From positions 31,499 through 95,498 of the forward strand of contig CAYVXV010000001.1 of assembly GCA_964455555.1 (NCBI GenBank): 64,000 nucleotides of DNA, given 5' to 3'. Shown here one piece after another: positions 1 to 64,000 of the stretch (position 1 is the first letter of the stretch; the number at the start of each line of letters is the position of its first letter). Under the pieces are notes generated by a model. That model was not told where the DNA came from. It did no database searches and was given only the letters and a program-made list of their open reading frames with translations. The translations under genes were made by a program, and so were the position numbers. Origin of the DNA: an uncultured Pseudomonadales bacterium. Its GTDB lineage: Bacteria > Patescibacteriota > Microgenomatia > UBA1400 > PJMF01.

Positions 1-620
1 TGGGGAAATTCTCCCAGAGCAGTCCCGATAGCTATAGCCGGCTCCCCTACTCTAACCTGGTCAGAATCTCCAAGCGGCAGCGCCCTAAGATTGAGGTTCT
101 CCACCCTAACAATAGCAAGGTCAACAGTCGGATCCCGGTAAATATCGGTAATTCGGTATTCATTATTATCCTGATCAACCACAAAGTACTCTGCTTGCGC
201 ATCTGCCACCACATGTCTGTTGGTTACAACCAAGCCGGAATCATCTACCACAAAGCCGGTTCCGATATCCCGCTGCACTTCTTCCAGCTCTCCGGGCATT
301 CCCAAGCCAAATAAGCCAAAGGCAAAGGGGTCAATGCGCCTTTCTTGTCGCCGGATAGAAACTGTCAAAACAGATGGCGATGCATCTTCAACCACTGCTG
401 CTGCTGAAAATAGTTCTCCTCCTCCGAGGCGCAATAAAGCTGATCTGTTGTTTTCAGGATCGAGGCCTGGTAGATTAAATGAACCCCGGTTGCGCTCTAT
501 TAAATAATCCAGAGGTTTAACAACGAATACCCTATCTGACAAAGCGCCAAGAAAAAAGCTAGTTAAGACTAAAACTGAAACTAGTGTACCTAACAAAAAA
601 GCCCTGAAAGTGTTTTTCAT
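1..620 (-). CDS. Trypsin-like serine protease, HtrA/DegP (S1C) family; N-terminal part only, gene continues past the window start
   Basis: Hand translation of the minus strand from the ATG at 618-620 gives MKNTFRAFLLGTLVSVLVLTSFF... containing GTGFVVDDSGLVVTNRHVV (catalytic His context), DLAIVRV (Asp) and LGDSDQVRVGEPAIAIGTALGE. It is absent from the ORF track because it runs off the window edge. N-terminal signal/TM segment. Confidence 0.6.
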   Translation of the reverse strand, partial: MKNTFRAFLLGTLVSVLVLTSFFLGALSDRVFVVKPLDYLIERNRGSFNLPGLDPENNRSALLRLGGGELFSAAAVVEDASPSVLTVSIRRQERRIDPFAFGLFGLGMPGELEEVQRDIGTGFVVDDSGLVVTNRHVVADAQAEYFVVDQDNNEYRITDIYRDPTVDLAIVRVENLNLRALPLGDSDQVRVGEPAIAIGTALGEFP

Positions 621-705
621 GCAGATCAATAGTACCAATTTTCAACGTATTTAGCAAGAAAGTTATTTGAGTGCTAATTACCACCCAAAGTGTCAGAGAC
701 CAGTT

Positions 706-1965
706 TTAAAATTCTTCAATAGCCCTGAGCAGCTGTTCATCGACATCAGAATCCGGGTTGTTGGCAACTTCTATGTCAACAGGAATTCCTTCATCATGAA
801 TCCAATCTCCCTTAGGAAGCAGCCAACGAGCAATAGTTACGTGCAGTCCGCCGCCGTTGTTAAGTTCACGGCGGTCCTGAACAGTACCTTTGCCGAAAGT
901 TTGCTCTCCAATTAGCTTTGAACCCAATCGGTCCCTGAGGGCGCCGGCTACAATTTCTGAAGCTGAAGCGCTGCCCCGATTCACCAAAACTTCAACAGGA
1001 ATACTGGCAAATCTTGCCCTGCCGCGGACTGAAAAGTCTTGCTCCAAGAATTGGCCCTTTTGCGTCACGATTAAGCCGGAAGATATAAATTCACTGGCTA
1101 CTTTGATGGCTCCATCAAAGTAGCCGCCGGGATTATTGCGCATATCAAGGACAATTCCATTAATGTTGGGCCGATTTTTCAGCACCTCGGTGACTACTGT
1201 CTCCCATTCCCTATCAGTTCGCTCACCAAACCGAGAAAGCATAATATGCGCCACCCGTTTGCCATTGTGCTCCACAAACTCCACTTCAACAGATTGGACA
1301 ACTATTTCACCGCGGGTAAGTGCCACCTCCATGGGATCAGTCGCTCCATCACGGTACAGGGTTAGGGTTACCTGTGAGCCCCGCGGCCCCCTGATGGCGT
1401 CTACCGCCTCATTCAGCGGCCAGCGCGAGGAGTCGTCATCAATCCCCTTGGCATCGTCCTTCACCCGGATAATTAAGTCTCCCGCTTGAACACCGGCTTG
1501 TTCTGCTGGTGTGTTTTTCAACGGCGCAACTACTGCCAAAATCCCATCAATGTATCCGAGTTCAATGCCAACACCATAAAAGCTGCCAGCCAGATCTTCC
1601 CCGCTGCGCTGGTTATCAGCCGGAGGTAGATAAATTGTGTAGGGGTCGCCTATGGCCGAAGTCATGCCACCGATAGCGCCGTTAACCATCTTCTCTGCAT
1701 TTAAGGAATCAGGCTCTATATAGTCGCGCTCGAGGTAATTCCAAACCTCCCAAAATGTGTCAAAGCTAACTTCCTGTTGGCGCTCAATGGGGATATCAGT
1801 ATTGGTAACCAGTGATTTTGCTGACTTTCTTGATAAAAATTGAATACCTGGATTTTCTTTGGCAAAATTATTGACAATGCCATACCGGTACTCAGCAAAA
1901 AGACCTGAGACTACCAAAAGCAATCCTATTGAAACATTTTGAAAATGGCTGAGCTTAAGTTTCAT
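706..1965 (-). CDS. Carboxyl-terminal processing protease (S41 family, PDZ-containing)
   Basis: 419 aa ORF with an N-terminal hydrophobic anchor and a PDZ-like region. S41 signature GSASASEIVAGAL and GGLHVTIARWLLP are present. Confidence 0.8.
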   Translation of the reverse strand: MKLKLSHFQNVSIGLLLVVSGLFAEYRYGIVNNFAKENPGIQFLSRKSAKSLVTNTDIPIERQQEVSFDTFWEVWNYLERDYIEPDSLNAEKMVNGAIGGMTSAIGDPYTIYLPPADNQRSGEDLAGSFYGVGIELGYIDGILAVVAPLKNTPAEQAGVQAGDLIIRVKDDAKGIDDDSSRWPLNEAVDAIRGPRGSQVTLTLYRDGATDPMEVALTRGEIVVQSVEVEFVEHNGKRVAHIMLSRFGERTDREWETVVTEVLKNRPNINGIVLDMRNNPGGYFDGAIKVASEFISSGLIVTQKGQFLEQDFSVRGRARFASIPVEVLVNRGSASASEIVAGALRDRLGSKLIGEQTFGKGTVQDRRELNNGGGLHVTIARWLLPKGDWIHDEGIPVDIEVANNPDSDVDEQLLRAIEEF

Positions 1966-2059
1966 CAGGGTTTTATTGTACTGAGAATAGCCATGTTTAG
2001 CAAACCAACAAAATACCCCGCTGTATGCGGGGTATTTCTAATGTTAAACCAAAGTTAGT

Positions 2060-2278
2060 TTAAAGAGTCTGGGTGAATGGCAAAAGAGCCAAATGGCGGG
2101 CGCGCTTAACCTCGCGGGCCAACTGATTTTGCTGCTTTCTCAGTAGGTTCGTTTCCTCACGGGAGATTATTGAACCCTGTTCGTTGAGAAATCTAGACAG
2201 AAATTCGACTTTCTTGTATGAAAAAGTCATGTCTGGATTGGTAGCCATTTTTCGCTTAACGCGTTTTCTTCTTTGCAT
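2060..2278 (-). CDS. rpsR: 30S ribosomal protein bS18
   Basis: 72 aa. ...FSYKKVEFLSRFLNEQGSIISREETNLLRKQQNQLAREVKRARHLALLPF matches the bS18 core. Conserved rpsF-ssb-rpsR synteny. Confidence 0.85.
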   Translation of the reverse strand: MQRRKRVKRKMATNPDMTFSYKKVEFLSRFLNEQGSIISREETNLLRKQQNQLAREVKRARHLALLPFTQTL

Positions 2279-2309
2279 AATATTTTTCCTTTCAGATTTG
2301 TTTTAATCC

Positions 2310-2753
2310 CTAAAAGGGAACGTCATCGGCTACATCCTCAGCCTCTGTTCCCTCATCCGGCTCTGGTGACGGCATGTCTTCTTCATCGATTTCGTCTCCA
2401 TAACCAGCGCTGCTGGAAGACTTAAGCAAGATCATGTTATCTATTACTACTTCAGTAGTTTTCTTTTCCTGGCCGTCATCACTTTTCCAGTCTCTGGTTT
2501 GCAGGCGTCCTTCTACATAAACTTTGTCGCCTTTGTGAAGTAGTTGGCCGCAAATTTCGGCAAGTTTGGACCAGGCAACAATGTTGTGGTACTCAACCCT
2601 CTCTTGCTTGTCACCTCCCTCTGCAGGAGTCCATGAGCGGTTGGTAGCTATGCCGAATGAACAGACGGCAGTGTTGTTTGGTGTAAACCTAAGATTTGGG
2701 TCTCGGGTCAAATTGCCGATAAGCATTACTTTGTTTAATGAGCGGACTGACAT
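2310..2753 (-). CDS. ssb: Single-stranded DNA-binding protein
   Basis: 147 aa with an OB-fold N-terminus (MLIGNLTRDPNLRFTPNNTAVCSFGIATNRSW) and an acidic C-terminal tail ending DDVPF. Flanked by rpsF and rpsR. Confidence 0.9.
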   Translation of the reverse strand: MSVRSLNKVMLIGNLTRDPNLRFTPNNTAVCSFGIATNRSWTPAEGGDKQERVEYHNIVAWSKLAEICGQLLHKGDKVYVEGRLQTRDWKSDDGQEKKTTEVVIDNMILLKSSSSAGYGDEIDEEDMPSPEPDEGTEAEDVADDVPF

Positions 2754-2842
2754 TTAATCCTTTCTTGATCGCTGTATTGAGCTGTTTTAAAACTTATACT
2801 AATCAGTACTTTACGATTTCTCGCTTGCTTTAAGTGTAGCAC

Positions 2843-3211
2843 TTATTCTGATTCTTCCTCACTTTCAACAGGTTCAACATCTTCAGTGTCTTCTTCTGCC
2901 AAGACCAAAAGATGGCGCATAATGCCTTGGTGAAGATTTAAGCCTCGGTCCAGCTCGGCAATTTTGTCGGGAGAAACGTCAATTACCAAGTGGTGGTAGA
3001 AGCCTTCGCGCTGGTTTTCTCCTTCATGGCGGATGGCATAAGCCAAATCACGCTTGCCCCAATCCTCTTCCTTGAGAACTGTTGCTTTATTCTTTTTGGC
3101 TAAAGCTTTAACAGCTTCAGCGATCTCGGAAATTTGAACACTAGTGCGGTTGCCGGGGATGACATAAGTCAACTCATAACTACGCACCAGTTTCTTTGGC
3201 GGTATTTTCAT
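2843..3211 (-). CDS. rpsF: 30S ribosomal protein bS6
   Basis: 122 aa. YELTYVIPGN... start and an acidic C-terminal tail typical of bS6. Position upstream of ssb-rpsR. Confidence 0.8.
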   Translation of the reverse strand: MKIPPKKLVRSYELTYVIPGNRTSVQISEIAEAVKALAKKNKATVLKEEDWGKRDLAYAIRHEGENQREGFYHHLVIDVSPDKIAELDRGLNLHQGIMRHLLVLAEEDTEDVEPVESEEESE

Positions 3212-3331
3212 TTACTGCTCCTTCTGCCTTGCTTTAGAGCTTGGGAATCCTTTGTTGCCAGCAAGCCGGCTAAAAGGATAAGCAAAGCGTTAATTATTAT
3301 TCGGGTATTATAGCACACCTCAAGAAAAAGC

Positions 3332-4417
3332 TTAGGCTGATCCAATCATGAATTCGACTACATCGCCTTCCTGCATTAAATAGTCTTTTCCTTCCAGCCG
3401 AAGCTTGCCGGCTTCGCGGATAGCTTTCCAACCTTTCAGCTGGACAAAATCTTGGTAGCTGGCAACTTTAGCCTTAATAAAATGTTTTTCAAAATCGGTA
3501 TGGATCACACCGGCTGCCTCAGGTGCTGTTGTGCCCTTGCGGATAGTCCAAGCCCTGACCTCCTGTTCGCCAGCCGTTAAAAAACTCTGCAAGCCGAGCC
3601 GGCTGTAGGTTTTTTTAATTAAACGCTCAAGGCCACTCTGCTCCAAGCCTAAATCTTTCAAATATAGTTTCTGGTCTTCATCTGACAGCGATGAGAGTTC
3701 GCTCTCAATTTTGGCGCTGATAATTACTACGCTGTCTTGATCTATCCCAAGGCTACTGCCTATCTCTGCACTCAATTCCTGTTGGCTGCCGGCTTTTTCT
3801 TCATCAACATTAACTACATACAACATTGGTTTTGCAGTCAGCAAACCCAACTCCCTGCCGACTTTTTGTTCGATCGGTGTGGCCAGCACCTCTATGATAG
3901 GCTGGCCGTTTCTGGCAGCCTCCAGCATTTTTTGAATAATTTCCCACCGCTCAAGTTCTTGCTTGTCCTTGCTGGCTTTAGGCTGCTTTTGCTTCTCCAA
4001 AGTTGAAATATCTGCCAGCAGCAGCTCCATTTCAATGGTGTCCCGGTCAGACTTAGGGTCGACGCTGCCTTCGCGAAGTACAGAATCATCAGTAAAACCC
4101 CTAACTACATGGCAAATTAAATCCACCTCACGGATGTGAGACAGAAACTTGTTGCCCAGTCCCTCACCCTCGCTCGCGCCTTTGACCAAGCCGGCAATAT
4201 CAACAAAGGTAACCGCGGCTGGTTTAATAACTGAGGTGTTCACAATGCCAGCCAGCACTTCAAGTCGTTCATCGGGCACGGGCACGATGCCGGTATTTGG
4301 GTCGATAGTGGCAAAAGGGTAATTAGCTGCCAGCGCAACCTGGCGCTTGAGGAGCGCATTAAAAAGCGTAGATTTGCCTACATTCGGCAGGCCGACAATT
4401 CCGACTGAGAGTGACAT
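3332..4417 (-). CDS. ychF: Ribosome-binding ATPase YchF (Obg-family GTPase with TGS domain)
   Basis: 361 aa. P-loop [17 protein letters not shown], the G4 region, and a C-terminal TGS-like segment ([26 protein letters not shown]). Confidence 0.9.
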
Positions 4418-4496
4418 GAGGTGTATTGTATCAGGAAAAGTATGGCATCAGGCATCGCTGTCCTGCCAGCCTGCATTAACAGCTTTTTTTTCGTAG

Positions 4497-5084
4497 CTAT
4501 TTTTCGAGCAAATCCCTTAGCCAATTGGAAAACCGCTGCCAAATAGTGTTTACTTCCTGCTTAGTTTCCTGAAGCACAAGGTTGGCTGGTTCAGAATTTT
4601 CATTGATCCTCTTCTCTGCCCTTTCCATCACTTGATTGGTTTCTTGTTTTGCCTCCTCAAGTTTTGTGGAAATTTGATCTCTCTTGGCTTCCCTCTCTCT
4701 TTTCAACTTCAAGAACTCTTCCTCCGTCATCAGCCTTATCACTCTCCTGGTGCTAATTTGATCTTGATTGTTTGGATGAGTTATTTTGCCGTTGCGGATA
4801 ACGATCCGCTCGCCCTCACTTCCTTTCACAACATATCGTTTGTTGATGACCTCTTTGCCATTCTCAGAGCGGTATTCCCGCACCACGGTTTCACCATTTG
4901 AGGAGCTGGTAAACTCCTGTTTCACGACTATTTTGCTACTCCCAGAACCGGAAACATTGCTACTGACATTGGAACTAACGGAGTTAGTAGAAATCACGGA
5001 TATATGTGCTGCCTGAACACCGGCTCTCGCCAAAAAAAGCCCACTCAACACAAGTAAGCCTATCGTTAGGTGTTGCTTTGGCAT
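4497..5084 (-). CDS. Hypothetical secreted protein with signal peptide, Ser/Val-rich repeat and C-terminal coiled coil
   Basis: 195 aa. N-terminal signal peptide (LLVLSGLFLARAGVQAA), a short SNVSSNVS repeat, and a K/E-rich heptad-like C-terminus. No recognisable family. Confidence 0.45.
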   Translation of the reverse strand: MPKQHLTIGLLVLSGLFLARAGVQAAHISVISTNSVSSNVSSNVSGSGSSKIVVKQEFTSSSNGETVVREYRSENGKEVINKRYVVKGSEGERIVIRNGKITHPNNQDQISTRRVIRLMTEEEFLKLKREREAKRDQISTKLEEAKQETNQVMERAEKRINENSEPANLVLQETKQEVNTIWQRFSNWLRDLLEK

Positions 5085-5158
5085 ATTAGCAAAAGTCTAA
5101 TCGTGGTTTGCAAAAAGTATAAGAAAAACTTGCAAGAAGACAGTAAAAAGGGAGTGTT

Positions 5159-5764
5159 TTAATTAAAAAGTGACGGATCACAGCCATTGCTCTCGAGCGG
5201 GCAGCTTAGCTGCATCCATTCGTAAAATAACGAAGGATTGCCTTCGATAGCGTAAATAACTTCATTTACCTCCCCAAATTGCCTCAGGGTGGTGCCAACC
5301 TCAGACATAAATTCACTACTGCCACAGCTGGTTGAAGCGTTGGGGATGATCTCCCGAATGTCTGCAAAATTTACATATGCCGTCCCGCCTTCAATCTTTA
5401 TGCTCCAGAGAGAACCCTCTGTATCAGCTGAAAAAAATGAGCTGAATCCAGCTTTCTGCTCCTCCAGCGTCGGCCCTTTTAACAACTCAGAAAGCAGTTG
5501 AAAATAACCGGCATTTCTGGGCAGGTCCCTCGGTACGCCAATTACCTCACTACAATCATTGGGATCAGTTGAAAGATCAATGTTGGCAAAATAAACCTTC
5601 GCGGCAGCGGTTTGTTCTTGCGGAATCTCTGAACCCTGAGGCAATGAGTTCATTTTTTGCTGATTTACCGGAGCATCCATAGTAAACCTCAAAAACATCA
5701 CTGACGTTGCTATCACAATAAAAAATCCTAGGATTACGAGTGAGATAAGACGCGACACTGCCAT
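5159..5764 (-). CDS. Hypothetical membrane-anchored protein (possible GerMN-like domain)
   Basis: 201 aa with a single N-terminal TM helix followed by a Cys-containing soluble domain. The GerMN assignment is a weak guess from overall pattern. Confidence 0.4.
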   Translation of the reverse strand: MAVSRLISLVILGFFIVIATSVMFLRFTMDAPVNQQKMNSLPQGSEIPQEQTAAAKVYFANIDLSTDPNDCSEVIGVPRDLPRNAGYFQLLSELLKGPTLEEQKAGFSSFFSADTEGSLWSIKIEGGTAYVNFADIREIIPNASTSCGSSEFMSEVGTTLRQFGEVNEVIYAIEGNPSLFYEWMQLSCPLESNGCDPSLFN

Positions 5765-5862
5765 AATGATGACTCCCTTAGCATCATTATACTCTACAGC
5801 AGGAGAAAACCAATTAAATTTAAGGTTAATATCCAGACTCCTAGTGCTGGGTTCAAAAAAAT

Positions 5863-6516
5863 TTACAAATGCCTGGCTCGGACTTCATCCAACAAGTGGA
5901 TTACCTGTTCATCAGACGTCTGAGGGAACGAGCGATACCAGGAACCAACACCATAGAATGGCTCCGGCATTCTCAGGCAAATTACCTCATCTGCCTCCGA
6001 CAAAATTTCTTGGCAAGTCTCCTTGGCGCCCACCGGTGCTGCAATTACGATGCGCCTTGGGTGTTTGACCTTAACCGCCCTGATGGCAGCCAGCATAGTG
6101 GCCCCTGTTGCCAAGCCGTCATCAACAATAATGACTGTTTTGCCGGTTACTTCAGGAATATCTTTGCCTTCCCGGTAAGTAGAAATTCTCCGCTCAAGCT
6201 CTAACTGCTCCCGAGCAACAACTTGCGACCAATCCCGCCTTGGAATCCTTTCGCGCACCTCTTCATTTGTCACATGCGTACCACCCTCGGCTAATGCCCC
6301 AACTGCATATTCCTCATGACCTGGAAAACCAAGTTTTCTAACTACGATCACATCCAATGAAATATTTAAGGCTTTTGCCACCTCATAAGCCACTGGCACT
6401 CCACCCCTAGGCAAAGCTAATACCATAGCGTTCTTGGCATCAACTGATGCAGCTACCTCTCTGGCCAATCTTTTACCTGCATCAGCCCGGTCAATGAATT
6501 GCCTGGTTCGGTTCAT
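5863..6516 (-). CDS. Phosphoribosyltransferase family protein (COG1926-like)
   Basis: 217 aa. PRPP-binding motif VIIVDDGLATGATMLAAIRAV and N-terminal ALPRGGVPVAYEVAKAL, typical of the type I PRTase fold. Confidence 0.7.
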   Translation of the reverse strand: MNRTRQFIDRADAGKRLAREVAASVDAKNAMVLALPRGGVPVAYEVAKALNISLDVIVVRKLGFPGHEEYAVGALAEGGTHVTNEEVRERIPRRDWSQVVAREQLELERRISTYREGKDIPEVTGKTVIIVDDGLATGATMLAAIRAVKVKHPRRIVIAAPVGAKETCQEILSEADEVICLRMPEPFYGVGSWYRSFPQTSDEQVIHLLDEVRARHL

Positions 6517-6631
6517 AATTCTTTCCTTTCAGTCATATTAGAACAAGCTGAGTTCTTATAAAAATGTGAGGAAAGTAAGAGTTGAATGTGGCGGAGATTT
6601 TCGTCCAATAAATTCCGGTATTTTTGTCTGT

Positions 6632-6937
6632 TTATTCTTTAGTATTTTGTTCAGGGTTGACTATCATCATAATGAGAAAACCGAAGATGAAGATTAACAG
6701 CAAGGCGGATAATACAGACAGCAAAATTGAACCGAAGAAAACATAGGGTATGGCAAATAATCCTGACTGAGAGGCCAAAAATCCACCAGCAAGTGAGCCG
6801 ATGGTAGCCAAAATAAAAATACCCCAAGGATCATAGACTCTTGCCTCCGGCACCACCAAAAGATGAGCCAGGTATCCCGTCAGCCAGCCGGCCAGCAAAA
6901 AAATTACCAATTGAACTAATGTCGATTGAATTTCCAT
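6632..6937 (-). CDS. GlsB/YeaQ/YmgE-family small membrane protein
   Basis: 101 aa with three predicted TM helices. Gly-rich helices (GWLTGYLA, GSLAGGFLA) resemble the transglycosylase-associated family. Confidence 0.6.
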   Translation of the reverse strand: MEIQSTLVQLVIFLLAGWLTGYLAHLLVVPEARVYDPWGIFILATIGSLAGGFLASQSGLFAIPYVFFGSILLSVLSALLLIFIFGFLIMMIVNPEQNTKE

Positions 6938-7050
6938 ACAATCATCAAATCATTTCACCTTAAGAAATATTAGAGGATATTGTTAGCAGCTTGTAAGAAG
7001 CTTTTCCGCCTGGCAGCGCGGTGTTCCAGACCGCCGCCCATATAAGCTGC

Positions 7051-8220
7051 TTACCCGATAATGAACAGCTCTGCTTCTGCTCTTGTCACTGCTGTATAAA
7101 GCCAGCGGCGCCACATTTCGTCATTCATCTGCTTAAATCTCTCTTCAAATAAAACCACCCGCTTAGCTTGGCTGCCCTGGGCTTTATGAACCGTTAAAGC
7201 GTAGCCAAAATCAAACAAATCGCCCTTTAGAGTTTTGCTGCGCTCCTTGCTGAAGTTTTTTGGGTTGGCTGCATTGAACTGCTCAACAGAAATTAAACCC
7301 TTAAAAGGTTCGGGCTCTTCATCCAGCTCTATTTCGGAAAAGTACCACTCATCACTGTCTTTTTGAAGCGAAATGATAGTTCCTAACATACCGTTGTATA
7401 TGTTCTTTTTGTGGTTATTGCGCAAACAAATTACCCTATCTCCAGGCGTTGGTGCAGGGTCCTCAAAACCCAAAGTTGTCCTGACAAAATTATTCAGCCG
7501 GACACGGGTGTTGTTGTAGCCGCACATAATCAAAGTTTCGGTGGTGTAGTTTCTCAGCAGATGCTCCACCTGATCCTGCGACTCGTAATCCTCACGGGAC
7601 AATTTCTTGACACTGGGTCCATAATCGCCGACTGGAATCTCCCCTGTCTCCCTGGCAAGCATCGAAAGCTTAATAATTGGGTTATCCTCAGCCTGTCGGT
7701 GAATTTTTTCCAGCTTCAGCTGAGGGTCTTCTACTAAATTAAAATTTCCCTGAATCGGGGGCAGCTGGCCATGATCCCCGATGGCAATGATCGGAATGCC
7801 ATAGCGCTTTAAATCATTCCAGATCATATAATCAACCATCGAAGCCTCGTCGATGATAATCAGGTCGTAGTCGAGGGATTCTTTCCTGTCCCAGCTGATA
7901 ATTTCCTGGTTGCTATTAACAACTGGAGAATAAATCAGTGAGTGAATCGTGCCGATAAAATCGCCTTTATAAACAGCTTTAGATTTTTGCAGCGTGGTTT
8001 TGAGCACTCGGGCTGCCTTGCCGGTAAAGCTGATAAAAGCCACTTTTTTCTTTGGGTATGCTTTGTGAAGATGGCTGCGAAAAGCTGAAATTGAAGTTGT
8101 TTTTCCAGTTCCGGCATAGCCGCCTACAGTAATATATTGCTCAGCTGCACTGTCATTTTTCAGCCATTTCCAGAGGGAATTTAGGACCAGCCGTTGGTCT
8201 TGAGAAAGTTCAAATTTCAT
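7051..8220 (-). CDS. RecD/Dda-like SF1 DNA helicase (short form)
   Basis: 389 aa. Walker A GGYAGTGKTT, motif II IIIDEASMVD, and the C-terminal helicase motif ALTVHKAQGSQ. The length suggests Dda/RecD2 core domains only. Confidence 0.75.
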   Translation of the reverse strand: MKFELSQDQRLVLNSLWKWLKNDSAAEQYITVGGYAGTGKTTSISAFRSHLHKAYPKKKVAFISFTGKAARVLKTTLQKSKAVYKGDFIGTIHSLIYSPVVNSNQEIISWDRKESLDYDLIIIDEASMVDYMIWNDLKRYGIPIIAIGDHGQLPPIQGNFNLVEDPQLKLEKIHRQAEDNPIIKLSMLARETGEIPVGDYGPSVKKLSREDYESQDQVEHLLRNYTTETLIMCGYNNTRVRLNNFVRTTLGFEDPAPTPGDRVICLRNNHKKNIYNGMLGTIISLQKDSDEWYFSEIELDEEPEPFKGLISVEQFNAANPKNFSKERSKTLKGDLFDFGYALTVHKAQGSQAKRVVLFEERFKQMNDEMWRRWLYTAVTRAEAELFIIG

Positions 8221-8318
8221 CTAGCCTGCATTGTATCAAATCAGCTTGATATTAGTTGAGAATGCCCAAGCTAATATTAACGCATATTTAACGCTTTATT
8301 ACCGCAACACCTGGATAT

Positions 8319-9677
8319 TTAGCTTTCAAAGCGGATTTCTGCCCCGCGCTCAGGCCCGGTGGTAATCATAAAAACCGGCAGCCCTACCTCTTTTTCGATA
8401 TATGACAAAAACCGCCTTGCTTCCGCCGGCAAAGACTGCCTGTTTTTGGCTTTTCTTAACGCTTTTAAATCCCAAGGCTGCATCTCCCGGTAACGAGGCT
8501 GAACAGTATTCAGGTAATCCTGATCAGGTTTAAATCCGGCTTTTTTCTTTCCCTGCAAATAGGCATCGCAAATTTTTACCGGCTGGCCAGGGTAAACAAT
8601 ATCCATGTGGGTCAAAACCAGGTGAGTTAACTTCCCCACCCTGGCATAGTACTTGATTGCAGGCAAGTCCAAATAAACTACATCCCGAGGTCTGCCAGTA
8701 GTTGCTCCATACTCGTGGGCATCTTCCCTGATACGAGATGCTAGCTCCTCTTCCATAATGGTCGGCAGCTTCCTAACCCCCACGCTTGACATGTATGTGG
8801 CTTTAATCACTCCTGCTCTTAGCGGAATTTGCTCCGGATCAACCACACCTTCACTCGAGGCATATATGCCTGCAGGAGTTGTATCTGAAGAAGTTACATC
8901 CGGATAAACTCCCCATCTAGCATCAAGGCCAATTGCCTGGGACTTCTCGAAAATATAACTATATTCCTCGTCACTCCAGGTGGTTTCAATAAAACCGCGC
9001 ACATCTTGAATCATCGGTTTGAGCTGAGCAACCTGCCGTTTTAGATTGGCTAAAAACTCCTGCTCGGAGGCAACTTGATGTTTGCTGCCATCCAGTGCCG
9101 CCACCCTCATCGTTTCTATCTCAAAACCCAAACCTCTCACAAGTTTTTGGTAAAGTTTGTAGTGCCGGCGCAGCTTGTTAATTTGCCAAGTTTTGATATC
9201 CCTCATCCTAAGAGGATGGCCGTAAAGGATATCTGCATAAGCCGGTGAAATACCTCTGCCAGTAGAAGCCTGATTACCTGATTTCAAGGCTTTCACTGCT
9301 CCTTCGAATGCCCTGTGTGTATCCAAAGACAAAACAGCCATTTCATCAATTTTGATTTCCGCTGGAATTTCTTGGCCGGCTACTTCCTTGACTAATTCCA
9401 TCTCCAGCAGCAGATCCGCCGGGTGTAAAACCATGCCTTTACCAAGCACCACGGCAGCATTCTTAAAGAACACCCCTGAAGGCAGCTGGTGTAAAGCAAT
9501 GCGCTTATCGCCAAACTCAACCGTGTGACCGGCATTGGAGCCGCCATTATCCCTATAAACGACAATTTTTCCTTTTTGGGCAAATTCAGCGACCAGAGCA
9601 TCAACTATCCGTCCTTTGCCCTCGTCTCCGTAAGCGCCGCCGCAAATGACCGCACTGTTCTTCCGAATTTTTGCCAT
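8319..9677 (-). CDS. purA: Adenylosuccinate synthetase
   Basis: 452 aa. GDEGKGRIVD P-loop, GGSNAGHTV, STGRGISPAY, YPDVTSSDTTPAG, GATTGRPRDVVYLD and ITTGPER all align with E. coli PurA signature blocks, with one insertion. Confidence 0.9.
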   Translation of the reverse strand: MAKIRKNSAVICGGAYGDEGKGRIVDALVAEFAQKGKIVVYRDNGGSNAGHTVEFGDKRIALHQLPSGVFFKNAAVVLGKGMVLHPADLLLEMELVKEVAGQEIPAEIKIDEMAVLSLDTHRAFEGAVKALKSGNQASTGRGISPAYADILYGHPLRMRDIKTWQINKLRRHYKLYQKLVRGLGFEIETMRVAALDGSKHQVASEQEFLANLKRQVAQLKPMIQDVRGFIETTWSDEEYSYIFEKSQAIGLDARWGVYPDVTSSDTTPAGIYASSEGVVDPEQIPLRAGVIKATYMSSVGVRKLPTIMEEELASRIREDAHEYGATTGRPRDVVYLDLPAIKYYARVGKLTHLVLTHMDIVYPGQPVKICDAYLQGKKKAGFKPDQDYLNTVQPRYREMQPWDLKALRKAKNRQSLPAEARRFLSYIEKEVGLPVFMITTGPERGAEIRFES

Positions 9678-9681
9678 ATTC

Positions 9682-9882
9682 TTAGTCTTCTTTTGGAATA
9701 AGCAGCCACATTACAATATAAGGCACTAATCCAGGTAATCCGCCAGGCAGCAGCAGCAATACCCAGATAATCCTGATCAAAGTGACATCAATATTGAAAT
9801 AGTTGGACAGCGCCATTGAAACGCCGCCGATTTTGCCACCTTTTTTGGGCAAAATAAGTTTTTTATGCTCCTGCTTTGACAT
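9682..9882 (-). CDS. PspC-domain small membrane protein
   Basis: 66 aa. GGVSMALSNYFNIDVTLIRIIWVLLLLPGGLPGLVPYIVMWLLIP matches the PspC domain pattern. Confidence 0.6.
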   Translation of the reverse strand: MSKQEHKKLILPKKGGKIGGVSMALSNYFNIDVTLIRIIWVLLLLPGGLPGLVPYIVMWLLIPKED

Positions 9883-9911
9883 AATTATGAGTTAATGGCT
9901 GAGGGCCAAAC

Positions 9912-10232
9912 TTAGGCGGCTGCGCTATTCTGAGAAGCCGGCTGGTAATTTTTAAGAAATTCTTCAGCGAATGACTCTTGGTATTCTTCTATGGCAGCAG
10001 CGGGAGTTTTGCCGGTATTCAGCTCATAAAATGAGTCAATCAGTGCATTAGCCACCTCTTCATTGTCGGCTGCGCTAAGGGCTGATTGCTGCTCTTCACT
10101 GAAGGTTGCTAAACCCTGAGTATAAAGCATCATTGATGCTGCCTTAATAATCTCAGTGAGCAAAATTGCAATATCTTCCTCCGGAGTATTGTTTTCCTCA
10201 AGAACCTGAATCATTTGTTGGAATTTACTCAT
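9912..10232 (-). CDS. Hypothetical acidic protein
   Basis: 106 aa, strongly acidic. Lies immediately downstream of the giant ORF in the same orientation. No recognisable motif. Confidence 0.4.
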   Translation of the reverse strand: MSKFQQMIQVLEENNTPEEDIAILLTEIIKAASMMLYTQGLATFSEEQQSALSAADNEEVANALIDSFYELNTGKTPAAAIEEYQESFAEEFLKNYQPASQNSAAA

Positions 10233-10240
10233 AGATGCTC

Positions 10241-13200
10241 CTATTGCAAGTTATTATTTGCAGCTGCTTCAATAAGTTTTTGTACATCAGCCGGGTCAAT
10301 CTGTCGCAGAACTTCCTGCGAGGTATTCGGGCCTAAGCGCAACAACAGCTCTTGCAGTTCGTTGCTGGCTCCATTGTTCATGGCAGCTTCCATAGCCTGG
10401 TCTATATTGCGGATAACCGCATCACTGAGGAAGGTTCCTTCCTGCCCTACCTGAGCCCCAGTTTCAAAAAGGCCAAAGTGCTGATGGATGTTTTTAAGCG
10501 CATTAACCGTCGGATTGTCTGCACTTAGGTTCATGCTTCTTAATTGATTGGCATAGTAGCTCCAAGGATAATCACCGGCTTCAACAATCACGTTTGTGGT
10601 GGCTTCGGCTGCGGCCTGCGCTGTTCCCTCAGCGGCATTGCTGGCGGCATCGGTTGCAGCCCCCGAACCCTCAAGACCGCGCAAGGTTTCCCGGACATCA
10701 TCGACAGTCGCTTCTGCACCGGAGGCTGCTTCGGCTGCGCCTTCTGCAGCAGCCTCATCTATGCCGGATTGGAAACCCATGCCTTCTAAGTCCTCCAGTG
10801 AGGTTGCTTCCCCTGGAACCGGAGTTCTAAGAGATGGAGTTAATTCATCAGCCGCTCCAGCATCAGCCGTTTGGTCGATCCCCTGCTCCAGCGGCAGGGC
10901 GGTGCCTGCCTCATCGCCGGAAGCAGTCTCAAACGCCGGTGTGCCGGCTGCCTCAGACCCCTGTCCTTGAGCTAAGTTTCTAATCTGGTCGCCGGCTAAT
11001 AAGTCTAATAAATTAGCCAACAAGACTACTCTGGCAGCATCAGAAAGGCCTTCTCCGGCTAACCGGGCTTGCTCACCAAATTTTGAGTCAGCAATCTTGG
11101 CAGCGTGCTCAGATGCTCTCTTGAGGATTTTAACGGCATTCTGGCCTCTGTCCCGATTTGCTTCCCAATAATCAAGCAGTTCATCAAAAGACCGCGCTTC
11201 GCCCTTGGTAGCGATTTTCGCTCCCTGCTCAATGGCAAATGAGGATGTAGCAAAACCGATCCTGGCAGCAGCCACCAATGGGCCGCCCAGACTCAGCAGA
11301 ACGACTCCCGGAAAGTAGGCAGCCCGCTTCATGGCGCCCTCTTGAACAAAGATGGTCCTTTTAAGACGCTCCCGGACTCCTTCAAAATCAAATTCGCCTT
11401 TTACCTCACCGTATATCTGCCGTTCTCCATACCGGTTGACCGGAACTTTATATGGATTGGCAGATTGCAGGACGGCAAACAGAGTCGCGTTAAACCATTT
11501 GCCTTTTTTGTCACCTTCCCATAAGCCAACGCGGAATTTGCGATTTTTGTATTTGACAATATCTGCCATCAGCTTGTTTGGCAGTTCATTAGCTTTCCAA
11601 TAATCCTGCAGCCTCCGGTTGTAGCCAATTCTGTCTGTGAGCAGCAAGGCCACAACCTGTTCGTGCCCGATTTCGTCTGCACCGCTGACAAAATTGCGCC
11701 TCCATTCATCCAGGATGCTGTGCACTTCAGTTTCACCGGCATGGTACTTTTCAATTGCTTCCTTTACCTCTTGGCTTTCAATGCCTTCCATAAAGTCGGC
11801 TAGGCTTTGTTCCAGTGACCGCTTGGCATTGCCTTGGATCCTTTCAACAAAAGCCTCAGACTTTTCCCCCGGTTTGCGCATAGCTTCTCCAAGGCGCTGG
11901 CGGAGACTGGGGCCGGTTTCCGTCAAATCAAAGTACTCTGCTGTCATCTCACGGAAAGTGATTTCCTGGCCATCAATTTCATATTTAAATTGATCCTGCC
12001 CGTCAGTCTTGGCAGCAATTTCATCCAAAATTCTTTGCCTGCTTTCACCACTCGGCCTATCTTTGGCAAACAACAAATAGGCAGCCAGATCCTGGGGGCT
12101 GAATTGGTCTAAGTTCTGGCTTTCGTCCTCAAGGGCAGCTGTAATTCTTGCTGATAGCTCAGCATCATGAATGGCGGAAACTCCCTTGCTCTCCAGGAAA
12201 GTCTTCAACTGCTCAGTCCGAACCCTTTTAGCCTCAGCCTCAGCAGCGGACTGCTCTCTTCTTTCTTTGATTTCGCGTGATTTAGCCCTCGCTGCATCTA
12301 AGGGGTGCGGCCTATTCTGCCATTTTTCACTCATCCGCTCTCTAAACCCAGGTCCGGGCTCAGCAATTCCCTCCGGCTCTCCGGCCAGGTCAAAATATTC
12401 CTTTAAAATCTCACTAAGTGGGGTGCTGACCCCATCCTCCAACTCATATGCGGGCATTGGGCTGAGGTCGTTTTCTATATAAGCCATCACAGTACCGACC
12501 TGCTCTTCTGAAAGCCCGGTCTCTGTTGCATAAAGAAGCACGCTGACCAGTTCGTGGACTTCCACTTCAGCGATATTGCCGGCGCTAATTTTCTCTCTGG
12601 CGGCTTCAATAATCTCTTGGTCATAAATGCGGCTATAGCCATGATCGCCGAGGAAATCCTTGAGCTGCTGCTGCCGCTCCTGGCGTTCTCTGAGGGCTGA
12701 GCGCCTCTCCTTGATTCTATTTAACTGACTGCGAGCTGAGTCAATCGGCCTGGGGCGGTTGCTCCAAGCCTCAGTGGCACCCTTCCTGGCCCTGGCTAAA
12801 ACTCCAGGTTGAAATTGCCGGCCGATTTCAACCAACTCATCCACATTCCATCCCTGATTTTCTAAAATAGGTGCATATTCCCTAAAGTCAGCAGGCGACA
12901 TTTTTCCGTACATATACATTGCCACCACCTGATAAACTTGCGGGCCAAGGGCATCCATAGGCTGATTGTCAAAATTGCTTTTCCACCCATTTAACTGAGC
13001 CTCATTGATGTCTGCCAAATTTTGACCATTTGACTGCTCATTGAACTTTGCGGCAACTCCCCACATCTTTACAATATCCGGGTTAGCCTCACTCATCTCT
13101 TCACTAAGCCTTCTGGCGTCACGCTCAGATTTTGCAGTTTTCAACCTGCCCCAAATTTCGTGGGCGGTCTGAAAACGGGCATTCTCTTCCTTGTTTTTCA

Positions 13201-13897
13201 ACCGAAGGTAATCCTGAACTGCCTCAAGTGAATTTTCTCCTTGTTCTCCGAAGCGCTTGTCTTGCTGGAGGTATGTCTGTACCTCGGAAAAACGAGCATG
13301 CTGTTCATCGATTTTGCCGGCTAGATAGAGCTGAATAAGTTTGGCGGCAGTTTCGGGGTTTATTGAACCATCCTCTGCCACTTCAAGATCCATAGTATCG
13401 AGCTCTGATGCATACACCCCCAGAGTGTCTGCCGGAGCCGTAGCATAAACCTTTAATGCCTCTTTTAAGCTTTCCAGCTTTTCCTGCTCTTCTTGGGTAA
13501 GTGGTGCATGATTATCAATTGCTTCTCTAGCTCTGCTGCGAACTCTTTCTGCCACACCGGGGCGGGCCTCACCATCCTCAGTTGCATCTGCCTCATCCTC
13601 ACGTGAGGGGACAATCCTTGAGCGGAGCTCGGCGGCTTTTGCTTTAGCCTTGGAGCCTTGTTCTTTAATAAAACTGGTGAACCTGCCCAGGTTTTGGCCA
13701 ATTCTACCTTCCCTGCTAAAAAACTGGCGGGTTGAACTGAGAAAATTCTTGAGCCTGGATGGCCTTTCAGGGGCCTCTTCTTCTGGGTCGCGCGGGGCAA
13801 ATTCAGGCAGCGGCTGCGGTGTATCAGGTACTGCTGGTGTTTCCGTTCCAAAGTTTTGCACTTCTTCTTCTCTTGGACCTTGAAATTCTCCAGACAT
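10241..13897 (-). CDS. Giant low-complexity, coiled-coil-rich protein of about 1218 aa, function unknown
   Basis: Continuous ORF 10241..13969. The likely start is the Met at 13897, which has an AAAGGAG SD upstream (MSGEFQGP...). Glu/Ala/Arg-rich with an internal ~95-aa duplication (WSNRPRPIDSARSQLNRIKERR... vs WQNRPHPLDAARAKSREIKERR...). One hydrophobic segment (AAYFPGVVLLSLGGPLVAAARIGFA) and an Ala/Gly/Glu-rich C-terminus. Confidence 0.65.
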   Translation of the reverse strand: MSGEFQGPREEEVQNFGTETPAVPDTPQPLPEFAPRDPEEEAPERPSRLKNFLSSTRQFFSREGRIGQNLGRFTSFIKEQGSKAKAKAAELRSRIVPSREDEADATEDGEARPGVAERVRSRAREAIDNHAPLTQEEQEKLESLKEALKVYATAPADTLGVYASELDTMDLEVAEDGSINPETAAKLIQLYLAGKIDEQHARFSEVQTYLQQDKRFGEQGENSLEAVQDYLRLKNKEENARFQTAHEIWGRLKTAKSERDARRLSEEMSEANPDIVKMWGVAAKFNEQSNGQNLADINEAQLNGWKSNFDNQPMDALGPQVYQVVAMYMYGKMSPADFREYAPILENQGWNVDELVEIGRQFQPGVLARARKGATEAWSNRPRPIDSARSQLNRIKERRSALRERQERQQQLKDFLGDHGYSRIYDQEIIEAAREKISAGNIAEVEVHELVSVLLYATETGLSEEQVGTVMAYIENDLSPMPAYELEDGVSTPLSEILKEYFDLAGEPEGIAEPGPGFRERMSEKWQNRPHPLDAARAKSREIKERREQSAAEAEAKRVRTEQLKTFLESKGVSAIHDAELSARITAALEDESQNLDQFSPQDLAAYLLFAKDRPSGESRQRILDEIAAKTDGQDQFKYEIDGQEITFREMTAEYFDLTETGPSLRQRLGEAMRKPGEKSEAFVERIQGNAKRSLEQSLADFMEGIESQEVKEAIEKYHAGETEVHSILDEWRRNFVSGADEIGHEQVVALLLTDRIGYNRRLQDYWKANELPNKLMADIVKYKNRKFRVGLWEGDKKGKWFNATLFAVLQSANPYKVPVNRYGERQIYGEVKGEFDFEGVRERLKRTIFVQEGAMKRAAYFPGVVLLSLGGPLVAAARIGFATSSFAIEQGAKIATKGEARSFDELLDYWEANRDRGQNAVKILKRASEHAAKIADSKFGEQARLAGEGLSDAARVVLLANLLDLLAGDQIRNLAQGQGSEAAGTPAFETASGDEAGTALPLEQGIDQTADAGAADELTPSLRTPVPGEATSLEDLEGMGFQSGIDEAAAEGAAEAASGAEATVDDVRETLRGLEGSGAATDAASNAAEGTAQAAAEATTNVIVEAGDYPWSYYANQLRSMNLSADNPTVNALKNIHQHFGLFETGAQVGQEGTFLSDAVIRNIDQAMEAAMNNGASNELQELLLRLGPNTSQEVLRQIDPADVQKLIEAAANNNLQ

Positions 13898-14037
13898 ATT
13901 CTCCTTTGCAGGTGCTTTGTTGCTTAGACAATAATACAAAAACCTAACGCATGGCGCGCCTTGTTCCATTATGTCAATTTTAGAAGGGATTTACAAGTAG
14001 TTGCTACCAAGAAACCTCTATATTATTCCAACTCAAA

Positions 14038-15468
14038 TTAAACTTTTTTTAATTGCTGGGTGCCGTCAACATCTACAACCTGATAGCCAAGCTCCTCAAT
14101 TTGGCTACGAAGCTCATCGGCCCGCTGCCAATCCTTGCTAGAACGGGCAGTTTGGCGCTCATCCAAAAGGGTTTGAATTTCTGCAGGATAGGAATCTACC
14201 GGCAGTTCTGTTTCTTTTAGATGTGTGTGAGCATTTTCCAAGTCCAACCCCAGGATTTGGTCAAATTCATAGAGCAGCTCCAGTTTGACTGCCTGAGGCA
14301 AGCCCGACTTCACCACTTCCCAAACCACGGTCACTGCCTCTGATGTTGAGAGGTCATTCTCAAGGTGTTCATAAAAAGCCTGCCTGAATTGTGCCTCTTC
14401 CTGAGTGGCTTCTCCACTCGTTGAGTTGCCTTCAGCCTTCTCCTGCAAATCGGCAACAACTTTAACCAATTTTACATATGCTTTCTGCGTACCCTCTAGA
14501 GAATCCCAAGTAAAGTTCATTTCACTGCGGTAATGAGAGGTCAAAAACAACAGCCGCAGCGCCATTGGGTCAAAGCCGCGCTCCAAAATATCATCTATAG
14601 TAAAAAAGTTGCCCAAAGATTTGCTCATTTTCTCACCCTCAACCTGAAGGAAGTTGTGATGAACCCAATAGCGGACAAACGGCCGGTCCCCCGTGGCCGC
14701 TTCGGCTTGGGCGATTTCATTGGTGTGATGGACGGGGATGTGGTCGATGCCGCCTGTATGGATATCCAACTGGCTGCCAAGATATTGATTAGCCATGGCT
14801 GAGCACTCAATATGCCAACCCGGAAAACCGCGCTCGCTCCAAGGGCTGGGCCACACCATGGCCCTGTTTTCACCTTCGCGCTCAAATTTCCAAAGTGCAA
14901 AATCGGTAGGGCTGCGCTTGCCTTCGACAATACCAATGCGGGCACCCTCCTGCAATTCTTCGGCCTTCAAGCGGGCCAGCTCACCGTAACCGTCAAGTTT
15001 AGCAGTATCAAAATAGATGCCGTCCCCTGGAATTTCATAGGTAAAGCCTTTTTCTTCCAAAGCTTTTACCATATCTATTTGTGCCTCAATATGTTCTGTG
15101 GCTCTGCAGCTAACATCAGGCCTCTTATTGCCCATTAAGTCCATACTCCTGAAAAAATATGTTTCAAATTCACGGGCAACATCCCAAACCGATTTGCCGT
15201 ATTTGCGCGCACCTTTTTCCAGCTTGTCTTCACCTGTGTCTGCGTCCGAGGTAAGATGGCCGACGTCAGTCACATTTTGGATAAACCTAACCTGATAACC
15301 TGCGTGTTCAAGTGTACGCACTAAAATGTCATCCATGGTGTATTTTCGCAAATGGCCCAGATGGGTAAAATCATAGACGGTAAAACCGCAGGCATAAAGT
15401 TTAACCTCAGGCGGATTGATCGGCTGAAATTCTTCAACCTCGCGGCTCATGGTGTTATATAAACGCAT
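14038..15468 (-). CDS. cysS: Cysteinyl-tRNA synthetase
   Basis: 476 aa. Class I HIGH-type motif (THLGHLRKY), KMSKSLGN motif, and a Cys/His zinc site (CGFTVYD ... HIECS). Confidence 0.9.
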   Translation of the reverse strand: MRLYNTMSREVEEFQPINPPEVKLYACGFTVYDFTHLGHLRKYTMDDILVRTLEHAGYQVRFIQNVTDVGHLTSDADTGEDKLEKGARKYGKSVWDVAREFETYFFRSMDLMGNKRPDVSCRATEHIEAQIDMVKALEEKGFTYEIPGDGIYFDTAKLDGYGELARLKAEELQEGARIGIVEGKRSPTDFALWKFEREGENRAMVWPSPWSERGFPGWHIECSAMANQYLGSQLDIHTGGIDHIPVHHTNEIAQAEAATGDRPFVRYWVHHNFLQVEGEKMSKSLGNFFTIDDILERGFDPMALRLLFLTSHYRSEMNFTWDSLEGTQKAYVKLVKVVADLQEKAEGNSTSGEATQEEAQFRQAFYEHLENDLSTSEAVTVVWEVVKSGLPQAVKLELLYEFDQILGLDLENAHTHLKETELPVDSYPAEIQTLLDERQTARSSKDWQRADELRSQIEELGYQVVDVDGTQQLKKV

Positions 15469-15558
15469 AACTGTATCCTAACAAAAATTACCAGACTTTG
15501 TGCCGGGAATTTGGGTTGCCGTTTTTAAAAAATCTGCTGTGAAATTTTGCTGGGCTGC

Positions 15559-16167
15559 CTAATTGGCGCCGCTTGGCCCGCGGATAGTTTTCCGGTCGCG
15601 CTCAATCTTCTGGGCAGCCTTCTGTTTGCCTGAACCAGCGGGTCCAACCGGACCTTTTTGCGGTCCTGATGGAATCACATATTCCTCAGACCGCTGGGCC
15701 TCAAGCTGCTTTCTCTGCTCAGTCTCTTCTTCGGCTGCCTGCCTTTTTTTTAGCTCTGCCTCGTACATTTGCTGAGCCACTGCCCGCTCGTCCGCCGTCA
15801 GCTTCTCGTAGCGGCTGTGAGCCTGCTTTCTCTTTGACATCTCCTCCGGGTCTTTGGCTTCCTGATTTAGGCCAAGCCAGTTAGTAATGTTTAAAAGGTT
15901 TTTGGTTTCGTCTAAAATATCTTTGGGTATAAGTTTAAGCTCATCCGAAACCGTGCCGATCGGGCGGGGCTCCTTTGGCGTGCTGGTTTGACCAACAGAC
16001 TGGCTGGCTGGCACCGGACCGGAAGAACCGGCCTGCTGCTGCGAAAGAGCCTTTTGCTGCAGAGCCTGCTCCATTGCCCTCTCTTCCATATGCTCGCCAA
16101 AGTCGCTGTTTGCTCGGTTAAAACCACCTCCTTGCCGGGGAACCGCTGATTGCTTGGGGCTTGGCAT
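15559..16167 (-). CDS. Hypothetical Gln/Glu-rich, probably disordered protein
   Basis: 202 aa low-complexity ORF on the same strand as its neighbours. No family recognised. Confidence 0.4.
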   Translation of the reverse strand: MPSPKQSAVPRQGGGFNRANSDFGEHMEERAMEQALQQKALSQQQAGSSGPVPASQSVGQTSTPKEPRPIGTVSDELKLIPKDILDETKNLLNITNWLGLNQEAKDPEEMSKRKQAHSRYEKLTADERAVAQQMYEAELKKRQAAEEETEQRKQLEAQRSEEYVIPSGPQKGPVGPAGSGKQKAAQKIERDRKTIRGPSGAN

Positions 16168-16178
16168 AATTGTCTTTA

Positions 16179-16613
16179 TTAAACCTTGGTGTGTTTTAAC
16201 TGCTCAATCTGATATCCGTCCTGCTGCTGTTTCTGCTGCTCTTCTTCAGACGCTTCTTCCTGCTGCTGTTCACTGCGGGCTTGATACTCCGGAGATGATT
16301 GAATCGAGGCGATTTCCTGGCGCTGCTTCTCAAGCTCTTCAAGATCGGCGGCTTCGTTCTGTTGAGACAACTGCTGATACTCAGCTTGTTCCTGGGCTTT
16401 TCGGGCAGCCTCTGCCTCTGTATGTGCTTGATCTACCAAAACAGCTTCAGCTGCTGCTTCAACCACCGGTCCCGGAGCCTGGGCATCAACCCCTGCTTCT
16501 GCTTTTCTTTTTTTGGCTGATTCCAACAGTTTTTCCAGTTCAGAAAGAGGGTTGTTTTCAGCGGATGAATCTTGTTGATCTTGAAGATCTTGGTTTTGCG
16601 AAGGGTCACTCAT
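16179..16613 (-). CDS. Hypothetical acidic Gln/Glu-rich protein
   Basis: 144 aa, very acidic and Q/E-rich, directly upstream of the previous ORF. Confidence 0.4.
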   Translation of the reverse strand: MSDPSQNQDLQDQQDSSAENNPLSELEKLLESAKKRKAEAGVDAQAPGPVVEAAAEAVLVDQAHTEAEAARKAQEQAEYQQLSQQNEAADLEELEKQRQEIASIQSSPEYQARSEQQQEEASEEEQQKQQQDGYQIEQLKHTKV

Positions 16614-16707
16614 ACTGCCTTTTAGGTGTTAATAGATAAACTACACGATACTAGAACCCAGCCCAACGGGCAAGCCTGCCGGCTGGCTCAACCAAGCTGC
16701 TGGAACT

Positions 16708-17046
16708 TTACGCCCGCTGCAGCTTGAGGCGGCTGTTGCGTTTCAGCGTGCGGCGTTTTTCGTAGTTTTTCCTGAGTTGCCTCATAGCTACGCTCGTAGC
16801 GTCGACAACTGCTTCATACATATCCACTGCCGTTTTGCGGACTACCACATCTTTGCCGGGAATGGATATGTGGAAAGTAACGGAGTTGGCTCCGGGGTCG
16901 TTGGTTTTTTTTGGAATGTTTTCCAAATGAACCCTAATTTGTGTAACACCTTTGCCAAGCTTAGAAAGCTTAGTGGCTTGCTGCTCAATATAGGAGCGCA
17001 AAGCCTGTGTTACTTTGAGACGCTTAGACTCGACAATTACTGTCAT
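16708..17046 (-). CDS. hpf: Ribosome hibernation promoting factor / RaiA family (short form)
   Basis: 112 aa. KVTQALRSYIEQQATKLSK...SVTFHISIPGKDVVV...DMYEAVDATS matches the sigma-54 modulation / S30EA family pattern. AAAGGAG SD 7 nt upstream. Confidence 0.8.
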   Translation of the reverse strand: MTVIVESKRLKVTQALRSYIEQQATKLSKLGKGVTQIRVHLENIPKKTNDPGANSVTFHISIPGKDVVVRKTAVDMYEAVVDATSVAMRQLRKNYEKRRTLKRNSRLKLQRA

Positions 17047-17063
17047 GAGTCTCCTTTCTATAC

Positions 17064-17097
17064 AAAAAACCGCTCTCCCTTTAACAGGGCTGAGCGG
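17064..17097 (-). terminator. Second hairpin plus U-run immediately upstream of the hpf SD (terminator or attenuator)
   Basis: Minus-strand CCGCUC-AGCCCUGUUAAAGGGA-GAGCGG-UUUUUU, then GUAUAGAAAGGAGACUC-AUG (hpf start). Confidence 0.4.
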
Positions 17098-17142
17098 CTA
17101 TAACTTGTATGCGCAGTTGCCTCATCGACAGGCTCAATATAA

Positions 17143-17170
17143 CAAAAAAACCCGCCGGTGTCAGCGGGCA
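17143..17170 (-). terminator. Rho-independent terminator downstream of recR
   Basis: Minus-strand CCCGC-UGACACCG-GCGGG followed by UUUUUUU, 40 nt after the recR stop. Confidence 0.6.
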
Positions 17171-17208
17171 AATTTTCAGGCTAAAGTTAATATTTTACGG
17201 ATACATGG

Positions 17209-17817
17209 CTACATTTTTCTTCTGCCTTCAAGAGCGCGGGTCAGGGTGACACCGTCTGCATACTCAATATCAGCGCCTATTGGCAAGCCGTGGCCGATCC
17301 GGGTAATAGTAAGGTTTTTGCGACCTTCAGACTGCCTGAGATACTCTGTAATGTAGAGTGCGGTCGCCTCACCTTCCATGGTGGGATTGGTAGCTACAAT
17401 CAGCTCGTCAACACCTTCCAAGCGCTTAGAAATATCATAGAGAAAGAGCTGTTCGGGGCCAATATTGTTTAAAGGTGCAATGGAGCCATGCAAAACGTGA
17501 TAGCGGCCATGAAACGCGCCGGAGTTTTCTATGGCAATAACATCCAGCGGCTGCTCTACGATGCATAGCGAATTAAGGTCGCGGCTTGGATCATCACAAA
17601 TTGGGCAGGGATCAACCTCACTAACATTGTGGCAGCGGCTGCAAAGCACAGTGTTCTTCTTCAACTCCAGCAGGTGTTTGGAGAACTCTTCCAACTGGTG
17701 GTCAGGATTATGGAGTAGATAAAAAACCAAGCGCTGCGCTGACTTCGGACCGATGCCGGGAAGCTTTTCAAAACTTTCAATTAATTGCTGAACTGAACGG
17801 GGTAGTTTCATTGCCAA
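17209..17817 (-). CDS. recR: Recombination protein RecR
   Basis: 202 aa. HhH (LPGIGPKSAQRL), C4 zinc finger (CSRCHNVSEVDPCPIC) and Toprim region. Confidence 0.9.
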   Translation of the reverse strand: MAMKLPRSVQQLIESFEKLPGIGPKSAQRLVFYLLHNPDHQLEEFSKHLLELKKNTVLCSRCHNVSEVDPCPICDDPSRDLNSLCIVEQPLDVIAIENSGAFHGRYHVLHGSIAPLNNIGPEQLFLYDISKRLEGVDELIVATNPTMEGEATALYITEYLRQSEGRKNLTITRIGHGLPIGADIEYADGVTLTRALEGRRKM

Positions 17818-17884
17818 CCAATAGTACTAGGTTACTTCCGGGTTGTCTACAGGTCTGTAGGTTGTGAATTATTGAACAGATATT

Positions 17885-18514
17885 TCAGATTTTGAGCTTA
17901 GCAGAGACTACTTCCCAGACCTCATCATCCACTTCATCGATAGTCTTGGAAGCATCAATTTTGTGCCAGCGGTTTTCCGAACCGCCAGCCAACTCTAGAT
18001 AGGCTTCTCTGACCCGTTGATGGAAATCCGTATCCTCCATCTCAAACCGGTTGGAGCCGCCATCGAGCTCCCTTCTCTTTAGGCCGGTTTCCACGGGAAC
18101 ATCTAGCAATAGCGTGAGATCAGGATAAGTGTCTTTTGTAGAAATATTGTTGAGCTGTTCAATCATATCCTTGCCAAAACCTCTGACCATACCTTGATAA
18201 ACCACAGAGCTATCCCTCGACCGGTCCATGAGCACGATCTTGCCAACTTCCAAAGACGGCAGGACAAGCTCCCGATAAATTTGCGCGCGGGCTGCCTGAA
18301 ACAATAAGACCTCGGTGGTATATGCCATACCGACATTTTTTGATGACAGCACCACTTCGCGGATTTTCTCGCTAATCACCGTTCCACCCGGCTCCCTGAG
18401 CACCAACACATCTTTGCCGACCTTGGTCAGCTTATCGCGCAGCCGGACAATCTGGGTGGTTTTACCACTGCCTTCTCCGCCTTCAAAAGTAATTAAGAAA
18501 CCTTTATCTGCCAT
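17885..18514 (-). CDS. tmk: Thymidylate kinase
   Basis: 209 aa. P-loop FEGGEGSGKTTQ, DRSRDSSVVYQG lid region, and the LID motif. Confidence 0.9.
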   Translation of the reverse strand: MADKGFLITFEGGEGSGKTTQIVRLRDKLTKVGKDVLVLREPGGTVISEKIREVVLSSKNVGMAYTTEVLLFQAARAQIYRELVLPSLEVGKIVLMDRSRDSSVVYQGMVRGFGKDMIEQLNNISTKDTYPDLTLLLDVPVETGLKRRELDGGSNRFEMEDTDFHQRVREAYLELAGGSENRWHKIDASKTIDEVDDEVWEVVSAKLKI

Positions 18515-18525
18515 ATTAAAGTGAG

Positions 18526-19596
18526 CTAATCAGCTGCTCCTGCAAATATTAATACTTCCCGGCCAGGATTAATGCGCTTAACCTGAAACTCTCGCAGGCC
18601 GGCTTCGCTTAAATTACCTATAAGATCACTATAAACTATTTCAGCCACTCTATCATCATCTTCAAAAACTTGCAGCATCAACCAAGCTTGATAGGCCTCA
18701 TACCAATCACCTCCCAATTCTTTGGGCTCGTCTACATCCACAACCTCAGCAGGACTATAAAATCTGCGTGTGCCGAATTGGCCACGCTTGCCCTTGTTTG
18801 GCCCACTGACTACTGCCGGCCCATCAAATTGAGATTTGCAGGCTTCAATTGCTTTATCATAACGCTCAGCGATAGCTTTGTTTTTCATTTCATCGGTCAA
18901 GCTCGGGTCATTAAGAATATCTTCATAGCGATCTTGCAGCAATGACGGGGGGTAGCGCAGGTTGTTGCGGGCTATCTTTTCCATAGAAGACTTGACCGGA
19001 TGCCTTCCCAAAATGCCAAACAGTACATATACATGAGCTACAACAGTTTCAAGAATTGCCATTTTTTCTGCTGGATTCAGTGCTTTCCACTCTTCCTGAT
19101 TCTCCGGGTTCAGCAACCTTGCTTCATAATTAAGTTGATCGCGGAAATGCTTAAAAGTTTTTTCTTCGTGTGCTGTTAAATCCTTTTTCTCATTATTGTG
19201 GCCCAGGTGAGAAACCAACGAAACTCGGCTGGCTTCAGCTAAAGCCGCTGCCTGCTGCTCTACCCCGGCCTCATCAATCGCCAATTCTTCACCAAACTCG
19301 AGAGAAATTGCATTCAAAACATCTTGAAGGAATATTAAAACATCAGCCAATTCCTGATGGCGATACTCTGACCTTCTGGAAACATCAGCAAAATAGCCAT
19401 ACTTATCAGAGCCATTAAGCTCCTCAATCTCACCCCAAAGAAGGTGAAAGGTTTGTTCAGGAATTCGTTCATGGGCAATTGACAAGGTCGGCCGGTCAGC
19501 GCGGAAAGCTTGAGATCCAAGCCTCACTAAAGCCAACGAAGACTGACTTAGAAGCTCACGAGAAAAATAGTAGCAGCCGGATTCCTCATTAGTCAC
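18526..19596 (-). CDS. Hypothetical protein with putative tandem MazG-like NTP pyrophosphohydrolase domains and an unknown C-terminal extension
   Basis: 356 aa. EExxE...ELADVLIFL and a second EKMAILETVVAHVYVLFGILG...KIARN block resemble the MazG all-alpha NTP-PPase EExx(E/D) helices. Sits in the tmk-dut nucleotide cluster. The assignment is tentative. Confidence 0.4.
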   Translation of the reverse strand: MTNEESGCYYFSRELLSQSSLALVRLGSQAFRADRPTLSIAHERIPEQTFHLLWGEIEELNGSDKYGYFADVSRRSEYRHQELADVLIFLQDVLNAISLEFGEELAIDEAGVEQQAAALAEASRVSLVSHLGHNNEKKDLTAHEEKTFKHFRDQLNYEARLLNPENQEEWKALNPAEKMAILETVVAHVYVLFGILGRHPVKSSMEKIARNNLRYPPSLLQDRYEDILNDPSLTDEMKNKAIAERYDKAIEACKSQFDGPAVVSGPNKGKRGQFGTRRFYSPAEVVDVDEPKELGGDWYEAYQAWLMLQVFEDDDRVAEIVYSDLIGNLSEAGLREFQVKRINPGREVLIFAGAAD

Positions 19597-19737
19597 AATG
19601 AAAATAAAACCACAACATGTTGTATGCGCACAAGGACTAAATTACAAACTATTGTGTTGTAAGAGAAATAATTTCCGAGGCAATCAGTCTAAAAAGCAAC
19701 TTTGAGTAAGATATTTTTGGACAAGCAGTTTCGCTAA

Positions 19738-20187
19738 TTATTTGCGGCCTGTGCTGCCAAAACCGCCCCTGTTCACAGTTTCAAAGGTTTCCAGTTCGAC
19801 AAACTCAACCTTGTCCCGCTTCAGGATAATCATCTGGACTATCCGCTCACCCTTCTCAATAACAACGTCCTGATCTGTAAAATTATAAAGAGCGGCCAGG
19901 TACTCATCATCATCGCCGCGGTAGTCATAATCACCAACACCAATGCCGTTGGCCAACATCACTCCGCGCTTATGCAGTGAACTTCGGGCGCTTACCAAAG
20001 CCCAATAACCTTCCGGCAGCTGCAAGGCTACATTCAGCGGAACATACCCGATGCCCCTGGCAGGGATATTTGTATCTTCCCTGGCATAAAGATCAAAAGC
20101 AGCTGCACCTTCGGTTTTATATTCGGGATGAGGCAGCGCTGGCTCAAACAATTTAATTTTGACTTGTATTTTGCCTTTACTGCTCAT
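19738..20187 (-). CDS. dut: dUTP diphosphatase
   Basis: 149 aa. AAAFDLYA, SARSSLHKRGVMLANGIGVGDYDYRGD and C-terminal GGFGSTG correspond to trimeric dUTPase motifs I to V. Confidence 0.85.
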   Translation of the reverse strand: MSSKGKIQVKIKLFEPALPHPEYKTEGAAAFDLYAREDTNIPARGIGYVPLNVALQLPEGYWALVSARSSLHKRGVMLANGIGVGDYDYRGDDDEYLAALYNFTDQDVVIEKGERIVQMIILKRDKVEFVELETFETVNRGGFGSTGRK

Positions 20188-20193
20188 TTGTTC

Positions 20194-20739
20194 CTACCTG
20201 TTTTTTAACTTGTATTCCAACATTAATACCTGGTCTGATAAGTTTTTAGTTGCTTTAAGAATCATCCGTTGATTTATCGGCTCGGTAAATAAGCTAACTC
20301 CCCGGCCAAAAACTACCGGCTCAATGGTGAGATAAAGCGACTCAACTAATCCGGACTTCATAAACATGGTGTAAATGCTCGCTCCACCCGAGACGGCTAG
20401 TTCAGTGTAGCCTTCTTTAGCTGCTTTCTTAACCAATTCTTCAGGGGGCATATTTACCGGTTCAACTTCGTCCGGATTAAAGGTGGCCAATGCCTCCGGA
20501 TTTCGGGTATAAACATAGATTTTTCTGCCAGGCAGAGGTTTGTTTATTGTCTTGAAAGTGGTTAAACCCATAACCAAAGCGCGGGCTGCCTTGGTCCGCT
20601 CTACAAAAAACTGCAAATCTTCTTTGCTGGTCCAGCTTGTGGAGACATCATCTGTCTCTTCAGCAATATATCCATCTGCAGTTAAAGCAACAATAATAAA
20701 GACGTGCATATGAGAGCATCCTAACAAGAAGTGGTTCAA
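20194..20739 (-). CDS. Dihydrofolate reductase-like (DHFR / RibD C-terminal family)
   Basis: 181 aa. IIVALTADGYIAEE... and KPLPGRKIYVYTR parallel the DHFR IAAL...GRPLPGRKNIIL blocks. Genomic context with thyA, dut and tmk. Confidence 0.6.
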   Translation of the reverse strand: MNHFLLGCSHMHVFIIVALTADGYIAEETDDVSTSWTSKEDLQFFVERTKAARALVMGLTTFKTINKPLPGRKIYVYTRNPEALATFNPDEVEPVNMPPEELVKKAAKEGYTELAVSGGASIYTMFMKSGLVESLYLTIEPVVFGRGVSLFTEPINQRMILKATKNLSDQVLMLEYKLKNR

Positions 20740-20789
20740 AAAACCAGGTGCCAGAACAACCCAAACTCTGCTATTAAGAAGGTGCTACA

Positions 20790-21371
20790 ATGCAAACTAG
20801 TATGAGCAACGCTGACAAAGTTATCTTAGATTATTCCGCGATCTCTCCCCTTGTCGATCAATACCGTCGCGCCGGCAAAAGCATTGTCCTTACTCAGGGT
20901 TCGTTTGACATGATCCACATTGGCCATGGCCGGTACCTTGAGGAAGCCAAAAAACATGGTGAGGTGCTTTTTGTTGGTGTTGACTGTGATGACAAGATCC
21001 GCCACCGAAAAGGCCCCGACCGCCCTATTGTCCCAGAGGAAGAGCGCTTAGAGATGCTTACCTATATGACAGCCGTAGATCACGCCGTGCTCAAACCGCT
21101 TAAAAAACCCAAGTGGGAGCTTATTAAAATCATCAAACCGGATGTACTAATCACTACCAAAGAAACCTACTCACCGGAGAAGATCAAGGAATTGGAAGAA
21201 ATCTGCGGCAAAGTGGTGGTTCTGGACCCCATGGCCACCACCTCCACCAGTGCAAAAATCCGCTTGGTTCAAATGGGTGCAGCCAGAAAATTAAGCACTA
21301 CCCTCACAGATAAGCTGATTGCCACTATTGAGGAAGTGCTGGACGAAGTAAAAGCCAGCGAAAAAGCCTGA
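20790..21371 (+). CDS. Cytidylyltransferase-fold nucleotidyltransferase (TagD / RfaE domain II-like)
   Basis: 193 aa. GSFDMIHIGHGRYLEEAKKHG is the (H/T)xGH nucleotidyltransferase motif, with the same spacing as glycerol-3-phosphate cytidylyltransferase and heptose-1-P adenylyltransferase. GAAGGTG SD upstream. Substrate unknown. Confidence 0.6.
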   Translation: MQTSMSNADKVILDYSAISPLVDQYRRAGKSIVLTQGSFDMIHIGHGRYLEEAKKHGEVLFVGVDCDDKIRHRKGPDRPIVPEEERLEMLTYMTAVDHAVLKPLKKPKWELIKIIKPDVLITTKETYSPEKIKELEEICGKVVVLDPMATTSTSAKIRLVQMGAARKLSTTLTDKLIATIEEVLDEVKASEKA

Positions 21372-21373
21372 AC

Positions 21374-22210
21374 ATGAAACCAGTTATCATTGCCTATATC
21401 CCGGTTCTCCACCGCGGCTACAAAAATTTTCTAGAGAAACATAAAAAAGCGGAATCGCTTTTCCTAATTACCTCCGAGCTGGATAGCGGGCTCGATTACC
21501 TAAACAAAGAAATCCGCGCCCTCAGCGCAGATGATGTAAAAACCGCCATCAATTCTTGGGGGCTGGGCTTTAAGACTCAAGCTCTCACTCTTCAGATTCT
21601 TAAGAACCTCGCCCAAAATAAACAACCAATAATTATCCCCCGCGAAGATATATCCGACCTGGTGGCCAAACGCTTTCTTCCTGAAAACCCTGTTGAAATT
21701 GATGAGATTTTTCTCAGATGGGACCGGAATAATACGCTGGAAGAAAGATCCATTGCCACCGATAAAACCATTCGGGCGATTGACTTTGGCAAGCATATTG
21801 CTGAAGCAGGCAACAAAGAAGCAGAACTCAGCTCAGATTGGTGGCGGCAGGTCGGCGCCGTTGCCTTTAAAGGAAGCCAAATACTCCTTTCCGGGCACAA
21901 CCGCCATCTTCCCACAGATCACCAGCCTTACTTTGACGGAGACCCTAGAAATGCATTTTCAAAAGGCACTAACATTGAGCTCTCCATCGCCATCCATGCC
22001 GAAGCCAGCGTGATAGCCCAAGCTGCCAAAGAAGGAATAAGCCTAAACGGCACGGAAATGTATGTCACCACTTTCCCATGCCCTCCCTGCGCCAAACTCA
22101 TCGCGGAAAGCGGAATTAAAACACTTTACTTCTCAGATGGGTATGGCGTGCTGGACGGTCAAAATGTCCTTAAAAACGCCGGAGTAAAACTGGTAAAAGT
22201 TGAGCCTTAA
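21374..22210 (+). CDS. dCMP/CMP deaminase-family zinc deaminase with about 150-aa N-terminal domain of unknown function
   Basis: 278 aa. C-terminal HAEASVI...PCPPCAKLI is the cytidine/deoxycytidylate deaminase H-A-E / P-C-x-x-C zinc motif. The first ~150 aa match nothing I recognise. Start is 3 nt after the upstream gene stop. Confidence 0.7.
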   Translation: MKPVIIAYIPVLHRGYKNFLEKHKKAESLFLITSELDSGLDYLNKEIRALSADDVKTAINSWGLGFKTQALTLQILKNLAQNKQPIIIPREDISDLVAKRFLPENPVEIDEIFLRWDRNNTLEERSIATDKTIRAIDFGKHIAEAGNKEAELSSDWWRQVGAVAFKGSQILLSGHNRHLPTDHQPYFDGDPRNAFSKGTNIELSIAIHAEASVIAQAAKEGISLNGTEMYVTTFPCPPCAKLIAESGIKTLYFSDGYGVLDGQNVLKNAGVKLVKVEP

Positions 22211-22275
22211 TGTTTAACGCCCTATCGGCTTAACGCACTTGCGCTTTGTACCCTGGTATTTTTCGCCCCAACAGA

Positions 22276-22743
22276 CTATCTGCCAAGTTTTTCGGGTGAT
22301 TTTCCCAGAGTCACTTTAACCGAACGGTATCCGTCCGCCTCAAGATCAGGCGAGATTAATTGAGCATGTATGTGCTGGACACTGCCGGCAGAATGATTGG
22401 TATCACCAAAGCGCATGATTAAGCCCCCTCCGGGAATCTCAAATTTATCCTGAGCCCACTGCGCCAATTTCAACAATTCTTTGCCCGATTCAGGATCCAT
22501 CTCCCGCAGGTCTTCAGCGTGTGATTTGTAGATAAGAAGAAAGTGCGCTCTGGTAAATTCATATGGCCACTGGTTGGTGGTTAAGAGCCAGTGCTCTCCC
22601 TCTTTCAAAATTTCCTGTTTGTTGTACTTTTGAAAGTTCTCCGGGCAAAAGGGGCAGCCGCCATCCTCAACGATTTGCCTCATCACATCTGCCTGGTCAG
22701 CTTCGCGGGCATTGTCCAAGTCTACATGTTTCTTGCTGTTCAT
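22276..22743 (-). CDS. HIT-family (histidine triad) nucleotide hydrolase/transferase
   Basis: 155 aa. N-terminal CPFC, and the HIT motif SVQHIHAQLI (H-x-H-x-H-x-x). Confidence 0.7.
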   Translation of the reverse strand: MNSKKHVDLDNAREADQADVMRQIVEDGGCPFCPENFQKYNKQEILKEGEHWLLTTNQWPYEFTRAHFLLIYKSHAEDLREMDPESGKELLKLAQWAQDKFEIPGGGLIMRFGDTNHSAGSVQHIHAQLISPDLEADGYRSVKVTLGKSPEKLGR

Positions 22744-22752
22744 TATTTGCTC

Positions 22753-23667
22753 CTAAATTGCTACCGGTATTGCCGCTATACCAGGATGCGGGTCATAATC
22801 GCTGAGTTCAAAGTCTTCATGCCTAAATGCGAATAAATCATCTTTTTTGTCAGCATTTAACTTCATGGTTGGGAAAGGCCTGGGATCGCGGCTAAGCATC
22901 TTCTCAACCGCCGGAACCTGGTCTACGTAAATATGCGCGTCAGAAAAACTATGAACATACTCATATGGTTCCAAACCCGTTAATTGAGCAATCATCATTA
23001 GCAAAGCTGAATATTGTGTGATGTTGGCTGGCACGCCTATCGGCACATCAGCCGAGCGCTGAATCATATGCAAAGTAAGCTTGTTATCAATCACCCTGAG
23101 ATGCACCCAGCCATGGCACGGGCAAACCACCACTTTCTGCTGTTTGCCTTTGCCCCGGATAGTGTATTGGGGAATCCATGGTGTAATGAAATGAGTTCTT
23201 AAGTGCGGCAGCTCCATGATCTGCTCAACAATATTTTTAAATTGATTATAGGTGTCGCCGTCGGCGGTCGGAAAATCATGAAAGGCCGCGCCATAAGAAC
23301 CGGGACCAAGGTCTCCGGTTTCAAGACCTCGTTTTTTGCACTTAGCCTCTGTTCCCCAGGGCTCCCACCAGTAACAACCATATTCTTCCAATTGTTCCAA
23401 AGTGCGGGCACCATTGATAAAACCAATAATTTCAGCGATTGCCTGACGCCAAACCGTCACCGGCAGCCGCTCGGATTCTTTGGGAGCCATATTGCGTTCA
23501 GTTATAAGAGGAAAGCCGTTTTCCAGCTTAAAATGCAAAGGCTTGGGGCCAATCAATGTTAAAGCATCAACGCCTTGTTGGCTTTTGACTCTGACGCCGT
23601 TTTCCAAAATGTCACGAAGCAAATCCTGGTACTGAGTGTCGGGGGTTCGTTTTGCAAATGTCTTCAC
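22753..23667 (-). CDS. thyA: Thymidylate synthase (ThyA type), with insertions
   Basis: 304 aa. FPLITERNMA, catalytic CPCH, RSADVPIGVPANITQYSALL, DAHIYVDQ, and C-terminal FRHEDFELSDYDPHPGIAAIPVAI align closely to E. coli ThyA blocks. Confidence 0.85.
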   Translation of the reverse strand: MKTFAKRTPDTQYQDLLRDILENGVRVKSQQGVDALTLIGPKPLHFKLENGFPLITERNMAPKESERLPVTVWRQAIAEIIGFINGARTLEQLEEYGCYWWEPWGTEAKCKKRGLETGDLGPGSYGAAFHDFPTADGDTYNQFKNIVEQIMELPHLRTHFITPWIPQYTIRGKGKQQKVVVCPCHGWVHLRVIDNKLTLHMIQRSADVPIGVPANITQYSALLMMIAQLTGLEPYEYVHSFSDAHIYVDQVPAVEKMLSRDPRPFPTMKLNADKKDDLFAFRHEDFELSDYDPHPGIAAIPVAI

Positions 23668-23728
23668 CTGCTCCTTTCGGTATTTAGATTATCAGCAAAA
23701 ACCTAGCTGTCCATGGCAGAGCGAATCG

Positions 23729-24289
23729 CTAGCCTAGGTACAACTCCTGTGCTTCAATATAATCTAAGACACGCTCATCTACAAGCCCGCTAATATCCTC
23801 GCCTGACCGGTGTTTTTCTCTGACCTCTGTAGAGGAAATTTTAACAGTCGGCACATCTTCCAAAGCTGTCATGTGCGGATAAACAGGTTCCATGGGAAAG
23901 CCCTCGCGCGGATAAATTAAAAAAGGGAAATCCAGCAACAGCGGATGGCCTTTAAGAAAATCGTCAAACTTCGGCAGGTATTCTGAACCCATTACCCAAA
24001 AAATTTGATCATCCGGATTTTGCTTAGAGAAGTGAATTAAGGTGTCGTAGGTATAGCTAACCTGTTTAAAGTGAACGACTTTTTGATTTTCGCCCACTAT
24101 TCTCTCAAGCATTGCAACCCGGTGGTCGTAAGCAGAAAATTGTTTGCCCAAACGGGCTGCCCAGGGGTGTTCGAAGACGGGGACAAACCACAGTTCATCC
24201 AAGTATCCCTGTTCAAGCAAAGCTGAAGCAACCTGCTGATGGCCGAGGTGCGGCGGGTCAAAGGTGCCTCCGAATAAACCTATTTTCAT
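23729..24289 (-). CDS. nadD: Nicotinate-nucleotide adenylyltransferase
   Basis: 186 aa. GLFGGTFDPPHLGH nucleotidyltransferase motif and the SSTEVR ATP-binding motif near the C-terminus. Confidence 0.85.
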   Translation of the reverse strand: MKIGLFGGTFDPPHLGHQQVASALLEQGYLDELWFVPVFEHPWAARLGKQFSAYDHRVAMLERIVGENQKVVHFKQVSYTYDTLIHFSKQNPDDQIFWVMGSEYLPKFDDFLKGHPLLLDFPFLIYPREGFPMEPVYPHMTALEDVPTVKISSTEVREKHRSGEDISGLVDERVLDYIEAQELYLG

Positions 24290-24330
24290 ATGGAGTTAAT
24301 GCAGCATTTTCCTAGCTGTTGCCTGACGTG

Positions 24331-26547
24331 TTATTTTTTTGTTTTCCGCGCGGTTTTTTTGGCAGCGGTTTTCTTTTTGGCAGTGGCTTTTTTCTTTTTT
24401 ACTGACGCCTTGGCATCTGCGTTTTTAGCCCTGCTGGCCAGCCACTTTTTCTTTTTTTCTTCGCGGGCTTTTTGTGAGATGGCCCACTCTTCTTTAGTGA
24501 TTGTATCTCCTGGTTTTGGCTCCTGCCAGCTGGCCCAGTCGCATTTGGGGTAAAGGCTGCAGCCATAGAACTGTTTGCCCCAGCGGGTGTTCTTGACAAT
24601 GACTTCTCCATCTTTGCAGAGAGGGCATTTAACCCCTTCTACCGTCTGAACAATATTCTCGGTAAACTTGCACTCCGGGAAGCGGCTGCAGCTTTTAAAC
24701 TTGCCGAACCTGCCTGAACGGATGACAATTTCACCTTTCTCAGTCTGGCCGCACTCCGGGCAGATTTCCCCGGTTTTCTCTACAGGGACTTGCATTCTTA
24801 CGGCATCTTCGGACACTGTCTCCACCCGCTTGTGGAACGGTTTGTAAAATTTAGCCACAACCTTGGTCCACTCGTTTTCTCCCCTGGCAATGCTGTCCAA
24901 GTCATCTTCCATGCCTGCGGTAAATTCATATTCCATAAAAGTGTCAAAGTGCTTCATCAGGAAGTCAGTAACGGTCATACCGATAGGTGTGGCAAAGAAA
25001 CGCTTCTGCTGCTTTTCGACATAGCCCCGGTCTTCAATAACTGAAATGATTGAGGCATAAGTGCTCGGCCTGCCGATATCCATTTTTTCCAAAGTTTTAA
25101 TTAATGATGCATCGTTGTAGCGTGCTGGCGGCTGGGTAAATTTCTGCTGGAAGTTTTGATCCACATATTCAAGCACTTGCCTTGGCTCTACCGGAGGGAT
25201 AAGGACATCGTCGCCGTCCTTGAACAACTTCATCCAGCCATCAAAAGTTAAAATTGAACCCACGGTTTTTAATGCAACTATTTTGATGGCTCCTGATTTT
25301 TTGGGGGTGCACTCAGTTAGAACGACAGTCTGATCATAAACGGCTGCCTCCATCTGGCTGGCCACAAATCGCCTCCAGATAAGATCGTACAGTTGTACAT
25401 GCCTTTTGGTGAAACGCTTGCTCTTGGCTAAAATGCTTTCAGCCTTTTCCATCACCTCGGTTACCCGGATGGCCTCATGGGCTTCTTGTGCATTCTTGCT
25501 CTTGGAACTGAATGCTCTTGGCTTGGAAGGCAGATACTTGCTGCCAAAATTCTGTTCTACGTAATTTCTGGCCATCTCGATTGATGACGATGATAGTGAA
25601 ACCGAATCAGTCCGGTGATAGGTGATCAAACCCTCTTCATAAAGGTCTTGAGCCAACCTCATGGTTTGCTTACCGCTCATACCCAAGCTGGTGGCAGCCT
25701 TCTGCTGCAAAGTTGAGGTTGTGAAGGGAGGCAGGCTCACGCGCCGGCGCTCCTTTTTATCTACCTGAGCAACAACATATTTTCCCTCAGACAACACGTC
25801 CTTGAGCGGAGCAACATCGGCCGCTTTTTTAGGTTCAAATTTGCCCTTGTTTACTTCTATCACTCTGCCAATCAAGATTGATGGCGGCAAATCTTCTAAA
25901 AGCGAACCCTCCTTGAAGGCTTTTTGGGCAGCTTTGACCGGGTCGACCGACATCGCTACATCTACTTCCCAATATTCCTCTGGTACAAATGCTTCAATTT
26001 CCCGCTCACGTTCAACAATCAGCCGCAGAGCAACTGACTGCACTCTGCCGGCAGAGAGGCCCCGCCTGATTTTTTTCCAGAGCACCGGGGAAACTTCATA
26101 TCCTACCAACCGATCAACCACCCGGCGGGCCTGCTGGGCATCAACCAAATCCATGTTTATTTTTCCGGGAGATTCAATAGCTCTGGAAACCGCCGGCTTG
26201 GTTATCTCATGAAAAGATGCCCTGAAGAAATCTTTGTTTTTTACGGACTTATTATTTTCCAGGATATGCTGAACATGCCAAGCAATAGCCTCACCTTCTC
26301 GGTCGGGGTCAGTTGCCAGATAGATTTTCTCTGCTTTTTTGGCTTCTGCAACCAGCTTATCAACCACCTTCTGTTTACCGGGTGAGACCGCATAAGTAGG
26401 TTCAAAATTTTTCTCTATGTCGATATTGAGGCCGCTTTTTGGCAAATCACGGATATGGCCGACTGATGCCTCTACCTGAAAGCCGTCGCCCAAGTATTGC
26501 TTGAGCTTTCTAGCTTTAGTTGGAGACTCTACTACTACTAAGTTCAT
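24331..26547 (-). CDS. topA: DNA topoisomerase I
   Basis: 738 aa. Toprim start MNLVVVESPTKARKL, active-site region, three C-terminal C4 zinc-ribbon motifs, and a Lys-rich tail. Confidence 0.9.
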   Translation of the reverse strand: MNLVVVESPTKARKLKQYLGDGFQVEASVGHIRDLPKSGLNIDIEKNFEPTYAVSPGKQKVVDKLVAEAKKAEKIYLATDPDREGEAIAWHVQHILENNKSVKNKDFFRASFHEITKPAVSRAIESPGKINMDLVDAQQARRVVDRLVGYEVSPVLWKKIRRGLSAGRVQSVALRLIVEREREIEAFVPEEYWEVDVAMSVDPVKAAQKAFKEGSLLEDLPPSILIGRVIEVNKGKFEPKKAADVAPLKDVLSEGKYVVAQVDKKERRRVSLPPFTTSTLQQKAATSLGMSGKQTMRLAQDLYEEGLITYHRTDSVSLSSSSIEMARNYVEQNFGSKYLPSKPRAFSSKSKNAQEAHEAIRVTEVMEKAESILAKSKRFTKRHVQLYDLIWRRFVASQMEAAVYDQTVVLTECTPKKSGAIKIVALKTVGSILTFDGWMKLFKDGDDVLIPPVEPRQVLEYVDQNFQQKFTQPPARYNDASLIKTLEKMDIGRPSTYASIISVIEDRGYVEKQQKRFFATPIGMTVTDFLMKHFDTFMEYEFTAGMEDDLDSIARGENEWTKVVAKFYKPFHKRVETVSEDAVRMQVPVEKTGEICPECGQTEKGEIVIRSGRFGKFKSCSRFPECKFTENIVQTVEGVKCPLCKDGEVIVKNTRWGKQFYGCSLYPKCDWASWQEPKPGDTITKEEWAISQKAREEKKKKWLASRAKNADAKASVKKKKATAKKKTAAKKTARKTKK

Positions 26548-26571
26548 AATTTCTTTCTCGTTTTTTCTGCA

Positions 26572-27720
26572 TTAAGATGCGGCTACAGTCCACAGCACGC
26601 CATCTTTTCTTAATAAGCCGCGCAGCTCCAAATCTGTCAGCAATGTGTTTAATTTTACAACAGAGAGCTGAACTTGTTGATGCAATGCTTCGCTGTCCAG
26701 CGGTTGAGCCATTAGCATATCATATATGATTTTTTCTATTTCGCTATGGAAAAGCGGCCATTTTTCAACTTTTCCTCCTGAATCTCCATTGGTATTCGTC
26801 CATTCTGCACCGCTGTTTTGCAAAGCTTCTATCACTTCCCGGCCTGAGGTAACTAGCTGAGAGCCCTCGTTGATTAACCACTTAGTCCCCTCGCTATACG
26901 GACTGGTAAAAGGGCCAGGCACTGCAAATACTAGCCGGCTTTCATCGAGAGCTGCTTGAGCAGTGATATGTGATCCGCTTTTGCGGGCAGCTTCGATCAC
27001 CACCACTCCTTGCGCCATCCCGGCTACTATACGGTTGCGAACGGGAAAATGCCCCGGCATCGGCCCAACATGCGGGGCAAACTCGGAAATAATGGTGCCG
27101 CCACCGGCTAAGATTTCATCAAAAAGCTGCTGGTTAGAACGGGGAAACAAAAAATTAAAACCATATCCCAAGATACCAACCGTTAATCCTTGCCCCTCAA
27201 GCGCCGCTCTATGCGCCTCACTATCTATTCCATACATAAATCCCGAAACTATTGTGGCATTTTGGCTAACTAAGTCCGAAACAATTTGGCTTACTGCCAA
27301 CTTTCCATATGCTGTTGCCCGACGCGTGCCCACTACCGCAATTGAGGTTGTAGTTTTTAATGCTTTTAAACTGCCTTTAACAAACAACAAAACAGGCCGG
27401 TCGGCCGTTTCTAAAAGCAGCGGCGGATAAGACCGGCTGAACTCGTTTACTAAAAATATGTCCTGCGACAATAGGTACTCTTTATATGAGTTTATTGTGT
27501 ATTCATTTTTAAAGGTTTTTATGCCATCTATCTGCTTATTATTAAAGACCAAGTTTGTCACTTTTACCGGTAGTTCAGCCCAAAATTCACTAAAGTCAAT
27601 TTCGTATTTTTGTAGGGTGATTGCCAGCTTTCGGATGGTGCTTCTGCCTATGCCATTTACCGCGGTTAAAGCAGCTGTTTGGGCTGCAGTTAAATTCATA
27701 GTACTATTATTTTTACTCAT
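26572..27720 (-). CDS. dprA: DNA processing protein DprA (Smf)
   Basis: 382 aa. Rossmann-like DprA core with VVGTRRATAYG and GFMYGIDSEAHRAAL, plus an N-terminal SAM-like domain. Confidence 0.85.
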   Translation of the reverse strand: MSKNNSTMNLTAAQTAALTAVNGIGRSTIRKLAITLQKYEIDFSEFWAELPVKVTNLVFNNKQIDGIKTFKNEYTINSYKEYLLSQDIFLVNEFSRSYPPLLLETADRPVLLFVKGSLKALKTTTSIAVVGTRRATAYGKLAVSQIVSDLVSQNATIVSGFMYGIDSEAHRAALEGQGLTVGILGYGFNFLFPRSNQQLFDEILAGGGTIISEFAPHVGPMPGHFPVRNRIVAGMAQGVVVIEAARKSGSHITAQAALDESRLVFAVPGPFTSPYSEGTKWLINEGSQLVTSGREVIEALQNSGAEWTNTNGDSGGKVEKWPLFHSEIEKIIYDMLMAQPLDSEALHQQVQLSVVKLNTLLTDLELRGLLRKDGVLWTVAAS

Positions 27721-27770
27721 TGCCCTACCCTAACAGCCGACTCTGTCCTGAACTGTAGTACAATTGAAAT

Positions 27771-29117
27771 ATGTTCAAGCAATCCCTGTCATTAGCGGTT
27801 CTCTGGTATTTAAAAGCATTGGCTAAGATCCAGCTTAAGAAAGTCTCCCCTCAAATTATAGGAATAACTGGTACAGCCGGTAAAACAAGCACCCAAGCAG
27901 CAGCAGCCGCTGTCCTCAAAGATGCTCAAAAAATTAAGATCGGCCACAAAGCCAACTCGGAGAGCGGCATCCCGCTGAATATTTTAGGGCTGGGCATCCA
28001 AACTTATAAACCATTGGAATGGCTGAAACTGCTCATCCAAGCTCCGATTGCTTTAGTTTTTAACTGGGATAAGTACGACACTTATATAGTAGAAATGGCT
28101 ATAGACAGCCCGGAACCGCCAAAAAATATGACTTACCTGCTGAGCATTATTCAGCCTCATATAGGAGTTTTTCTCAATGCTAAGCCGATGCACAGCCTGC
28201 AGTTTGATCATTTAGCCAAAGCCACTAAGCCAGGTGAACGCTCCAAAGAAATAGCCGGGTTAATTGCTGAAGAAAAAGGCAAATTAATAACATCTCTGCC
28301 AAATAACGGTTTTGCCATACTCAATATTGATGATCCGGAGGTAGCTCCCTTTCAGAAAAGAACCAAAGCCAAAGTTATCACTTTTGGCGTGAGTGAAAAA
28401 GCTGATATTCAAATCAAATCAGTCAAACCAAGCTTAAAAGGAACTGAGTTTAAATTTGCCTACGATGGAAACAATTTGACGCTGAGGTTATCCAATTATG
28501 TGCTGCCAAACTATTTTGGGCATACTTTTGCTGCTGCACTAGCGGTGGCTGTCAGCCAAAATATTCCGCCGGAGGCTGCAATCCGCTCAATCAGCAAAAA
28601 TTTAGCACTGCCTCCAGGCAGGTCCTCACTCATTGCCGCCAAAAACGGCTCTTTTATAATTGACAGCTCCTACAATTCGTCCGCAGACCCCACAATTGGT
28701 GCGCTGGAGCTGCTAAACAGCATCGCTCCCAAAAAGAAATATGCGCTATTGGGTGATATCCGTGAATTGGGTTCAGCGGCGGCTTATGAACACCAAAGGG
28801 TGGCTAAGAAAGCAGCTGAGGTTTGTGACGCAGTGGCTTTGGTTGGCCCGCAGATGAAAGAGTATGTGCTGCCGATTTTAGAAGCAGCCGGCAAGGAGGC
28901 GCATTGGTTTCCCAATGCTTCGGCTGCTGCAGTATTTTTTCAAGACAAACTTAGTAAAGATGATGTGCTGTTAGTTAAAGGTTCGCAGAACACCCTGCTT
29001 TTGGAAATTGCAGTAGAAAAACTTATGCTTCACCCTGAGGATGCTGAAAAATTGCTCTGCCGCCGCGGGGGCTACTGGAATGATCAGCGGGACTTGCTTC
29101 TGGCAAATAAAAATTAA
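27771..29117 (+). CDS. Mur ligase family protein (MurF-like, short N-terminus)
   Basis: 448 aa. P-loop IIGITGTAGKTST near the N-terminus, plus Mur ligase central and C-terminal domain patterns (DSSYNSSADP...LLGDIRELG). Exact Mur paralog not assignable. Confidence 0.6.
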   Translation: MFKQSLSLAVLWYLKALAKIQLKKVSPQIIGITGTAGKTSTQAAAAAVLKDAQKIKIGHKANSESGIPLNILGLGIQTYKPLEWLKLLIQAPIALVFNWDKYDTYIVEMAIDSPEPPKNMTYLLSIIQPHIGVFLNAKPMHSLQFDHLAKATKPGERSKEIAGLIAEEKGKLITSLPNNGFAILNIDDPEVAPFQKRTKAKVITFGVSEKADIQIKSVKPSLKGTEFKFAYDGNNLTLRLSNYVLPNYFGHTFAAALAVAVSQNIPPEAAIRSISKNLALPPGRSSLIAAKNGSFIIDSSYNSSADPTIGALELLNSIAPKKKYALLGDIRELGSAAAYEHQRVAKKAAEVCDAVALVGPQMKEYVLPILEAAGKEAHWFPNASAAAVFFQDKLSKDDVLLVKGSQNTLLLEIAVEKLMLHPEDAEKLLCRRGGYWNDQRDLLLANKN

Positions 29118-31141
29118 TCTCCTACCCCATCCGCAGGAGCGTCTGCTACTTCACCATTTATCCAGTCAAGAATTTTTTTAACAACCGGCGCCGCGTCCCG
29201 AGATCCTTCTTTATATGGGTTGGCCTCGTCGCTCTCAACCAAGGCAACAAGCACTAGTTCTCTTAAAAAACCATGCTCAGCCACTTGGGCCAACCATTCA
29301 CCTCTCAGCTCTCGAAGGTCTCTAGACAAGGATGAATCTCCCGGAGCCGCCTTAGGCTGTTCGAGTGTGACTTGATCCATAAGCTCGCCTACAGCTTCAT
29401 CTTCAGCTGGGGAGGTGTCTGTATTGCCGGGTTGTCTGCCCAAATTTAGCGAAGCAGCTTCTGCCTTAAGCTTCTCTGTTTGAATGCCGGTAATAGCTAC
29501 AAACCAACCGTGAGTGTTGCGGTAGCCTCGGCTGTCAGCACCACCAAACTCAGAAGTTCCGGTTTTACAAGCTACTGCCCCATTTTGAATTTCTTCCTGG
29601 GCACTTTTATCCGGCCGCCGCTTTTGCTCGTTGTACATAAAGAAAGGAAAACCTGTTCCTCCGGATGTACAAGCATCCAACATGCCTTTGAGGACTAACT
29701 CGACATGCTCACTGTTAAGGCCAATTTCAGAGCAGTGCCGCTGATCATTTTCTGACAAGAGCGGGTCATAATCCACTAATGTGGGGGGACAGAGTGTGCC
29801 TTTTTTCGCCATTGCTTGAATCACTTGAGCCATCTGAACCGGGCTTACCAACAAATTTCCCTGGCCAATTCCCAAGTGATAAGTATTGCCCAGGAACCAT
29901 TTTTCCCCGAGCTCCAGTTCCTTCCAAGCAGGATCAGGCACCAAGCCGCTGATCTCTGAACCCAGTTCGATACCGGTCTGTTTTCCTAAGCCAAAGAGAC
30001 GCGACATTTGAGCAACGCTGGTTGGCCCCGTCCACTCTGCTGCCTTATAAAAAAAAATATCATTACTTCTGGCAATGGCCCGCTGCAGCGAAATCGCACC
30101 CTCAACTCCCCCATATTGCGTGTAATACCAGTTGGCATAGGAGTACTCTCCAACTTTCAGCACTCCCTCATCCACTACTGTTTTGCCGGCATCAATTGCG
30201 CCTGAATCCAATCCTGCCAGAGCTGTGATAAGTTTAAAAACAGAACCAGGTGGATAAGCACCGCTAACTGCCCTGTTAAAAAATAGTTTTTGGGGATGAG
30301 TGAAAAAATCCATCACTTCCTGGCGCCGCTGTCGCTCAGCCTCCTCATCCAGATAAGAAGTACTCAAAATGCTAGCATCAAAAGTTGGAGAACTGACTAG
30401 ACTAAGAACCTCACCAGTGTCAGCATCCATAACCACTACCGCGCCGCGCTGACCATCCATCGCCCGCAATGCAACTTCAGAAATATAGGGATCAATCGTA
30501 GTTTTAATATCGATGCCGGTCTGGCCAGCGCGCTCCGCGACTTGCCGTTGCCGCTGGCCTAAAGCATTGACCTCATAAATTTTTGCCTCAGCCGCACCCC
30601 TAAGGATTTCATCGTAGCGCTTTTCCAAACCAAGTTTGCCGGTTAAATCACCAATCCTTAGGCGGTTGTCCTTCTCCAATTCTTCCAAGCTAGCCTCACC
30701 AATATAGCCGGTGATATGTGCCAGTGATTTTGGGTATCGGTACAAGCGGTCAAGGTCATATTGGATAACCCCGCTTGAAGTAGCCATGCGGTATAGCGCA
30801 GCCTCCTGCGAAATAGGCTCTTTTGAGCTATAGAGTGCCTCTGGATTTAAAAGCTCAAAATATTTTGGTTGGTTATAGACCAAAGGATCTCCATAACGGT
30901 CAAGCAGCACACCCCTTTCTACCGGCTTTCTTTCAGTAAACAAACGATTGGCTTCAGCCAATTGCCGGTAAAAATTCCCTCTCAATACCTGCAAATCTGC
31001 CAGTCTCCACACCAGCAAAGAAAAAAAGAGCAGACCTGACCCTAGAAATAAAGTCAGTTTAAAAATTGTTTGGTTACGATCGGTACTCATGCCTGCCCAA
31101 CTGCAATAAGGTATGTCTTTTGAAAAGCAGCGGCACACCAA
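29114..31141 (-). CDS. mrdA: Peptidoglycan D,D-transpeptidase, class B PBP (PBP2/MrdA-like) with C-terminal extension
   Basis: 675 aa. N-terminal TM, SxxK (PGSVFKLITA), SxN (ARSNDIFF), KTG (CKTGTSEF), and an acidic ~100-aa C-terminal tail. Follows mreBCD. True start may be the Met at 31087 (MSTDRNQTIF). Confidence 0.8.
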   Translation of the reverse strand: MVCRCFSKDIPYCSWAGMSTDRNQTIFKLTLFLGSGLLFFSLLVWRLADLQVLRGNFYRQLAEANRLFTERKPVERGVLLDRYGDPLVYNQPKYFELLNPEALYSSKEPISQEAALYRMATSSGVIQYDLDRLYRYPKSLAHITGYIGEASLEELEKDNRLRIGDLTGKLGLEKRYDEILRGAAEAKIYEVNALGQRQRQVAERAGQTGIDIKTTIDPYISEVALRAMDGQRGAVVVMDADTGEVLSLVSSPTFDASILSTSYLDEEAERQRRQEVMDFFTHPQKLFFNRAVSGAYPPGSVFKLITALAGLDSGAIDAGKTVVDEGVLKVGEYSYANWYYTQYGGVEGAISLQRAIARSNDIFFYKAAEWTGPTSVAQMSRLFGLGKQTGIELGSEISGLVPDPAWKELELGEKWFLGNTYHLGIGQGNLLVSPVQMAQVIQAMAKKGTLCPPTLVDYDPLLSENDQRHCSEIGLNSEHVELVLKGMLDACTSGGTGFPFFMYNEQKRRPDKSAQEEIQNGAVACKTGTSEFGGADSRGYRNTHGWFVAITGIQTEKLKAEAASLNLGRQPGNTDTSPAEDEAVGELMDQVTLEQPKAAPGDSSLSRDLRELRGEWLAQVAEHGFLRELVLVALVESDEANPYKEGSRDAAPVVKKILDWINGEVADAPADGVGD

Positions 31142-31577
31142 AAACTCTCCAAAAGATTAGCACGCTCATGGCAGTCCCAATTATTAGGTAATATTTATCG
31201 ATATCTCCAAAAGCTACAGGGGAAAAAAGCACAGTCGCTGCAGCCAGCAGCATTACTCCTGCTAATATCACAGCCAAACTCTTTTCTGCCGTCCGCAAAT
31301 TTTTTCTTAGGTATACCGTTACAGCCAAGAGGCTGATAAAAGTTAGTACGATATATAAATTAAATAAAGTTCCCAATAGTAAGCTGAAAAACAGTAAAAT
31401 CGGCACAAACTCAATTATGGCTGTTTCCTTTTTTCTGGAGACTATCATTAAGAACAGAAAAGAAAAAGATAGTACTGGCCAGCCCACCACTGATTCCAGA
31501 GAAAGCAGCAACACCAAAAATAAAGCCTGGACTGTAAAAGCTAAAAATAATCTAAGCATAGTTCCACTCCCTACCAC
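31074..31577 (-). CDS. mreD: Rod shape-determining protein MreD (polytopic membrane protein)
   Basis: 167 aa, all hydrophobic helices, positioned between mreC and the PBP2 gene. Call is by context and topology. Confidence 0.5.
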   Translation of the reverse strand: MVGSGTMLRLFLAFTVQALFLVLLLSLESVVGWPVLSFSFLFLMIVSRKKETAIIEFVPILLFFSLLLGTLFNLYIVLTFISLLAVTVYLRKNLRTAEKSLAVILAGVMLLAAATVLFSPVAFGDIDKYYLIIGTAMSVLIFWRVFGVPLLFKRHTLLQLGRHEYRS

Positions 31578-32353
31578 ACCTCTACAATTGGTGCCTCGTA
31601 AAAAGATACGAGCTGTTCGACGACTGCAGTTTGAGTTGGCGCGGAAGCCCTGGTGTCAATCCTGCTGATTGTGCCGATAAAAACCTGGCGTCTTATTCCC
31701 TGCTGTCCCAAAGTGACTACCTTTTCTCCGACAGTTAAAGCAGCTTCCCTAGGTACTTCTGTTAACAATGTCCGCTTGCCATCTCCGCGGATTAATCCCT
31801 GCACCCCAGAATCAGTTGTTGCCAAAACCGGCACACTGTCTCTGCTTACCAATAAAGAAACCCGTGATTGGTGAGGTGATACCTCCCTCACAACACCCAA
31901 GAGAGTGTCTTGGTAGGTCACCATTGAACCTTCTATAATCCCCTCTTCTTCTCCTGCAGATACTGCCGGATAGGAAAGCGAAACAACCGGGGCGGCGACA
32001 CGCCTCTCACCCAAGGTGCGGTTGGTATTTTCCAACAGCGCCCGGAGCGCCTCATTTTCTTTTCTCAGATATTGGAGCTCAGATAATTCAGATAAGGCCA
32101 AAGTGTACCTTTTTTCCAGTTCAACCTGATGTTCTGCGCGCTCAAAACTCCTGGAAAATGCCCTGGCCGGCCTCTGGACAAGCCTGACAGCCTCCACCTC
32201 AAATGCCAGAAGCGGCTGCAGTTGTTTTTCAACTGCAGCCCGGAGAGGATTAAACCAGCCGACATATTCCATTAATCCCAGGAAAACTATCAAGGCAAAA
32301 AGAATGACCCCATCCCGGCGGGCAGAACTTTGATTGAAACCTGTAACTTGCAC
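31571..32353 (-). CDS. mreC: Rod shape-determining protein MreC
   Basis: 260 aa. N-terminal TM, coiled coil (LSELSELQYLRKENEALRALLEN), then a beta-rich domain. Order is mreB-mreC-mreD-pbp2. Confidence 0.7.
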   Translation of the reverse strand: MQVTGFNQSSARRDGVILFALIVFLGLMEYVGWFNPLRAAVEKQLQPLLAFEVEAVRLVQRPARAFSRSFERAEHQVELEKRYTLALSELSELQYLRKENEALRALLENTNRTLGERRVAAPVVSLSYPAVSAGEEEGIIEGSMVTYQDTLLGVVREVSPHQSRVSLLVSRDSVPVLATTDSGVQGLIRGDGKRTLLTEVPREAALTVGEKVVTLGQQGIRRQVFIGTISRIDTRASAPTQTAVVEQLVSFYEAPIVEVW

Positions 32354-32364
32354 TAGCCTCTCCT

Positions 32365-33438
32365 TTAAGCCGCGCTGGCTTTGGCATACTTTTGCATACC
32401 CTGAATGACATCTAAATCAGGTTGAGGTGAATAATGGACTGCGCTTTTTAATTTTGTGGCCAAATATTCACCAAGGCCATCTAGCTTACTTGTACCGCCG
32501 GTAAGATACAACCCCTGCTCAAGGGTACTAGTCACTAATTCCGAAGGCAAACCGGCAAAAAACGCCTCAAGCTGGTCAGTTAGCTCCTGAGCCAAGCTCT
32601 CGAAACCGACAACCAACACTTGATCAGTCACGATTTCAGTTTGTGATACCTGAGTTAACAAGTTTTTTCCCCTGACTGAGGTTTTACGCGCCTTGTTCTT
32701 ATGATCATTGTTCTGCAACGTACCCAGGTCTATTTTCACTTGCTCGGCAGCATGCCAACCAATACTGCATGAATAAGCCTCTCTGAGAGCTTCCTGCACC
32801 AATGAGGTAAACTCGACTCCACCCCATTTAAAAGATGAGCCTGAAACCAACTCTCCAGCAGAAAATATCCCTATCTCGGCTGTCTGGCCGCCTAAATTTA
32901 AAATTCCATAACTTTGGGTGGGAGAACTTTCTGACACAAGATTATGATAAGCACACTCGATCCCGGTTGCTAATTTTAAGCCGCTAAGCCCAACAGCCTG
33001 CAGCACTTCCCTCAGTGTCTGTTGCTCTACCGGTGAGGCTCCAGCAGGAATTGAAATATACCCCTTTAGACCAACTAGGTTTTTGACCGGTGAAACCGAA
33101 GGTGACGCCCGTTTGAGCAGTGTTTTTAAAAAGATTTCAAATGCTGTCGGCTCCGCTACTACACCATGCTCAATGGGAAAGCTGACGCCGATGTTATCCG
33201 CCGTCTTGCCCAACAAACCGGCAGCCTTTTTGCCTACTGCTACAACTGAATCTGTAGCCTGGTGAATGGCGATGCAGGTCGGCTCTACGAAAATCTGCCT
33301 GCTGCCGACGAACACCCTAGTGTTGCTTGAGCCTGCATCAATAAATAAAAGATCTTCAACCTGATATTTGTCAAAAAAATTTCCAGACAACCACTGGGGC
33401 ATTCTAATCATGCGCTCAGTATAGCGCATCACTCTCAA
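32365..33438 (-). CDS. mreB: MreB-like actin homolog (divergent)
   Basis: 357 aa. LLFIDAGSSNTRVFVGS...VEPTCIAI...VVAVGKKAAGLLGKTADNIGVSFPIEHGVVAEP parallels MreB GIDLGTANTLIYV...NEPSVVA...AVGHDAKQMLGRTP...PMKDGVIAD. Phosphate-1 motif altered (DAGSSNT). Start likely at a downstream Met. Confidence 0.6.
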   Translation of the reverse strand: MRVMRYTERMIRMPQWLSGNFFDKYQVEDLLFIDAGSSNTRVFVGSRQIFVEPTCIAIHQATDSVVAVGKKAAGLLGKTADNIGVSFPIEHGVVAEPTAFEIFLKTLLKRASPSVSPVKNLVGLKGYISIPAGASPVEQQTLREVLQAVGLSGLKLATGIECAYHNLVSESSPTQSYGILNLGGQTAEIGIFSAGELVSGSSFKWGGVEFTSLVQEALREAYSCSIGWHAAEQVKIDLGTLQNNDHKNKARKTSVRGKNLLTQVSQTEIVTDQVLVVGFESLAQELTDQLEAFFAGLPSELVTSTLEQGLYLTGGTSKLDGLGEYLATKLKSAVHYSPQPDLDVIQGMQKYAKASAA

Positions 33439-33510
33439 GAGCTGTAGAGGTAGGGAAATTTATCAACAAAAAACCACAACAGCCAAAAACAAAGCCTGAA
33501 GCAGTTGGCC

Positions 33511-34083
33511 TTATTCTATTTCATTGAGCAGGCTGGCTGAGGAATGCCAGCGCTCCTGCATTAAGAGTTCTTCTGCCCGCTGAAGTTTCTGAAGTTGTTC
33601 ATCCTTGCCGCTGAAAAATTCCTTCATGCCGGCAATTCTTTCCCTAAAGAGATCTGCTTTTAGCTCTAACGCTTTCTCCAGCATAATCTCTTCAAGTTCT
33701 GGGATCAATTTTTCTAGATAGACTACTAATTCCTCCTGTTGTTCCAGGCTGCTGCCCTGCTGCTTATCGAGCAGTTTCTGAAATTCTCCATATTCATCCT
33801 GAGTTAGCAGTAACTTGACATCATATTCAAGAAAATCTTCCCAAATTACCTGCTGAAGCTCATCGAGAAATTCTTCACGTTGAGGGTCGGTGCCATCAGT
33901 GACGCCAAGTAGGTAAAAAACATTTTGATCCTCAAGTTTTTCGGATTGCTGAGTGGGTTGAGCTGCCCCGGGTGTTTCCAGTATGGCAGCATTTTGGTCA
34001 TGAGAAGGTTGGGGTTGGGCAGTTTGGGTATTCATGATTATTTCCTCATTTATAAGTATATACATTTTAAATTTATATAGCAA
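33511..34083 (-). CDS. Hypothetical acidic protein
   Basis: 190 aa (likely starts at the internal MNTQTAQ), E/Q/L-rich. No motif recognised. Confidence 0.35.
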   Translation of the reverse strand: MLYKFKMYILINEEIIMNTQTAQPQPSHDQNAAILETPGAAQPTQQSEKLEDQNVFYLLGVTDGTDPQREEFLDELQQVIWEDFLEYDVKLLLTQDEYGEFQKLLDKQQGSSLEQQEELVVYLEKLIPELEEIMLEKALELKADLFRERIAGMKEFFSGKDEQLQKLQRAEELLMQERWHSSASLLNEIE

Positions 34084-34160
34084 AAGTGGTTTGCCTAACT
34101 TCTTTAGTTTTCATAAAATTCAACTCGAATAGGCATTCCTATTCGAGTATACTCAACCAT

Positions 34161-36326
34161 ATGGAAGCTAGATTTGGACCACGGCAGATTATCCTGGTGC
34201 TATACCATTTTTTAGTGCTGTCTGCTCCGCTTTTCTTCTATTTTCAAACTGAAGAACTCTTTGAGTTTAATAAAATAATCCTAGTTTATGCTCTGACCAT
34301 TTTGATTAGCGGCGCTTGGCTCTGGCGGATGATTGTGCAGAAACGCCTGATTTTTCAAAGAACTTTCTTGGACATCCCGCTTGCCCTGTTTTTCATTTCA
34401 CAATTGGCAGCCACATTACTCTCAATGCATCCAAGAACCTCTTTCTTGGGCTATTACACCCGGTTCCACGGTGGGCTGCTCTCGATGATTGCATACTATG
34501 TCCTCTACTATGCATTTGTCAGTAACTTTAGAAAAAAAGATATCCGCCCGTTGTTTTTGTCAGTGTTCGGTTCAGCCCTTTTAGTTTCGATCTATGGAAT
34601 TCTTGAGCATTTCGGCCGTTCTTTCAGCTGTTATCTGATAACCGGCGGCCAATCTTTTGGTGTCGATTGCTGGGTGCAAAAGGTTCAGGAAAGAGTTTTT
34701 GCAACCTTTGGCCAGCCCAACTGGCTGGCAGCTTATGCCATCATGCTTATACCCCCAGGCATGGCACTGAGCGCTGACAATAAATCTTCGCTGCTCAAAA
34801 GAAGTTTTTTTGCCCTAACCACTGTTCTGTTGTTTGCCACACTGCTTTTTACCAGGTCGAGGTCGGGCATGCTGGGAATTGCCGGAGGTTTATTGATCTT
34901 TTATGCCGGCTTATTTTTAATTCCCTGGATTAACAAACATAAACAAACTTTCGGAAACAAACTGCTGAAAACCGGCCTGCTTAAGTGGTCAATCGGTTTC
35001 ACGGCCGTATTTTTGCTGCTGGCTTTGGTTTTTGGCACACCCTATTCTCCTAAATTGACAGAGATTGGCAGCAGCAATGGCCAAGAGGAACCAGCCAACC
35101 AAGCCGAGCAGCCTGCGGTAAACCGCCTGGACATTGGCGGTACTGACTCTGGTGAAATCAGAAAAATTGTCTGGGAGGGCGCCCTGGGTGTCTGGAAACG
35201 GTATCCTTTGACCGGCTCCGGGGTTGAGACTTTTGCCTACAGCTACTACTTAGACCGTCCGGCCGAACACAACCTGGTTTCTGAATGGGATTTTCTATAC
35301 AACAAAGCACATAATGAGTTTCTCAATTACCTGGCTACAACCGGTGCGTTCGGCCTCTTTGCCTACACTTTTCTCCTTATCTCATTTGGGGCTGGCTTAC
35401 TAACCGCCCTCAAAAAATTGAGGGGGGATGAGCGGTCGCAATATTTGTTAATCAGCCTTCTGGCAAGTGTTGCAGCCTTGTCGATCTCAAATTTCTTTGG
35501 TTTTTCAACTGTGGTGGTCACTGCTCTAATGTTCCTCTTTTTGGCCATGACAGCCAAAGAAAAACTCCCTGACGACGCCCTTTCGGAAAAAGCCATTCCT
35601 AAAAAACAAGAGCTGCAAAGTTGGCAGTATGGGGCACTGACTGTCATTACATTAGTAGTACTGATGCTGCTTTCCCAAACTTACCGGTATTGGTCTGCTG
35701 ACATAGCATACAGCTACGGCAAAGGTCTGATGGCGGCCGGCAGGCCTCAGGAAGGCATTCTCTATTTCTCTCAAGCGATAGATCTATCGCCCAATGAAGC
35801 ACTTTTTTATGATGAGTTAGCCAGCAACTATGCCTCATTGTCGGTTGCTTTGGCTCAACAGGAAAACACTACTGCTGCGGCTGAACTCGCGGCATCTGCC
35901 ATAGAACTGAGCAACAAAACCCTAGAGCTTAACTCCTCCCACCTAAATTTCTATAAAACCAGGGCAAGAATGTTCATCACCCTCTCGCAGTTAAACGACG
36001 CCTTCTTAAAGGAAGCACGGGACACTCTGCTGGTGGCCTTGAGCAAAGCCCCCACTGACGCAAAACTTTGGTACAACATTGGTGTTGTAGAACTAAGTCA
36101 GGGCTATACCGACAAGGGCATCGAGCACCTTGAAAAAGCTGTTGATCTTAAGCCTGATTATGAATCCGCCCGCATGCAACTGGCAGCTCAATATCAGCTT
36201 AAAGAGAATTTTGAAAAAGCAGAAGAGCAATACCGATATATCCTTGAGGAAATTAATCCTCAGAGTACTGAGGCTATTGAAAATCTTGAAGCAATAAGGG
36301 CTTTGAATGCCGATACAACTCGTTAA
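34161..36326 (+). CDS. O-antigen ligase (Wzy_C/WaaL-like) polytopic membrane protein fused to C-terminal TPR repeats
   Basis: ORF 34086..36326; probable start MEARFGPRQ at 34161. Over 10 TM helices, a periplasmic loop pattern (FGQPNWLAAYAIM...TRSRSGMLG) like O-antigen polymerase/ligase, then TPR-like repeats (AIDLSPNEALFYDELASNY...KLWYNIGVVELSQGYTDKGIEHLEKAVDLKPDY). Confidence 0.6.
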   Translation: MEARFGPRQIILVLYHFLVLSAPLFFYFQTEELFEFNKIILVYALTILISGAWLWRMIVQKRLIFQRTFLDIPLALFFISQLAATLLSMHPRTSFLGYYTRFHGGLLSMIAYYVLYYAFVSNFRKKDIRPLFLSVFGSALLVSIYGILEHFGRSFSCYLITGGQSFGVDCWVQKVQERVFATFGQPNWLAAYAIMLIPPGMALSADNKSSLLKRSFFALTTVLLFATLLFTRSRSGMLGIAGGLLIFYAGLFLIPWINKHKQTFGNKLLKTGLLKWSIGFTAVFLLLALVFGTPYSPKLTEIGSSNGQEEPANQAEQPAVNRLDIGGTDSGEIRKIVWEGALGVWKRYPLTGSGVETFAYSYYLDRPAEHNLVSEWDFLYNKAHNEFLNYLATTGAFGLFAYTFLLISFGAGLLTALKKLRGDERSQYLLISLLASVAALSISNFFGFSTVVVTALMFLFLAMTAKEKLPDDALSEKAIPKKQELQSWQYGALTVITLVVLMLLSQTYRYWSADIAYSYGKGLMAAGRPQEGILYFSQAIDLSPNEALFYDELASNYASLSVALAQQENTTAAAELAASAIELSNKTLELNSSHLNFYKTRARMFITLSQLNDAFLKEARDTLLVALSKAPTDAKLWYNIGVVELSQGYTDKGIEHLEKAVDLKPDYESARMQLAAQYQLKENFEKAEEQYRYILEEINPQSTEAIENLEAIRALNADTTR

Positions 36327-36840
36327 ACCCCATCCGCGCTATGAAACAAGCTTTCTGGAAGCTTTGGAGGAAACGGAGAGACTTGAACCAGAGCGGATTT
36401 ACATGTTTGTAAAACAGCATGAGGAAACCGCTAAAGTTAGGGCTGATTTTCCCGCTTACGTTAAAAAAATCCTATGTTTTTCCAGGGGTCAAAACCTTCC
36501 GCCCGGCTATGTTCCCAGTTCAATTTTTTGGCTAGTAGACGGTCAAGAATTTATTGGCCAAACGTCAATCCGCCATACCCTGAATGATTTTTTGTTTAGT
36601 TTTGGCGGACATATCGGTTACTTTATCAGGCCCACCAGAAGGTTTCAGGGCTACGGCTCAATAATCTTGTCACTCGCACTTGAAGAGGCGAAAAAACTAG
36701 GCATCAACCCTGTGCTGGTTACCTGTGATGCCGACAATGCAGGCTCCAAGAAAATTATTGAAAAAAACGGAAGCATATTTGAAAATGCCCTCCGTCAGGA
36801 AAACCTTCCCGAGAAGCTTAGATACTGGTTTCACATTTAG
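36307..36840 (+). CDS. GNAT-family N-acetyltransferase (putative)
   Basis: 177 aa. FRGYGSIILSLALEEAKKLGINPVLVTCDADNAGSKKIIEKNG resembles the GNAT acetyl-CoA binding motif A (R/Q-x-x-G-x-G/A). Confidence 0.5.
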   Translation: MPIQLVKPHPRYETSFLEALEETERLEPERIYMFVKQHEETAKVRADFPAYVKKILCFSRGQNLPPGYVPSSIFWLVDGQEFIGQTSIRHTLNDFLFSFGGHIGYFIRPTRRFQGYGSIILSLALEEAKKLGINPVLVTCDADNAGSKKIIEKNGSIFENALRQENLPEKLRYWFHI

Positions 36841-36890
36841 TTTCATTTGCAGGCAGGCAGCTGTCCAGAAAGCGGTATAATACACAGGTT

Positions 36891-37436
36891 ATGGAAATAA
36901 TTGAAATTCCGCATCCCAGCTTAAGAAAGACTTCAAAAGAAGTTTTAAGTGCGGATACAAAACTAGCTAATTTTGTCCGAGAATTGAGTGAAACCTTGGA
37001 AAATAAACGAAATCCCAAAGGTGTTGGTCTGGCTGCACCCCAGGTAAATAAACTTTGGCGGGTTTTTGCCGCACAGGTGGAAGGCCTGGAAATTTTTATC
37101 AATCCAGTAATTACTAATCACTCATCCGGTTACACTTTGGGCCCAGACGAGGAAGACCCAATCCTGGAGGGCTGCTTGTCGATGCCAAAAATTTACGGTG
37201 CTGTCCCCCGCTGGGAATGGGTGCTGGTGGAATATGACGCACTAGTAAACGGCGAGCTGGAAAAGCGCGAGGAGCGGTTTGATGATTTCTATGCCAGGGT
37301 CATTCAGCATGAGATTGACCATCTGGACGGCATCTTATTTACAGATCACTCTCTCAAGTATGACTTGCCGGTTTACCAAGAATACGAAAAAGAAAAATAC
37401 CGCGAGGTCAATAAAGAGTTTTTGGAGATAATTTAA
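36891..37436 (+). CDS. def: Peptide deformylase
   Basis: 181 aa. Motif 1 GVGLAAPQV, motif 2 EGCLSMP, motif 3 HEIDHLDG. Confidence 0.9.
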   Translation: MEIIEIPHPSLRKTSKEVLSADTKLANFVRELSETLENKRNPKGVGLAAPQVNKLWRVFAAQVEGLEIFINPVITNHSSGYTLGPDEEDPILEGCLSMPKIYGAVPRWEWVLVEYDALVNGELEKREERFDDFYARVIQHEIDHLDGILFTDHSLKYDLPVYQEYEKEKYREVNKEFLEII

Positions 37437-38399
37437 ATGCCATACTCTGTTGTTGCGGCCGGCACCACTCACAACTCGGTCTCAGCGTTCACTGCCCTTC
37501 TGGATGACAGGAGATTTAATCTTGAAGCAGTGATCACACCATCTCCAAAACCAGTCGGGCGCAAACAAATACTCACAAAAAATCCGGCTCACACCTTTGC
37601 TGAAAAGTTGGGGATTCCAGCCGCTCTGGTCAGCAAAAAAATCAGCCTCAGCCTTAAGTCCAGCCTTGATCAACTGCTCAATCAGCCTCCTGACTTTCTC
37701 TTGGTCGTAGATTTTGGCTATATCATTCCGGATTGGCTTCTGGCTCTGCCCAAAGTTGCCCCCATCAACATACATCCTTCAGACCTTCCGAGGTGGCGCG
37801 GCAGCTCCCCAGGACAATTTACCTTGCTTTATGGAGAAACTGAATCAGCAGTCACAATTATCGAAATGAACGAAAAATTGGATCATGGGCCAATTATTGC
37901 CCAAAAAACGTTCGCCGTTGTACCAAATTGGAGCAGCAGCGATTATTACACACATAGTTTTGAGCTGGTGAAGCAGCTTCTGCCCGATAGCTTAGTAGAA
38001 TTGGCAGAAGGAAAAATTAAACCCCAAGCTCAACCAGATGACTCTCCCACTCCCATAGCCGCCAAACTCAAAAAACAAGATGCTTTTATTGAATGGGAGG
38101 CTGTTGAAGCCGCGATGACCGGAGAAACTGTTGGTTCAGCAATCTTTTCATCATCTGTAATCCGGGCAGTATCAGAACAGAAGCAAAACCTGCCAGAGGT
38201 AATAGAAAGTGCTTCCAGAGCTTTTAGCCCGTGGCCACAACTTTGGACACTAGTGCCGACTGCCAGCGGCAAGAAAAGAATGAAAATTATCGAGGCGGCG
38301 GCGGAAGATGGTGTCTTTCAGTTGAAAACTGTTCAAATTGAAGGACAAAACCCGGCGCAGTGGAATCAGGTAAAGAACGGCATTCAGGTAAGAGATTAG
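37437..38399 (+). CDS. fmt: Methionyl-tRNA formyltransferase
   Basis: 320 aa. Formyltransferase N-domain with INIHPSDLPRWRGSSP (SLLP...RG motif). Immediately after def, start overlapping def stop. Confidence 0.85.
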   Translation: MPYSVVAAGTTHNSVSAFTALLDDRRFNLEAVITPSPKPVGRKQILTKNPAHTFAEKLGIPAALVSKKISLSLKSSLDQLLNQPPDFLLVVDFGYIIPDWLLALPKVAPINIHPSDLPRWRGSSPGQFTLLYGETESAVTIIEMNEKLDHGPIIAQKTFAVVPNWSSSDYYTHSFELVKQLLPDSLVELAEGKIKPQAQPDDSPTPIAAKLKKQDAFIEWEAVEAAMTGETVGSAIFSSSVIRAVSEQKQNLPEVIESASRAFSPWPQLWTLVPTASGKKRMKIIEAAAEDGVFQLKTVQIEGQNPAQWNQVKNGIQVRD

Positions 38400-38444
38400 G
38401 CAAGTAAGAGATTAGTCGAGCAAAGGCTTGGAGCAACCTCCAAA

Positions 38445-38666
38445 TTACTCAGATTTTTGAGTGTTTTGATAGTGAGTGGTCACACCGGCTTTTTTGAGCT
38501 GGCGGAGGACTTTTGTAGGCACTCGCATGCGCTGTTTTACCCCATCAATGACCACCGTCACAGTGTGAAGGTTGTATTTAAAGCTGCGCTTAGTCCGGTT
38601 CTTGGCGTGAGACACCTTGTTGCCGATGTGCGCAGTTCGCGGGTATTTAAATGAATAACTTGCCAT
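38445..38666 (-). CDS. rpmB: 50S ribosomal protein bL28
   Basis: 73 aa. FKYPRTAHIGNKVSHAKNRTKRSFKYNLHTV matches the bL28 core. Confidence 0.85.
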   Translation of the reverse strand: MASYSFKYPRTAHIGNKVSHAKNRTKRSFKYNLHTVTVVIDGVKQRMRVPTKVLRQLKKAGVTTHYQNTQKSE

Positions 38667-38773
38667 AACGAATTGTGATTATAACACCAGCCTCCAGAGA
38701 GAGCAAATGTTAATTGAAAAACCTCAGAAAAAGCAGGTAGGCTGCCTCGCTCTTATTTGCCCAATCAGCTATA

Positions 38774-39424
38774 ATGGCTTCTATGCTACTTAGTTTGCTT
38801 TTTTTAAATCCAACTATTTTTATAATTCTGTCAGGATCACTGTTAATTTCAATTACTATTCATGAGTTCGCCCATGCATGGCTTGCTGACAGACTCGGTG
38901 ACCCCACAGCCAGGTATCAAGGCAGGGTTACTCTTGACCCAAGGTCGCATTTAGACCCTCTGGGGACAATAGCAATTTTGGTTATTGGCTTTGGTTGGGG
39001 CAAACCAGTTCCTTTTGATCCCTACAATTTAAAAAACCCAGTGCGTGATGCTGCTTTGATTGCACTGGCTGGGCCTGCTTCAAATATAATCCTGGCTTTT
39101 GTGATATCCATCTTATTCGGCGCTGCCAATAGCCTTCTCACTCTCCCCGATCTTTCACTTATAGTTGTTCAGACAGTAGTTTTCATAAATGTGATGCTGG
39201 CAATCTTCAACCTCATGCCTGTTTACCCCTTGGATGGCAGTAAAATTGCTTTGGCTCTGCTCCCCCGCCAGCTAGCAGCTGAGTTTGAGTTCTTTATGCA
39301 GCGCTATGGAACACTGGTGCTCATAGCCCTAATTGTGCCTTGGACAGGCGGCCAGTCGCCGGTCTCATTGCTTGTTTTGCCGATCATTCAATTTGTGACA
39401 GGGCTTTTTTCGTTGCTCTGGTAA
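38774..39424 (+). CDS. Site-2 protease family (peptidase M50) membrane metalloprotease, minimal form
   Basis: 216 aa. HEFAHAWLADRLGD (HExxH) in the first TM region, second zinc ligand region NLMPVYPLDGSKI (LDG motif). Multi-TM. Confidence 0.7.
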   Translation: MASMLLSLLFLNPTIFIILSGSLLISITIHEFAHAWLADRLGDPTARYQGRVTLDPRSHLDPLGTIAILVIGFGWGKPVPFDPYNLKNPVRDAALIALAGPASNIILAFVISILFGAANSLLTLPDLSLIVVQTVVFINVMLAIFNLMPVYPLDGSKIALALLPRQLAAEFEFFMQRYGTLVLIALIVPWTGGQSPVSLLVLPIIQFVTGLFSLLW

Positions 39425-39465
39425 ACTGTTGAGTCCTATTTAAAAATATTGTCTAAAGTCAGAAT

Positions 39466-40095
39466 ATGGCAAATCCCCTAGAAGTGACTTCTTTAACTCT
39501 CGGAGAGCTGCAGACAAACTGCTACCTAGCCTGGTGCAGCAGCACGCGCGAGGCCTTGATTATTGATCCCGCAGACAGCGGCGACACTATCTCACAGATG
39601 ATTCTTGACCTTGAGCTGAAACCGCTAGCAATTGTACTCACACATGGCCACTTTGACCATGTATTAGCCACCTTGGAGACAAAAATTAATTTTGATATAC
39701 CGGTTTTAATGCATCAGGCCGATCTTTTTCTGATTAAAGCCGCCCAGTCAAGCACGCGCCATTGGCTGAAGAGGGAAACTGATCCGGTGCCAAAACCCGA
39801 TTCTTTCTTAAAAGACGGGCTAGTGCTTGACGTTGGTGAACATAAGATTACGGTTATGGAAACCCCCGGGCATACTCCGGGAAGCATTGCCCTCTATGAT
39901 AAGTCCAGTGCAGTTCTTTTTACCGGCGACACCTTGTTTCAGGCAGGAGTTGGCAGGACTGACTTTAGCTACTCCAGTCCAAAGGATCTGGAAAAATCAG
40001 TTAGAAAACTTTTCACCCTCCCAGAAGATACAATTTGTTATCCCGGCCATGGGCCGTCTACTACCATCGGGCAAGAGCAATCACCACAAGAATAA
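39466..40095 (+). CDS. MBL-fold metallo-hydrolase (glyoxalase II-like)
   Basis: 209 aa. LTHGHFDHV binuclear metal motif, downstream TPGHTPGS and GDTLF. Confidence 0.75.
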   Translation: MANPLEVTSLTLGELQTNCYLAWCSSTREALIIDPADSGDTISQMILDLELKPLAIVLTHGHFDHVLATLETKINFDIPVLMHQADLFLIKAAQSSTRHWLKRETDPVPKPDSFLKDGLVLDVGEHKITVMETPGHTPGSIALYDKSSAVLFTGDTLFQAGVGRTDFSYSSPKDLEKSVRKLFTLPEDTICYPGHGPSTTIGQEQSPQE

Positions 40096-40137
40096 CCAAC
40101 AGATAGTTGCTATACTACAAAAACTGTAACAGATATT

Positions 40138-41055
40138 TTGTGTATTATGACTAACTCAGAAACTAACAAATCAGCTGAACCAATCAAAAGAGCTATTATT
40201 ACCGCCGCTGGCTTTGGTTCCCGCTTTCTACCGATAACTAAAACTTTTCCCAAGGAAATGCTGCCGATTATTGATAAGCCGATTATTCAATACCTGGTTG
40301 AAGAGTGCGCCGAGGCCGGTATTGAAGAGGTCATCATTGTTGTTTCTCCGGGTGAGGTAACCAAATTTGAGGATTATTTTTACGGCAGCGCCACCAACAT
40401 CCGCACCCTGATGATCCGTCAAGGCAAGTTTGATCGCTGGGACAAAGTTGACCAGGTTTTTAAGCTGCCCAAAATAACCATCATGCCCCAAGACGAGCGC
40501 CTGCCTTATGGCAACGGCCGGCCTATCCTGACAGCCAAGCAGCTAGTGGAAAATGATCCGGCTTTTGTAGTGATGTGGGGTGATGATTTAGTGTTGAGCA
40601 AGGTTAGCGCAGTTAAACAAATTGTAGATTTTTATTATCAAAACCCTGACTCCGACGGAGTTTTGGCTGTTCAAGAAGTCCCGGATGAAGAAGTAGACAG
40701 ATATGGTGTAGTCAAACTGAAAGCAGGCTCTGATGATGCTGTGGAAATGATTATTGAGAAACCAAAGCGCGAGGATGCTCCTTCCAACCTAGTGTCATAC
40801 GGGCGCTATGTGCTTACGCCAAAAGTTTTTGAGTTTTTGGATGCTGAAGCCACTGGACTTGACGGTGAATTGTGGCTGCAGGATGCCAACCATCAGGTGG
40901 CCAAGAATGGCAAAGTCCGGATTAAGGTAGTCGACGGCGAGTGGTTGACCACCGGCGACCCACTCCGATACATGAAAGCCCATGTTAAATTTATGATGGC
41001 TCAAGAGAGTTATAGAAAAGATCTAATACCTTTCCTAAAAGAATTAACTGATTAA
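40138..41055 (+). CDS. galU: UTP--glucose-1-phosphate uridylyltransferase
   Basis: 305 aa. AAGFGSRFLPITKTFPKEMLPIIDKPIIQY is the GalU G-x-G-T-R-x-L-P-x-T-K signature. Paralog at 51596..52489. Confidence 0.8.
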   Translation: MCIMTNSETNKSAEPIKRAIITAAGFGSRFLPITKTFPKEMLPIIDKPIIQYLVEECAEAGIEEVIIVVSPGEVTKFEDYFYGSATNIRTLMIRQGKFDRWDKVDQVFKLPKITIMPQDERLPYGNGRPILTAKQLVENDPAFVVMWGDDLVLSKVSAVKQIVDFYYQNPDSDGVLAVQEVPDEEVDRYGVVKLKAGSDDAVEMIIEKPKREDAPSNLVSYGRYVLTPKVFEFLDAEATGLDGELWLQDANHQVAKNGKVRIKVVDGEWLTTGDPLRYMKAHVKFMMAQESYRKDLIPFLKELTD

Positions 41056-41352
41056 AATCCCAGCAAGCTTTCAAAGCCAAAATTCAAAGTTTTGTAAGAG
41101 TTTTGGAGATTGCGAAGCGTCCGGAACTTCAGCAGCGGCCAAATAATTCTCAAATTTTTTTGTCTGGAAAAAAGAGGCCATGAAAAAATTTTATCAGGCT
41201 CATACTCTATCAAAATTGCCTTGTTTCCTCTGGAAATGATGGGCATTATTTGGGTATTTCTTTACTGATATAGTTTCATAGCATTTAGCTGCATTCTGAT
41301 GTGATTTTTGCCCTTGCATTCATAAGAGCCATGTAATAAGATTCACGCTCTT

Positions 41353-42189
41353 ATGAAACCAAACGCCTGCCCGCGAACGGTTAAGCCGTTCAAACTTTAT
41401 ACTAGTATTGTTGGCATCCTGCTAATGCTGGGTGTCGGACAAGCCGCCACCCCGGAAGCGGAAATTTCTCCCCAATCAGACATCAAGGGTATGTTTCAGC
41501 AACAGCTGCGCAATTTGAGTGAATCAGCGCTCGGAACTGAATCTCAAAATCCTTCTGATAATCCGCAGTTTGCCACAATCAAAGACTTGCCTGACTTTTC
41601 GGAAAAAAATATCCGTGTTGGCCTGCAAGTCGGTCACTGGCAAAACGACAATCCTCCAGCCGAACTATCTTGGATCAAGAGAAACACCGGCGCCAACGGC
41701 GGCGGCAAATGGGAATCTGAGATAGCCTTGGATATTGTCAATCACGCCAAAGACATTCTTGAGCGCCAAGGCATTGCGGTCGATATCATTCCTGCTGTCG
41801 TTCCACCAGGCTATAGGGCTGATGTCTTTGTTTCCGTTCATGCGGACGGCAGCGACAAAAATCCCAATGCCTCCGGTTACAAAATAGCCCCATCTGCCAG
41901 AGATCAAAGCGGCCAAGCCGGCAATCTTTTCCAAGCTGTCTCTGCTGCTTATGCCGAAGAAACTCATATGCGCTGGGATAACAATATTACAACCAACATG
42001 ACTCATTACTACTCCTTCGCTGATCATAAATACACTCACTCTATATCACCTGAAACACCTGCAATTCTATTGGAAACCGGTTTTCTGACGAACAGTGCCG
42101 ACCGCTATTTCCTGGTAGATCACCCAGAAATTCCGGGAAGAGGTTTGGCATACGGCATTGTTGACTACCTGGTTCAAGCCGGCAAGTAA
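41353..42189 (+). CDS. N-acetylmuramoyl-L-alanine amidase, Amidase_3 family (cell-wall hydrolase), membrane-anchored
   Basis: 278 aa. N-terminal TM/signal, VGLQVGHW (GH motif), IALDIVNHAKDILERQGIAVDI, ADVFVSVHADGSD...NASGYKIA parallel the Amidase_3 blocks (DxGHGG ... SIHAD ... G). Confidence 0.6.
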   Translation: MKPNACPRTVKPFKLYTSIVGILLMLGVGQAATPEAEISPQSDIKGMFQQQLRNLSESALGTESQNPSDNPQFATIKDLPDFSEKNIRVGLQVGHWQNDNPPAELSWIKRNTGANGGGKWESEIALDIVNHAKDILERQGIAVDIIPAVVPPGYRADVFVSVHADGSDKNPNASGYKIAPSARDQSGQAGNLFQAVSAAYAEETHMRWDNNITTNMTHYYSFADHKYTHSISPETPAILLETGFLTNSADRYFLVDHPEIPGRGLAYGIVDYLVQAGK

Positions 42190-42325
42190 TCCACCGCTAA
42201 CCGGCCGGATCAGCTCTCTTACCCTCTTCTCATTTCACTTTTACTAACCTTTCAACTGCCCTGCCTATACTCCTTTCATAAGTTTATGCAACACTCCATA
42301 AAAAATACTGTTAGGAAAGGCAAAT

Positions 42326-42760
42326 ATGACCACCACCGGGTTAGATACCTTTGACACCACGGTGCAGCAGACAAATGAACTATTAAACAAAGTGGAAGAA
42401 AAACTAGGTTGGGAAAAGCGGCGCGACCAATCGTATGCACTGTTGCGCATTAGCCTGCAGGCTTTGCGGGATAGATTGCCTGTACACCATGCTGTCCATC
42501 TGGGGGCAGAACTGCCCATGCTGGTTCGCGGCTTTTATTATGAAGGTTGGGAACCAGACAAAGTGCCGGTTAAAATTAATAAAGAATCATTTATTGAAAA
42601 TATCCGGAGGGAATTTCAATACTCATCTACTCAAGGCATCACGCAGCTTGTTAATATTGCCCTATCCACAGTCCTTGATTCAGTTTCTGAGGGAACAAAA
42701 CAGCAAATAAAAGAGGTTTTGCCGGAAGCAATAGCTAAGCTGGTAACCTCCAAAGATTAA
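42326..42760 (+). CDS. Hypothetical protein (possible DUF2267-like)
   Basis: 144 aa soluble protein with AGGAAAGG SD upstream. No catalytic motif. The DUF suggestion is weak. Confidence 0.4.
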   Translation: MTTTGLDTFDTTVQQTNELLNKVEEKLGWEKRRDQSYALLRISLQALRDRLPVHHAVHLGAELPMLVRGFYYEGWEPDKVPVKINKESFIENIRREFQYSSTQGITQLVNIALSTVLDSVSEGTKQQIKEVLPEAIAKLVTSKD

Positions 42761-42811
42761 TCTCTAATTGTGACAAGGCAATTAAGCTGCCGAACAGCAT
42801 AAAGTCTCAAT

Positions 42812-44050
42812 TTAGCCGGCTTTTTTAACTGCTTCAACAAAATATTCAATATCTTCCCTGGTATGTGAGGCACTAATCTGCACCCTAATTTCATCACGCC
42901 CCGGAGAAACAACCGGATAGCTAATTGTGGTAACCAAAATTCCCTGGTTAAACAAAGCCTGCGAAAGCTCCTTGGCCTTCCTGGGGTCACCAATTAAAAT
43001 CGGCTGAATTGGATGAATTGATTCTGCTGCAAACGAATAGGCGGTGCCGTTCATTAATTTTTTGAAATAAGCTACATTTTCCCGGGATTTGTGCAGCAAA
43101 GCCTTGCCAGCATCACTCTCAAGCAACTCAACAGCAGCCAAGGCTGCCCCGGCAGTTCCGGGTGAAATGGAATTTGAGTAAATATAGGTAGCCGCTGCCT
43201 CCCTGAGGTAATCAATCACCGCCTTGTCAGCTACTACGTAGCCGCCATCAGCACCAAAGGCTTTGCCGAGTGTACCCACTAAAACGTCGCAGCTGCCACC
43301 GCTGGCTTCCTCCGTACCCCGCCCTGTTTCACCAAAAGCACCGATGCCGTGAGCATCATCTACAACCAAGAGCACGCCTTCTTCATACTGTTTGTCAAAA
43401 GCATCAATTACTGCACCGATAGCACTCAAATCCTGATACTCACCCAACATGCTAAAGATGCCGTCAGTAACCACCAGGGCCCGTTTATGCTTGCCCAGGC
43501 CTGCATTTAGTCTGTCCTCCAGGTCTTTAGCATCAAGGTGTTTGAAAATCTGGCGCATTTCCTTGGGGTGATTGGCAATCCTAATTCCGTCAATAATACT
43601 GCGGTGATTGAGTTCGTCAGAAATTACCAAAACATCGTTGTGCACCAAAGAGTCGCGGCTTTGGCCGGTGATCAGGGAAAACAAAACCGCAATATTGGCG
43701 GCAAAAGCAGAAGAAAAGACCATGGCAGCTTCCCTCTTATGAAAACGCGCCAAAGCCTGCTCCAGGTCATTGTGAACCTTGAGCGTTCCGGAGATAAACC
43801 TTACCGCTCCGGGGCCCGTACCAAATTTTTCTGAAGCCTCCTGCTCAGCTTTTTTTAACTCAGGATGAAACCGCAGGCCCAAATAATCATTGGAGTTAAA
43901 AACATGATAGTCCTTGCCGCCGATGACAGCTTTGGGAGAAGGTTCATCGGTAAAAGTTTCGATGATATTTTCAGCCCGCTTGCTGGTTTTAGCTTCATCT
44001 ACCCTAATCACTTCCTGCTTCAACAAATCATAGAATGCTGATTTTGGCAT
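42812..44050 (-). CDS. kbl: Glycine C-acetyltransferase (2-amino-3-ketobutyrate CoA ligase) / 8-amino-7-oxononanoate synthase family, PLP-dependent
   Basis: 412 aa class-II aminotransferase fold. NSNDYLGL, GTLGKAFG (PLP-Lys region), DDAHGIGAFG. The adjacent SDR-type threonine dehydrogenase makes the Kbl role most likely. Confidence 0.75.
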   Translation of the reverse strand: MPKSAFYDLLKQEVIRVDEAKTSKRAENIIETFTDEPSPKAVIGGKDYHVFNSNDYLGLRFHPELKKAEQEASEKFGTGPGAVRFISGTLKVHNDLEQALARFHKREAAMVFSSAFAANIAVLFSLITGQSRDSLVHNDVLVISDELNHRSIIDGIRIANHPKEMRQIFKHLDAKDLEDRLNAGLGKHKRALVVTDGIFSMLGEYQDLSAIGAVIDAFDKQYEEGVLLVVDDAHGIGAFGETGRGTEEASGGSCDVLVGTLGKAFGADGGYVVADKAVIDYLREAAATYIYSNSISPGTAGAALAAVELLESDAGKALLHKSRENVAYFKKLMNGTAYSFAAESIHPIQPILIGDPRKAKELSQALFNQGILVTTISYPVVSPGRDEIRVQISASHTREDIEYFVEAVKKAG

Positions 44051-44071
44051 TTTTCTCCTTTAAAAATTTAT

Positions 44072-45010
44072 TTAAAGACCAAACTTTTCTGAGAGTTTTT
44101 CAATCATGACTTCAGTCATTTTACTAAGGTCAAACTCATGTTCCCAACCCCAGTCGCGACGGGCTACAGAGTCATCGATGGAATTCGGCCATGAATCGGC
44201 AATATTCTGCCGGTGGTCCGGTGCATAAGTTACCTCCACCGGCAAGTGCTTGTTGATTTCAGCGGCCAACTCTGCAGCGGTAAAACTAAATGCGGCAAAG
44301 TTGTAACTCGTCCGGACGGAAAGGCTGGTGGGGTCGGCTTCCATCAAATCGATAGTGCCTTTTACCGCATCATCCATATACATCATTGGCAAAGTAGTTT
44401 CCTCGTTCACAAAACAGGTGTACCGGCCGGTTTGCAGGCCATCATAAAAAATTGCCACAGCATAGTCGCTGGTGCCGCCACCCGGCTCAGCTTTCCAGCT
44501 GATTAAACCCGGATAACGGATACTCCTGACATCAACACCATATTTAAGGAAATAGTAGTGGCAAAGGTTTTCGCCGGTGACTTTGGTAACGCCATACATA
44601 GTGGTTGGTTCGAGCACTGTTTGCTGAGGAGTATTGTCGCGGGGTGTGGTCGGGCCAAAAGCAGCAATTGAGCTTGGCCAAAAAACCTTGAGCTGATATT
44701 CCTTGGCTAAATCCAAAACGTCTTTGAGGCTCTGGACATTTATTTCCCAAGTTATACTGGGATTTTCTTCACCTTTGGCTGATAGCAGAGAAACCATGTG
44801 ATAAATAGTGCCGACATTGTGTTTTTCAATCAAGGTTTTCAAACCCTCAAGGTTTGGTAGCTCCAGCGTTTCAACAATTCCTTCAAAATCTGCTGGCACA
44901 TTCCGGTTGCCCATGGCAACAATGTTTTCTTGGCCGTATTTCTTTTGAAGAGCCGGCACAAGTTCGCTTCCAATCTGTCCAAAGGCACCGGTTACAAGGA
45001 TTTTTTTCAT
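44072..45010 (-). CDS. tdh: L-threonine 3-dehydrogenase, NAD-dependent epimerase/dehydratase (SDR) type
   Basis: 312 aa. ILVTGAFGQIGSELVPAL Rossmann motif and YxxxK (YGVTKVTGE) as in UDP-glucose-epimerase-like TDH. Directly upstream of kbl. Confidence 0.75.
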   Translation of the reverse strand: MKKILVTGAFGQIGSELVPALQKKYGQENIVAMGNRNVPADFEGIVETLELPNLEGLKTLIEKHNVGTIYHMVSLLSAKGEENPSITWEINVQSLKDVLDLAKEYQLKVFWPSSIAAFGPTTPRDNTPQQTVLEPTTMYGVTKVTGENLCHYYFLKYGVDVRSIRYPGLISWKAEPGGGTSDYAVAIFYDGLQTGRYTCFVNEETTLPMMYMDDAVKGTIDLMEADPTSLSVRTSYNFAAFSFTAAELAAEINKHLPVEVTYAPDHRQNIADSWPNSIDDSVARRDWGWEHEFDLSKMTEVMIEKLSEKFGL

Positions 45011-45099
45011 GATACTCCCGACTACACTTACTAAAAGTAGTGTACACCAAATTTTTTTAAAGGGGTTAATGTCAAAGGCTGACCGGCGATCACGGCTTG

Positions 45100-46425
45100 T
45101 TATTGAACCCTGACAACTTGGCAGGTAAAGCCGCCACCGGCGCCAAAGGACAAGAACATAACATAATCATCCGGTTCGATATTTTCAAGTTGCCGGCCAA
45201 AAGCAATCGGGATGGTAGTGGCCGGCGCATTTCCTTCGCTGATCACCCACTGGATTTGATCGTTGGAGAAACCTAGACCCGGCCTTCTAGCCCCCCTTCC
45301 AACAAGTTTGTGCCTTAGATGATTGAAAATAGTTTTGCTGGGATGGTGTACAACAACCCGCTTGATTTTTTGGGCAGCCTGTTCAAGTGAAATTGTTTCG
45401 CCTTCAATTTCCTCCAGTTCATAGCGGAAATCCTCCAAAACTTCCTGGGCTAACTGAGCCGCATTATCCCTAAAATAAAATGCCGTCGCCTCCGGATCCA
45501 TTTGAACCAGCTGCCCGCCGGTTGTCGGTGCCATAAAGGGCGATTTCTTGGCATCATCCACCTGATCTCTTGGCCAAAAATCAGTGGTGTCTAAATACCG
45601 CAGACAAGAAGCGCCCTCCTGAACCGATTTTTGCCTGCCGGCAACTTTGACAAAAGTCGAAAGCTCGGGGTTGTCCGGATGATAAAAAAATGTCCATGCC
45701 GCAGCTCCGGAAGAAAACAATTGCCCTGAATTGGTGTCACCGCCAAGATGGCTCAAGCGTAAACCATCCTCATAGGCAAAAATGGTTACAACCACTGGCT
45801 CTCTCCTGTCCAACTGAGGGCAGTTTTCCCGCAAAACCTGATCGTACTCACCACTGAGGAGGGCATAAAAAAGGGCTCCTGCTGAATCACATGCCCTTAA
45901 TCGGTAATCCACCAGCTCAGGGTTCACAACACCCACTGCCCTGCCAATCCGTAGGTGAAAGTCCGGGGCATGGTTTGGCGGCACGCTGGTTGCCACCAAC
46001 AGCAAATCAGACTTCTCTAGGCCAAACGGCTGCAATGATTCCTGGCACAGCTCCTTCGCCACTAAGGTTGTTGCCATTAGGTAAGACTCTTCCGGCAACC
46101 CAGAGGTAATCTGATAAATTTTGTTAAAACCGGAGGTCGGCGTAATGTCTATTATGTTTTCCCGGCCGCTTAACTCAACTGTCCGGGCGAATATTTGGCT
46201 GCCCTGATATTTTTCGCCATAAAAGGCCAAAGAAACGCTGGAGCCGATTTTTTCATTGAGGTGACCTTCTTGGTCATACTCCCAGCCCCCGACCACAGCA
46301 GCCAATGCTTCCAGGCTGTCGGCTAGATGTGAAATTGCTTCCGGGGCAACCTTAGAACGGCGTGCTTTTTCAATTTCAGCAGAAAGATTGTAGAGTTGAG
46401 GAAATTCGCTAGAAAAGTTGGGCAT
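45100..46425 (-). CDS. Thiolase-fold condensing enzyme, divergent FabH (KAS III)-like, with N-terminal extension
   Basis: 441 aa. RACDSAGALFYALLSG aligns with FabH active-site AACAGFTYAL (Cys retained), HHPSKTIFNH sits where FabH has HQAN, and C-terminal FLSFGAGGGFTCQVVRV aligns with FabH LLEAFGGGFTWGSALVRF. The N-terminal ~100 aa are extra. Confidence 0.5.
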   Translation of the reverse strand: MPNFSSEFPQLYNLSAEIEKARRSKVAPEAISHLADSLEALAAVVGGWEYDQEGHLNEKIGSSVSLAFYGEKYQGSQIFARTVELSGRENIIDITPTSGFNKIYQITSGLPEESYLMATTLVAKELCQESLQPFGLEKSDLLLVATSVPPNHAPDFHLRIGRAVGVVNPELVDYRLRACDSAGALFYALLSGEYDQVLRENCPQLDRREPVVVTIFAYEDGLRLSHLGGDTNSGQLFSSGAAAWTFFYHPDNPELSTFVKVAGRQKSVQEGASCLRYLDTTDFWPRDQVDDAKKSPFMAPTTGGQLVQMDPEATAFYFRDNAAQLAQEVLEDFRYELEEIEGETISLEQAAQKIKRVVVHHPSKTIFNHLRHKLVGRGARRPGLGFSNDQIQWVISEGNAPATTIPIAFGRQLENIEPDDYVMFLSFGAGGGFTCQVVRVQ

Positions 46426-46488
46426 ATTTTCAGCTTTTGTCTTTTAAACCAAGCTTAATTCTATGCCACAACCGCTTTTTCAGCAATT

Positions 46489-47130
46489 CTAGTTTGTGAC
46501 TTCAGTCACACGCCGAATGTTGCCGGCTTCGTCCCAATTTATTTGATTCTTTGAGAGCCTGCTATAGCCGAATCCGGTTGTTTCGATCATTCTAATTAAA
46601 GACAAAGTAAAATTACTTAATCCCCTGTTGTTTGCAGACAATTTTGCCAGCATAAGCACTGTAAGCCGGCTCACAGCCTCCCTTGAGTATGAATAAGGCA
46701 AATCCAGCTGCCTGCAGAGATACCTGGAAAGCTGCCAACAAAACTTTTCCTCCTGCCTGAAATCGCTCAGGTACTCATCATTGGTCCTGCCCATCGAAGA
46801 AAGGAGTTTATGAGCACATTCGTGAAAAAGTATGGAAAAATAATCTGCCGCAGATGAATAATAGCCGACCTTAATCCTCTTCCCAGATCCCCAATGATCC
46901 GATCGCTCTGCACCTAATATCGACTCAGTGAGCAGATCTTGGAGGTCGTGACTGCCGTTTATGGCAAAAAAGCTGTTGACCCGGTAGGCTAGCCGGTCTT
47001 TTTCCTCTTCATCCATCGCTGCCACGCGCTCGAGGGCTAAAGCCCTTAAATCGCCTTCGGTGGGCACATCATTAGACCGTGGTTTATCCGGAGCAAATGA
47101 AAGTAACTCTCCTTTGTTTATGTTCTGCAT
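46489..47130 (-). CDS. Hypothetical protein with HExxH zincin-like motif
   Basis: 213 aa. FHECAHKLL could be a zinc-metallopeptidase HExxH. Otherwise no family recognised. Confidence 0.4.
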   Translation of the reverse strand: MQNINKGELLSFAPDKPRSNDVPTEGDLRALALERVAAMDEEEKDRLAYRVNSFFAINGSHDLQDLLTESILGAERSDHWGSGKRIKVGYYSSAADYFSILFHECAHKLLSSMGRTNDEYLSDFRQEEKFCWQLSRYLCRQLDLPYSYSREAVSRLTVLMLAKLSANNRGLSNFTLSLIRMIETTGFGYSRLSKNQINWDEAGNIRRVTEVTN

Positions 47131-47180
47131 AGCACATTATTTTCCAAAAATAGCTGACTTAACTACTTTCTGGTAAATTA

Positions 47181-47963
47181 CTAAGAGGTGGCTCGGGTAA
47201 AGCACATTTTCCGTGCATCCAAGGGCAGGTTTAGCTGCGCAGCCAGCGCTTGCATGATTTCCGTTAAATAAAAGTTGGGCCTGACAATTTTTCCGTTATT
47301 GAATTCCGGCATCCAATCCAGCAGTTCAGCCACTGACATCTGGGTGGTATCTATGCCAGCCATATCATAAACTAGCTTAAGATAGCTGTAATGAAACCAC
47401 TTCTCAACTTTTTTTCTTAAAGCAATGTTTTCCTGGTCGGATAAGTCCGGGTCAGGAAAAACGTCCGGCATATAGGGAAGAATGTGGGGATGAAAAACCT
47501 CATCATTAAGCAGACGGATAGCCCTAACCTGATCACACATTCTCTTGCCGCGGTATGAGCGGACCAACAAGCCAGCATACGGCCCTTCTATTACCAAGCC
47601 TACTTTATCTCCCGGACTGTGTTTAACTAAAACTGCATCGCAGGTGTCGCCAAAATCCTGAAACTCAACAGCATGCGGGTGTTTTGGAGCCATCAGCGGT
47701 ACATCCGGGATAATTTCAACCGGATATCTAACCTCAACAGGCAGTGCAGCTCCGCTAGTCTTGTAAATTTCTTGAAGTTCTTCTGATCTCAGTTTTAAAA
47801 ATAGAGCTCCGGTAATATTATTCACTGATGCTTCGCAGATTTCTCCTGTTTCAGCAGTTAAATCTGGAACCAGTCGTGATAAGGCCTGAAGCTCCTGTGT
47901 CAACGGACGGGAAAGAGTCCTCTCTTGAAAATATGACGGTAGCCGCTCACTTCTAAAGCTCAT
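47181..47963 (-). CDS. Hypothetical protein
   Basis: 260 aa ORF co-oriented with the HExxH gene. No motif recognised. Confidence 0.4.
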   Translation of the reverse strand: MSFRSERLPSYFQERTLSRPLTQELQALSRLVPDLTAETGEICEASVNNITGALFLKLRSEELQEIYKTSGAALPVEVRYPVEIIPDVPLMAPKHPHAVEFQDFGDTCDAVLVKHSPGDKVGLVIEGPYAGLLVRSYRGKRMCDQVRAIRLLNDEVFHPHILPYMPDVFPDPDLSDQENIALRKKVEKWFHYSYLKLVYDMAGIDTTQMSVAELLDWMPEFNNGKIVRPNFYLTEIMQALAAQLNLPLDARKMCFTRATS

Positions 47964-48071
47964 AATAACGTATTATACCCGAATAATTTCCTTGGGGAGA
48001 ATTAAATTTTTCTTCTGGCCTCTTCACTTGTCAAAAACACTATAACTTTAGGCTGAAATAAATAATTATAT

Positions 48072-48464
48072 GTGTTATTATGTGGCATCATGACAAATTC
48101 CCTAGAAAACGCAGTACGAATGAGCCCCTCTCATCCAGAATATAAAAAAGTTGATTATCTCCTTGCACTATTGGCAGCGATAATCAATCCGGAAGCACAT
48201 TTTAATTTCAATAAGATTTCAGAGAAAGTTAAAGAACTTCCTAAACCCGAGAGATCACTGGAAGAAGAAAGACGGCAGAACTTCATCCTGGCAACCAAAA
48301 GGGAGCTGCAAAAAATTTTTGATGAGATTCAGGCAACTCCTCCTATCTGGTTTGAATGTATCAGAGATTTTGAGATGGATGACATGAATGAGTCAGCCGA
48401 TATAGAGCTGCTGAACGAAATTTTCGACGAAGCTGCTGAAAATCCTGATAATTACGTTAATTAA
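48072..48464 (+). CDS. Hypothetical acidic protein
   Basis: 130 aa with an acidic C-terminal half. No motif. Confidence 0.35.
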   Translation: MLLCGIMTNSLENAVRMSPSHPEYKKVDYLLALLAAIINPEAHFNFNKISEKVKELPKPERSLEEERRQNFILATKRELQKIFDEIQATPPIWFECIRDFEMDDMNESADIELLNEIFDEAAENPDNYVN

Positions 48465-48465
48465 A

Positions 48466-48858
48466 CTATCTTACAACTTCGTAAGTCAGGCCTCCCCTGA
48501 CTCCAACTTCTGCATATCCAACATTAATAAATAGGTTGAGCACTCTCGATCCTTTCACATCATCGTGAAACATCACAACAGAATTCAGCCTAGTGCCATT
48601 AACATAGCCATTAATCCACTTCCGCTCCGAAAACTCGACATTTCTGTTTTCCGCTGCTGGGGGAAACAACTGCTTAACACTGCCTATTTCTAAAATTGCA
48701 TCCGGTCCGTTTTCCTCATAAAGCCTTAGCTCATAGTTTGAGATGGTGCCGGAATAATTCCAGACATCGTTTCCATGGACTAGTGATTTTGGAATCTGAT
48801 GGTTGTCCAAAGACCATCCAATGGCAGCAGCAATCCTCTGCTTCTCTTGAGAAGTCAT
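48466..48858 (-). CDS. Hypothetical protein
   Basis: 130 aa, convergent with the previous ORF and ending 2 nt from its stop. No motif. Confidence 0.35.
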   Translation of the reverse strand: MTSQEKQRIAAAIGWSLDNHQIPKSLVHGNDVWNYSGTISNYELRLYEENGPDAILEIGSVKQLFPPAAENRNVEFSERKWINGYVNGTRLNSVVMFHDDVKGSRVLNLFINVGYAEVGVRGGLTYEVVR

Positions 48859-48926
48859 GCAAATATTATATCATCGTGAGGAATGCGCTTGGTTTGGAGT
48901 ATGCTGGATGAAATGTGGGAAATTTG

Positions 48927-48999
48927 CAGGGCCGGAGGGATTCGAACCCCCACGAGAGGTTTTGGAGACCCCCATGCTAGCCATTAACATCACGGCCCT
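48927..48999 (-). tRNA. tRNA-Trp (anticodon CCA)
   Basis: Minus-strand read gives AGGGCCG-UG-AUGUUAAUGGCUAGCAU-G-GGGGU-CUCCAAA-ACCUC-UCGUG-GGGGG-UUCGAAU-CCCUC-CGGCCCU-g. A 7-bp acceptor pairs perfectly, T-loop TTCGAAT, anticodon loop CU-CCA-AA. CCA end not encoded. Confidence 0.85.
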
Positions 49000-49062
49000 A
49001 GGATTAATATTGTAACATGCTGCCACTAGACCTGGCTTCTTGTGTTGCGCTATTCTTAATGC

Positions 49063-50379
49063 ATGTCCAACCTCTTCGACCCCCATTTAACAAAAACTTA
49101 CCAGCAGGACAAGAAATTCCTCGAGCTTTCAAAAATTCCCATCGTCACCGTCTCTTCCAGTTATCAGGAAGACCTCAAGCGGATGCATGGCCTGCCCAAC
49201 AATGAAACTGACCGCGACGTGGTTTTTTCCCGCGCCCACTACTCGATGGCGCTGGGTGTAGCAACCTATGCCTGGAAGGAAAAAGTTGACCCCCAAAAAG
49301 CCTGGGTAGTCGACCCCACCAACTATGTTTCCAAAGATAAATGGTTTTCCATTCAATTAACAGAAATTATCGGTAAAACCATTGCCCGCAACTCTATACT
49401 GAAAACAGCCAAGGATTTTATAGACCGGTTTGCCCGAAAAAAGCTACCGATTTTGGACAGTATCACACCACCGCTGCTTTACCTGACTGAACATATTAAA
49501 AAACCTATCCTCTCTTTTCATATTGCTGCCGGAAATATCCTGGCTGGACAAGGAAAAACAGTTGTTCAGGTGGTGACTGATCCGCATGTCCGCGCTGAAT
49601 ATGTAACATATGCTGACAAAAAAAATATTAGTTTTTGTGTTTTTGATGAAGCCACCAAAGTGGATTTTCTGGAACAGGCGGCTAAACTGGATATCAAAGC
49701 CGATCCAGACCGGGTGATCGTGACCGGCCCGCCAATTGACCCAAGGATTATCGCTGCAAAAAATGAGAAAAACCCCTGGAGAAGCGGCATCCTGCGGCTT
49801 TGCATCACTACCGGAGGCCTAGGAACGAACAAGGAAGAAATTCTGAAGATGCTCAGGCAATTTCTACCTGAATTGCGCAAGCGCTCGCTGGAATACCAGC
49901 TGCTGGTCTACGCCGGCACCCAGCATGATATTGCCGATGAAGTTGAAAAACTGGCTCAGGAAAACAGGATTGCAATTGGCGGTCTTAATGATAAAAAAGC
50001 CAAGCTCAGGCTGATTTACCATCCTCAAATTGTTGATGCCAATGAAATGCTGATTAAGCATGGTTTCCCTTGGGCTCACGGTTTTATAACCAAACCATCA
50101 GGAGATATGGCTTATGACGCAGCCGCATCGGGCAGCTTCATCCTCACCATGGCAGAATGGGGTGAATGGGAGGAACGGATTCGGGTTATTTTTGAGCAGA
50201 AGAATATAGGCCGTACTGCCGACACCAACTCGATTATTTCTCAGCTGGAAGTCCTCCGCTCGGCTCAAAGAAAGTCGCAATCCTGGATTGAGCAAGCCAT
50301 GCACAATGCCCAAAAACTCGAGCCGCTCTATCTGAATGGGGCTAAAGGCATTTTAAATGCCGTTAAACAAGCCGGCTAA
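49063..50379 (+). CDS. Hypothetical protein, possible GT-B fold glycosyltransferase (MurG/MGDG-synthase-like)
   Basis: 438 aa. LRLCITTGGLGTNKEEI resembles the C-terminal-domain G-rich loop of GT28-type transferases (VTGGSxGA). Weak, overall-pattern call. Confidence 0.4.
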   Translation: MSNLFDPHLTKTYQQDKKFLELSKIPIVTVSSSYQEDLKRMHGLPNNETDRDVVFSRAHYSMALGVATYAWKEKVDPQKAWVVDPTNYVSKDKWFSIQLTEIIGKTIARNSILKTAKDFIDRFARKKLPILDSITPPLLYLTEHIKKPILSFHIAAGNILAGQGKTVVQVVTDPHVRAEYVTYADKKNISFCVFDEATKVDFLEQAAKLDIKADPDRVIVTGPPIDPRIIAAKNEKNPWRSGILRLCITTGGLGTNKEEILKMLRQFLPELRKRSLEYQLLVYAGTQHDIADEVEKLAQENRIAIGGLNDKKAKLRLIYHPQIVDANEMLIKHGFPWAHGFITKPSGDMAYDAAASGSFILTMAEWGEWEERIRVIFEQKNIGRTADTNSIISQLEVLRSAQRKSQSWIEQAMHNAQKLEPLYLNGAKGILNAVKQAG

Positions 50380-50395
50380 GCACAAAATTCAGCAG

Positions 50396-50427
50396 TAAAA
50401 ATCCCCCTTTTTCAGGGGGATTTCTGC
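50396..50427. terminator. Bidirectional rho-independent terminator between convergent genes (glycosyltransferase-like ORF and rpmG)
   Basis: AAAAATCCCCC-TTTTTCA-GGGGGATTTCT: 7-bp G/C stem flanked by an A-run and a T-run. Confidence 0.65.
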
Positions 50428-50448
50428 TTTGAATTTGCGAGACAGATA

Positions 50449-50652
50449 TTATTTCAGCTTTTTAGCCATTTTATGCTCTGAATGCTTGTGGCAAACATTA
50501 CAGTACTTGTTGAGCGGGAAAGTGCTCACGTTTTTGGTCTGCTTCATTAAGAGTTCATTGTTTTTGTTGTATTCAGTAACGTAATTAAATGAATTACAAA
50601 CAGAACATTGCAAACCAGCTATCTGTCTTGGTCCTTTTTTTGCTTTTGCCAT
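50449..50652 (-). CDS. rpmG: 50S ribosomal protein bL33
   Basis: ORF 50449..50679; probable start at the internal Met at 50652. MAKAKKGPRQIAGLQCSVCNSFNYVTEYNKNN...KYCNVCHKHSEHK has the two CxxC pairs and spacing of bL33. Confidence 0.8.
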   Translation of the reverse strand: MAKAKKGPRQIAGLQCSVCNSFNYVTEYNKNNELLMKQTKNVSTFPLNKYCNVCHKHSEHKMAKKLK

Positions 50653-50726
50653 ATATTCCTTTTTCTTTTTGTGTTTCAAAATCGCTTAATTTAAGAGATG
50701 TAGTATACCATACCAGGCAATTACTG

Positions 50727-50800
50727 AGCCATCTCGGGGATTCGAACCCCGGACCTACGGTTTACAAAACCGTCGCTCTAACCAACTGAGCTAAGATGGC
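50727..50800 (-). tRNA. tRNA-Thr (anticodon UGU)
   Basis: Minus-strand read: GCCAUCU-UA-GCUC-AGUUGGUUA-GAGC-G-ACGGU-UUUGUAA-ACCGU-AGGUC-CGGGG-UUCGAAU-CCCCG-AGAUGGC-u. Perfect acceptor and anticodon stems; loop UU-UGU-AA. Confidence 0.85.
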
Positions 50801-50968
50801 GTGCGTTTGACATTAGCTCATTGAGCACGGCTGGCGCCTTCTCCAGCCTCCTTGAGCTATCTACCCAGACTAATTATAACCTGAAAACTTCAATGACGGC
50901 AGCTCAAAGGGCTCAATTCACTAATATCTTATCGCTGCCTTAGTGAAAAATTTGCTCACTATTCTATG

Positions 50969-51051
50969 TGCCAGGTGTAGGATTCGAACCTACGAAGGCG
51001 TAAACCAGCAGATTTACAGTCTGCCCCCGTTGACCGCTTGGGTAACCTGGC
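50969..51051 (-). tRNA. tRNA-Tyr (anticodon GUA), long variable arm
   Basis: Minus-strand read: GCCAGGU...GCAGA-CUGUAAA-UCUGC-UGGUUUACGCCUUCG (long variable arm)-GUAGG-UUCGAAU-CCUAC-ACCUGGC-a. Anticodon loop CU-GUA-AA. 83 nt, consistent with bacterial type II tRNA-Tyr. Confidence 0.85.
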
Positions 51052-51111
51052 GAGTCTGCCCCAAGCAAGCTTGAGGCATGGCACAGTATAACAAATTTTC
51101 CTGAATTTGCC

Positions 51112-51186
51112 TGGAGCCCAGAGAGGGAATTGAACCCTCGACCTCTTTCTTACCAAGAAAGCGTTCCACCACTGAACTATCTGGGC
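51112..51186 (-). tRNA. tRNA-Thr (anticodon GGU), 3-prime CCA encoded
   Basis: Minus-strand read: GCCCAGA-UA-GUUC-AGUGGUG-GAAC-G-CUUUC-UUGGUAA-GAAAG-AGGUC-GAGGG-UUCAAUU-CCCUC-UCUGGGC-U-CCA. Perfect acceptor; anticodon loop UU-GGU-AA. Confidence 0.85.
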
Positions 51187-51372
51187 GCTCAATTTTAAAG
51201 GACTTGGCCTTAGTTAATTATTCTTTGAAAAAAAGAATGCCCTCCTAAAAGCCATCAGTTCGCATGCGAGGATTTTATCATTTTGCACCCCTGAAATGCA
51301 AAGACAAATAAGGAATTTCCTTGGGAAAAAGGTGTTTAAGTTTGCCAAAGCCCATTTTTTGCGTAATTTAAC

Positions 51373-51510
51373 CGCCCGGTGTGAGAGACACTCATGTTCC
51401 CGCGATATTGCAGGTGGGTAGGAAGCATCCAGCACCACGGTGCTGAGTGACAGTCCATAGCCCTTTCGTAAAGTGTTCAGGAAAATTACCTGTGCCCCTC
51501 ACATCCGGCG
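51373..51510. ncRNA. Candidate structured RNA element in a 410-nt non-coding gap (long-range terminal helix); identity unknown
   Basis: CCGCCCGGTGTGAG (51373-51386) is complementary to CTCACATCCGGCGG (51497-51510) at 12 of 14 positions. An internal hairpin AGCAC-CACG-GTGCT also forms. No protein-coding signal. Strand undetermined. Confidence 0.2.
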
Positions 51511-51595
51511 GTCAAATTAAAGAGCTTTTTAGCCTCTAAATTATAGCATTTTGAGCCACTGTGTTTGTAAGAGTTCTGTTACACGATGGCTGTAG

Positions 51596-52489
51596 TTAGC
51601 CTTGAGAGGCCGTCATTTTCTCGACCCACTCCGCTATTTTGCTGCCATAATCCTCATACTCCAATGCGAATTTTAAATGAGCCTTAAAATAGTTTTCCGG
51701 ATCGCCGGTGGTCATCCAATGGCCTTCGCTTTTGCCAACCATAACTTTACTTTTCTTGGCGATCTGAGTAATGGCGTCAACGGTCCAAAGCTCACCGTCT
51801 TTGCCGGTATTGGTTGGGTTCAAATACTCAAAAACCTCTGGTGTAAGCAGGTAGCGGCCATATGAAGCGAGCCTGGAAGGCTCAGTCCCTTTATCTGGTT
51901 TCTCTACAATATTATCCAAGTACTGATCTGAACCAGATTGGAAACTAATAATTCCATACTTGTCCACTACTTCTGCGCTGACTTCCTGAGACATAATAAT
52001 GCCGGAAACATCGGGGTTTTGCTCATAAAGGTCCACCATTATTTTGGCATCGCCGGGATTGCCAAAAACCACGTCATCACTATAGAGGACCAGAAAGGCT
52101 TTCTCCTTATCTATAAATTTTTCTGCCGAAGCTACCGGTGACCCATTGCCGTAAGGCAAACTAGGGTCTTGGGTAATGACGACTATTTTTGGAAAGTCTA
52201 AGACATGCTGAACCGGTTCATAGCGATCCGATTTGCCTTGTGCCTGGAGCTGCTTGCGGATCCGGTTGACGTTGTTGTTGAAATAATCTTCGTAGATTGG
52301 CTTGCCCTCAGGTGTGGCAACGATAATGATTTCTTCAATGCCGGCTTCCGCACACTCCTCGACTATAAATTGCATAATCGGCCGGTTGCCGAATGGCAGC
52401 ATAGCTTTGGGCACAGTCTTGGTAATAGGCAGGTAGCGGCTGGCAAAACCAGCGTCAGTGACTATTGCTTTGCGGACTAACTTTTCCAT
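51596..52489 (-). CDS. galU: UTP--glucose-1-phosphate uridylyltransferase, second paralog
   Basis: 297 aa. KAIVTDAGFASRYLPITKTVPKAMLPFGNRPIMQFIVEECAEAGIEEIIIV is near-identical in motif layout to the GalU at 40138..41055 (also shares ...ECAEAGIEE...). Confidence 0.75.
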   Translation of the reverse strand: MEKLVRKAIVTDAGFASRYLPITKTVPKAMLPFGNRPIMQFIVEECAEAGIEEIIIVATPEGKPIYEDYFNNNVNRIRKQLQAQGKSDRYEPVQHVLDFPKIVVITQDPSLPYGNGSPVASAEKFIDKEKAFLVLYSDDVVFGNPGDAKIMVDLYEQNPDVSGIIMSQEVSAEVVDKYGIISFQSGSDQYLDNIVEKPDKGTEPSRLASYGRYLLTPEVFEYLNPTNTGKDGELWTVDAITQIAKKSKVMVGKSEGHWMTTGDPENYFKAHLKFALEYEDYGSKIAEWVEKMTASQG

Positions 52490-52599
52490 GGCATCTCCTC
52501 GATCTACGCCTTATGCTGCTTCATACAATTTCATACATAATACCGTAATTCTTTCTCTGTCTACAATCAGCAAAAAAAATCATGTACTATTGTATATAG

Positions 52600-54189
52600 A
52601 TGAAACCTGCTCTAAAGCGTGTAGTTTTTAGCGTCCCCAATTTACTGCCTTTTGCCGGCCTATTACTAGTCATTTCCGGAGTGATTGGTATCTTTTACAC
52701 TCAGGAAGCCCTTCAGGAATCTCAAGAAATCCGGTCAAGCGCTTCCGGCGAAAGCGGCCAGGTTTTAATTGCTCCCCTCACCTCTCCAAGCACGACTATC
52801 AAAGGCTTAGTCCAAGAGCAGGTGATTTCTTTAGGAATTAACACTCAAAATCTGCCGCTTAAAGAATTTTCGGTGGTATTTAATGCCATTACTGATGTTG
52901 CAGACACGCTTGAGTTAGTGCCAAGCAACCTAGTTGGTTTTGAAGTTACCGCAGAAACACAAAAAACAGCCGACGGCTTCCTGGCTACCGCCGTTTTTAC
53001 CAGGACCAGCCAGAATTTCCTATCCAACTACAACCAAAAATTTTTGGAAATTCATTTTGAACCTGCTAAAGCCGGAACAATCGAACTTAATTTTGACCGC
53101 GAGCTTTCCGTAGCGCTTCACGCTGACAACAGCTCTGATATTCTTAAACACATTGCCGATGCTACTTTTACCATCGCCGCCAGTGAAGCTGACCCCACTT
53201 ACAAAGCCTGCAACGAAACCTGCAGCTCCAACGCCGAATGCCAATCTGGTTTCCGCTGCTTTAATACCGGCAGTGAATCGCGCTGCCGCCTGGTAACCAA
53301 CCCATCGAGCTCCACCTGCAGCTCAGAAAGCACTTTAAAATCCTGCAATCAAAGCTGCGGCGGCAGCGCTGAATGCCAAAGTGGCCTGAGCTGCATTAAC
53401 AGCATCTGCAGAAACCCGAATAATCCCGAAAGCTCCAGCTGCAGCAACCCAACTCAACAAGCAGAAACTCAAGCAGCCAGCTGCAATGAAGCCTGCACCA
53501 CCAATGCTGACTGCGCGGTAAATTTCCGCTGCTACTACAATCAATGCCGGCTGGCTACCAATCCTTCAAGTACCAGCTGCAGTGCAGATACGACTTCCAC
53601 TGTGTCTTCGCTCTACCAAAAGGAACCAGTAGAAACCGCTACACCATCTGCCCTGCCAACCTCACCGGCTCCTGAAACCAGCACAGAAAATGAAGAAACC
53701 CCAGAAGAATTTCAGCCAGAGGAGTCAGAACCAGTGACCCAACCCCAGGAACAACCTTTGGATCCGGATGAAACTTCACTTCAAGCCCTGCTGAGCGTCC
53801 TCGGCAGCTCAACTTTCCGCCTGCCCAGCACAGTCTTGGTTGCTGGAGCCATCTTGCTGCTTGTCGGCGGAGCAGTCTTTGTTGCCGCCTCCTCCAGAAA
53901 GAAACCGACCACTGTAGCTATGACAAAAACCGGCGTACCGCCTGCTCCACCTCCCAGAGAAACACCGCCTCCTTATGGGGCACCTCCTCAACCTCCGTCG
54001 CCGCAAACAGCACCTCCGCTAGCACCACCTTCGCAGTCAGCGCCTCCACAAGCAGCACCGCCGCAACCCGTACCTCCGCCTAACCAATCAGTTCCAATGG
54101 CTGAACGGTCATCTTCGATGGTTGAACGGCTCAAACAAAAAGGGATTACGCCGCCAAGCACAGGCAATCAGCAGCCAAAAGACCAATAG
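52600..54189 (+). CDS. Membrane-anchored protein with three tandem Cys-rich modules, Ser/Thr/Pro linker, C-terminal TM helix and Pro-rich tail (contains PPPY)
   Basis: 529 aa. N-terminal signal/anchor (VVFSVPNLLPFAGLLLVISGVIGIF). Three ~40-aa repeats, each C-x3-C-x5-C-x5-C-x4-6-C-x9-11-C (CNETCSSNAECQSGFRCFNTGSESRC... / CNQSCGGSAECQSGLSCINSICRN... / CNEACTTNADCAVNFRCYYNQCRL...). TM LPSTVLVAGAILLLVGGAVFVAASS followed by RKK. Tail PPAPPPRETPPPYGAPPQPPSPQTAPPLAPP... Confidence 0.6.
   Translation: MKPALKRVVFSVPNLLPFAGLLLVISGVIGIFYTQEALQESQEIRSSASGESGQVLIAPLTSPSTTIKGLVQEQVISLGINTQNLPLKEFSVVFNAITDVADTLELVPSNLVGFEVTAETQKTADGFLATAVFTRTSQNFLSNYNQKFLEIHFEPAKAGTIELNFDRELSVALHADNSSDILKHIADATFTIAASEADPTYKACNETCSSNAECQSGFRCFNTGSESRCRLVTNPSSSTCSSESTLKSCNQSCGGSAECQSGLSCINSICRNPNNPESSSCSNPTQQAETQAASCNEACTTNADCAVNFRCYYNQCRLATNPSSTSCSADTTSTVSSLYQKEPVETATPSALPTSPAPETSTENEETPEEFQPEESEPVTQPQEQPLDPDETSLQALLSVLGSSTFRLPSTVLVAGAILLLVGGAVFVAASSRKKPTTVAMTKTGVPPAPPPRETPPPYGAPPQPPSPQTAPPLAPPSQSAPPQAAPPQPVPPPNQSVPMAERSSSMVERLKQKGITPPSTGNQQPKDQ
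53206..53570 (+). repeat. Intragenic tandem repeat: three ~120-nt units encoding Cys-rich modules
   Basis: Recurring tgcagctc / gaatgccaa / agctgc words in DNA. The protein-level 6-Cys spacing is conserved across three consecutive units. Confidence 0.5.
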
Positions 54190-54271
54190 GTCCTAAAAAT
54201 ATTAAAATACCGTTCAGAGGAGCACTAGAGGAACAGCTATTCCCTATTCTATTTGCTTTTGCTACAATACC

Positions 54272-54457
54272 ATGTCTATGGTTAGCCCAACTTCTTACTT
54301 ACAACAGGTTGCTCGTGAACTTAAAAAAGTTACCTGGCCCAGCAGAGCCCAAACCACTGAAATGACTATTTTGGTAATAATAGTAAGTTTGATAGTTGGA
54401 GCATACCTCGGTATACTTGACTACATTTTTCAAACACTAATGGCAGTCATTCTATAA
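54272..54457 (+). CDS. secE: Preprotein translocase subunit SecE
   Basis: 61 aa. VARELKKVTWPSRAQTTEMTILVIIVSLIVGAYLGILD is the single-TM SecE core. Immediately upstream of nusG. Confidence 0.8.
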   Translation: MSMVSPTSYLQQVARELKKVTWPSRAQTTEMTILVIIVSLIVGAYLGILDYIFQTLMAVIL

Positions 54458-54478
54458 AATAAGGATTAGTTTTAGCAT

Positions 54479-55117
54479 ATGGCAGACTCAAACGACCAAA
54501 ACCAACTCGACGGCGAAGCACTGACCCCTCCTGAAGTTCAGGAAGTTAAGGTTGATTCACCAAACATTATTGCAATTTCCGATAGCGAAAACAAAAAAGC
54601 CCGCTGGTATGTGGTACACACTTACTCCGGCCATGAAAATAAAGTAGCGGAAACTTTAAAGCAGCGCGCTGAAACACTGAATTTAACCGACAAAATTCTT
54701 AAGGTGCTCATTCCCACCCAAGAAAAAATCCAGATCAAGCGCGGCCAACGCAAAACCGTTAACGAAAAGATTTTCCCGGGATACATGCTGGTTCAGATGG
54801 AGCTGACTGATGATTCCTGGCTGGCCGTGAGGACAACCCAGGGCGTTACGGGCTTCGTCGGGGTCGGCAACAAGCCCACTCCCCTGCCTAAACATGAGGT
54901 CGAAGCCATCAAAAAATACATGAGCCAAGCTGCGCCTTCGTACAAAGCAGACTATGTTGAAGGTGAAGCTGTCAGAATTGTTGACGGCCCATTCAACGAC
55001 TTCCTTGGTACGGTTAATTCAATTGATGAAGAAAAAGGCCAAGTAGAAGTGTTGGTCAACATCTTTGGCCGCGAAACTCCGGTGACACTAGACTTCCTTC
55101 AAGTGAAAAAAGTTTAG
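54479..55117 (+). CDS. nusG: Transcription termination/antitermination factor NusG
   Basis: 212 aa. NGN domain (KARWYVVHTYSGHENKV), KOW motif (GEAVRIVDGPFNDFLGTV). secE-nusG-rplK-rplA order. Confidence 0.9.
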   Translation: MADSNDQNQLDGEALTPPEVQEVKVDSPNIIAISDSENKKARWYVVHTYSGHENKVAETLKQRAETLNLTDKILKVLIPTQEKIQIKRGQRKTVNEKIFPGYMLVQMELTDDSWLAVRTTQGVTGFVGVGNKPTPLPKHEVEAIKKYMSQAAPSYKADYVEGEAVRIVDGPFNDFLGTVNSIDEEKGQVEVLVNIFGRETPVTLDFLQVKKV

Positions 55118-55192
55118 CATATGATATAATTTCGCTTTTGCAGAGGCAAAAAATAAGACAGCGAAACACAAGCAGCAAACACAGAAAGCAAT

Positions 55193-55615
55193 ATGGCAAA
55201 AAAAGTACTTCAAGTTTTAAAACTAAATTTACCGGCAGGCTCTGCCACCCCAGCGCCTCCAGTCGGCCCTATTCTTGGCCAAGCCGGAATCAACATGATG
55301 GACTTCATCAAGCAGTACAATGACCGGACCGCCGATCAGCGCGGCCAAGTCATCCCTGCTGAAATTACCGTTTATCAGGACAGGTCTTTTACTTTCGAAC
55401 TTAAGCTGCCTCCAGTTTCTGCCATGATTATGCAAACCCTTAAGCTCAAATCCGGCAGTCAAAAAACCGGCCGCGAGACTGTGGGCACCCTAACCATGGA
55501 TCAAGCCAGGGAAATTGCAGAAAAGAAACTGCCTGACCTAAACACAGAAGACGTTGAGAAAGCTTTAAACACCGTTATCGGCACAGCCGAGAGCATGGGT
55601 GTAAAAGTTGAATAA
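55193..55615 (+). CDS. rplK: 50S ribosomal protein uL11
   Basis: 140 aa. PAGSATPAPPVGPILGQAGINMMDFIKQYN... is the uL11 N-domain signature. Confidence 0.9.
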   Translation: MAKKVLQVLKLNLPAGSATPAPPVGPILGQAGINMMDFIKQYNDRTADQRGQVIPAEITVYQDRSFTFELKLPPVSAMIMQTLKLKSGSQKTGRETVGTLTMDQAREIAEKKLPDLNTEDVEKALNTVIGTAESMGVKVE

Positions 55616-55641
55616 TAAAAAGTAGTATCGTTTTTACTTAC

Positions 55642-55674
55642 CTTGGTGCGGACCCAATAAATCCGCCTAACCAA
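55642..55674 (+). promoter_or_regulatory. Two-tiered hairpin in the rplK-rplA intergenic leader (possible L1 autoregulatory site)
   Basis: CTTGGT-GCGGA-CCCAATAAA-TCCGC-CTA-ACCAAG: 6-bp plus 5-bp nested stems just upstream of the rplA SD (AAGGAG). Confidence 0.3.
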
Positions 55675-55690
55675 GATTAAGGAGATCAAA

Positions 55691-56410
55691 ATGGGATCAA
55701 AGAAAAACGTGGACATGTCGTCCACCACAGACACTGTAAAAATTGTGGAAGCAGAAGCAACTGCTCCCGAACAGCAGGAAGAGGCTAAAAAGCCAGCTGC
55801 CCCTAAAGTAAGCCGCAGCCAAAAATACCGCTCCGTCCGTTCCAAAATCGACAAAACCAAGGAATATTCTGCTAAAGAAGCAGTTGAGCTGGTCAAAAAG
55901 CTGTCATATTCCAACTTTACCGGCACAATTACTGCTGATGCTGTTGTAAAAGAAACCGGCATTGTCGGCTCACTCAGCCTCCCCCACTCAACCGGCAAAC
56001 AACTTAAAGTTGTGATTGTAGATGACAAAGTCCTTGGACAGCTGGAAGCTGGAAATATTGATTTTGACGCATTGGTCAGTTCACCGGAGTTCATGCCTAA
56101 ATTGGCAAAATACGCCAGAACCTTAGGCCCCAAAGGCTTAATGCCTAACCCCAAAATCGGCACCCTGACCCCCAACCCGGAAGCGAAGAAAAAAGAGCTT
56201 GAAAGTGGAAAAATTTCCCTGAGAACAGACAAAAAACAACCGCTTCTCCATGTTTCTATCGGCAAAACCGATCAAGAAACCGCTGAACTGGTGGAAAACC
56301 TGGAAGCGCTAATCCGTGAGCTGGGTACAAAACTGCAAAAACTTGCAATTTCAGCAACTATGAGTCCAGGCATCAGAGTCGACATCTCCGGCTACAAGAA
56401 AAAAGCCTAA
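55691..56410 (+). CDS. rplA: 50S ribosomal protein uL1
   Basis: 239 aa. ...YSAKEAVELVKKL...FTGTITADAVVKE...GKQLKVVIV...MPNPKIGT... matches uL1 blocks. Follows rplK. Confidence 0.85.
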   Translation: MGSKKNVDMSSTTDTVKIVEAEATAPEQQEEAKKPAAPKVSRSQKYRSVRSKIDKTKEYSAKEAVELVKKLSYSNFTGTITADAVVKETGIVGSLSLPHSTGKQLKVVIVDDKVLGQLEAGNIDFDALVSSPEFMPKLAKYARTLGPKGLMPNPKIGTLTPNPEAKKKELESGKISLRTDKKQPLLHVSIGKTDQETAELVENLEALIRELGTKLQKLAISATMSPGIRVDISGYKKKA

Positions 56411-56430
56411 GCAAACTTCATGAGAGAACT

Positions 56431-56458
56431 AAAACCCCGTAGAAATGCGGGGTTTTTA
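56431..56458. terminator. Bidirectional terminator between rplA (+) and thrS (-)
   Basis: AAAACCCCG-TAGAAAT-GCGGGGTTTTT. Confidence 0.65.
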
Positions 56459-56484
56459 ATTAAACTACAGCTGAAAATTTTCCT

Positions 56485-58269
56485 TTACTTCCGCTCCTCT
56501 ATTTCATCCTCCAACCGGTCGGCAAACTCCTCGGCATCAACAACTTCCTGCTCCCCGCTGTCGCGGCTGCGGACGGCAACTGTACCAGCTTCCTCTTCCT
56601 TGCCGCCGACTACGAGCATATAAGGCACTTTTTCATTCTGGGCATCGCGGATCTTTGCTGAGAGCCGTTCAGAGCGGTCGTCAAGCTCAACCCTAATCCC
56701 CTCTTCACGCAGAATCTCTGTAACTTTTTGGCCATACTCATTGAATTTGTCGGACACCGGCAGGACTTTTGCCTGCACTGGAGACAGCCAAGCCGGGAAC
56801 TTGCCAGCATAGTGCTCAATTAGGAAAGACATAAAACGCTCATGAACCGACAATGGCGCCCTGTGGATTACAAAAACCTCGTGGTTATGCTCGCCGGATT
56901 CATCAACGTAGCTCAGGCCAAAACGCTCCTTGGCGGCAAAGTCCAGCTGGATTGTGGACATCGTTTCCTCGCGGCCGATGGCTGACTTAAACTGAACATC
57001 TACTTTGGGCCCGTAGAAAGCTGCTTCATCCTCAGCCTCCACAAACGGCACTCCCATCTCCTCCAGCACTTCTCTCAAGACTTGCTCGGTGTAGTCCCAG
57101 TTTTCCGGTTCATTAAAATATTTGTCCGTATGTCCCGGACTCCACTTTGACAGCCGGAACCAGTAATCCTCAAGGCCAAAAATCTTGAAATAGTCCATGG
57201 TTAGCTCCATCACTGCCTTGAACTCATCCTTAACTTGGTCTTTGCGGCAGTAAATGTGGGCATCATTCATGGTCATGCTCCGGACCCGGAGCAGTCCTGC
57301 CAAGGTGCCGGACAACTCATTGCGGTAACAGGTGCCGTACTCAGCTATCCTGAGCGGAAGGTCTCGGTAGCTTTTGGGTGAATGCAGATAAATCTGATGA
57401 TGGTGCGGGCAGTTCATGGCCTTAAGATAATAAGCCGAATCATCCATTTCCATCCGCGGGTACATGCTGTCTGCATAGTAAGGCAAATGACCTGATTTGA
57501 GGAACAATTCTTCGCGAGCAATATGGGGTGTGCTCACCCTAACATAGCCTGCCGCCGCCTCTCTTTCTTTAGCCAGTTTTTCTATCTCATCCTTGATCAC
57601 TTGTCCTTTTGGCAGCCACATCACCAAGCCCTTGCCCACTGCTTCGTCAATAAAAAACAACTCCAACTCCTGGCCAATCTTGCGGTGATCCCGCTCTTTG
57701 GCTTCCTCGCGGAGCCTCAGGTGCTCTTCCAATTCTTCTTCACTAAAAAAGGCCGTGCCATAAATGCGGGTCAGCATGGTGTTCTTTTCGCTGCCGCGCC
57801 AATAAGCCCCCGCCAAAGACAACAACCTAAAGTGGTGCAGTGCCTCGGCAGGATTCTCAACATGACCGCCTCGGCAAAGGTCAACAAAACCGCCGGACTG
57901 GTAAAGCGTGATTTTCTCTCCCGCCTCGGCAAATTCATTTATTAACTCCTGTTTGTACTGATTGTTTTCATATCTGGAATCCGCCTCTTCCCTGCTGACT
58001 TCCAGCCTTTCAAAACCATGCCAGCCTTGGACCAACTCATGCATTTTGACCTCAATGGCAGGCAACTCACTGTCTGAGATTGGTTCGGCAAATTCAAAAT
58101 CATAATAGAAGCCGTCATCCGTGGCAGGGCCAATGGTTGGCTTTACCCCGGGATAAAGCTCGGTCACTGCCGCAGCCAAGAGGTGGGCGGCAGAATGCCT
58201 CAGCCGCTCCAGCCGGTCTTTTTCTTCCGGATTTTGCTGATGATGTAATTGATTTTCGTTGTCTGCCAT
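56485..58269 (-). CDS. thrS: Threonyl-tRNA synthetase lacking the N-terminal TGS (N1) domain
   Basis: ORF 56485..58296; the likely start is the second Met at 58269 (MADNENQL), which has an AAAGGA SD. Editing-domain HxxxH (RHSAAHLLAAAV), class II motifs (FRLSKW..., GTCYRNE, MNDAHIYC) and a C-terminal anticodon-binding domain. The protein begins where E. coli ThrRS residue ~62 aligns. Confidence 0.85.
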   Translation of the reverse strand: MADNENQLHHQQNPEEKDRLERLRHSAAHLLAAAVTELYPGVKPTIGPATDDGFYYDFEFAEPISDSELPAIEVKMHELVQGWHGFERLEVSREEADSRYENNQYKQELINEFAEAGEKITLYQSGGFVDLCRGGHVENPAEALHHFRLLSLAGAYWRGSEKNTMLTRIYGTAFFSEEELEEHLRLREEAKERDHRKIGQELELFFIDEAVGKGLVMWLPKGQVIKDEIEKLAKEREAAAGYVRVSTPHIAREELFLKSGHLPYYADSMYPRMEMDDSAYYLKAMNCPHHHQIYLHSPKSYRDLPLRIAEYGTCYRNELSGTLAGLLRVRSMTMNDAHIYCRKDQVKDEFKAVMELTMDYFKIFGLEDYWFRLSKWSPGHTDKYFNEPENWDYTEQVLREVLEEMGVPFVEAEDEAAFYGPKVDVQFKSAIGREETMSTIQLDFAAKERFGLSYVDESGEHNHEVFVIHRAPLSVHERFMSFLIEHYAGKFPAWLSPVQAKVLPVSDKFNEYGQKVTEILREEGIRVELDDRSERLSAKIRDAQNEKVPYMLVVGGKEEEAGTVAVRSRDSGEQEVVDAEEFADRLEDEIEERK

Positions 58270-58388
58270 AAATGTGTCCTTTCGGCTGTAATTCATTGTA
58301 ACATTGCAAAGTCTTTCGACGGGAATTGTTTTTGCCGATCCTGTTGATTTTTACCCACTTTCTCCTGCCTTTAGCAAAAAACTGCCCG

Positions 58389-58418
58389 GAAAACAAAAAG
58401 CCTCCCTGTTCAGGGAGG
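58389..58418 (-). terminator. Terminator/attenuator hairpin between the small ORF and thrS (minus strand)
   Basis: Minus-strand CCUCCCUG-AA-CAGGGAGG followed by CUUUUUGUUUU. Located ~140 nt downstream of the small ORF stop and ~95-125 nt upstream of the thrS start (exact distance depends on which thrS start is taken). Confidence 0.5.
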
Positions 58419-58560
58419 AAATCTGCAAGCCACGCAACTTCCCTCCCTAAACAGGGTTGGTAGTTGTAGTAATTTGCCTTAGGACTAGTTTCATTGCCAA
58501 GAAATTATAACACGGGAGTTGACCCAGTAATTTTTCCCAACAGAGTTTGCTTCAGATGAA

Positions 58561-58827
58561 CTACCGCTTCTTGCCAAGTTTTGCTTGAGGTTGCGAAGTA
58601 AGAATTTGCTTACCGCTGATCGCGCTGGTTGGATGGTCTACCCAAACCATGGACCGGTGAATTTTAAGTGTCTCTGCGAGGTCTTCCAACGACTCTCTGC
58701 TATAAGGTATGCTGGCTGCTTCTTCTTTCATGAATCCTTTCTGAATTCGGCGTATACTTTTTACTTTTAAGAGCAGGCTGGACGGTTTCTGCCGGCGGCG
58801 ATAACTAACCCCTGCTTTTTGCACCAT
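58561..58827 (-). CDS. Small hypothetical basic protein (88 aa) with a perfect SD
   Basis: AAAGGAGG SD 3 nt before the ATG at 58827; K/R-rich termini. No family recognised. Lies between thrS and the rplJ promoter region. Confidence 0.4.
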   Translation of the reverse strand: MVQKAGVSYRRRQKPSSLLLKVKSIRRIQKGFMKEEAASIPYSRESLEDLAETLKIHRSMVWVDHPTSAISGKQILTSQPQAKLGKKR

Positions 58828-58840
58828 AATCCTCCTTTAC

Positions 58841-58867
58841 TAAAAAACCTCCTGTTTAGAGGAGGTT
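58841..58867 (-). terminator. Terminator-like hairpin immediately 5-prime of the small ORF SD (minus strand): candidate attenuator / riboswitch expression platform
   Basis: Minus-strand AACCUCCU-CUAAAC-AGGAGGUU-UUUUAG-UAAAGGAGGAUU-AUG. Confidence 0.4.
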
Positions 58868-59061
58868 GTACTTGATACTGGTAGTGTGATGGCTACTCAA
58901 ATAAGCTACAACCCCGCTCGTTGCGAAGTTGAATGCACTTAATGGTGGCCACACACATGACTAACATTTGATAGAAATATAGCGCATGTGCAACTATTTT
59001 GCAATGAAGCACAGATATGTATATTCATTAAAAATCATGTAAATTTTTCGTATAGACACGA

Positions 59062-59089
59062 TTGCACTTTCCCCCAAGTATGCTATAAT
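59062..59089 (+). promoter_or_regulatory. Sigma70-like promoter for rplJ-rplL (TTGCAC-16 nt-TATAAT)
   Basis: Near-consensus -35 TTGCAC (59062-59067) and consensus -10 TATAAT (59084-59089), about 210 nt upstream of rplJ. This leaves room for a structured L10 leader. Confidence 0.45.
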
Positions 59090-59222
59090 CTCTCTGTTGT
59101 CCAAAGACAGCGTGCAGTCAGCCCAGGCAGACAGAAGCCACGCCGAGGATCAAAAAAGCGCCTTGCGAGCCTACCCTGCGTGTTCCGCGCTTTATCTTTA
59201 AGTCTTTGTACAACACAGTAAA

Positions 59223-59250
59223 CAGCTGTGTTTTTTCTTTTCATCACAGC
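59223..59250 (+). terminator. Attenuator-type terminator hairpin in the rplJ leader (ACACAG-loop-CTGTGT followed by TTTTTTCTTTT)
   Basis: 6-bp perfect stem with a 7-nt loop and a U-run, about 50 nt upstream of the rplJ start codon. Consistent with known L10(L12)4 leader attenuation. Confidence 0.45.
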
Positions 59251-59297
59251 TTCAAACACTAAGTAAAACAAGTTTATTTATAGGCAAGGAAATCATT

Positions 59298-59813
59298 ATG
59301 CCAAGCAAAAAAAACGAGCAGCAAGTAGAGATCATTAAAGAGAAGTTGGCCGGCGCCAAATCAGCTACCATTGTTGATTATTCCGGCACCACCGTGAACG
59401 ACCAAGTTAAGCTCCGCAGTGAGCTTAAAAAAGCCGGTGGAGAGATGTTTGTGACCAAGAACACCTTAATCGACTTAGCAGTCGGAAAAGGCAAGCTCAG
59501 CGAGTCGCTGACAGGCATGAATGCCCTAATCCTCTCATATGAAGATGCAGTTGCGGCGGTTAAAGCTCTTTTTGACTTCCAAAAGGAAACTGAGAAGCTT
59601 TCAATCAAGCAGGGCTGGATGGACAGCGAGGTCCTTTCCGCCGAGCAAGTTGAGGCCTTGAGCAAACTGCCGTCCAAGACTGAGCTTATCGGCATGTTGA
59701 TGTCGCGCCTTCAAGGCCCGGCATATGGCTTAGTCAACGTCCTTCAGGGTTCACAGCGCAATTTAGTCTATGCCCTCCAGGCTATTGCTGACAAAAAAGG
59801 ATCTGAAGCCTAA
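59298..59813 (+). CDS. rplJ: 50S ribosomal protein uL10
   Basis: 171 aa. ...[47 protein letters not shown] is typical uL10. Followed by rplL. Confidence 0.85.
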
Positions 59814-59876
59814 TTAATGTAGTTAAAAGTACAAAGTAGCCCCACCGGGAAGTAATAAATACAAGAAAGGAAATAT

Positions 59877-60281
59877 ATGGCAGACGAAGCAACAAAATTA
59901 TCTGGCAAAGTCCAGAAACTCGTCGACGCAGTCAAGGAACTTTCCCTTATGGAAGTTTCTGAGCTAGTCAAAGCCCTTGAAGAGGAATTCGGCGTCAGTG
60001 CCGCAGCCCCTATGATGGCCGCACCAGCAGCAGCCGCAGGCGAAGCAGCCGCAGCCGCTGAGGAAAAAGATGAGTTTGACGTCATCCTCAAAGATGCCGG
60101 CTCAAACAAAATCGGTGCTATCAAGGCTGTCCGCCAGCTCAAACCTGAGCTTGGTCTAGGTGAAGCCAAAACCTTCGTTGAGTCCACCCCCAAGACTGTT
60201 CTTGAAGGTGCCAAGAAGGAAGACGCAGAAGCCGCCAAGAAAACCCTCGAAGAGGCAGGCGCTGTTGTTGAGCTTAAATAA
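59877..60281 (+). CDS. rplL: 50S ribosomal protein bL12 (L7/L12)
   Basis: 134 aa. N-terminal dimerisation helix, Ala/Pro hinge ([23 protein letters not shown]), C-terminal domain ...[11 protein letters not shown]...[11 protein letters not shown]...VELK. Confidence 0.9.
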
Positions 60282-60336
60282 TCCCCCGCCACTTGGCGAC
60301 AGGCTTTTTAACTCAGCAAACTATTGCTAGAACATG

Positions 60337-60365
60337 AAACCCCCCGCTTGCGGGGGGTTTTTGTT
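60337..60365 (+). terminator. Rho-independent terminator after rplL
   Basis: AAACCCCCCGC-TTGC-GGGGGGTTTTTG, about 55 nt after the rplL stop. Confidence 0.7.
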
Positions 60366-60825
60366 GGTTTATAGCGCAAAAAACAAAAAAACAAGGCTCT
60401 AAAACAGCTCCTCATACTCCTAATTTGGGCTCTTACGGCTCATTTTTCAAACCGAAACAGTGTCATTTTGTCATACACTTGGCTATTTTAAAAAAGTTTT
60501 CCACACTATTTTTCTATAGGCTTTAACTTTATTTACTATAGGTTTTTTTTGTGGATATCTAGCTTTGACCAAGAACTTTATATTTGCTTTTTCCAGAGGA
60601 AAACCAGGAGAAAAACTGGCTCAAACAAGTGCATTTTCCCTATTGACCCACTTCATGACAGTCTGCTACGTTAAATACAACTTACAAGGTGTTTGAACTA
60701 ATTTAACTGGCTATTAGTCCGCCCTCTTTTAGCCAGTTTTTTAAAGAACCCAAGACTTTAGCCTGTAAGCCAAGTATCAGTATTAATTACTAACAATTTA
60801 TAAGTGCGGAAAGGAAAGTGCGCCC

Positions 60826-61140
60826 ATGTCTGACACAACTGCCATGACATCACCGGTAACCAACCAGTCGCTTGCTGACCAGCAGCGAGCAGCTTTAGCA
60901 GAAGACCAAAAGAGGACTGGACGGGCTGATGATGCTAACAGACTCGATATCAACAACCTTCCTGACCTGCTGACCGTCAGGGAAGTAGCTGACCTTCTCA
61001 GAGTCTCACCCCTGACCATCAAACGCTGGGGCAAACGAGGCAAGCTGCCTGCCATCAGGATCAATTCCCGAGGAGACAGGCGCTACAAGAAGGAATCCGT
61101 ACTCTGGCTGCTGGGCATTACGCCTGGGGATGACGAGTAA
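60826..61140 (+). CDS. Excisionase/MerR-type helix-turn-helix DNA-binding protein (HTH_17-like)
   Basis: 104 aa. LTVREVADLLRVSPLTIKRWGKRGKLPAIRINSRGDRRYKKESVLWL fits the excisionase-family HTH pattern (L-T-x-x-E-x-A-x-x-L-x-V-S-x-x-T-x-x-R-W...G-x-x-R-Y). Confidence 0.55.
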   Translation: MSDTTAMTSPVTNQSLADQQRAALAEDQKRTGRADDANRLDINNLPDLLTVREVADLLRVSPLTIKRWGKRGKLPAIRINSRGDRRYKKESVLWLLGITPGDDE

Positions 61141-61159
61141 GTTTCTTTAATTAAAACAG

Positions 61160-61188
61160 AAACCGCCCCTGAAACGGGGCGGTTTTTT
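61160..61188. terminator. Bidirectional terminator between the HTH gene (+) and the WecB/TagA gene (-)
   Basis: AAACCGCCCC-TGAAA-CGGGGCGGTTTTTT. Confidence 0.65.
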
Positions 61189-61200
61189 ATTTTTATAACT

Positions 61201-62034
61201 TCAGAGTTTAAATAATTCTTTTAATGTCAGCCAGCTAAACTTGACTAATTTTAACTGCCTTCTCCACCGCCAGGGTTCCTGCAGCAAACGGTACAGCCAT
61301 TCCAACCCTAACCGCCTGACAAATGCCGGCGCCCGGTTTAGTTTGCCAAAGAGCATATCAAAAGCGCCGCCTACGGCCATAACCACTAAAACTCCTTCTT
61401 TCTCGAGAAATGGTTTATTTTGGCAGATCCAATATTCCTGGTGCGGCGCGCCAAATGCAGCAAAAACAACCGCCGGCTTCAGCTGGCTGATTAAGCTATG
61501 AACTGCTTGCTGCTCGGCTTCTGCCGGCTGAGAAACTTGGCTAAAGCCAGGGGTCCAAACTATAGCTGCGTCCTTTCCGGCGGAAATCGGCAATTTTAGC
61601 TCGAACACCTCAATTTCTAGGTTGGGAAAGAGCCGGCGGCTTGCCGGCTGCAGTTTTTCATAGCCCCGGCCGCCCAAAATTAAGACGCTGCGATCATGCT
61701 GGTTGGCAATTTTCAAAATTTCAGCAGCTAAATCAACGCCAGCGATCCTCTTTTTTAGCGGTTTTGAGCCTTTTAAAGCGAGCAAACGGGAGGCAAAAAC
61801 CAGTCCAACACCGTCGGGAGCCAAAATATCGGCAGAACCCAAACAGGAAGCAAAAGTTTGAAGCTCTGAAGCGAGCGCAATTTGTTCAGGGTTGGGGGTA
61901 AAAATGGTCAGCGGAGTCCTTTTTTCAGAGGTGGAAGCTGATATTTGTTTCTCTATAATTTTTAGCAGAGCATTGCGTTGACTGCCAAAAATGCCTAGAT
62001 TGAATATTTTAGCCGATTTATAGGTATTTTTCAT
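61201..62034 (-). CDS. WecB/TagA/CpsF-family glycosyltransferase (N-acetylmannosaminyl/ManNAcA transferase family)
   Basis: 277 aa. ILAPDGVGLVFASRLL contains the family PDG(V/I)G motif. Length and layout are typical of TagA-like enzymes. Confidence 0.75.
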   Translation of the reverse strand: MKNTYKSAKIFNLGIFGSQRNALLKIIEKQISASTSEKRTPLTIFTPNPEQIALASELQTFASCLGSADILAPDGVGLVFASRLLALKGSKPLKKRIAGVDLAAEILKIANQHDRSVLILGGRGYEKLQPASRRLFPNLEIEVFELKLPISAGKDAAIVWTPGFSQVSQPAEAEQQAVHSLISQLKPAVVFAAFGAPHQEYWICQNKPFLEKEGVLVVMAVGGAFDMLFGKLNRAPAFVRRLGLEWLYRLLQEPWRWRRQLKLVKFSWLTLKELFKL

Positions 62035-62549
62035 GGTACCTTACCAAAAAACATTTTTTTATTAGTTTAATCAATTACCCAAAAGAAATCGTCGTTTTAT
62101 TCTGGTTTACAAGTTTCTTGCAAGTCTCACATGCTATTATGACACCTTCAAAGCTAAGTTGCCAATTTAGCTGCTCTCGCACGCCCCTCCGATTCGGTCT
62201 ATTTATGCTGAACTTAGGCTCTACCGTCCCTTGGGCAAAGAGAAGGCGAACATTGGCGCAGTTTGATGAACTGTTTTTTTCGCTTCCTGCCTCCAAATCA
62301 AAGTGAAATCTTTCACTTTTTTCAACATATTGAACACAGTTTTTTAAGGCATTTTACTCAAAATTTATCAATTCTTTATTCTTTCCGTTTCAAAATGTAC
62401 TCAGTCCCAAATTCCGCCTAATTTCTAACTATATCAGCGTGTCAAAAAGCGGCTTTTCCTGCAGTTTTGGAGCAGGAAAAATCAGCAATCTCCGGCTTAC
62501 GAAAACTGCGGTAAGATGCATATTGCGGGAGGATACATTATAATGATTT

Positions 62550-63983
62550 TTGATGCCTAATTTACGAGACCTAAGGGAACAGCACCCCCGTTTTTACTAC
62601 CGAGATTACTCCTGGGAACTCGAGCCTGAAGGTTTAAAATTATCCTTTCACTTCGAGCTGGAACCGGGCATTCATTTCCGGCCTACCATGACCATTCTAG
62701 GCGTAAGCCAGGATGTCATGGCCAGGCTTAACCCTAAAGAGATTGATCTGGCTGCATTTAACATTGGTATGGCTGAGCTTTTCAGCTACTGGAAAACTGC
62801 TGCTTCCCCGGAGATTATTATTGAAGCTGCTCCCCTCAGCAGCGAGCAGCTTGCCTGGTGGCACGACCTTTTAATCCAAGGCATGGGTGAGTATTTCTTT
62901 GTTAACCGGATTGACTTTACTGACCCCGGCTTTGTTAAATTTGTCAGCGCTTCAACAAAAGACCCGGCTGGCCAACCGCAAAACAGCCAGAGATCTACCC
63001 CAAGCCAGAATGTCCTTATACCCCTTGGAGGCGGCAAGGACTCAGTCACCACCCTAGAGCTTTATAGGGAAATAGCTGACGAGGGACGCAAACTGGCTTG
63101 TTTTTTTGTTAACCCAACCCAGGCTGCCAGGGATATAGCCAGGGAAAGCGGCGTCCAAGCAATCGAAGCCTCCAGAACACTAGACCTGAAAATGCTTGAG
63201 CTTAATAGTCAGGGCTACCTCAACGGCCACGTACCCATTTCTGCCCTATTTGCTTTTACCAGCGTCTTGGCCGCCAGGTTGTTTGGCTTTGGTTTTATAG
63301 CGATTTCCAATGAGCGCAGCTCCAATGAGGGCAATGTCTGGTTTCACGACAGGGAAATTAATCACCAATATTCCAAAACCTTCGAGTTCGAACAAAAGTT
63401 CCAACAATACATCAGGGATTACTATCCGCCTGATTCGCCTCTGTACTTTTCATACCTGCGCCCAATCTATGAATTGCAAATAGCCGGCATTTTTGCCGAC
63501 TACAAGAGCTATCACCACGACTTTCGCAGCTGTAATGCCGGCCAAAAAACCAACAGCTGGTGCGGCCAATGCCCCAAATGCCTTTTTGCCTACACAATCC
63601 TTTACCCTTTTCTCGAGACAAAACACCTTGATGGCTTATTTGGCAAAAACCTCTTCTCGGATGAAAACCTGCTGCCCCTAGCCTTAGAACTGGCAGGTGC
63701 CGGTGAACAAAAGCCGCTCGAGTGTGTCGGCACTCATGAAGAAACCATTGCCGCCTTTCATTTGTCCTGGAAAAAACATCAGGCTGACCCCTCAACCCAG
63801 CCCGTGCTTCTCAAGTTGGTGTATGAAACGGTTTTGGCCAACGAGGCTGGCCTGGATGCCAGGGCAGCTGCCATTTTATCTGCCTGGAATGACCAACATA
63901 CCATCCCGGAAAAAACCTGGGAAGAAAAGCTGAGGGAAAAAATAGCCGGACTTGACCAGAAAATTATCAATGGTGGCATTTGA
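62550..63983 (+). CDS. PP-loop (adenine nucleotide alpha-hydrolase superfamily) ATPase-like protein with N-terminal unknown domain and C-terminal Cys cluster
   Basis: 477 aa. VLIPLGGGKDSVTT resembles the SGGxDS PP-loop at ~residue 158. C-terminal FRSCNAGQKTNSWCGQCPKC (C-x10-C-x2-C-x2-C) resembles QueC/TtcA-type zinc sites. Confidence 0.45.
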   Translation: MMPNLRDLREQHPRFYYRDYSWELEPEGLKLSFHFELEPGIHFRPTMTILGVSQDVMARLNPKEIDLAAFNIGMAELFSYWKTAASPEIIIEAAPLSSEQLAWWHDLLIQGMGEYFFVNRIDFTDPGFVKFVSASTKDPAGQPQNSQRSTPSQNVLIPLGGGKDSVTTLELYREIADEGRKLACFFVNPTQAARDIARESGVQAIEASRTLDLKMLELNSQGYLNGHVPISALFAFTSVLAARLFGFGFIAISNERSSNEGNVWFHDREINHQYSKTFEFEQKFQQYIRDYYPPDSPLYFSYLRPIYELQIAGIFADYKSYHHDFRSCNAGQKTNSWCGQCPKCLFAYTILYPFLETKHLDGLFGKNLFSDENLLPLALELAGAGEQKPLECVGTHEETIAAFHLSWKKHQADPSTQPVLLKLVYETVLANEAGLDARAAAILSAWNDQHTIPEKTWEEKLREKIAGLDQKIINGGI

Positions 63984-64000
63984 ACTATGAAATTTGAACT

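Follow-up and report, generated by a model that had tools for sequence, protein, structure and literature searches.

The minus-strand threonyl-tRNA synthetase gene (thrS) in the window, which is the whole 64,000-nucleotide (64-kb) stretch of candidate-phyla-radiation (CPR) DNA analyzed here, is inserted antisense between rplA and rplJ and is preceded by an 88-codon open reading frame (ORF) and two hairpins. This arrangement raises the question of how thrS is expressed and of whether the small ORF belongs to the synthetase. We conclude that rplJ and rplA probably flank a minus-strand thrS operon controlled by two ribosome-mediated transcription attenuators in series. ORFs, hairpins, their conservation and covariation, and position-dependent alternative folds were computed directly in silico, and the resulting features are listed in Table 1. 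All sequence features named in a preliminary description of the locus were found in place. The hairpins AACCTCCT-CTAAAC-AGGAGGTT (58867-58846) and CCTCCCTG-AA-CAGGGAGG, each followed by a T-run, were recovered by consensus scanning, as was the putative TTGCAA-17-TATATT promoter. The Shine-Dalgarno sequence (SD) in front of the 88-codon ORF was present, and the long-range helix GUGUGUGG/CCAUCACAC belongs to the minimum-free-energy fold of the ~150-nt leader that precedes this ORF. Across the region, the scan returned 11 terminator-like sites, compared to 4.1 +/- 2.0 expected.

Table 1. Features of the thrS locus and flanking genes, with promoters, leader ORFs, and hairpins as predicted
Feature	Position	Strand	Sequence, evidence, or remark
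rplK	55193-55615	+	
rplA	55691-56410	+	
thrS, TGS-less threonyl-tRNA synthetase, 594 aa	56485-58269	-	Pfam, SD, database identity
thrS, to upstream ATG	56485-58296	-	between rplA and rplJ
-10-like box	58295-58303	-	TGTTACAAT; consensus match only; between attenuator 2 terminator and thrS
Intrinsic terminator 2	58390-58418	-	stem CCUCCCUG-AA-CAGGGAGG (58418-58401), then CUUUUUGUUUU
Alternative extended hairpin	58404-58456	-	antiterminator formed by upper part, AGGGAGGGAA:UUUCCUCCCU
thrL-like leader ORF	58447-58494	-	15 codons, MKLVLRQITTTTNPV, then stop; SD-less
P2, extended -10 box	58504-58512	-	TGTTATAAT; read from sequence; 9 nt upstream of leader ATG
Small-protein gene, 88-codon ORF	58561-58827	-	conserved ~56-aa core from ATG 58731
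SD of small-protein gene	58831-58838	-	AAAGGAGG; 3 nt upstream of ATG 58827; long form
Intrinsic terminator 1	58842-58867	-	AACCUCCU-CUAAAC-AGGAGGUU, then U tract; terminator scan
Antiterminator 1, 3' strand	58862-58870	-	UACAACCUC; pairs with 58915-58907; overlaps terminator 5' arm
uORF1	58893-58967	-	24 codons, MLVMCVATIKCIQLRNERGCSLFE, then stop
Antiterminator 1, 5' strand	58907-58915	-	GGGGUUGUA; extended segment 2
Segment 1:2 hairpin	58907-58931	-	segment 1 CAACUUCGC, 58931-58923; segment 2 GCGGGGUUG, 58917-58909
P1, promoter-like	58976-59004	-	TTGCAA-17-TATATT; consensus scan; 8 nt upstream of uORF1 ATG (near-leaderless)
rplJ	59298-59813	+	
rplL	59877-60281	+	

Gene calls and Pfam confirmed the antisense position of thrS and the lack of a TGS domain in its product. 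The reading frame is open further up to an ATG at 58296. The second ATG (58269) is the most likely start of translation, because an AAAGGA SD precedes it and a 594-aa database protein (P0002) matches the shorter product at 100%. Pfam detected the tRNA_SAD, tRNA-synt_2b (class II core), and HGTP_anticodon domains but no TGS domain. Residue 23 of the protein aligned to residue 62 of the Escherichia coli enzyme (1qf6; E = 4.2e-136) and to residue 64 of that of Staphylococcus aureus (1nyq; E = 4.9e-182), so that the N2 editing domain, catalytic core, and anticodon-binding domain of the bacterial class II set are present and N1/TGS is absent. The TGS domain was missing in all of the best 120 homologues of the synthetase (ThrRS), and the order rplK-rplA, antisense thrS, rplJ-rplL was kept in eight related lineages. 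Judged from these sequence comparisons, TGS loss and the antisense position are lineage-typical, and clade-wide rather than peculiar to the source genome.

Directly upstream of thrS, the thrL-like leader ORF contains four consecutive Thr codons, ACT ACA ACT ACC (58470-58459), and ends with TAG (58449-58447). It is the sole intergenic short ORF in the window that combines a homo-codon run with a terminator. Since the -10 box of the putative promoter P2 is only 9 nt away from the ATG, the leader peptide would be translated without an SD from a near-leaderless mRNA. Boxes of the TGnTAnnnT type were found 6 to 9 nt upstream of the leader ATG in eight of nine loci. The antiterminator sequesters the 5' arm of terminator 2, and the extended hairpin is the minimum-free-energy structure of this leader (-40.1 kcal/mol). 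The folding z score was -4.6 for each of the two leaders, with none of 200 dinucleotide shuffles being equally stable.

From sequence and modelled folds, we assign the hairpin next to thrS to a ribosome-mediated attenuator of textbook design, as its terminator. Transcription from the extended -10 promoter would yield an almost leaderless mRNA encoding the 15-codon peptide with its four Thr codons. With ample Thr-tRNA, the ribosome would reach the UAG and cover AGGGAGGGAA; CCUCCCUG would therefore pair with CAGGGAGG, and this hairpin and its U tract would halt RNA polymerase ~120 nt upstream of thrS. Under a shortage of charged tRNA-Thr, the ribosome would stall on the Thr codons and AGGGAGGGAA would pair with UUUCCUCCCU, blocking the terminator and allowing transcription of thrS. 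We infer here where transcription starts, that the leader ORFs are translated, and that termination and read-through actually take place, with promoters and start sites placed by consensus matches. A tRNA- or amino-acid-sensing element for thrS had been suspected in the ~150-nt leader. A sensor of Thr or of its charging is indeed predicted, but we assign it to the second-hairpin region beside thrS, because that is where the ORF with the Thr codons is located.

The same element recurs in related genomes. A short ORF with three to six consecutive Thr codons (TTITT in L018) was located upstream of thrS in nine of nine distinct CPR loci, the runs being TTTT, TTTT, T.TTTT, TTT, TTTTT, TTTTTT, TTT, TTITT, and TTT. 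The leader peptides were otherwise divergent, and no Thr-run leader ORF was found in six Acidimicrobiia (actinobacterial) control loci. In all nine CPR loci, the leader stop was separated by 25 to 32 nt from the 5' arm of a GC-rich terminator hairpin that is followed by at least 5 U and varies in stem sequence among lineages. One locus (L001) carries the Thr leader with thrS in the canonical thrS-infC-rpmI-rplT context; the element therefore travels with thrS and not with the ribosomal-protein neighborhood.

Ribosome-masking folds were calculated for the nine loci by shifting a masked footprint codon by codon along the leader; these are minimum-free-energy structures that ignore cotranscriptional kinetics. 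In seven loci, the terminator 3' arm was free only when a Thr codon of the run occupied the A site (almost only, in the window). In the window, placing Thr codons 2 to 4 in the A site left the antiterminator alone, with the terminator 3' arm free. At positions past the run, up to and including the stop codon, the terminator formed in all nine loci. The modelled Thr-codon stall in L017 and L018 led to an extended hairpin with the terminator 3' arm paired elsewhere and not clearly free, and L001 showed a marginal antiterminated state only. A crude duplex test of antiterminator 2 was significant in only three of the nine loci.

The ~150-nt leader of the small ORF appears, from its sequence and modelled folds, to be a second attenuator of the same leader-peptide type. 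An ORF of 22 to 30 codons at the position of uORF1, together with a terminator and a promoter-like site, was present in eight of eight loci; the relatives have TTGCAA or TTGATT and a TATAnn box 7 to 11 nt upstream of the uORF1 ATG. Terminator 1 was conserved in all eight and was recovered by RNAalifold with compensatory pairs. In each locus the terminator 5' arm can pair with the 3' part of the uORF (-14.7 to -24.3 kcal/mol), and in six of them none of 300 shuffles gave an equally stable duplex. Antiterminator 1 covaries across the eight loci, with 93% of cells paired and five of nine pairs compensated on both sides, a score that was reached by none of 500 shuffles; since the segments were extracted by hand, these helices are fitted to the structure. 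The four-segment architecture (1:2, 2:3, and 3:4), with segments 1 and 2 in or beside the leader ORF, was present in eight of eight loci, and whether 2:3 or the combination of 1:2 with the terminator forms depends on the modelled ribosome position.

A ribosome stalled at about codons 9 to 13, past the conserved Thr-Ile of uORF1 (codons 8 and 9; 58946-58941), would melt hairpin 1:2. Once released, GGGGUUGUA would base-pair with UACAACCUC, which forms the 5' arm of the CCUCCU/AGGAGG terminator. If the ribosome instead reached the uORF1 stop, it would cover the GGGGUUGUA segment, and terminator 1 would form. Read-through would allow expression of the conserved ~56-aa protein and would also feed attenuator 2 and thrS, because there is no intervening terminator. 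No run of a single codon in uORF1 or its equivalents in the eight loci points to the signal; only Thr-Ile at codons 8 and 9 is conserved, and the stall window includes, besides Thr codons, one to three Ile codons and, in seven of the eight, one to three Gln (CAA) codons.

We consider it unlikely that attenuator 1, rather than sensing amino acid supply, works through sequence-specific arrest by its nascent peptide. At the stall point, the conserved Thr-Ile-(Lys/Arg) would then fill the E, P, and A sites, and the same terminator/antiterminator switch would report a different signal, such as general translation stress or the presence of a small molecule or antibiotic, much as nascent-peptide arrest in the erm, cat, and tnaC leaders reports other signals. 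Thr-Ile was retained at codons 8 and 9 in six of eight uORFs despite synonymous variation (ACC/ACT/ACA and ATT/ATC); selection would therefore act on the amino acids or tRNAs and not on the RNA sequence. The absence of a codon run and a modelled antitermination window that starts exactly at the Thr-Ile codons also fit arrest. However, one locus without Thr-Ile (L013) retains the switch and shows Q-I-I in the stall window, the remainder of the uORF1 peptide is poorly conserved, and we recognize no known arrest motif in it.

The 88-codon ORF represents a real, lineage-restricted small-protein family without known domain. Homologues were present in eight of eight syntenic loci, and the conserved core begins at internal Met33 (ATG 58731), upstream of which there is an AAAGGA SD. 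The first 32 codons are poorly conserved, and the AAAGGAGG/ATG 58827 start may therefore be lineage-specific; in L014 and L016, the AGGAGG of the terminator 3' arm serves in place of AAAGGAGG. The family comprises 32 database members, and its 60 clusters at 50% identity are all 48 to 125 aa long with the exception of one marginal match, a 413-aa repetitive protein (E = 2.9e-4). The motif PYS-K-L--L---L--HR---W-DP-TN-I--K is nearly invariant. In L017, the small-protein stop overlaps the thrL ATG (TGATG), which ties the small protein to thrS in one operon.

A more far-reaching interpretation, which we regard as quite improbable, combines uORF1 as a sequence-specific arrest peptide with the ~56-aa protein (PYS-K-L--LA--LK-HR---W-DP-TN-I--K) as a new stall-induced factor in a CPR-specific translation-stress circuit. 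The protein would be made only upon ribosome pausing in uORF1, and its target would be translation or the TGS-less ThrRS. It could, for instance, dock on the enzyme in place of the missing N1 domain or regulate charging or editing. If true, such a circuit would have no described counterpart.

It is very unlikely that both hairpins are ordinary terminators, one of a ~125-nt small RNA and the other of the small-protein mRNA, with the Thr-run ORF and uORF1 as untranslated coincidences and thrS driven solely from the box at 58303-58295. Both hairpins have the canonical form of an intrinsic terminator and a promoter-like site upstream, and a TAnAAT-type hexamer occurs between the second terminator and thrS in eight of nine loci; the TGTTACAAT motif itself is also present in the relative locus L009. 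Moreover, attenuated leader transcripts can act in trans as small RNAs, an example being rnTrpL (PMC6614838). Against coincidence stand an in-frame Thr run in a short ORF ending 25 to 32 nt before the terminator in nine of nine lineages with otherwise unrelated peptides, its specificity for the ThrRS gene, the correspondence of the antiterminated fold with the Thr codons, and the covariation of the upstream antiterminator. L001 also has the Thr leader, although no small-protein gene was detected upstream. Within the two-attenuator operon, the TGTTACAAT box is possibly a proximal, unattenuated thrS promoter, and part of thrS transcription may bypass both attenuators.

The small ORF had also been proposed as a split-off TGS or N-terminal module of ThrRS. 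That it is a detached TGS/N1 domain, or a functional substitute docking on the truncated enzyme, is highly improbable, even though it adjoins the TGS-less thrS in the same orientation in eight of eight syntenic loci and its ~56 aa resemble a TGS domain in size. None of the 32 members matched TGS (PF02824) at E <= 1, and searches of Pfam, NCBIfam, and PDB sequences gave no match for the family. AlphaFold models consist of one helix and a beta-hairpin (pLDDT ~61) and not of a beta-grasp, and Foldseek returned nothing below an E value of 1. None of the 60 family clusters was fused to ThrRS or another synthetase. In addition, L001 has a TGS-less ThrRS with no detected small-protein gene, and no small gene was called beside thrS in L020 to L022. 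TGS homology of the small ORF is largely refuted by these profile, structure, and fusion searches, whereas docking on ThrRS keeps a low probability.

Covariance models of Rfam, including Thr_leader (RF00506) and T-box (RF00230), gave no family at the gathering threshold in the 64-kb window and none in 11 related loci; at E <= 10, positions 58250-59350 yielded only implausible eukaryotic snoRNA and miRNA matches and other sub-threshold noise. That the highly structured leaders are another RNA sensor is scarcely conceivable, since neither the T-box, which regulates thrS in Bacillus and other Firmicutes by binding uncharged tRNA, nor any other riboswitch, ribosomal leader, or the tRNA-like operator through which E. 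coli ThrRS autoregulates its gene left a signature in these searches, T-box sequence is absent, and ORFs with codon-level conservation plus alternative hairpins fully explain the structure. T-box or riboswitch identity was dropped on this basis. Of the attenuator or riboswitch platform previously suggested upstream of the small ORF, the attenuator was retained, and both hairpins fit leader-peptide attenuators with two short ORFs that had been overlooked. The thrS T-box and the E. coli operator serve the same physiological purpose, in that they make thrS expression respond to the charging of tRNA-Thr or to the level of ThrRS.

Leader-peptide attenuation is a known type of mechanism that has apparently gone undescribed so far in CPR, a large group of uncultured bacteria. 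Ribosome-mediated attenuation controls the aminoacyl-tRNA synthetase operon pheST of E. coli through the Phe-codon-rich pheM leader. Both systems combine a short ORF, enriched in codons for the amino acid that the downstream synthetase attaches, with antiterminator and terminator hairpins that exclude each other, and they share the logic, predicted for the CPR element, that low charged tRNA gives more synthetase. The element described here differs in serving Thr and thrS, in its origin from CPR/Patescibacteria, in lacking sequence similarity, in an SD-less, near-leaderless leader ORF 6 to 9 nt past the -10 box, and in a compact three-segment switch whose unbound RNA is one long hairpin. The thrL leader of E. 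coli (RF00506) likewise has a run of Thr codons followed by an intrinsic terminator. It regulates biosynthetic thrABC, whereas the CPR leader would regulate thrS; it also contains Ile codons, which here occur in the upstream uORF1, whereas the run in the window peptide consists purely of four Thr codons and the RF00506 model does not match here. In Streptomyces lividans, leaderless leader peptides upstream of leuS, trpS, alaS, and thrS, including a proposed thrL-thrS, were assigned the same logic (PMC8079986). The S. lividans thrL contains just two Thr codons and lacks a clear U-rich terminator (PMC8079986), in contrast to the three to six consecutive Thr codons, canonical terminator, and modelled antiterminator of the CPR element, which also has a second attenuator and a small-protein gene upstream (TTITT in place of an unbroken run in L018).

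The most fitting description of the locus is a thrS operon in which two leader-peptide attenuators, both near-leaderless, act in series and a gene encodes a small conserved protein. The window, which belongs to a small-genome CPR (Patescibacteria) bacterium resembling Microgenomates, has a GC content of 46%; in it, thrS runs antisense between the rplKA and rplJL gene pairs. Its product consists of the N2 editing (tRNA_SAD), class II core, and anticodon-binding domains and lacks TGS, with residue 23 aligning with residue 62 of E. coli ThrRS. Both traits had been noted in the preliminary description as an oddity; they are present, but the peculiarity is not. The best 120 ThrRS homologues (64 to 100% identity, approximately 580 to 600 amino acids), which carry names such as Woese-, Pace-, Levy-, Roizman-, and Dojkabacteria, all have the same three-domain architecture, so lacking TGS is the rule for ThrRS in this section of the CPR. 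Seven other lineages, whose ThrRS is 71 to 81% identical, also have thrS in antisense between nusG-rplK-rplA and rplJ-rplL.

Coordinates of features in the window
Feature	Position	Strand	Detail
tRNA cluster	48926-51186	minus	Thr(GGU), Tyr(GUA), Thr(UGU), Trp(CCA)
529-aa ORF	52600-54189	plus	
rplK	55193-55615	plus	preceded by secE, nusG
rplA	55691-56410	plus	
Intergenic hairpin	56430-56455		AAAACCCCG-CATTTCTA-CGGGGTTTT
thrS	56485-58269/58296	minus	
-10-like box	58303-58295		TGTTACAAT
Attenuator 2 terminator	58418-58401		
Long hairpin	58456-58404		18 contiguous pairs plus apical stem
thrL ORF	ATG 58494, TAG ending 58447	minus	peptide MKLVLRQITTTTNPV
Extended -10 box of thrL	58512-58504		TGTTATAAT
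88-codon ORF	58561-58827	minus	
Segment 4			AGGAGGUU arm of attenuator 1 terminator
Segment 3	58870-58862	minus	UACAACCUC
Segment 2	58917-58909	minus	GCGGGGUUG
Segment 1	58931-58923	minus	CAACUUCGC
uORF1	58967-58893	minus	24 codons, 8 nt past TATATT box, MLVMCVATIKCIQLRNERGCSLFE
rplJ leader	59062-59297	plus	
Extended -10 box of rplJ	59081-59089	plus	TGCTATAAT
Hairpin and T-run	59212-59232	plus	AACACAGTAAACAGCTGTGTTTTTT
rplJ	59298-59813	plus	
rplL	59877-60281	plus	
MerR/HTH_17-like gene	60826-61140		assigned by synteny with L009
WecG-type glycosyltransferase gene	61201-62034	minus	

A scan of genome and metagenome contigs with ThrRS peptides yielded one close relative (locus L001) and distant Acidimicrobiia loci, which served as negative controls; the remaining relatives were reached via protein matches and contig look-ups. 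An exact-protein look-up with the 603-aa ThrRS returned no match, as the database entry takes the second ATG as its start. Antisense synteny was found in relatives' loci L009 to L012, L013, L014, L016, L018, and L019, and in L017 only the rplA side of thrS is visible. The canonical order thrS-infC-rpmI-rplT(-pheST) occurs in the more distant L001 (ThrRS identity of 65%), L021, and L022; infC, rpmI, and rplT are not in the 64-kb window. Since rplKA and rplJL are separate transcription units in E. coli, insertion at their boundary need not break an operon.

The junctions rplJ/thrS and thrS/rplA are insertion hot spots in L009 to L019. They hold PIN/RHH and MazE/PIN toxin-antitoxin pairs in L014 and L016, an IS element with HTH_Tnp_1 and rve domains in L010, five unknown genes in L013, and a Hydrolase_2 gene in L018. 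In the window, thrS and rplA converge on a hairpin with A and T runs on either side, which therefore probably serves both genes as a bidirectional terminator.

Next to thrS, the preliminary description had recorded a second hairpin. This is a predicted intrinsic terminator, and a short ORF with a run of threonine codons, overlooked at the time, precedes it. The codons of this thrL-like ORF after its ATG are AAA CTA GTC CTA AGG CAA ATT ACT ACA ACT ACC AAC CCT GTT. thrL has no SD sequence, and its ATG lies 9 nt past a perfect extended -10 box, so the mRNA would be nearly leaderless. The two tRNA-Thr genes of the window's tRNA cluster would decode ACU/ACC (GGU anticodon) and ACA (UGU anticodon) of the run according to wobble rules. 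Short ORFs in which a Thr run is separated from the stop by a few codons were present upstream of thrS in all nine distinct CPR loci, the peptides of the relatives being MKQSLMIATTTTMLLNGEVVL, MMKFVMAATATTTTIPG, MCKLVLCILVSTTTPA, MSQKLQTTTTTVSL, MNCKLTTTTTTSSA, MKNRLNREYGRIELPTTTSSV, MICNRQTTITTSR, and MNLFFRSYSNSTTTPV. In each of the nine, a GC-rich hairpin followed by at least five U residues begins 25 to 32 nt past the leader stop. Beyond these features, leader peptides and terminator stems have little in common, and the runs draw on all four Thr codons. Nothing comparable was found in six Acidimicrobiia thrS loci, and in a scan of the 64-kb window thrL was the single intergenic ORF that combined a homo-codon run with a terminator. 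L001 possesses the leader in front of a thrS that keeps its canonical operon; the element therefore belongs to thrS and not to the ribosomal-protein neighborhood.

In the window, the stop codon and 3' end of thrL sit in the 5' arm of the long hairpin. The upper part of this hairpin (AGGGAGGGAA:UUUCCUCCCU) and the terminator (CCUCCCUG:CAGGGAGG) compete for the CCUCCCU strand. Folding was evaluated with a ribosome footprint (A-site codon plus 9, 11, or 13 nt) masked at every codon of each leader. In the window, an A site on the second to fourth Thr codons left the antiterminator alone, with the terminator 3' arm unpaired, whereas the terminator formed from one or two codons past the run through the stop codon. 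In these masked folds, the antiterminated state was confined to Thr codons (in the window, almost confined) in seven of the nine loci and was marginal in L001; the terminator formed at the stop codon in all nine. L017 and L018 displayed an ambiguous extended hairpin. A duplex-energy test of the antiterminator with roughly defined regions was weak, being significant in only three of nine loci; codon-by-codon masking was the more informative of the two. According to the predicted mechanism, scarce Thr-tRNA would stall the ribosome, allowing the antiterminator to form and transcription to read through into thrS, and with plentiful Thr-tRNA the ribosome would get to the stop codon and transcription would end. 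Unattenuated basal thrS expression may come from the -10-like box between terminator and thrS; eight of nine loci have a TAnAAT box there.

The leader upstream of the small gene (58830 to 59060) had been proposed to be an attenuator or riboswitch platform, and the hairpins, SD sequence, promoter, and helix quoted for the region are all where they had been placed. The attenuator part of the proposal stood, by virtue of uORF1 and four pairing segments. All eight syntenic loci contain an ORF of 22 to 30 codons at the position of uORF1, and six of the eight encode Thr-Ile at codons 8 and 9 through differing synonymous codons. The stall window comprises T-I-(K/R) with further Ile and Gln (CAA) codons; L013 is without T-I and has Q-I-I there. 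The naked RNA folds as 1:2 plus 3:4. Masked folds gave the 2:3 pairing with the ribosome set around codons 9 to 13 of uORF1, and the terminator returned with the ribosome at the stop codon, just past segment 2. Complementarity of segments 2 and 3 was found in all eight loci (-14.7 to -24.3 kcal/mol) and was unmatched by 300 shuffles in six of them. Compensatory versions of the helix include GGGGUUGUA/UACAACCUC, GAGGUCGUG/CACGACCUC, and GGGGUUUUG/CAAAACCCC. In a MAFFT alignment of the leaders, segment 2 was one column out of register, and RNAalifold consequently recovered the terminator alone. The 9-bp helices were therefore extracted by hand, and in this fitted test 93% of cells were paired, five of nine pairs had changed on both sides, none of 500 shuffles reached the covariation score, and slid registers reduced pairing to approximately 40%. 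In L014 and L016, the AGGAGG arm of the terminator doubles as the SD sequence of the extended small ORF, so the switch may also gate translation; the window and L009 contain a second SD sequence, AAAGGAGG.

The riboswitch part did not stand. At gathering thresholds, Rfam matched the four tRNAs and nothing else in the whole window, with no T-box, riboswitch, or ribosomal leader, and only tRNAs in 11 related loci; the Thr_leader and T-box models matched neither the window nor these loci. A permissive scan of 58250 to 59350 added only noise, including snoR41 and mir-4659; the mir-4659 match reflects the long hairpin and nothing more. The Thr leader was not found in loci of more distant CPR (Dojkabacteria, Levybacteria, and Roizmanbacteria). 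Upstream of a TGS-less thrS in L020 (Candidatus Dojkabacteria, CP129475.1, 2788 to 2985), a T-box-like string, AAUUAGGUGGGACCGUCG, is followed by a terminator. Its Rfam T-box score was 15.6 bits (E = 0.2), a hint that the sensing system may differ between CPR lineages.

The 88-codon ORF between the attenuators initially appeared to be an orphan, as the first homology search returned only the same genome. This was overturned by tblastn of syntenic loci and a profile search, which yielded 32 proteins. In all eight syntenic loci a homologue occupies the interval from the first terminator to thrL; in two of them (L009 and L018) it was previously uncalled, and elsewhere the gene is called with spurious N-terminal extensions. 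Some of these merely translate the terminator ("RGFF" = AGGAGGUUUUUU). The start used by most members corresponds to Met33 of the window ORF (ATG 58731, SD AAAGGA), and the 32 codons ahead of it are poorly conserved. Against 1.84 billion representatives, an exhaustive HMM search returned 60 clusters, all stand-alone proteins of 48 to 125 amino acids except for a marginal match to a 413-aa repetitive protein (E = 2.9e-4). Residues PYS, L, L, L, W, and P are nearly invariant within the motif PYS-K-L--LA--LK-HR---W-DP-TN-I--K. The conservation pattern indicates a real gene family tightly linked to thrS. That the ORF is a detached TGS domain, one form of the earlier suggestion of a split-off N-terminal module, was rejected: no relative was found in Pfam, NCBIfam, or PDB sequences, none of the 60 clusters is fused to a synthetase, and the model from two AlphaFold runs (helix, then beta-hairpin; pLDDT of approximately 61) had no Foldseek match in the PDB. 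In L010 (approximately 4640 to 4690), two single-base deletions relative to L009 shift the frame of the 3' part after the WLD motif; either these are assembly noise or the C-terminal tail is dispensable. The window has no terminator between the small gene and thrL, and in L017 the small-gene stop overlaps the thrL start (TGATG). The small gene, thrL, and thrS thus probably form a single operon that contains an internal promoter.

Attenuation of this class governs trp, thr, his, and pheST. Functionally, the closest analogue is E. coli pheM-pheST, a synthetase operon attenuated by cognate codons; the logic is the same, but the leader ORFs described here are SD-less and would be near-leaderless because their ATGs lie close behind predicted -10 boxes. 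Full-text literature describes aminoacyl-tRNA synthetase leader peptides in Streptomyces and Bacillus. The nearest published thrS case is a proposed leaderless thrL in Streptomyces lividans, which has just two Thr codons and lacks a clear terminator (PMC8079986). In Bacillus, hisS paralogues with upstream His leader peptides show a comparable change from one sensing system to another (PMC2965389). thrS provides a further example of such switching, among T-box, protein operator, and leader peptide.

Leader-peptide attenuation is of a known kind and apparently undescribed in CPR/Patescibacteria: no description was found in full-text literature, the incomplete coverage of which makes this absence of evidence only. 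The attenuator result is solid and testable, and its mechanism is unsurprising. A large part of bacterial diversity belongs to the CPR, whose members have tiny genomes that encode few recognizable regulators. To our knowledge, their gene regulation is almost wholly unstudied because most members cannot be grown in pure culture. In one CPR clade, classical transcription-translation coupling is predicted to tune ThrRS to tRNA-Thr charging and has been kept despite extensive sequence turnover. The locus offers a concrete cis-regulatory element that can be tested in metatranscriptomic and term-seq data, and its analysis brought to light the thrS-linked small-protein family. It also supplies an annotation rule for two short ORFs and a gene of approximately 56 amino acids that are now missed or miscalled.

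Several observations concern the flanking genes. rplJ has its own plus-strand leader, and a block of it from 59073 to 59148 is also conserved in L009 and in L014 (79% identity); approximately 65 nt ahead of the rplJ ATG there is a hairpin with a T-run. The leader resembles an autoregulatory or attenuator leader of the L10(L12)4 type, but the Rfam L10_leader model does not match it. From 60281 to 62034, rplL is followed not by rpoB and rpoC but by a MerR/HTH_17-like small gene and then a WecG-type glycosyltransferase gene. The same break in rplKAJL-rpoBC synteny was found in L009 and L016. The 529-aa ORF probably encodes a surface protein. It has a hydrophobic segment at its N terminus, contains repeats of a Cys-rich module (CNxxCxxxxxCxxGxxC...), and ends in a long tail rich in Pro and Gln that is preceded by a further hydrophobic segment.

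Follow-up and report, generated by a model that had tools for sequence, protein, structure and literature searches.

In the alternative pathway to D-Glu, a one-way L-to-D step catalyzed by MurL, in which ATP is converted to AMP, has been shown for the enzymes of Xanthomonas, Micromonospora and Salinispora (PMC8788868, PMC5808125). The activity needs ATP and Mg2+, and no other required cofactor is named in the reviews, where MurL is described as having no known domains (PMC8788868, PMC5808125). It has been proposed that MurL adenylates the α-carboxylate of the terminal L-Glu, inversion and hydrolysis following (PMC8788868, PMC5808125). The preference of the ligase MurD2 for L-Glu is set by E197 and R358, which replace D182 and K348 of E. 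coli MurD (PMC8788868). According to a 2021 review, the pathway occurs in relatively few genera, and it has been promoted as a target for narrow-spectrum antibiotics.

A 64,000-nucleotide stretch of DNA, referred to below as the window, carries near its end an open reading frame for a 'hypothetical protein'. In the original prediction, the product was taken for a PP-loop ATPase-like protein that would act with the divergently transcribed sugar transferase. Sequence comparison, gene context and a structural model now suggest that the reading frame very probably encodes an orthologue of MurL (UDP-N-acetylmuramoyl-L-alanyl-L-glutamate epimerase) within a two-gene murL–murD2 unit. On this reading, the 'hypothetical protein' is resolved into a known cell-wall enzyme, and the supposed link with a WecG transferase is corrected. 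As the MurL family is already characterized, with curated Pfam and NCBIfam models and JGI names in use, the gene adds a member to a known family.

Identification of a murL-like gene

The mechanical open reading frame lies at positions 62550..63983 of the plus strand and comprises 477 codons, the length originally given. It opens with TTG-ATG, the TTG at 62550 preceding by one codon an ATG at 62553. Because homologs begin at the ATG, the latter was taken as the start, and the murL-like coding sequence is 62553..63983 (+), that is 476 residues plus the stop codon. The 476-residue numbering is used hereafter unless stated otherwise. A protein identical to that translated from ATG 62553 is already present in NCBI and Logan assemblies.

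The NCBIfam model NF041275 (MurL) matched residues 78–459 over its positions 70–442 of 447, with E = 7.6e-68 and a score of 229 bits. Homology to this Xanthomonadales profile thus spans some 380 residues, and the protein is similar in length to known MurL. Precomputed tables record the Pfam domains PF26299 (MurL_N) and PF26298 (MurL_epimerase_C) for the identical protein, and the name epimerase (MurL) is given by JGI to some homologs with 47–55% identity. The score of 229 bits is far under the equivalog cutoff of NF041275 (700), so that by NCBI's rule the protein is a homolog whose equivalog status is uncertified. The model is specific to Xanthomonadales, and a low score is expected for a distant phylum. 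Since the score is below the cutoff of this Xanthomonadales model, sameness of function must be argued from other evidence and from context. A Pfam scan with a library that does not contain the two MurL models gave a sub-threshold match to DUF6395 as its sole result. When the PDB was searched by sequence with the MurL-like protein, chance matches to retropepsins were obtained through the 'GGGK' segment, and no solved relative of MurL was detectable in this way.

The named homologs and the shared synteny suggest that the host belongs to the Patescibacteria, close to Woesebacteria or Pacebacteria. Neither of the two reviews consulted names this group among its taxa (PMC8788868, PMC5808125).

Motifs and conserved residues

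The PP-loop-like motif LGGGKDS (63024..63044, plus strand) occupies residues 158–164, or 159–165 in the 477-residue frame, in agreement with its predicted place about 160 residues into the chain. It is conserved in the homologs. In an alignment of 55 homologs with 44–59% identity, the segment G159-G-G-K-D163 is invariant, as are C327, C337, C340, C343 and C391. The analysis was extended to 81 sequences from several phyla, in each of which the five cysteines, G161 and D163 are retained (81/81). The PP-loop of these sequences reads [GSA]-G-G-K-D-S, and a serine at position 159 in 11 of them yields the canonical SGGxDS.

The cysteine cluster that had been noticed in the sequence is real and its four cysteines are conserved throughout the 81 sequences, but its description needs amending on two points. 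The motif, CNAGQKTNSWCGQCPKC (63531..63581, plus strand), has the spacing C-x9-C-x2-C-x2-C, with nine residues in the first interval instead of ten, and it is located about 70% along the chain and not at the C-terminus (C327, C337, C340 and C343; residues 328, 338, 341 and 344 of the 477-residue frame). The fifth invariant cysteine, C391 (63723..63725, plus strand), is found within the motif KPxECVGTHEE, where K387, P388, V392, G393 and E397 are also invariant in the alignment of 55 homologs. Another cysteine, C183 (184 in the longer frame), is not conserved among homologs. Judged by this conservation, the PP-loop motif and the cysteine cluster are more than chance.

The downstream ligase

A second gene starts 3 nt after the TGA of murL, in the same frame and on the same strand. 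The window ends 17 nt past the murL stop, and contains the first 14 nt of this gene (63987..64000, plus strand), which continues past the window and encodes 476 residues. The ligase gene is carried by a Logan contig that is 100% identical to positions 62016–64000 of the window (1,985 nt), and both genes are found on a single NCBI contig of 226 kb.

The product scored 341.6 bits against the murD model TIGR01087 (cutoff 212) and matched solved MurD structures with E values from 2e-65 to 1e-39. In the alignment, E204 and R373 occupy the positions of D182 and K348 of E. coli MurD, and L345 is found in the place of K319, the mutation of which loosens the chirality of MurD. The solved D-Glu-adding MurD enzymes, used as a control, show D/K or T/R in place of the pair, and never E/R. 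Two residues of the X. oryzae MurD2, P433 and F435, are replaced by Ala and Tyr, respectively, in the present ligase. Mutating these positions left the specificity of MurD2 unchanged (PMC8788868).

Among the 120 closest relatives of the ligase, the position of D182 is always occupied by Glu (120/120), in combination with Arg in 84 and with Lys in 36. Those close relatives that bear names are all annotated as D-glutamate ligases in public sources. As partner ligases with this annotation nevertheless carry the L-Glu signature, metabolic reconstructions may be wrong at this step.

Conservation of the pairing of murL with a MurD-like ligase gene

When each species was represented by a single genome, at least 586 relatives were retrieved, and 80 loci were kept for neighbourhood counts. 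In 71 of the 80 loci, murL is followed by a MurD-like gene of the same orientation, at a distance of 400 nt or less in 56. Of the full-length ligases adjoining murL, 61 out of 68 display the E/R pair, and a few have D/R or D/K. In the examination of related genomes that had been suggested as a check, the usual companion of the gene was a MurD-like ligase and not WecG.

The pairing extends to fused proteins. An exhaustive HMMER census, with clustering at 50% identity, gathered 2,494 clusters at E ≤ 1e-3, of which 1,151 reached E ≤ 1e-30. Among the best 150 of the 2,494 cluster representatives, 32 exceed 780 residues. These 32 comprise 29 fusions in the order MurL–MurD-like and one in the order MurD-like–MurL, the ligase half having E/R in 27 of these 30, together with one MurB–MurL protein and one that combines MurL with a different Mur ligase. 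One of the fusions was verified at the DNA level to be a single open frame read with the standard code. In the present window, the TGA of murL is in frame with the ATG that follows it, so that gene callers treating TGA as a sense codon would create false fusions of this kind, a caveat that applies to the other fusions.

These data also bear on an alternative, in which the protein would be a paralogue within the MurL family whose substrate or outcome differs: it might epimerize or otherwise activate the C-terminal residue of another UDP-MurNAc-peptide (for example, one whose position 1 is occupied by a different residue), or it might work alongside a ligase that is not specific for L-Glu. This appears unlikely. 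The score under the NF041275 cutoff would be accounted for, and so would the varying signature of the relatives' ligases: the 36 E/K sequences and the few murL-adjacent D/R or D/K ligases mean that E/R is not fully diagnostic. The fusions to MurB and to a Mur ligase other than MurD could likewise be invoked. Against this, the genome's own ligase has the full E/R pair and no Lys in the place of K319, the partner to which MurL is linked or fused is in the great majority of cases a MurD-type ligase, and the conservation of the active-site-like invariant residues in 81 of 81 sequences argues for a single chemistry. Orthology to MurL is the preferred reading.

A tblastn search with the glutamate racemase MurI of E. 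coli found no match in the 64-kb window and none in the 80 loci, a result that says little of the whole genome. Penalver et al. reportedly dealt in 2024 with the MurI of a Saccharibacteria, and at least one Patescibacterium is reported to have MurI activity. The hosts of MurL include ultra-small Patescibacteria, gut Bacteroidales and Lachnospiraceae. With at least 586 species-level genomes and 2,494 protein clusters at 50% identity, the alternative D-Glu pathway appears far more widespread than the few genera of the 2021 review, and this breadth bears on the selectivity claimed for MurD2/MurL inhibitors. Neither the breadth of the MurL family nor the frequent fusions were found described in the open-access literature searched.

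The divergent neighbour and the intergenic region

The gene upstream of murL (61201..62034, minus strand) encodes a glycosyltransferase of the WecG/TagA/CpsF family, which substantiates its earlier attribution to the WecB/TagA family. Both relevant models were matched above their cutoffs: PF03808 with E = 3e-43 and 148 bits (cutoff 27.4), and TIGR00696 with 124.5 bits (cutoff 69). A WecG/TagA gene is upstream of murL and divergent from it in 6 of the 80 loci, all among the closest relatives. It is a lineage-specific neighbour, not a demonstrated partner of murL.

The two genes are separated by exactly 515 bp (62035..62549, without strand), and this region is AT-rich as had been noted, with a GC content of 0.38 compared with 0.464 for the window. 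Its minus strand carries one sigma-70-like site (62165..62136). The 515 bp gave no Rfam match and showed no excess of promoter-like sites, and comparison with the 80 related loci revealed no conservation of DNA or peptide. It is presumably an ordinary divergent promoter region that holds promoters.

The surroundings of murL are of a housekeeping nature, with genes for NusG, L1, ThrRS, L10, L7/L12 and GalU, and no sulfur-relay, glutaminase, queuosine or CBASS genes were found near it. The murL-like gene is an ordinary housekeeping gene, without demonstrable link to the adjoining sugar transferase. It had been supposed that the pair carries out an uncharacterized amidation or thiolation of a sugar or nucleotide. 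An ATP-dependent amidotransferase or thiolase acting on a sugar or nucleotide-sugar, in association with the divergent WecG/TagA protein, is now very unlikely, as WecG is present at 6 loci against 71 for the MurD-like ligase, the fusions involve Mur enzymes and never WecG, and a glutaminase or sulfur-relay partner is absent from the vicinity. The profiles put forward for a check of this idea, TIGR03573 and Asn_synthase, gave no match at E ≤ 1.

Predicted fold

An AlphaFold (AF2) model was computed on the 55-sequence alignment, with a pLDDT of 95 and a pTM of 0.93. The N-terminal domain, MurL_N (residues 1–132; 62553..62948, plus strand), consists of a β-meander followed by α/β elements. It is followed by a Rossmann-like core resembling the PP-loop ATP pyrophosphatase QueC (about residues 150–350; 63000..63602, plus strand) and by a helical C-terminal region of about 125 residues. 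The PP-loop motif links strand 154–157, the first of the core, to the first helix (162–174), which GGGKDS (159–164) opens. When the predicted model was compared with known structures, the nearest solved folds were those of QueC, Cap9, TilS, NcsA and TtuA. Both the placement of the SGGxDS-type loop and the similarity of the fold to solved enzymes are those of the PP-loop superfamily. The structure prediction called for as a check has thus returned a QueC-like PP-loop fold.

The original assignment as PP-loop ATPase-like holds with respect to fold and motif, but was not matched by sequence profiles. No above-threshold match to PP-loop Pfam families (ATP_bind_3, QueC, Asn_synthase and others) was obtained in the 55 members. 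Sub-threshold matches were seen with Pfam QueC in 20 of the 55 (best E = 0.0035) and with ATP_bind_3 in one, and the PADLOC QueC profile gave an E value of 6e-4, also below threshold. Alignment of the family profile with E. coli QueC by hhalign returned a probability of 6.8% (P = 0.005), LGGGKDS being aligned on SGGQDS of QueC. With this low probability, the sequence signal alone is insufficient to establish the link with QueC. The features of the QueC family proper, namely a single domain of about 220–230 residues, a score that passes the model, and a queuosine or deazapurine context, were not found.

In QueC, the four-cysteine motif forms a structural zinc site. The E. coli enzyme has C188-x8-C197-x2-C200-x2-C203 (CYNGFKGDGCGHCAAC), which is near-identical to the four-cysteine motif of the MurL-like protein. 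By analogy, the latter probably also serves as a structural zinc site, in which C327, C337, C340 and C343 would bind the metal. An Fe-S cluster, as in TtuA, NcsA and some LarE proteins, was considered and judged less likely, because the cysteines follow the QueC pattern of spacing and no required cofactor beyond ATP and Mg2+ is named in the reviews.

A tRNA-modification enzyme with a novel N-domain, the other function originally envisaged, or more broadly a tRNA or deazapurine enzyme with extra domains (an Fe-S thiolase of the TtcA/TtuA/NcsA type, TilS, a true QueC or a Cap9-like protein), could draw on the nearest solved folds, the QueC-like cysteine motif and the weak QueC matches of 20 of the 55 members and of PADLOC, but is the least likely of the readings considered, given that all these profile matches are below threshold and the hhalign probability is 6.8%, that TtcA and TilS profiles gave no match at E ≤ 1, that queuosine, CBASS and sulfur-transfer genes are missing nearby, that the protein is twice as long as QueC with N- and C-terminal regions specific to its family, and that only ATP and Mg2+ are named for MurL activity (PMC8788868, PMC5808125).

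Proposed mechanism

For the MurL orthologue proposed here, the sequence of events would begin with MurD2, which would attach L-Glu to the cell-wall precursor before MurL acts. The terminal L-Glu would then be converted to D-Glu by MurL in one direction, with the use of one ATP and the release of AMP. The QueC-like PP-loop core may bind Mg-ATP at GGGKDS and adenylate the α-carboxylate of the terminal L-Glu. Adenylation would acidify the Cα proton, inversion would be performed by invariant residues such as C391, H226, H271 and K275, and hydrolysis would free AMP and the D-product. The MurL_N domain may help to hold the UDP-MurNAc-peptide. From its invariance we infer that C391 is a candidate catalytic residue. 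QueC itself adenylates a substrate carboxylate, and a QueC-like core fits both the published proposal of α-carboxylate adenylation and the ATP-to-AMP stoichiometry.

The QueC-like fold, the four-cysteine motif and a few invariant residues together provide a concrete and testable structural basis for MurL. The QueC-like PP-loop nature of MurL was not found described in the open-access literature searched. A more general view can be offered tentatively, as possible rather than probable: MurD2/MurL might be a major D-Glu route across Patescibacteria and many Bacteroidales and Lachnospiraceae, MurL being an adenylating enzyme of the PP-loop type that derives from QueC, has a Zn(Cys)4 site and uses C391 in stereo-inversion, and fusion of MurL to MurD2 having taken place repeatedly.

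Comparison with known PP-loop systems

The N-acetyl sugar amidotransferase (TIGR03573; PDB 8wex) is distant from the MurL-like protein, with no profile match at E ≤ 1 and the 39th place among the structural matches. The two systems also differ in setting, as the neighbourhood and the fusions of the murL-like gene point to Mur enzymes and not to polysaccharide-modification genes.

QueC and the QueC-like Cap9 of CBASS systems are closer in fold and share 15–18% sequence identity with the MurL-like protein. The latter is about twice the length of QueC, as had been remarked at the outset, owing to a family-specific N-terminal domain of about 130 residues and a helical C-terminal region of about 125 residues, and the fifth invariant cysteine, C391, is a further difference from QueC. 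In contrast to QueC, MurL would not call for ammonia or an amine as acceptor, since hydrolysis of its adenylate is expected to follow the inversion. The gene context is that of peptidoglycan, not of queuosine or defence as for QueC and Cap9. The four-cysteine motif that QueC and the MurL-like protein have in common, as read from their sequences, indicates common ancestry rather than membership of the QueC family.

Gene junction and fusion proteins

The TGA of murL and the ATG of murD2, the downstream MurD-like ligase gene, are separated by 3 nucleotides and lie in a common reading frame (window 63981–63989). Because of this arrangement, translation with code 4 or 25 would yield a false fusion of about 955 residues, which affects the trust that can be placed in fusion proteins drawn from public metagenome gene calls. 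Natural MurL-MurD2 fusion proteins, 873–1070 residues long, were found among the long representatives (>780 residues) of the best 150 MurL clusters, that is, P0123 and 31 others. The fusion is in reverse order in P0149, whereas P0222 is a MurB-MurL fusion and another Mur ligase is fused to MurL in P0184. P0123 was verified on its DNA to be encoded by one open reading frame (locus L085, positions 1001–3868). At this locus, WecG is encoded upstream, with an MGMT-like gene in between, and MreB downstream.

Gene neighborhood

A small helix-turn-helix (HTH) protein of the MerR/excisionase/BldC type (104 residues; window 60826–61140, + strand) is encoded beside wecG. It matches HTH_17 (E = 2.8e-10) and the BldC subfamily (E = 7.7e-12, below the cutoff). 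The closest relatives keep the gene order of the window, with the HTH gene upstream of WecG, and in these loci the amino-acid identity of the HTH protein (69–89%) is much higher than that of MurL (44–49%) or WecG (38–43%). The HTH gene and wecG converge, and a GC-rich hairpin of 12 base pairs, flanked on each side by T-runs, lies between the former and the 3′ end of the latter (window 61158–61187); it looks like an intrinsic terminator acting in both directions. Another strong hairpin of this terminator-like kind follows rplL (window 60336–60361).

MurL sequences near those of Patescibacteria are present in metagenome-assembled genomes labelled Vitreimonas sp., Pseudomonadales, Enterobacteriaceae, Actinomycetota or Proteobacteria (loci L004, L012, L017, L019, L028 and L050). 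The first three also share the WecG-murL synteny, which in L004 and L012 extends to the complete order HTH-WecG-murL-murD2. The taxonomic labels of all six look doubtful.

Elsewhere in the window, five sizeable open reading frames (encoding 441, 213, 260, 438 and 529 residues; 45100–50379 and 52600–54189) had no NCBIfam match at E ≤ 1e-5. The region surrounding these unannotated proteins is otherwise housekeeping.

Cysteine-cluster region of MurL

Of 55 MurL family members, 53 gave weak matches to Pfam DUF6395 across the region of the Cys cluster, the best E value being 7.9e-5, under the gathering score. The matching segment of MurL spans residues 318–349 (window 63504–63599). These matches hint that MurL has its QueC-like Cys module in common with an uncharacterised family.

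Signature residues of the ligases

A few murL-adjacent ligases lack the published L-Glu signature, Glu and Arg at the positions of E. coli MurD D182 and K348 (downstream of murL in L020, L055, L057, L070, L072, L078 and L082). Asp/Arg is found in Pseudobutyrivibrio and some other murL-adjacent ligases. The L020 ligase has Asp/Lys, as in canonical MurD.

All named relatives of the downstream ligase (P0266–P0384) are annotated as D-glutamate ligases. Judging by these key residues, their specificity may be systematically mis-annotated: Glu occupies the D182 position in 120 of 120 relatives and Lys the K319 position in none of the 120, a subgroup of 36 combining Glu/Lys at D182 and K348 with Gln at K319.
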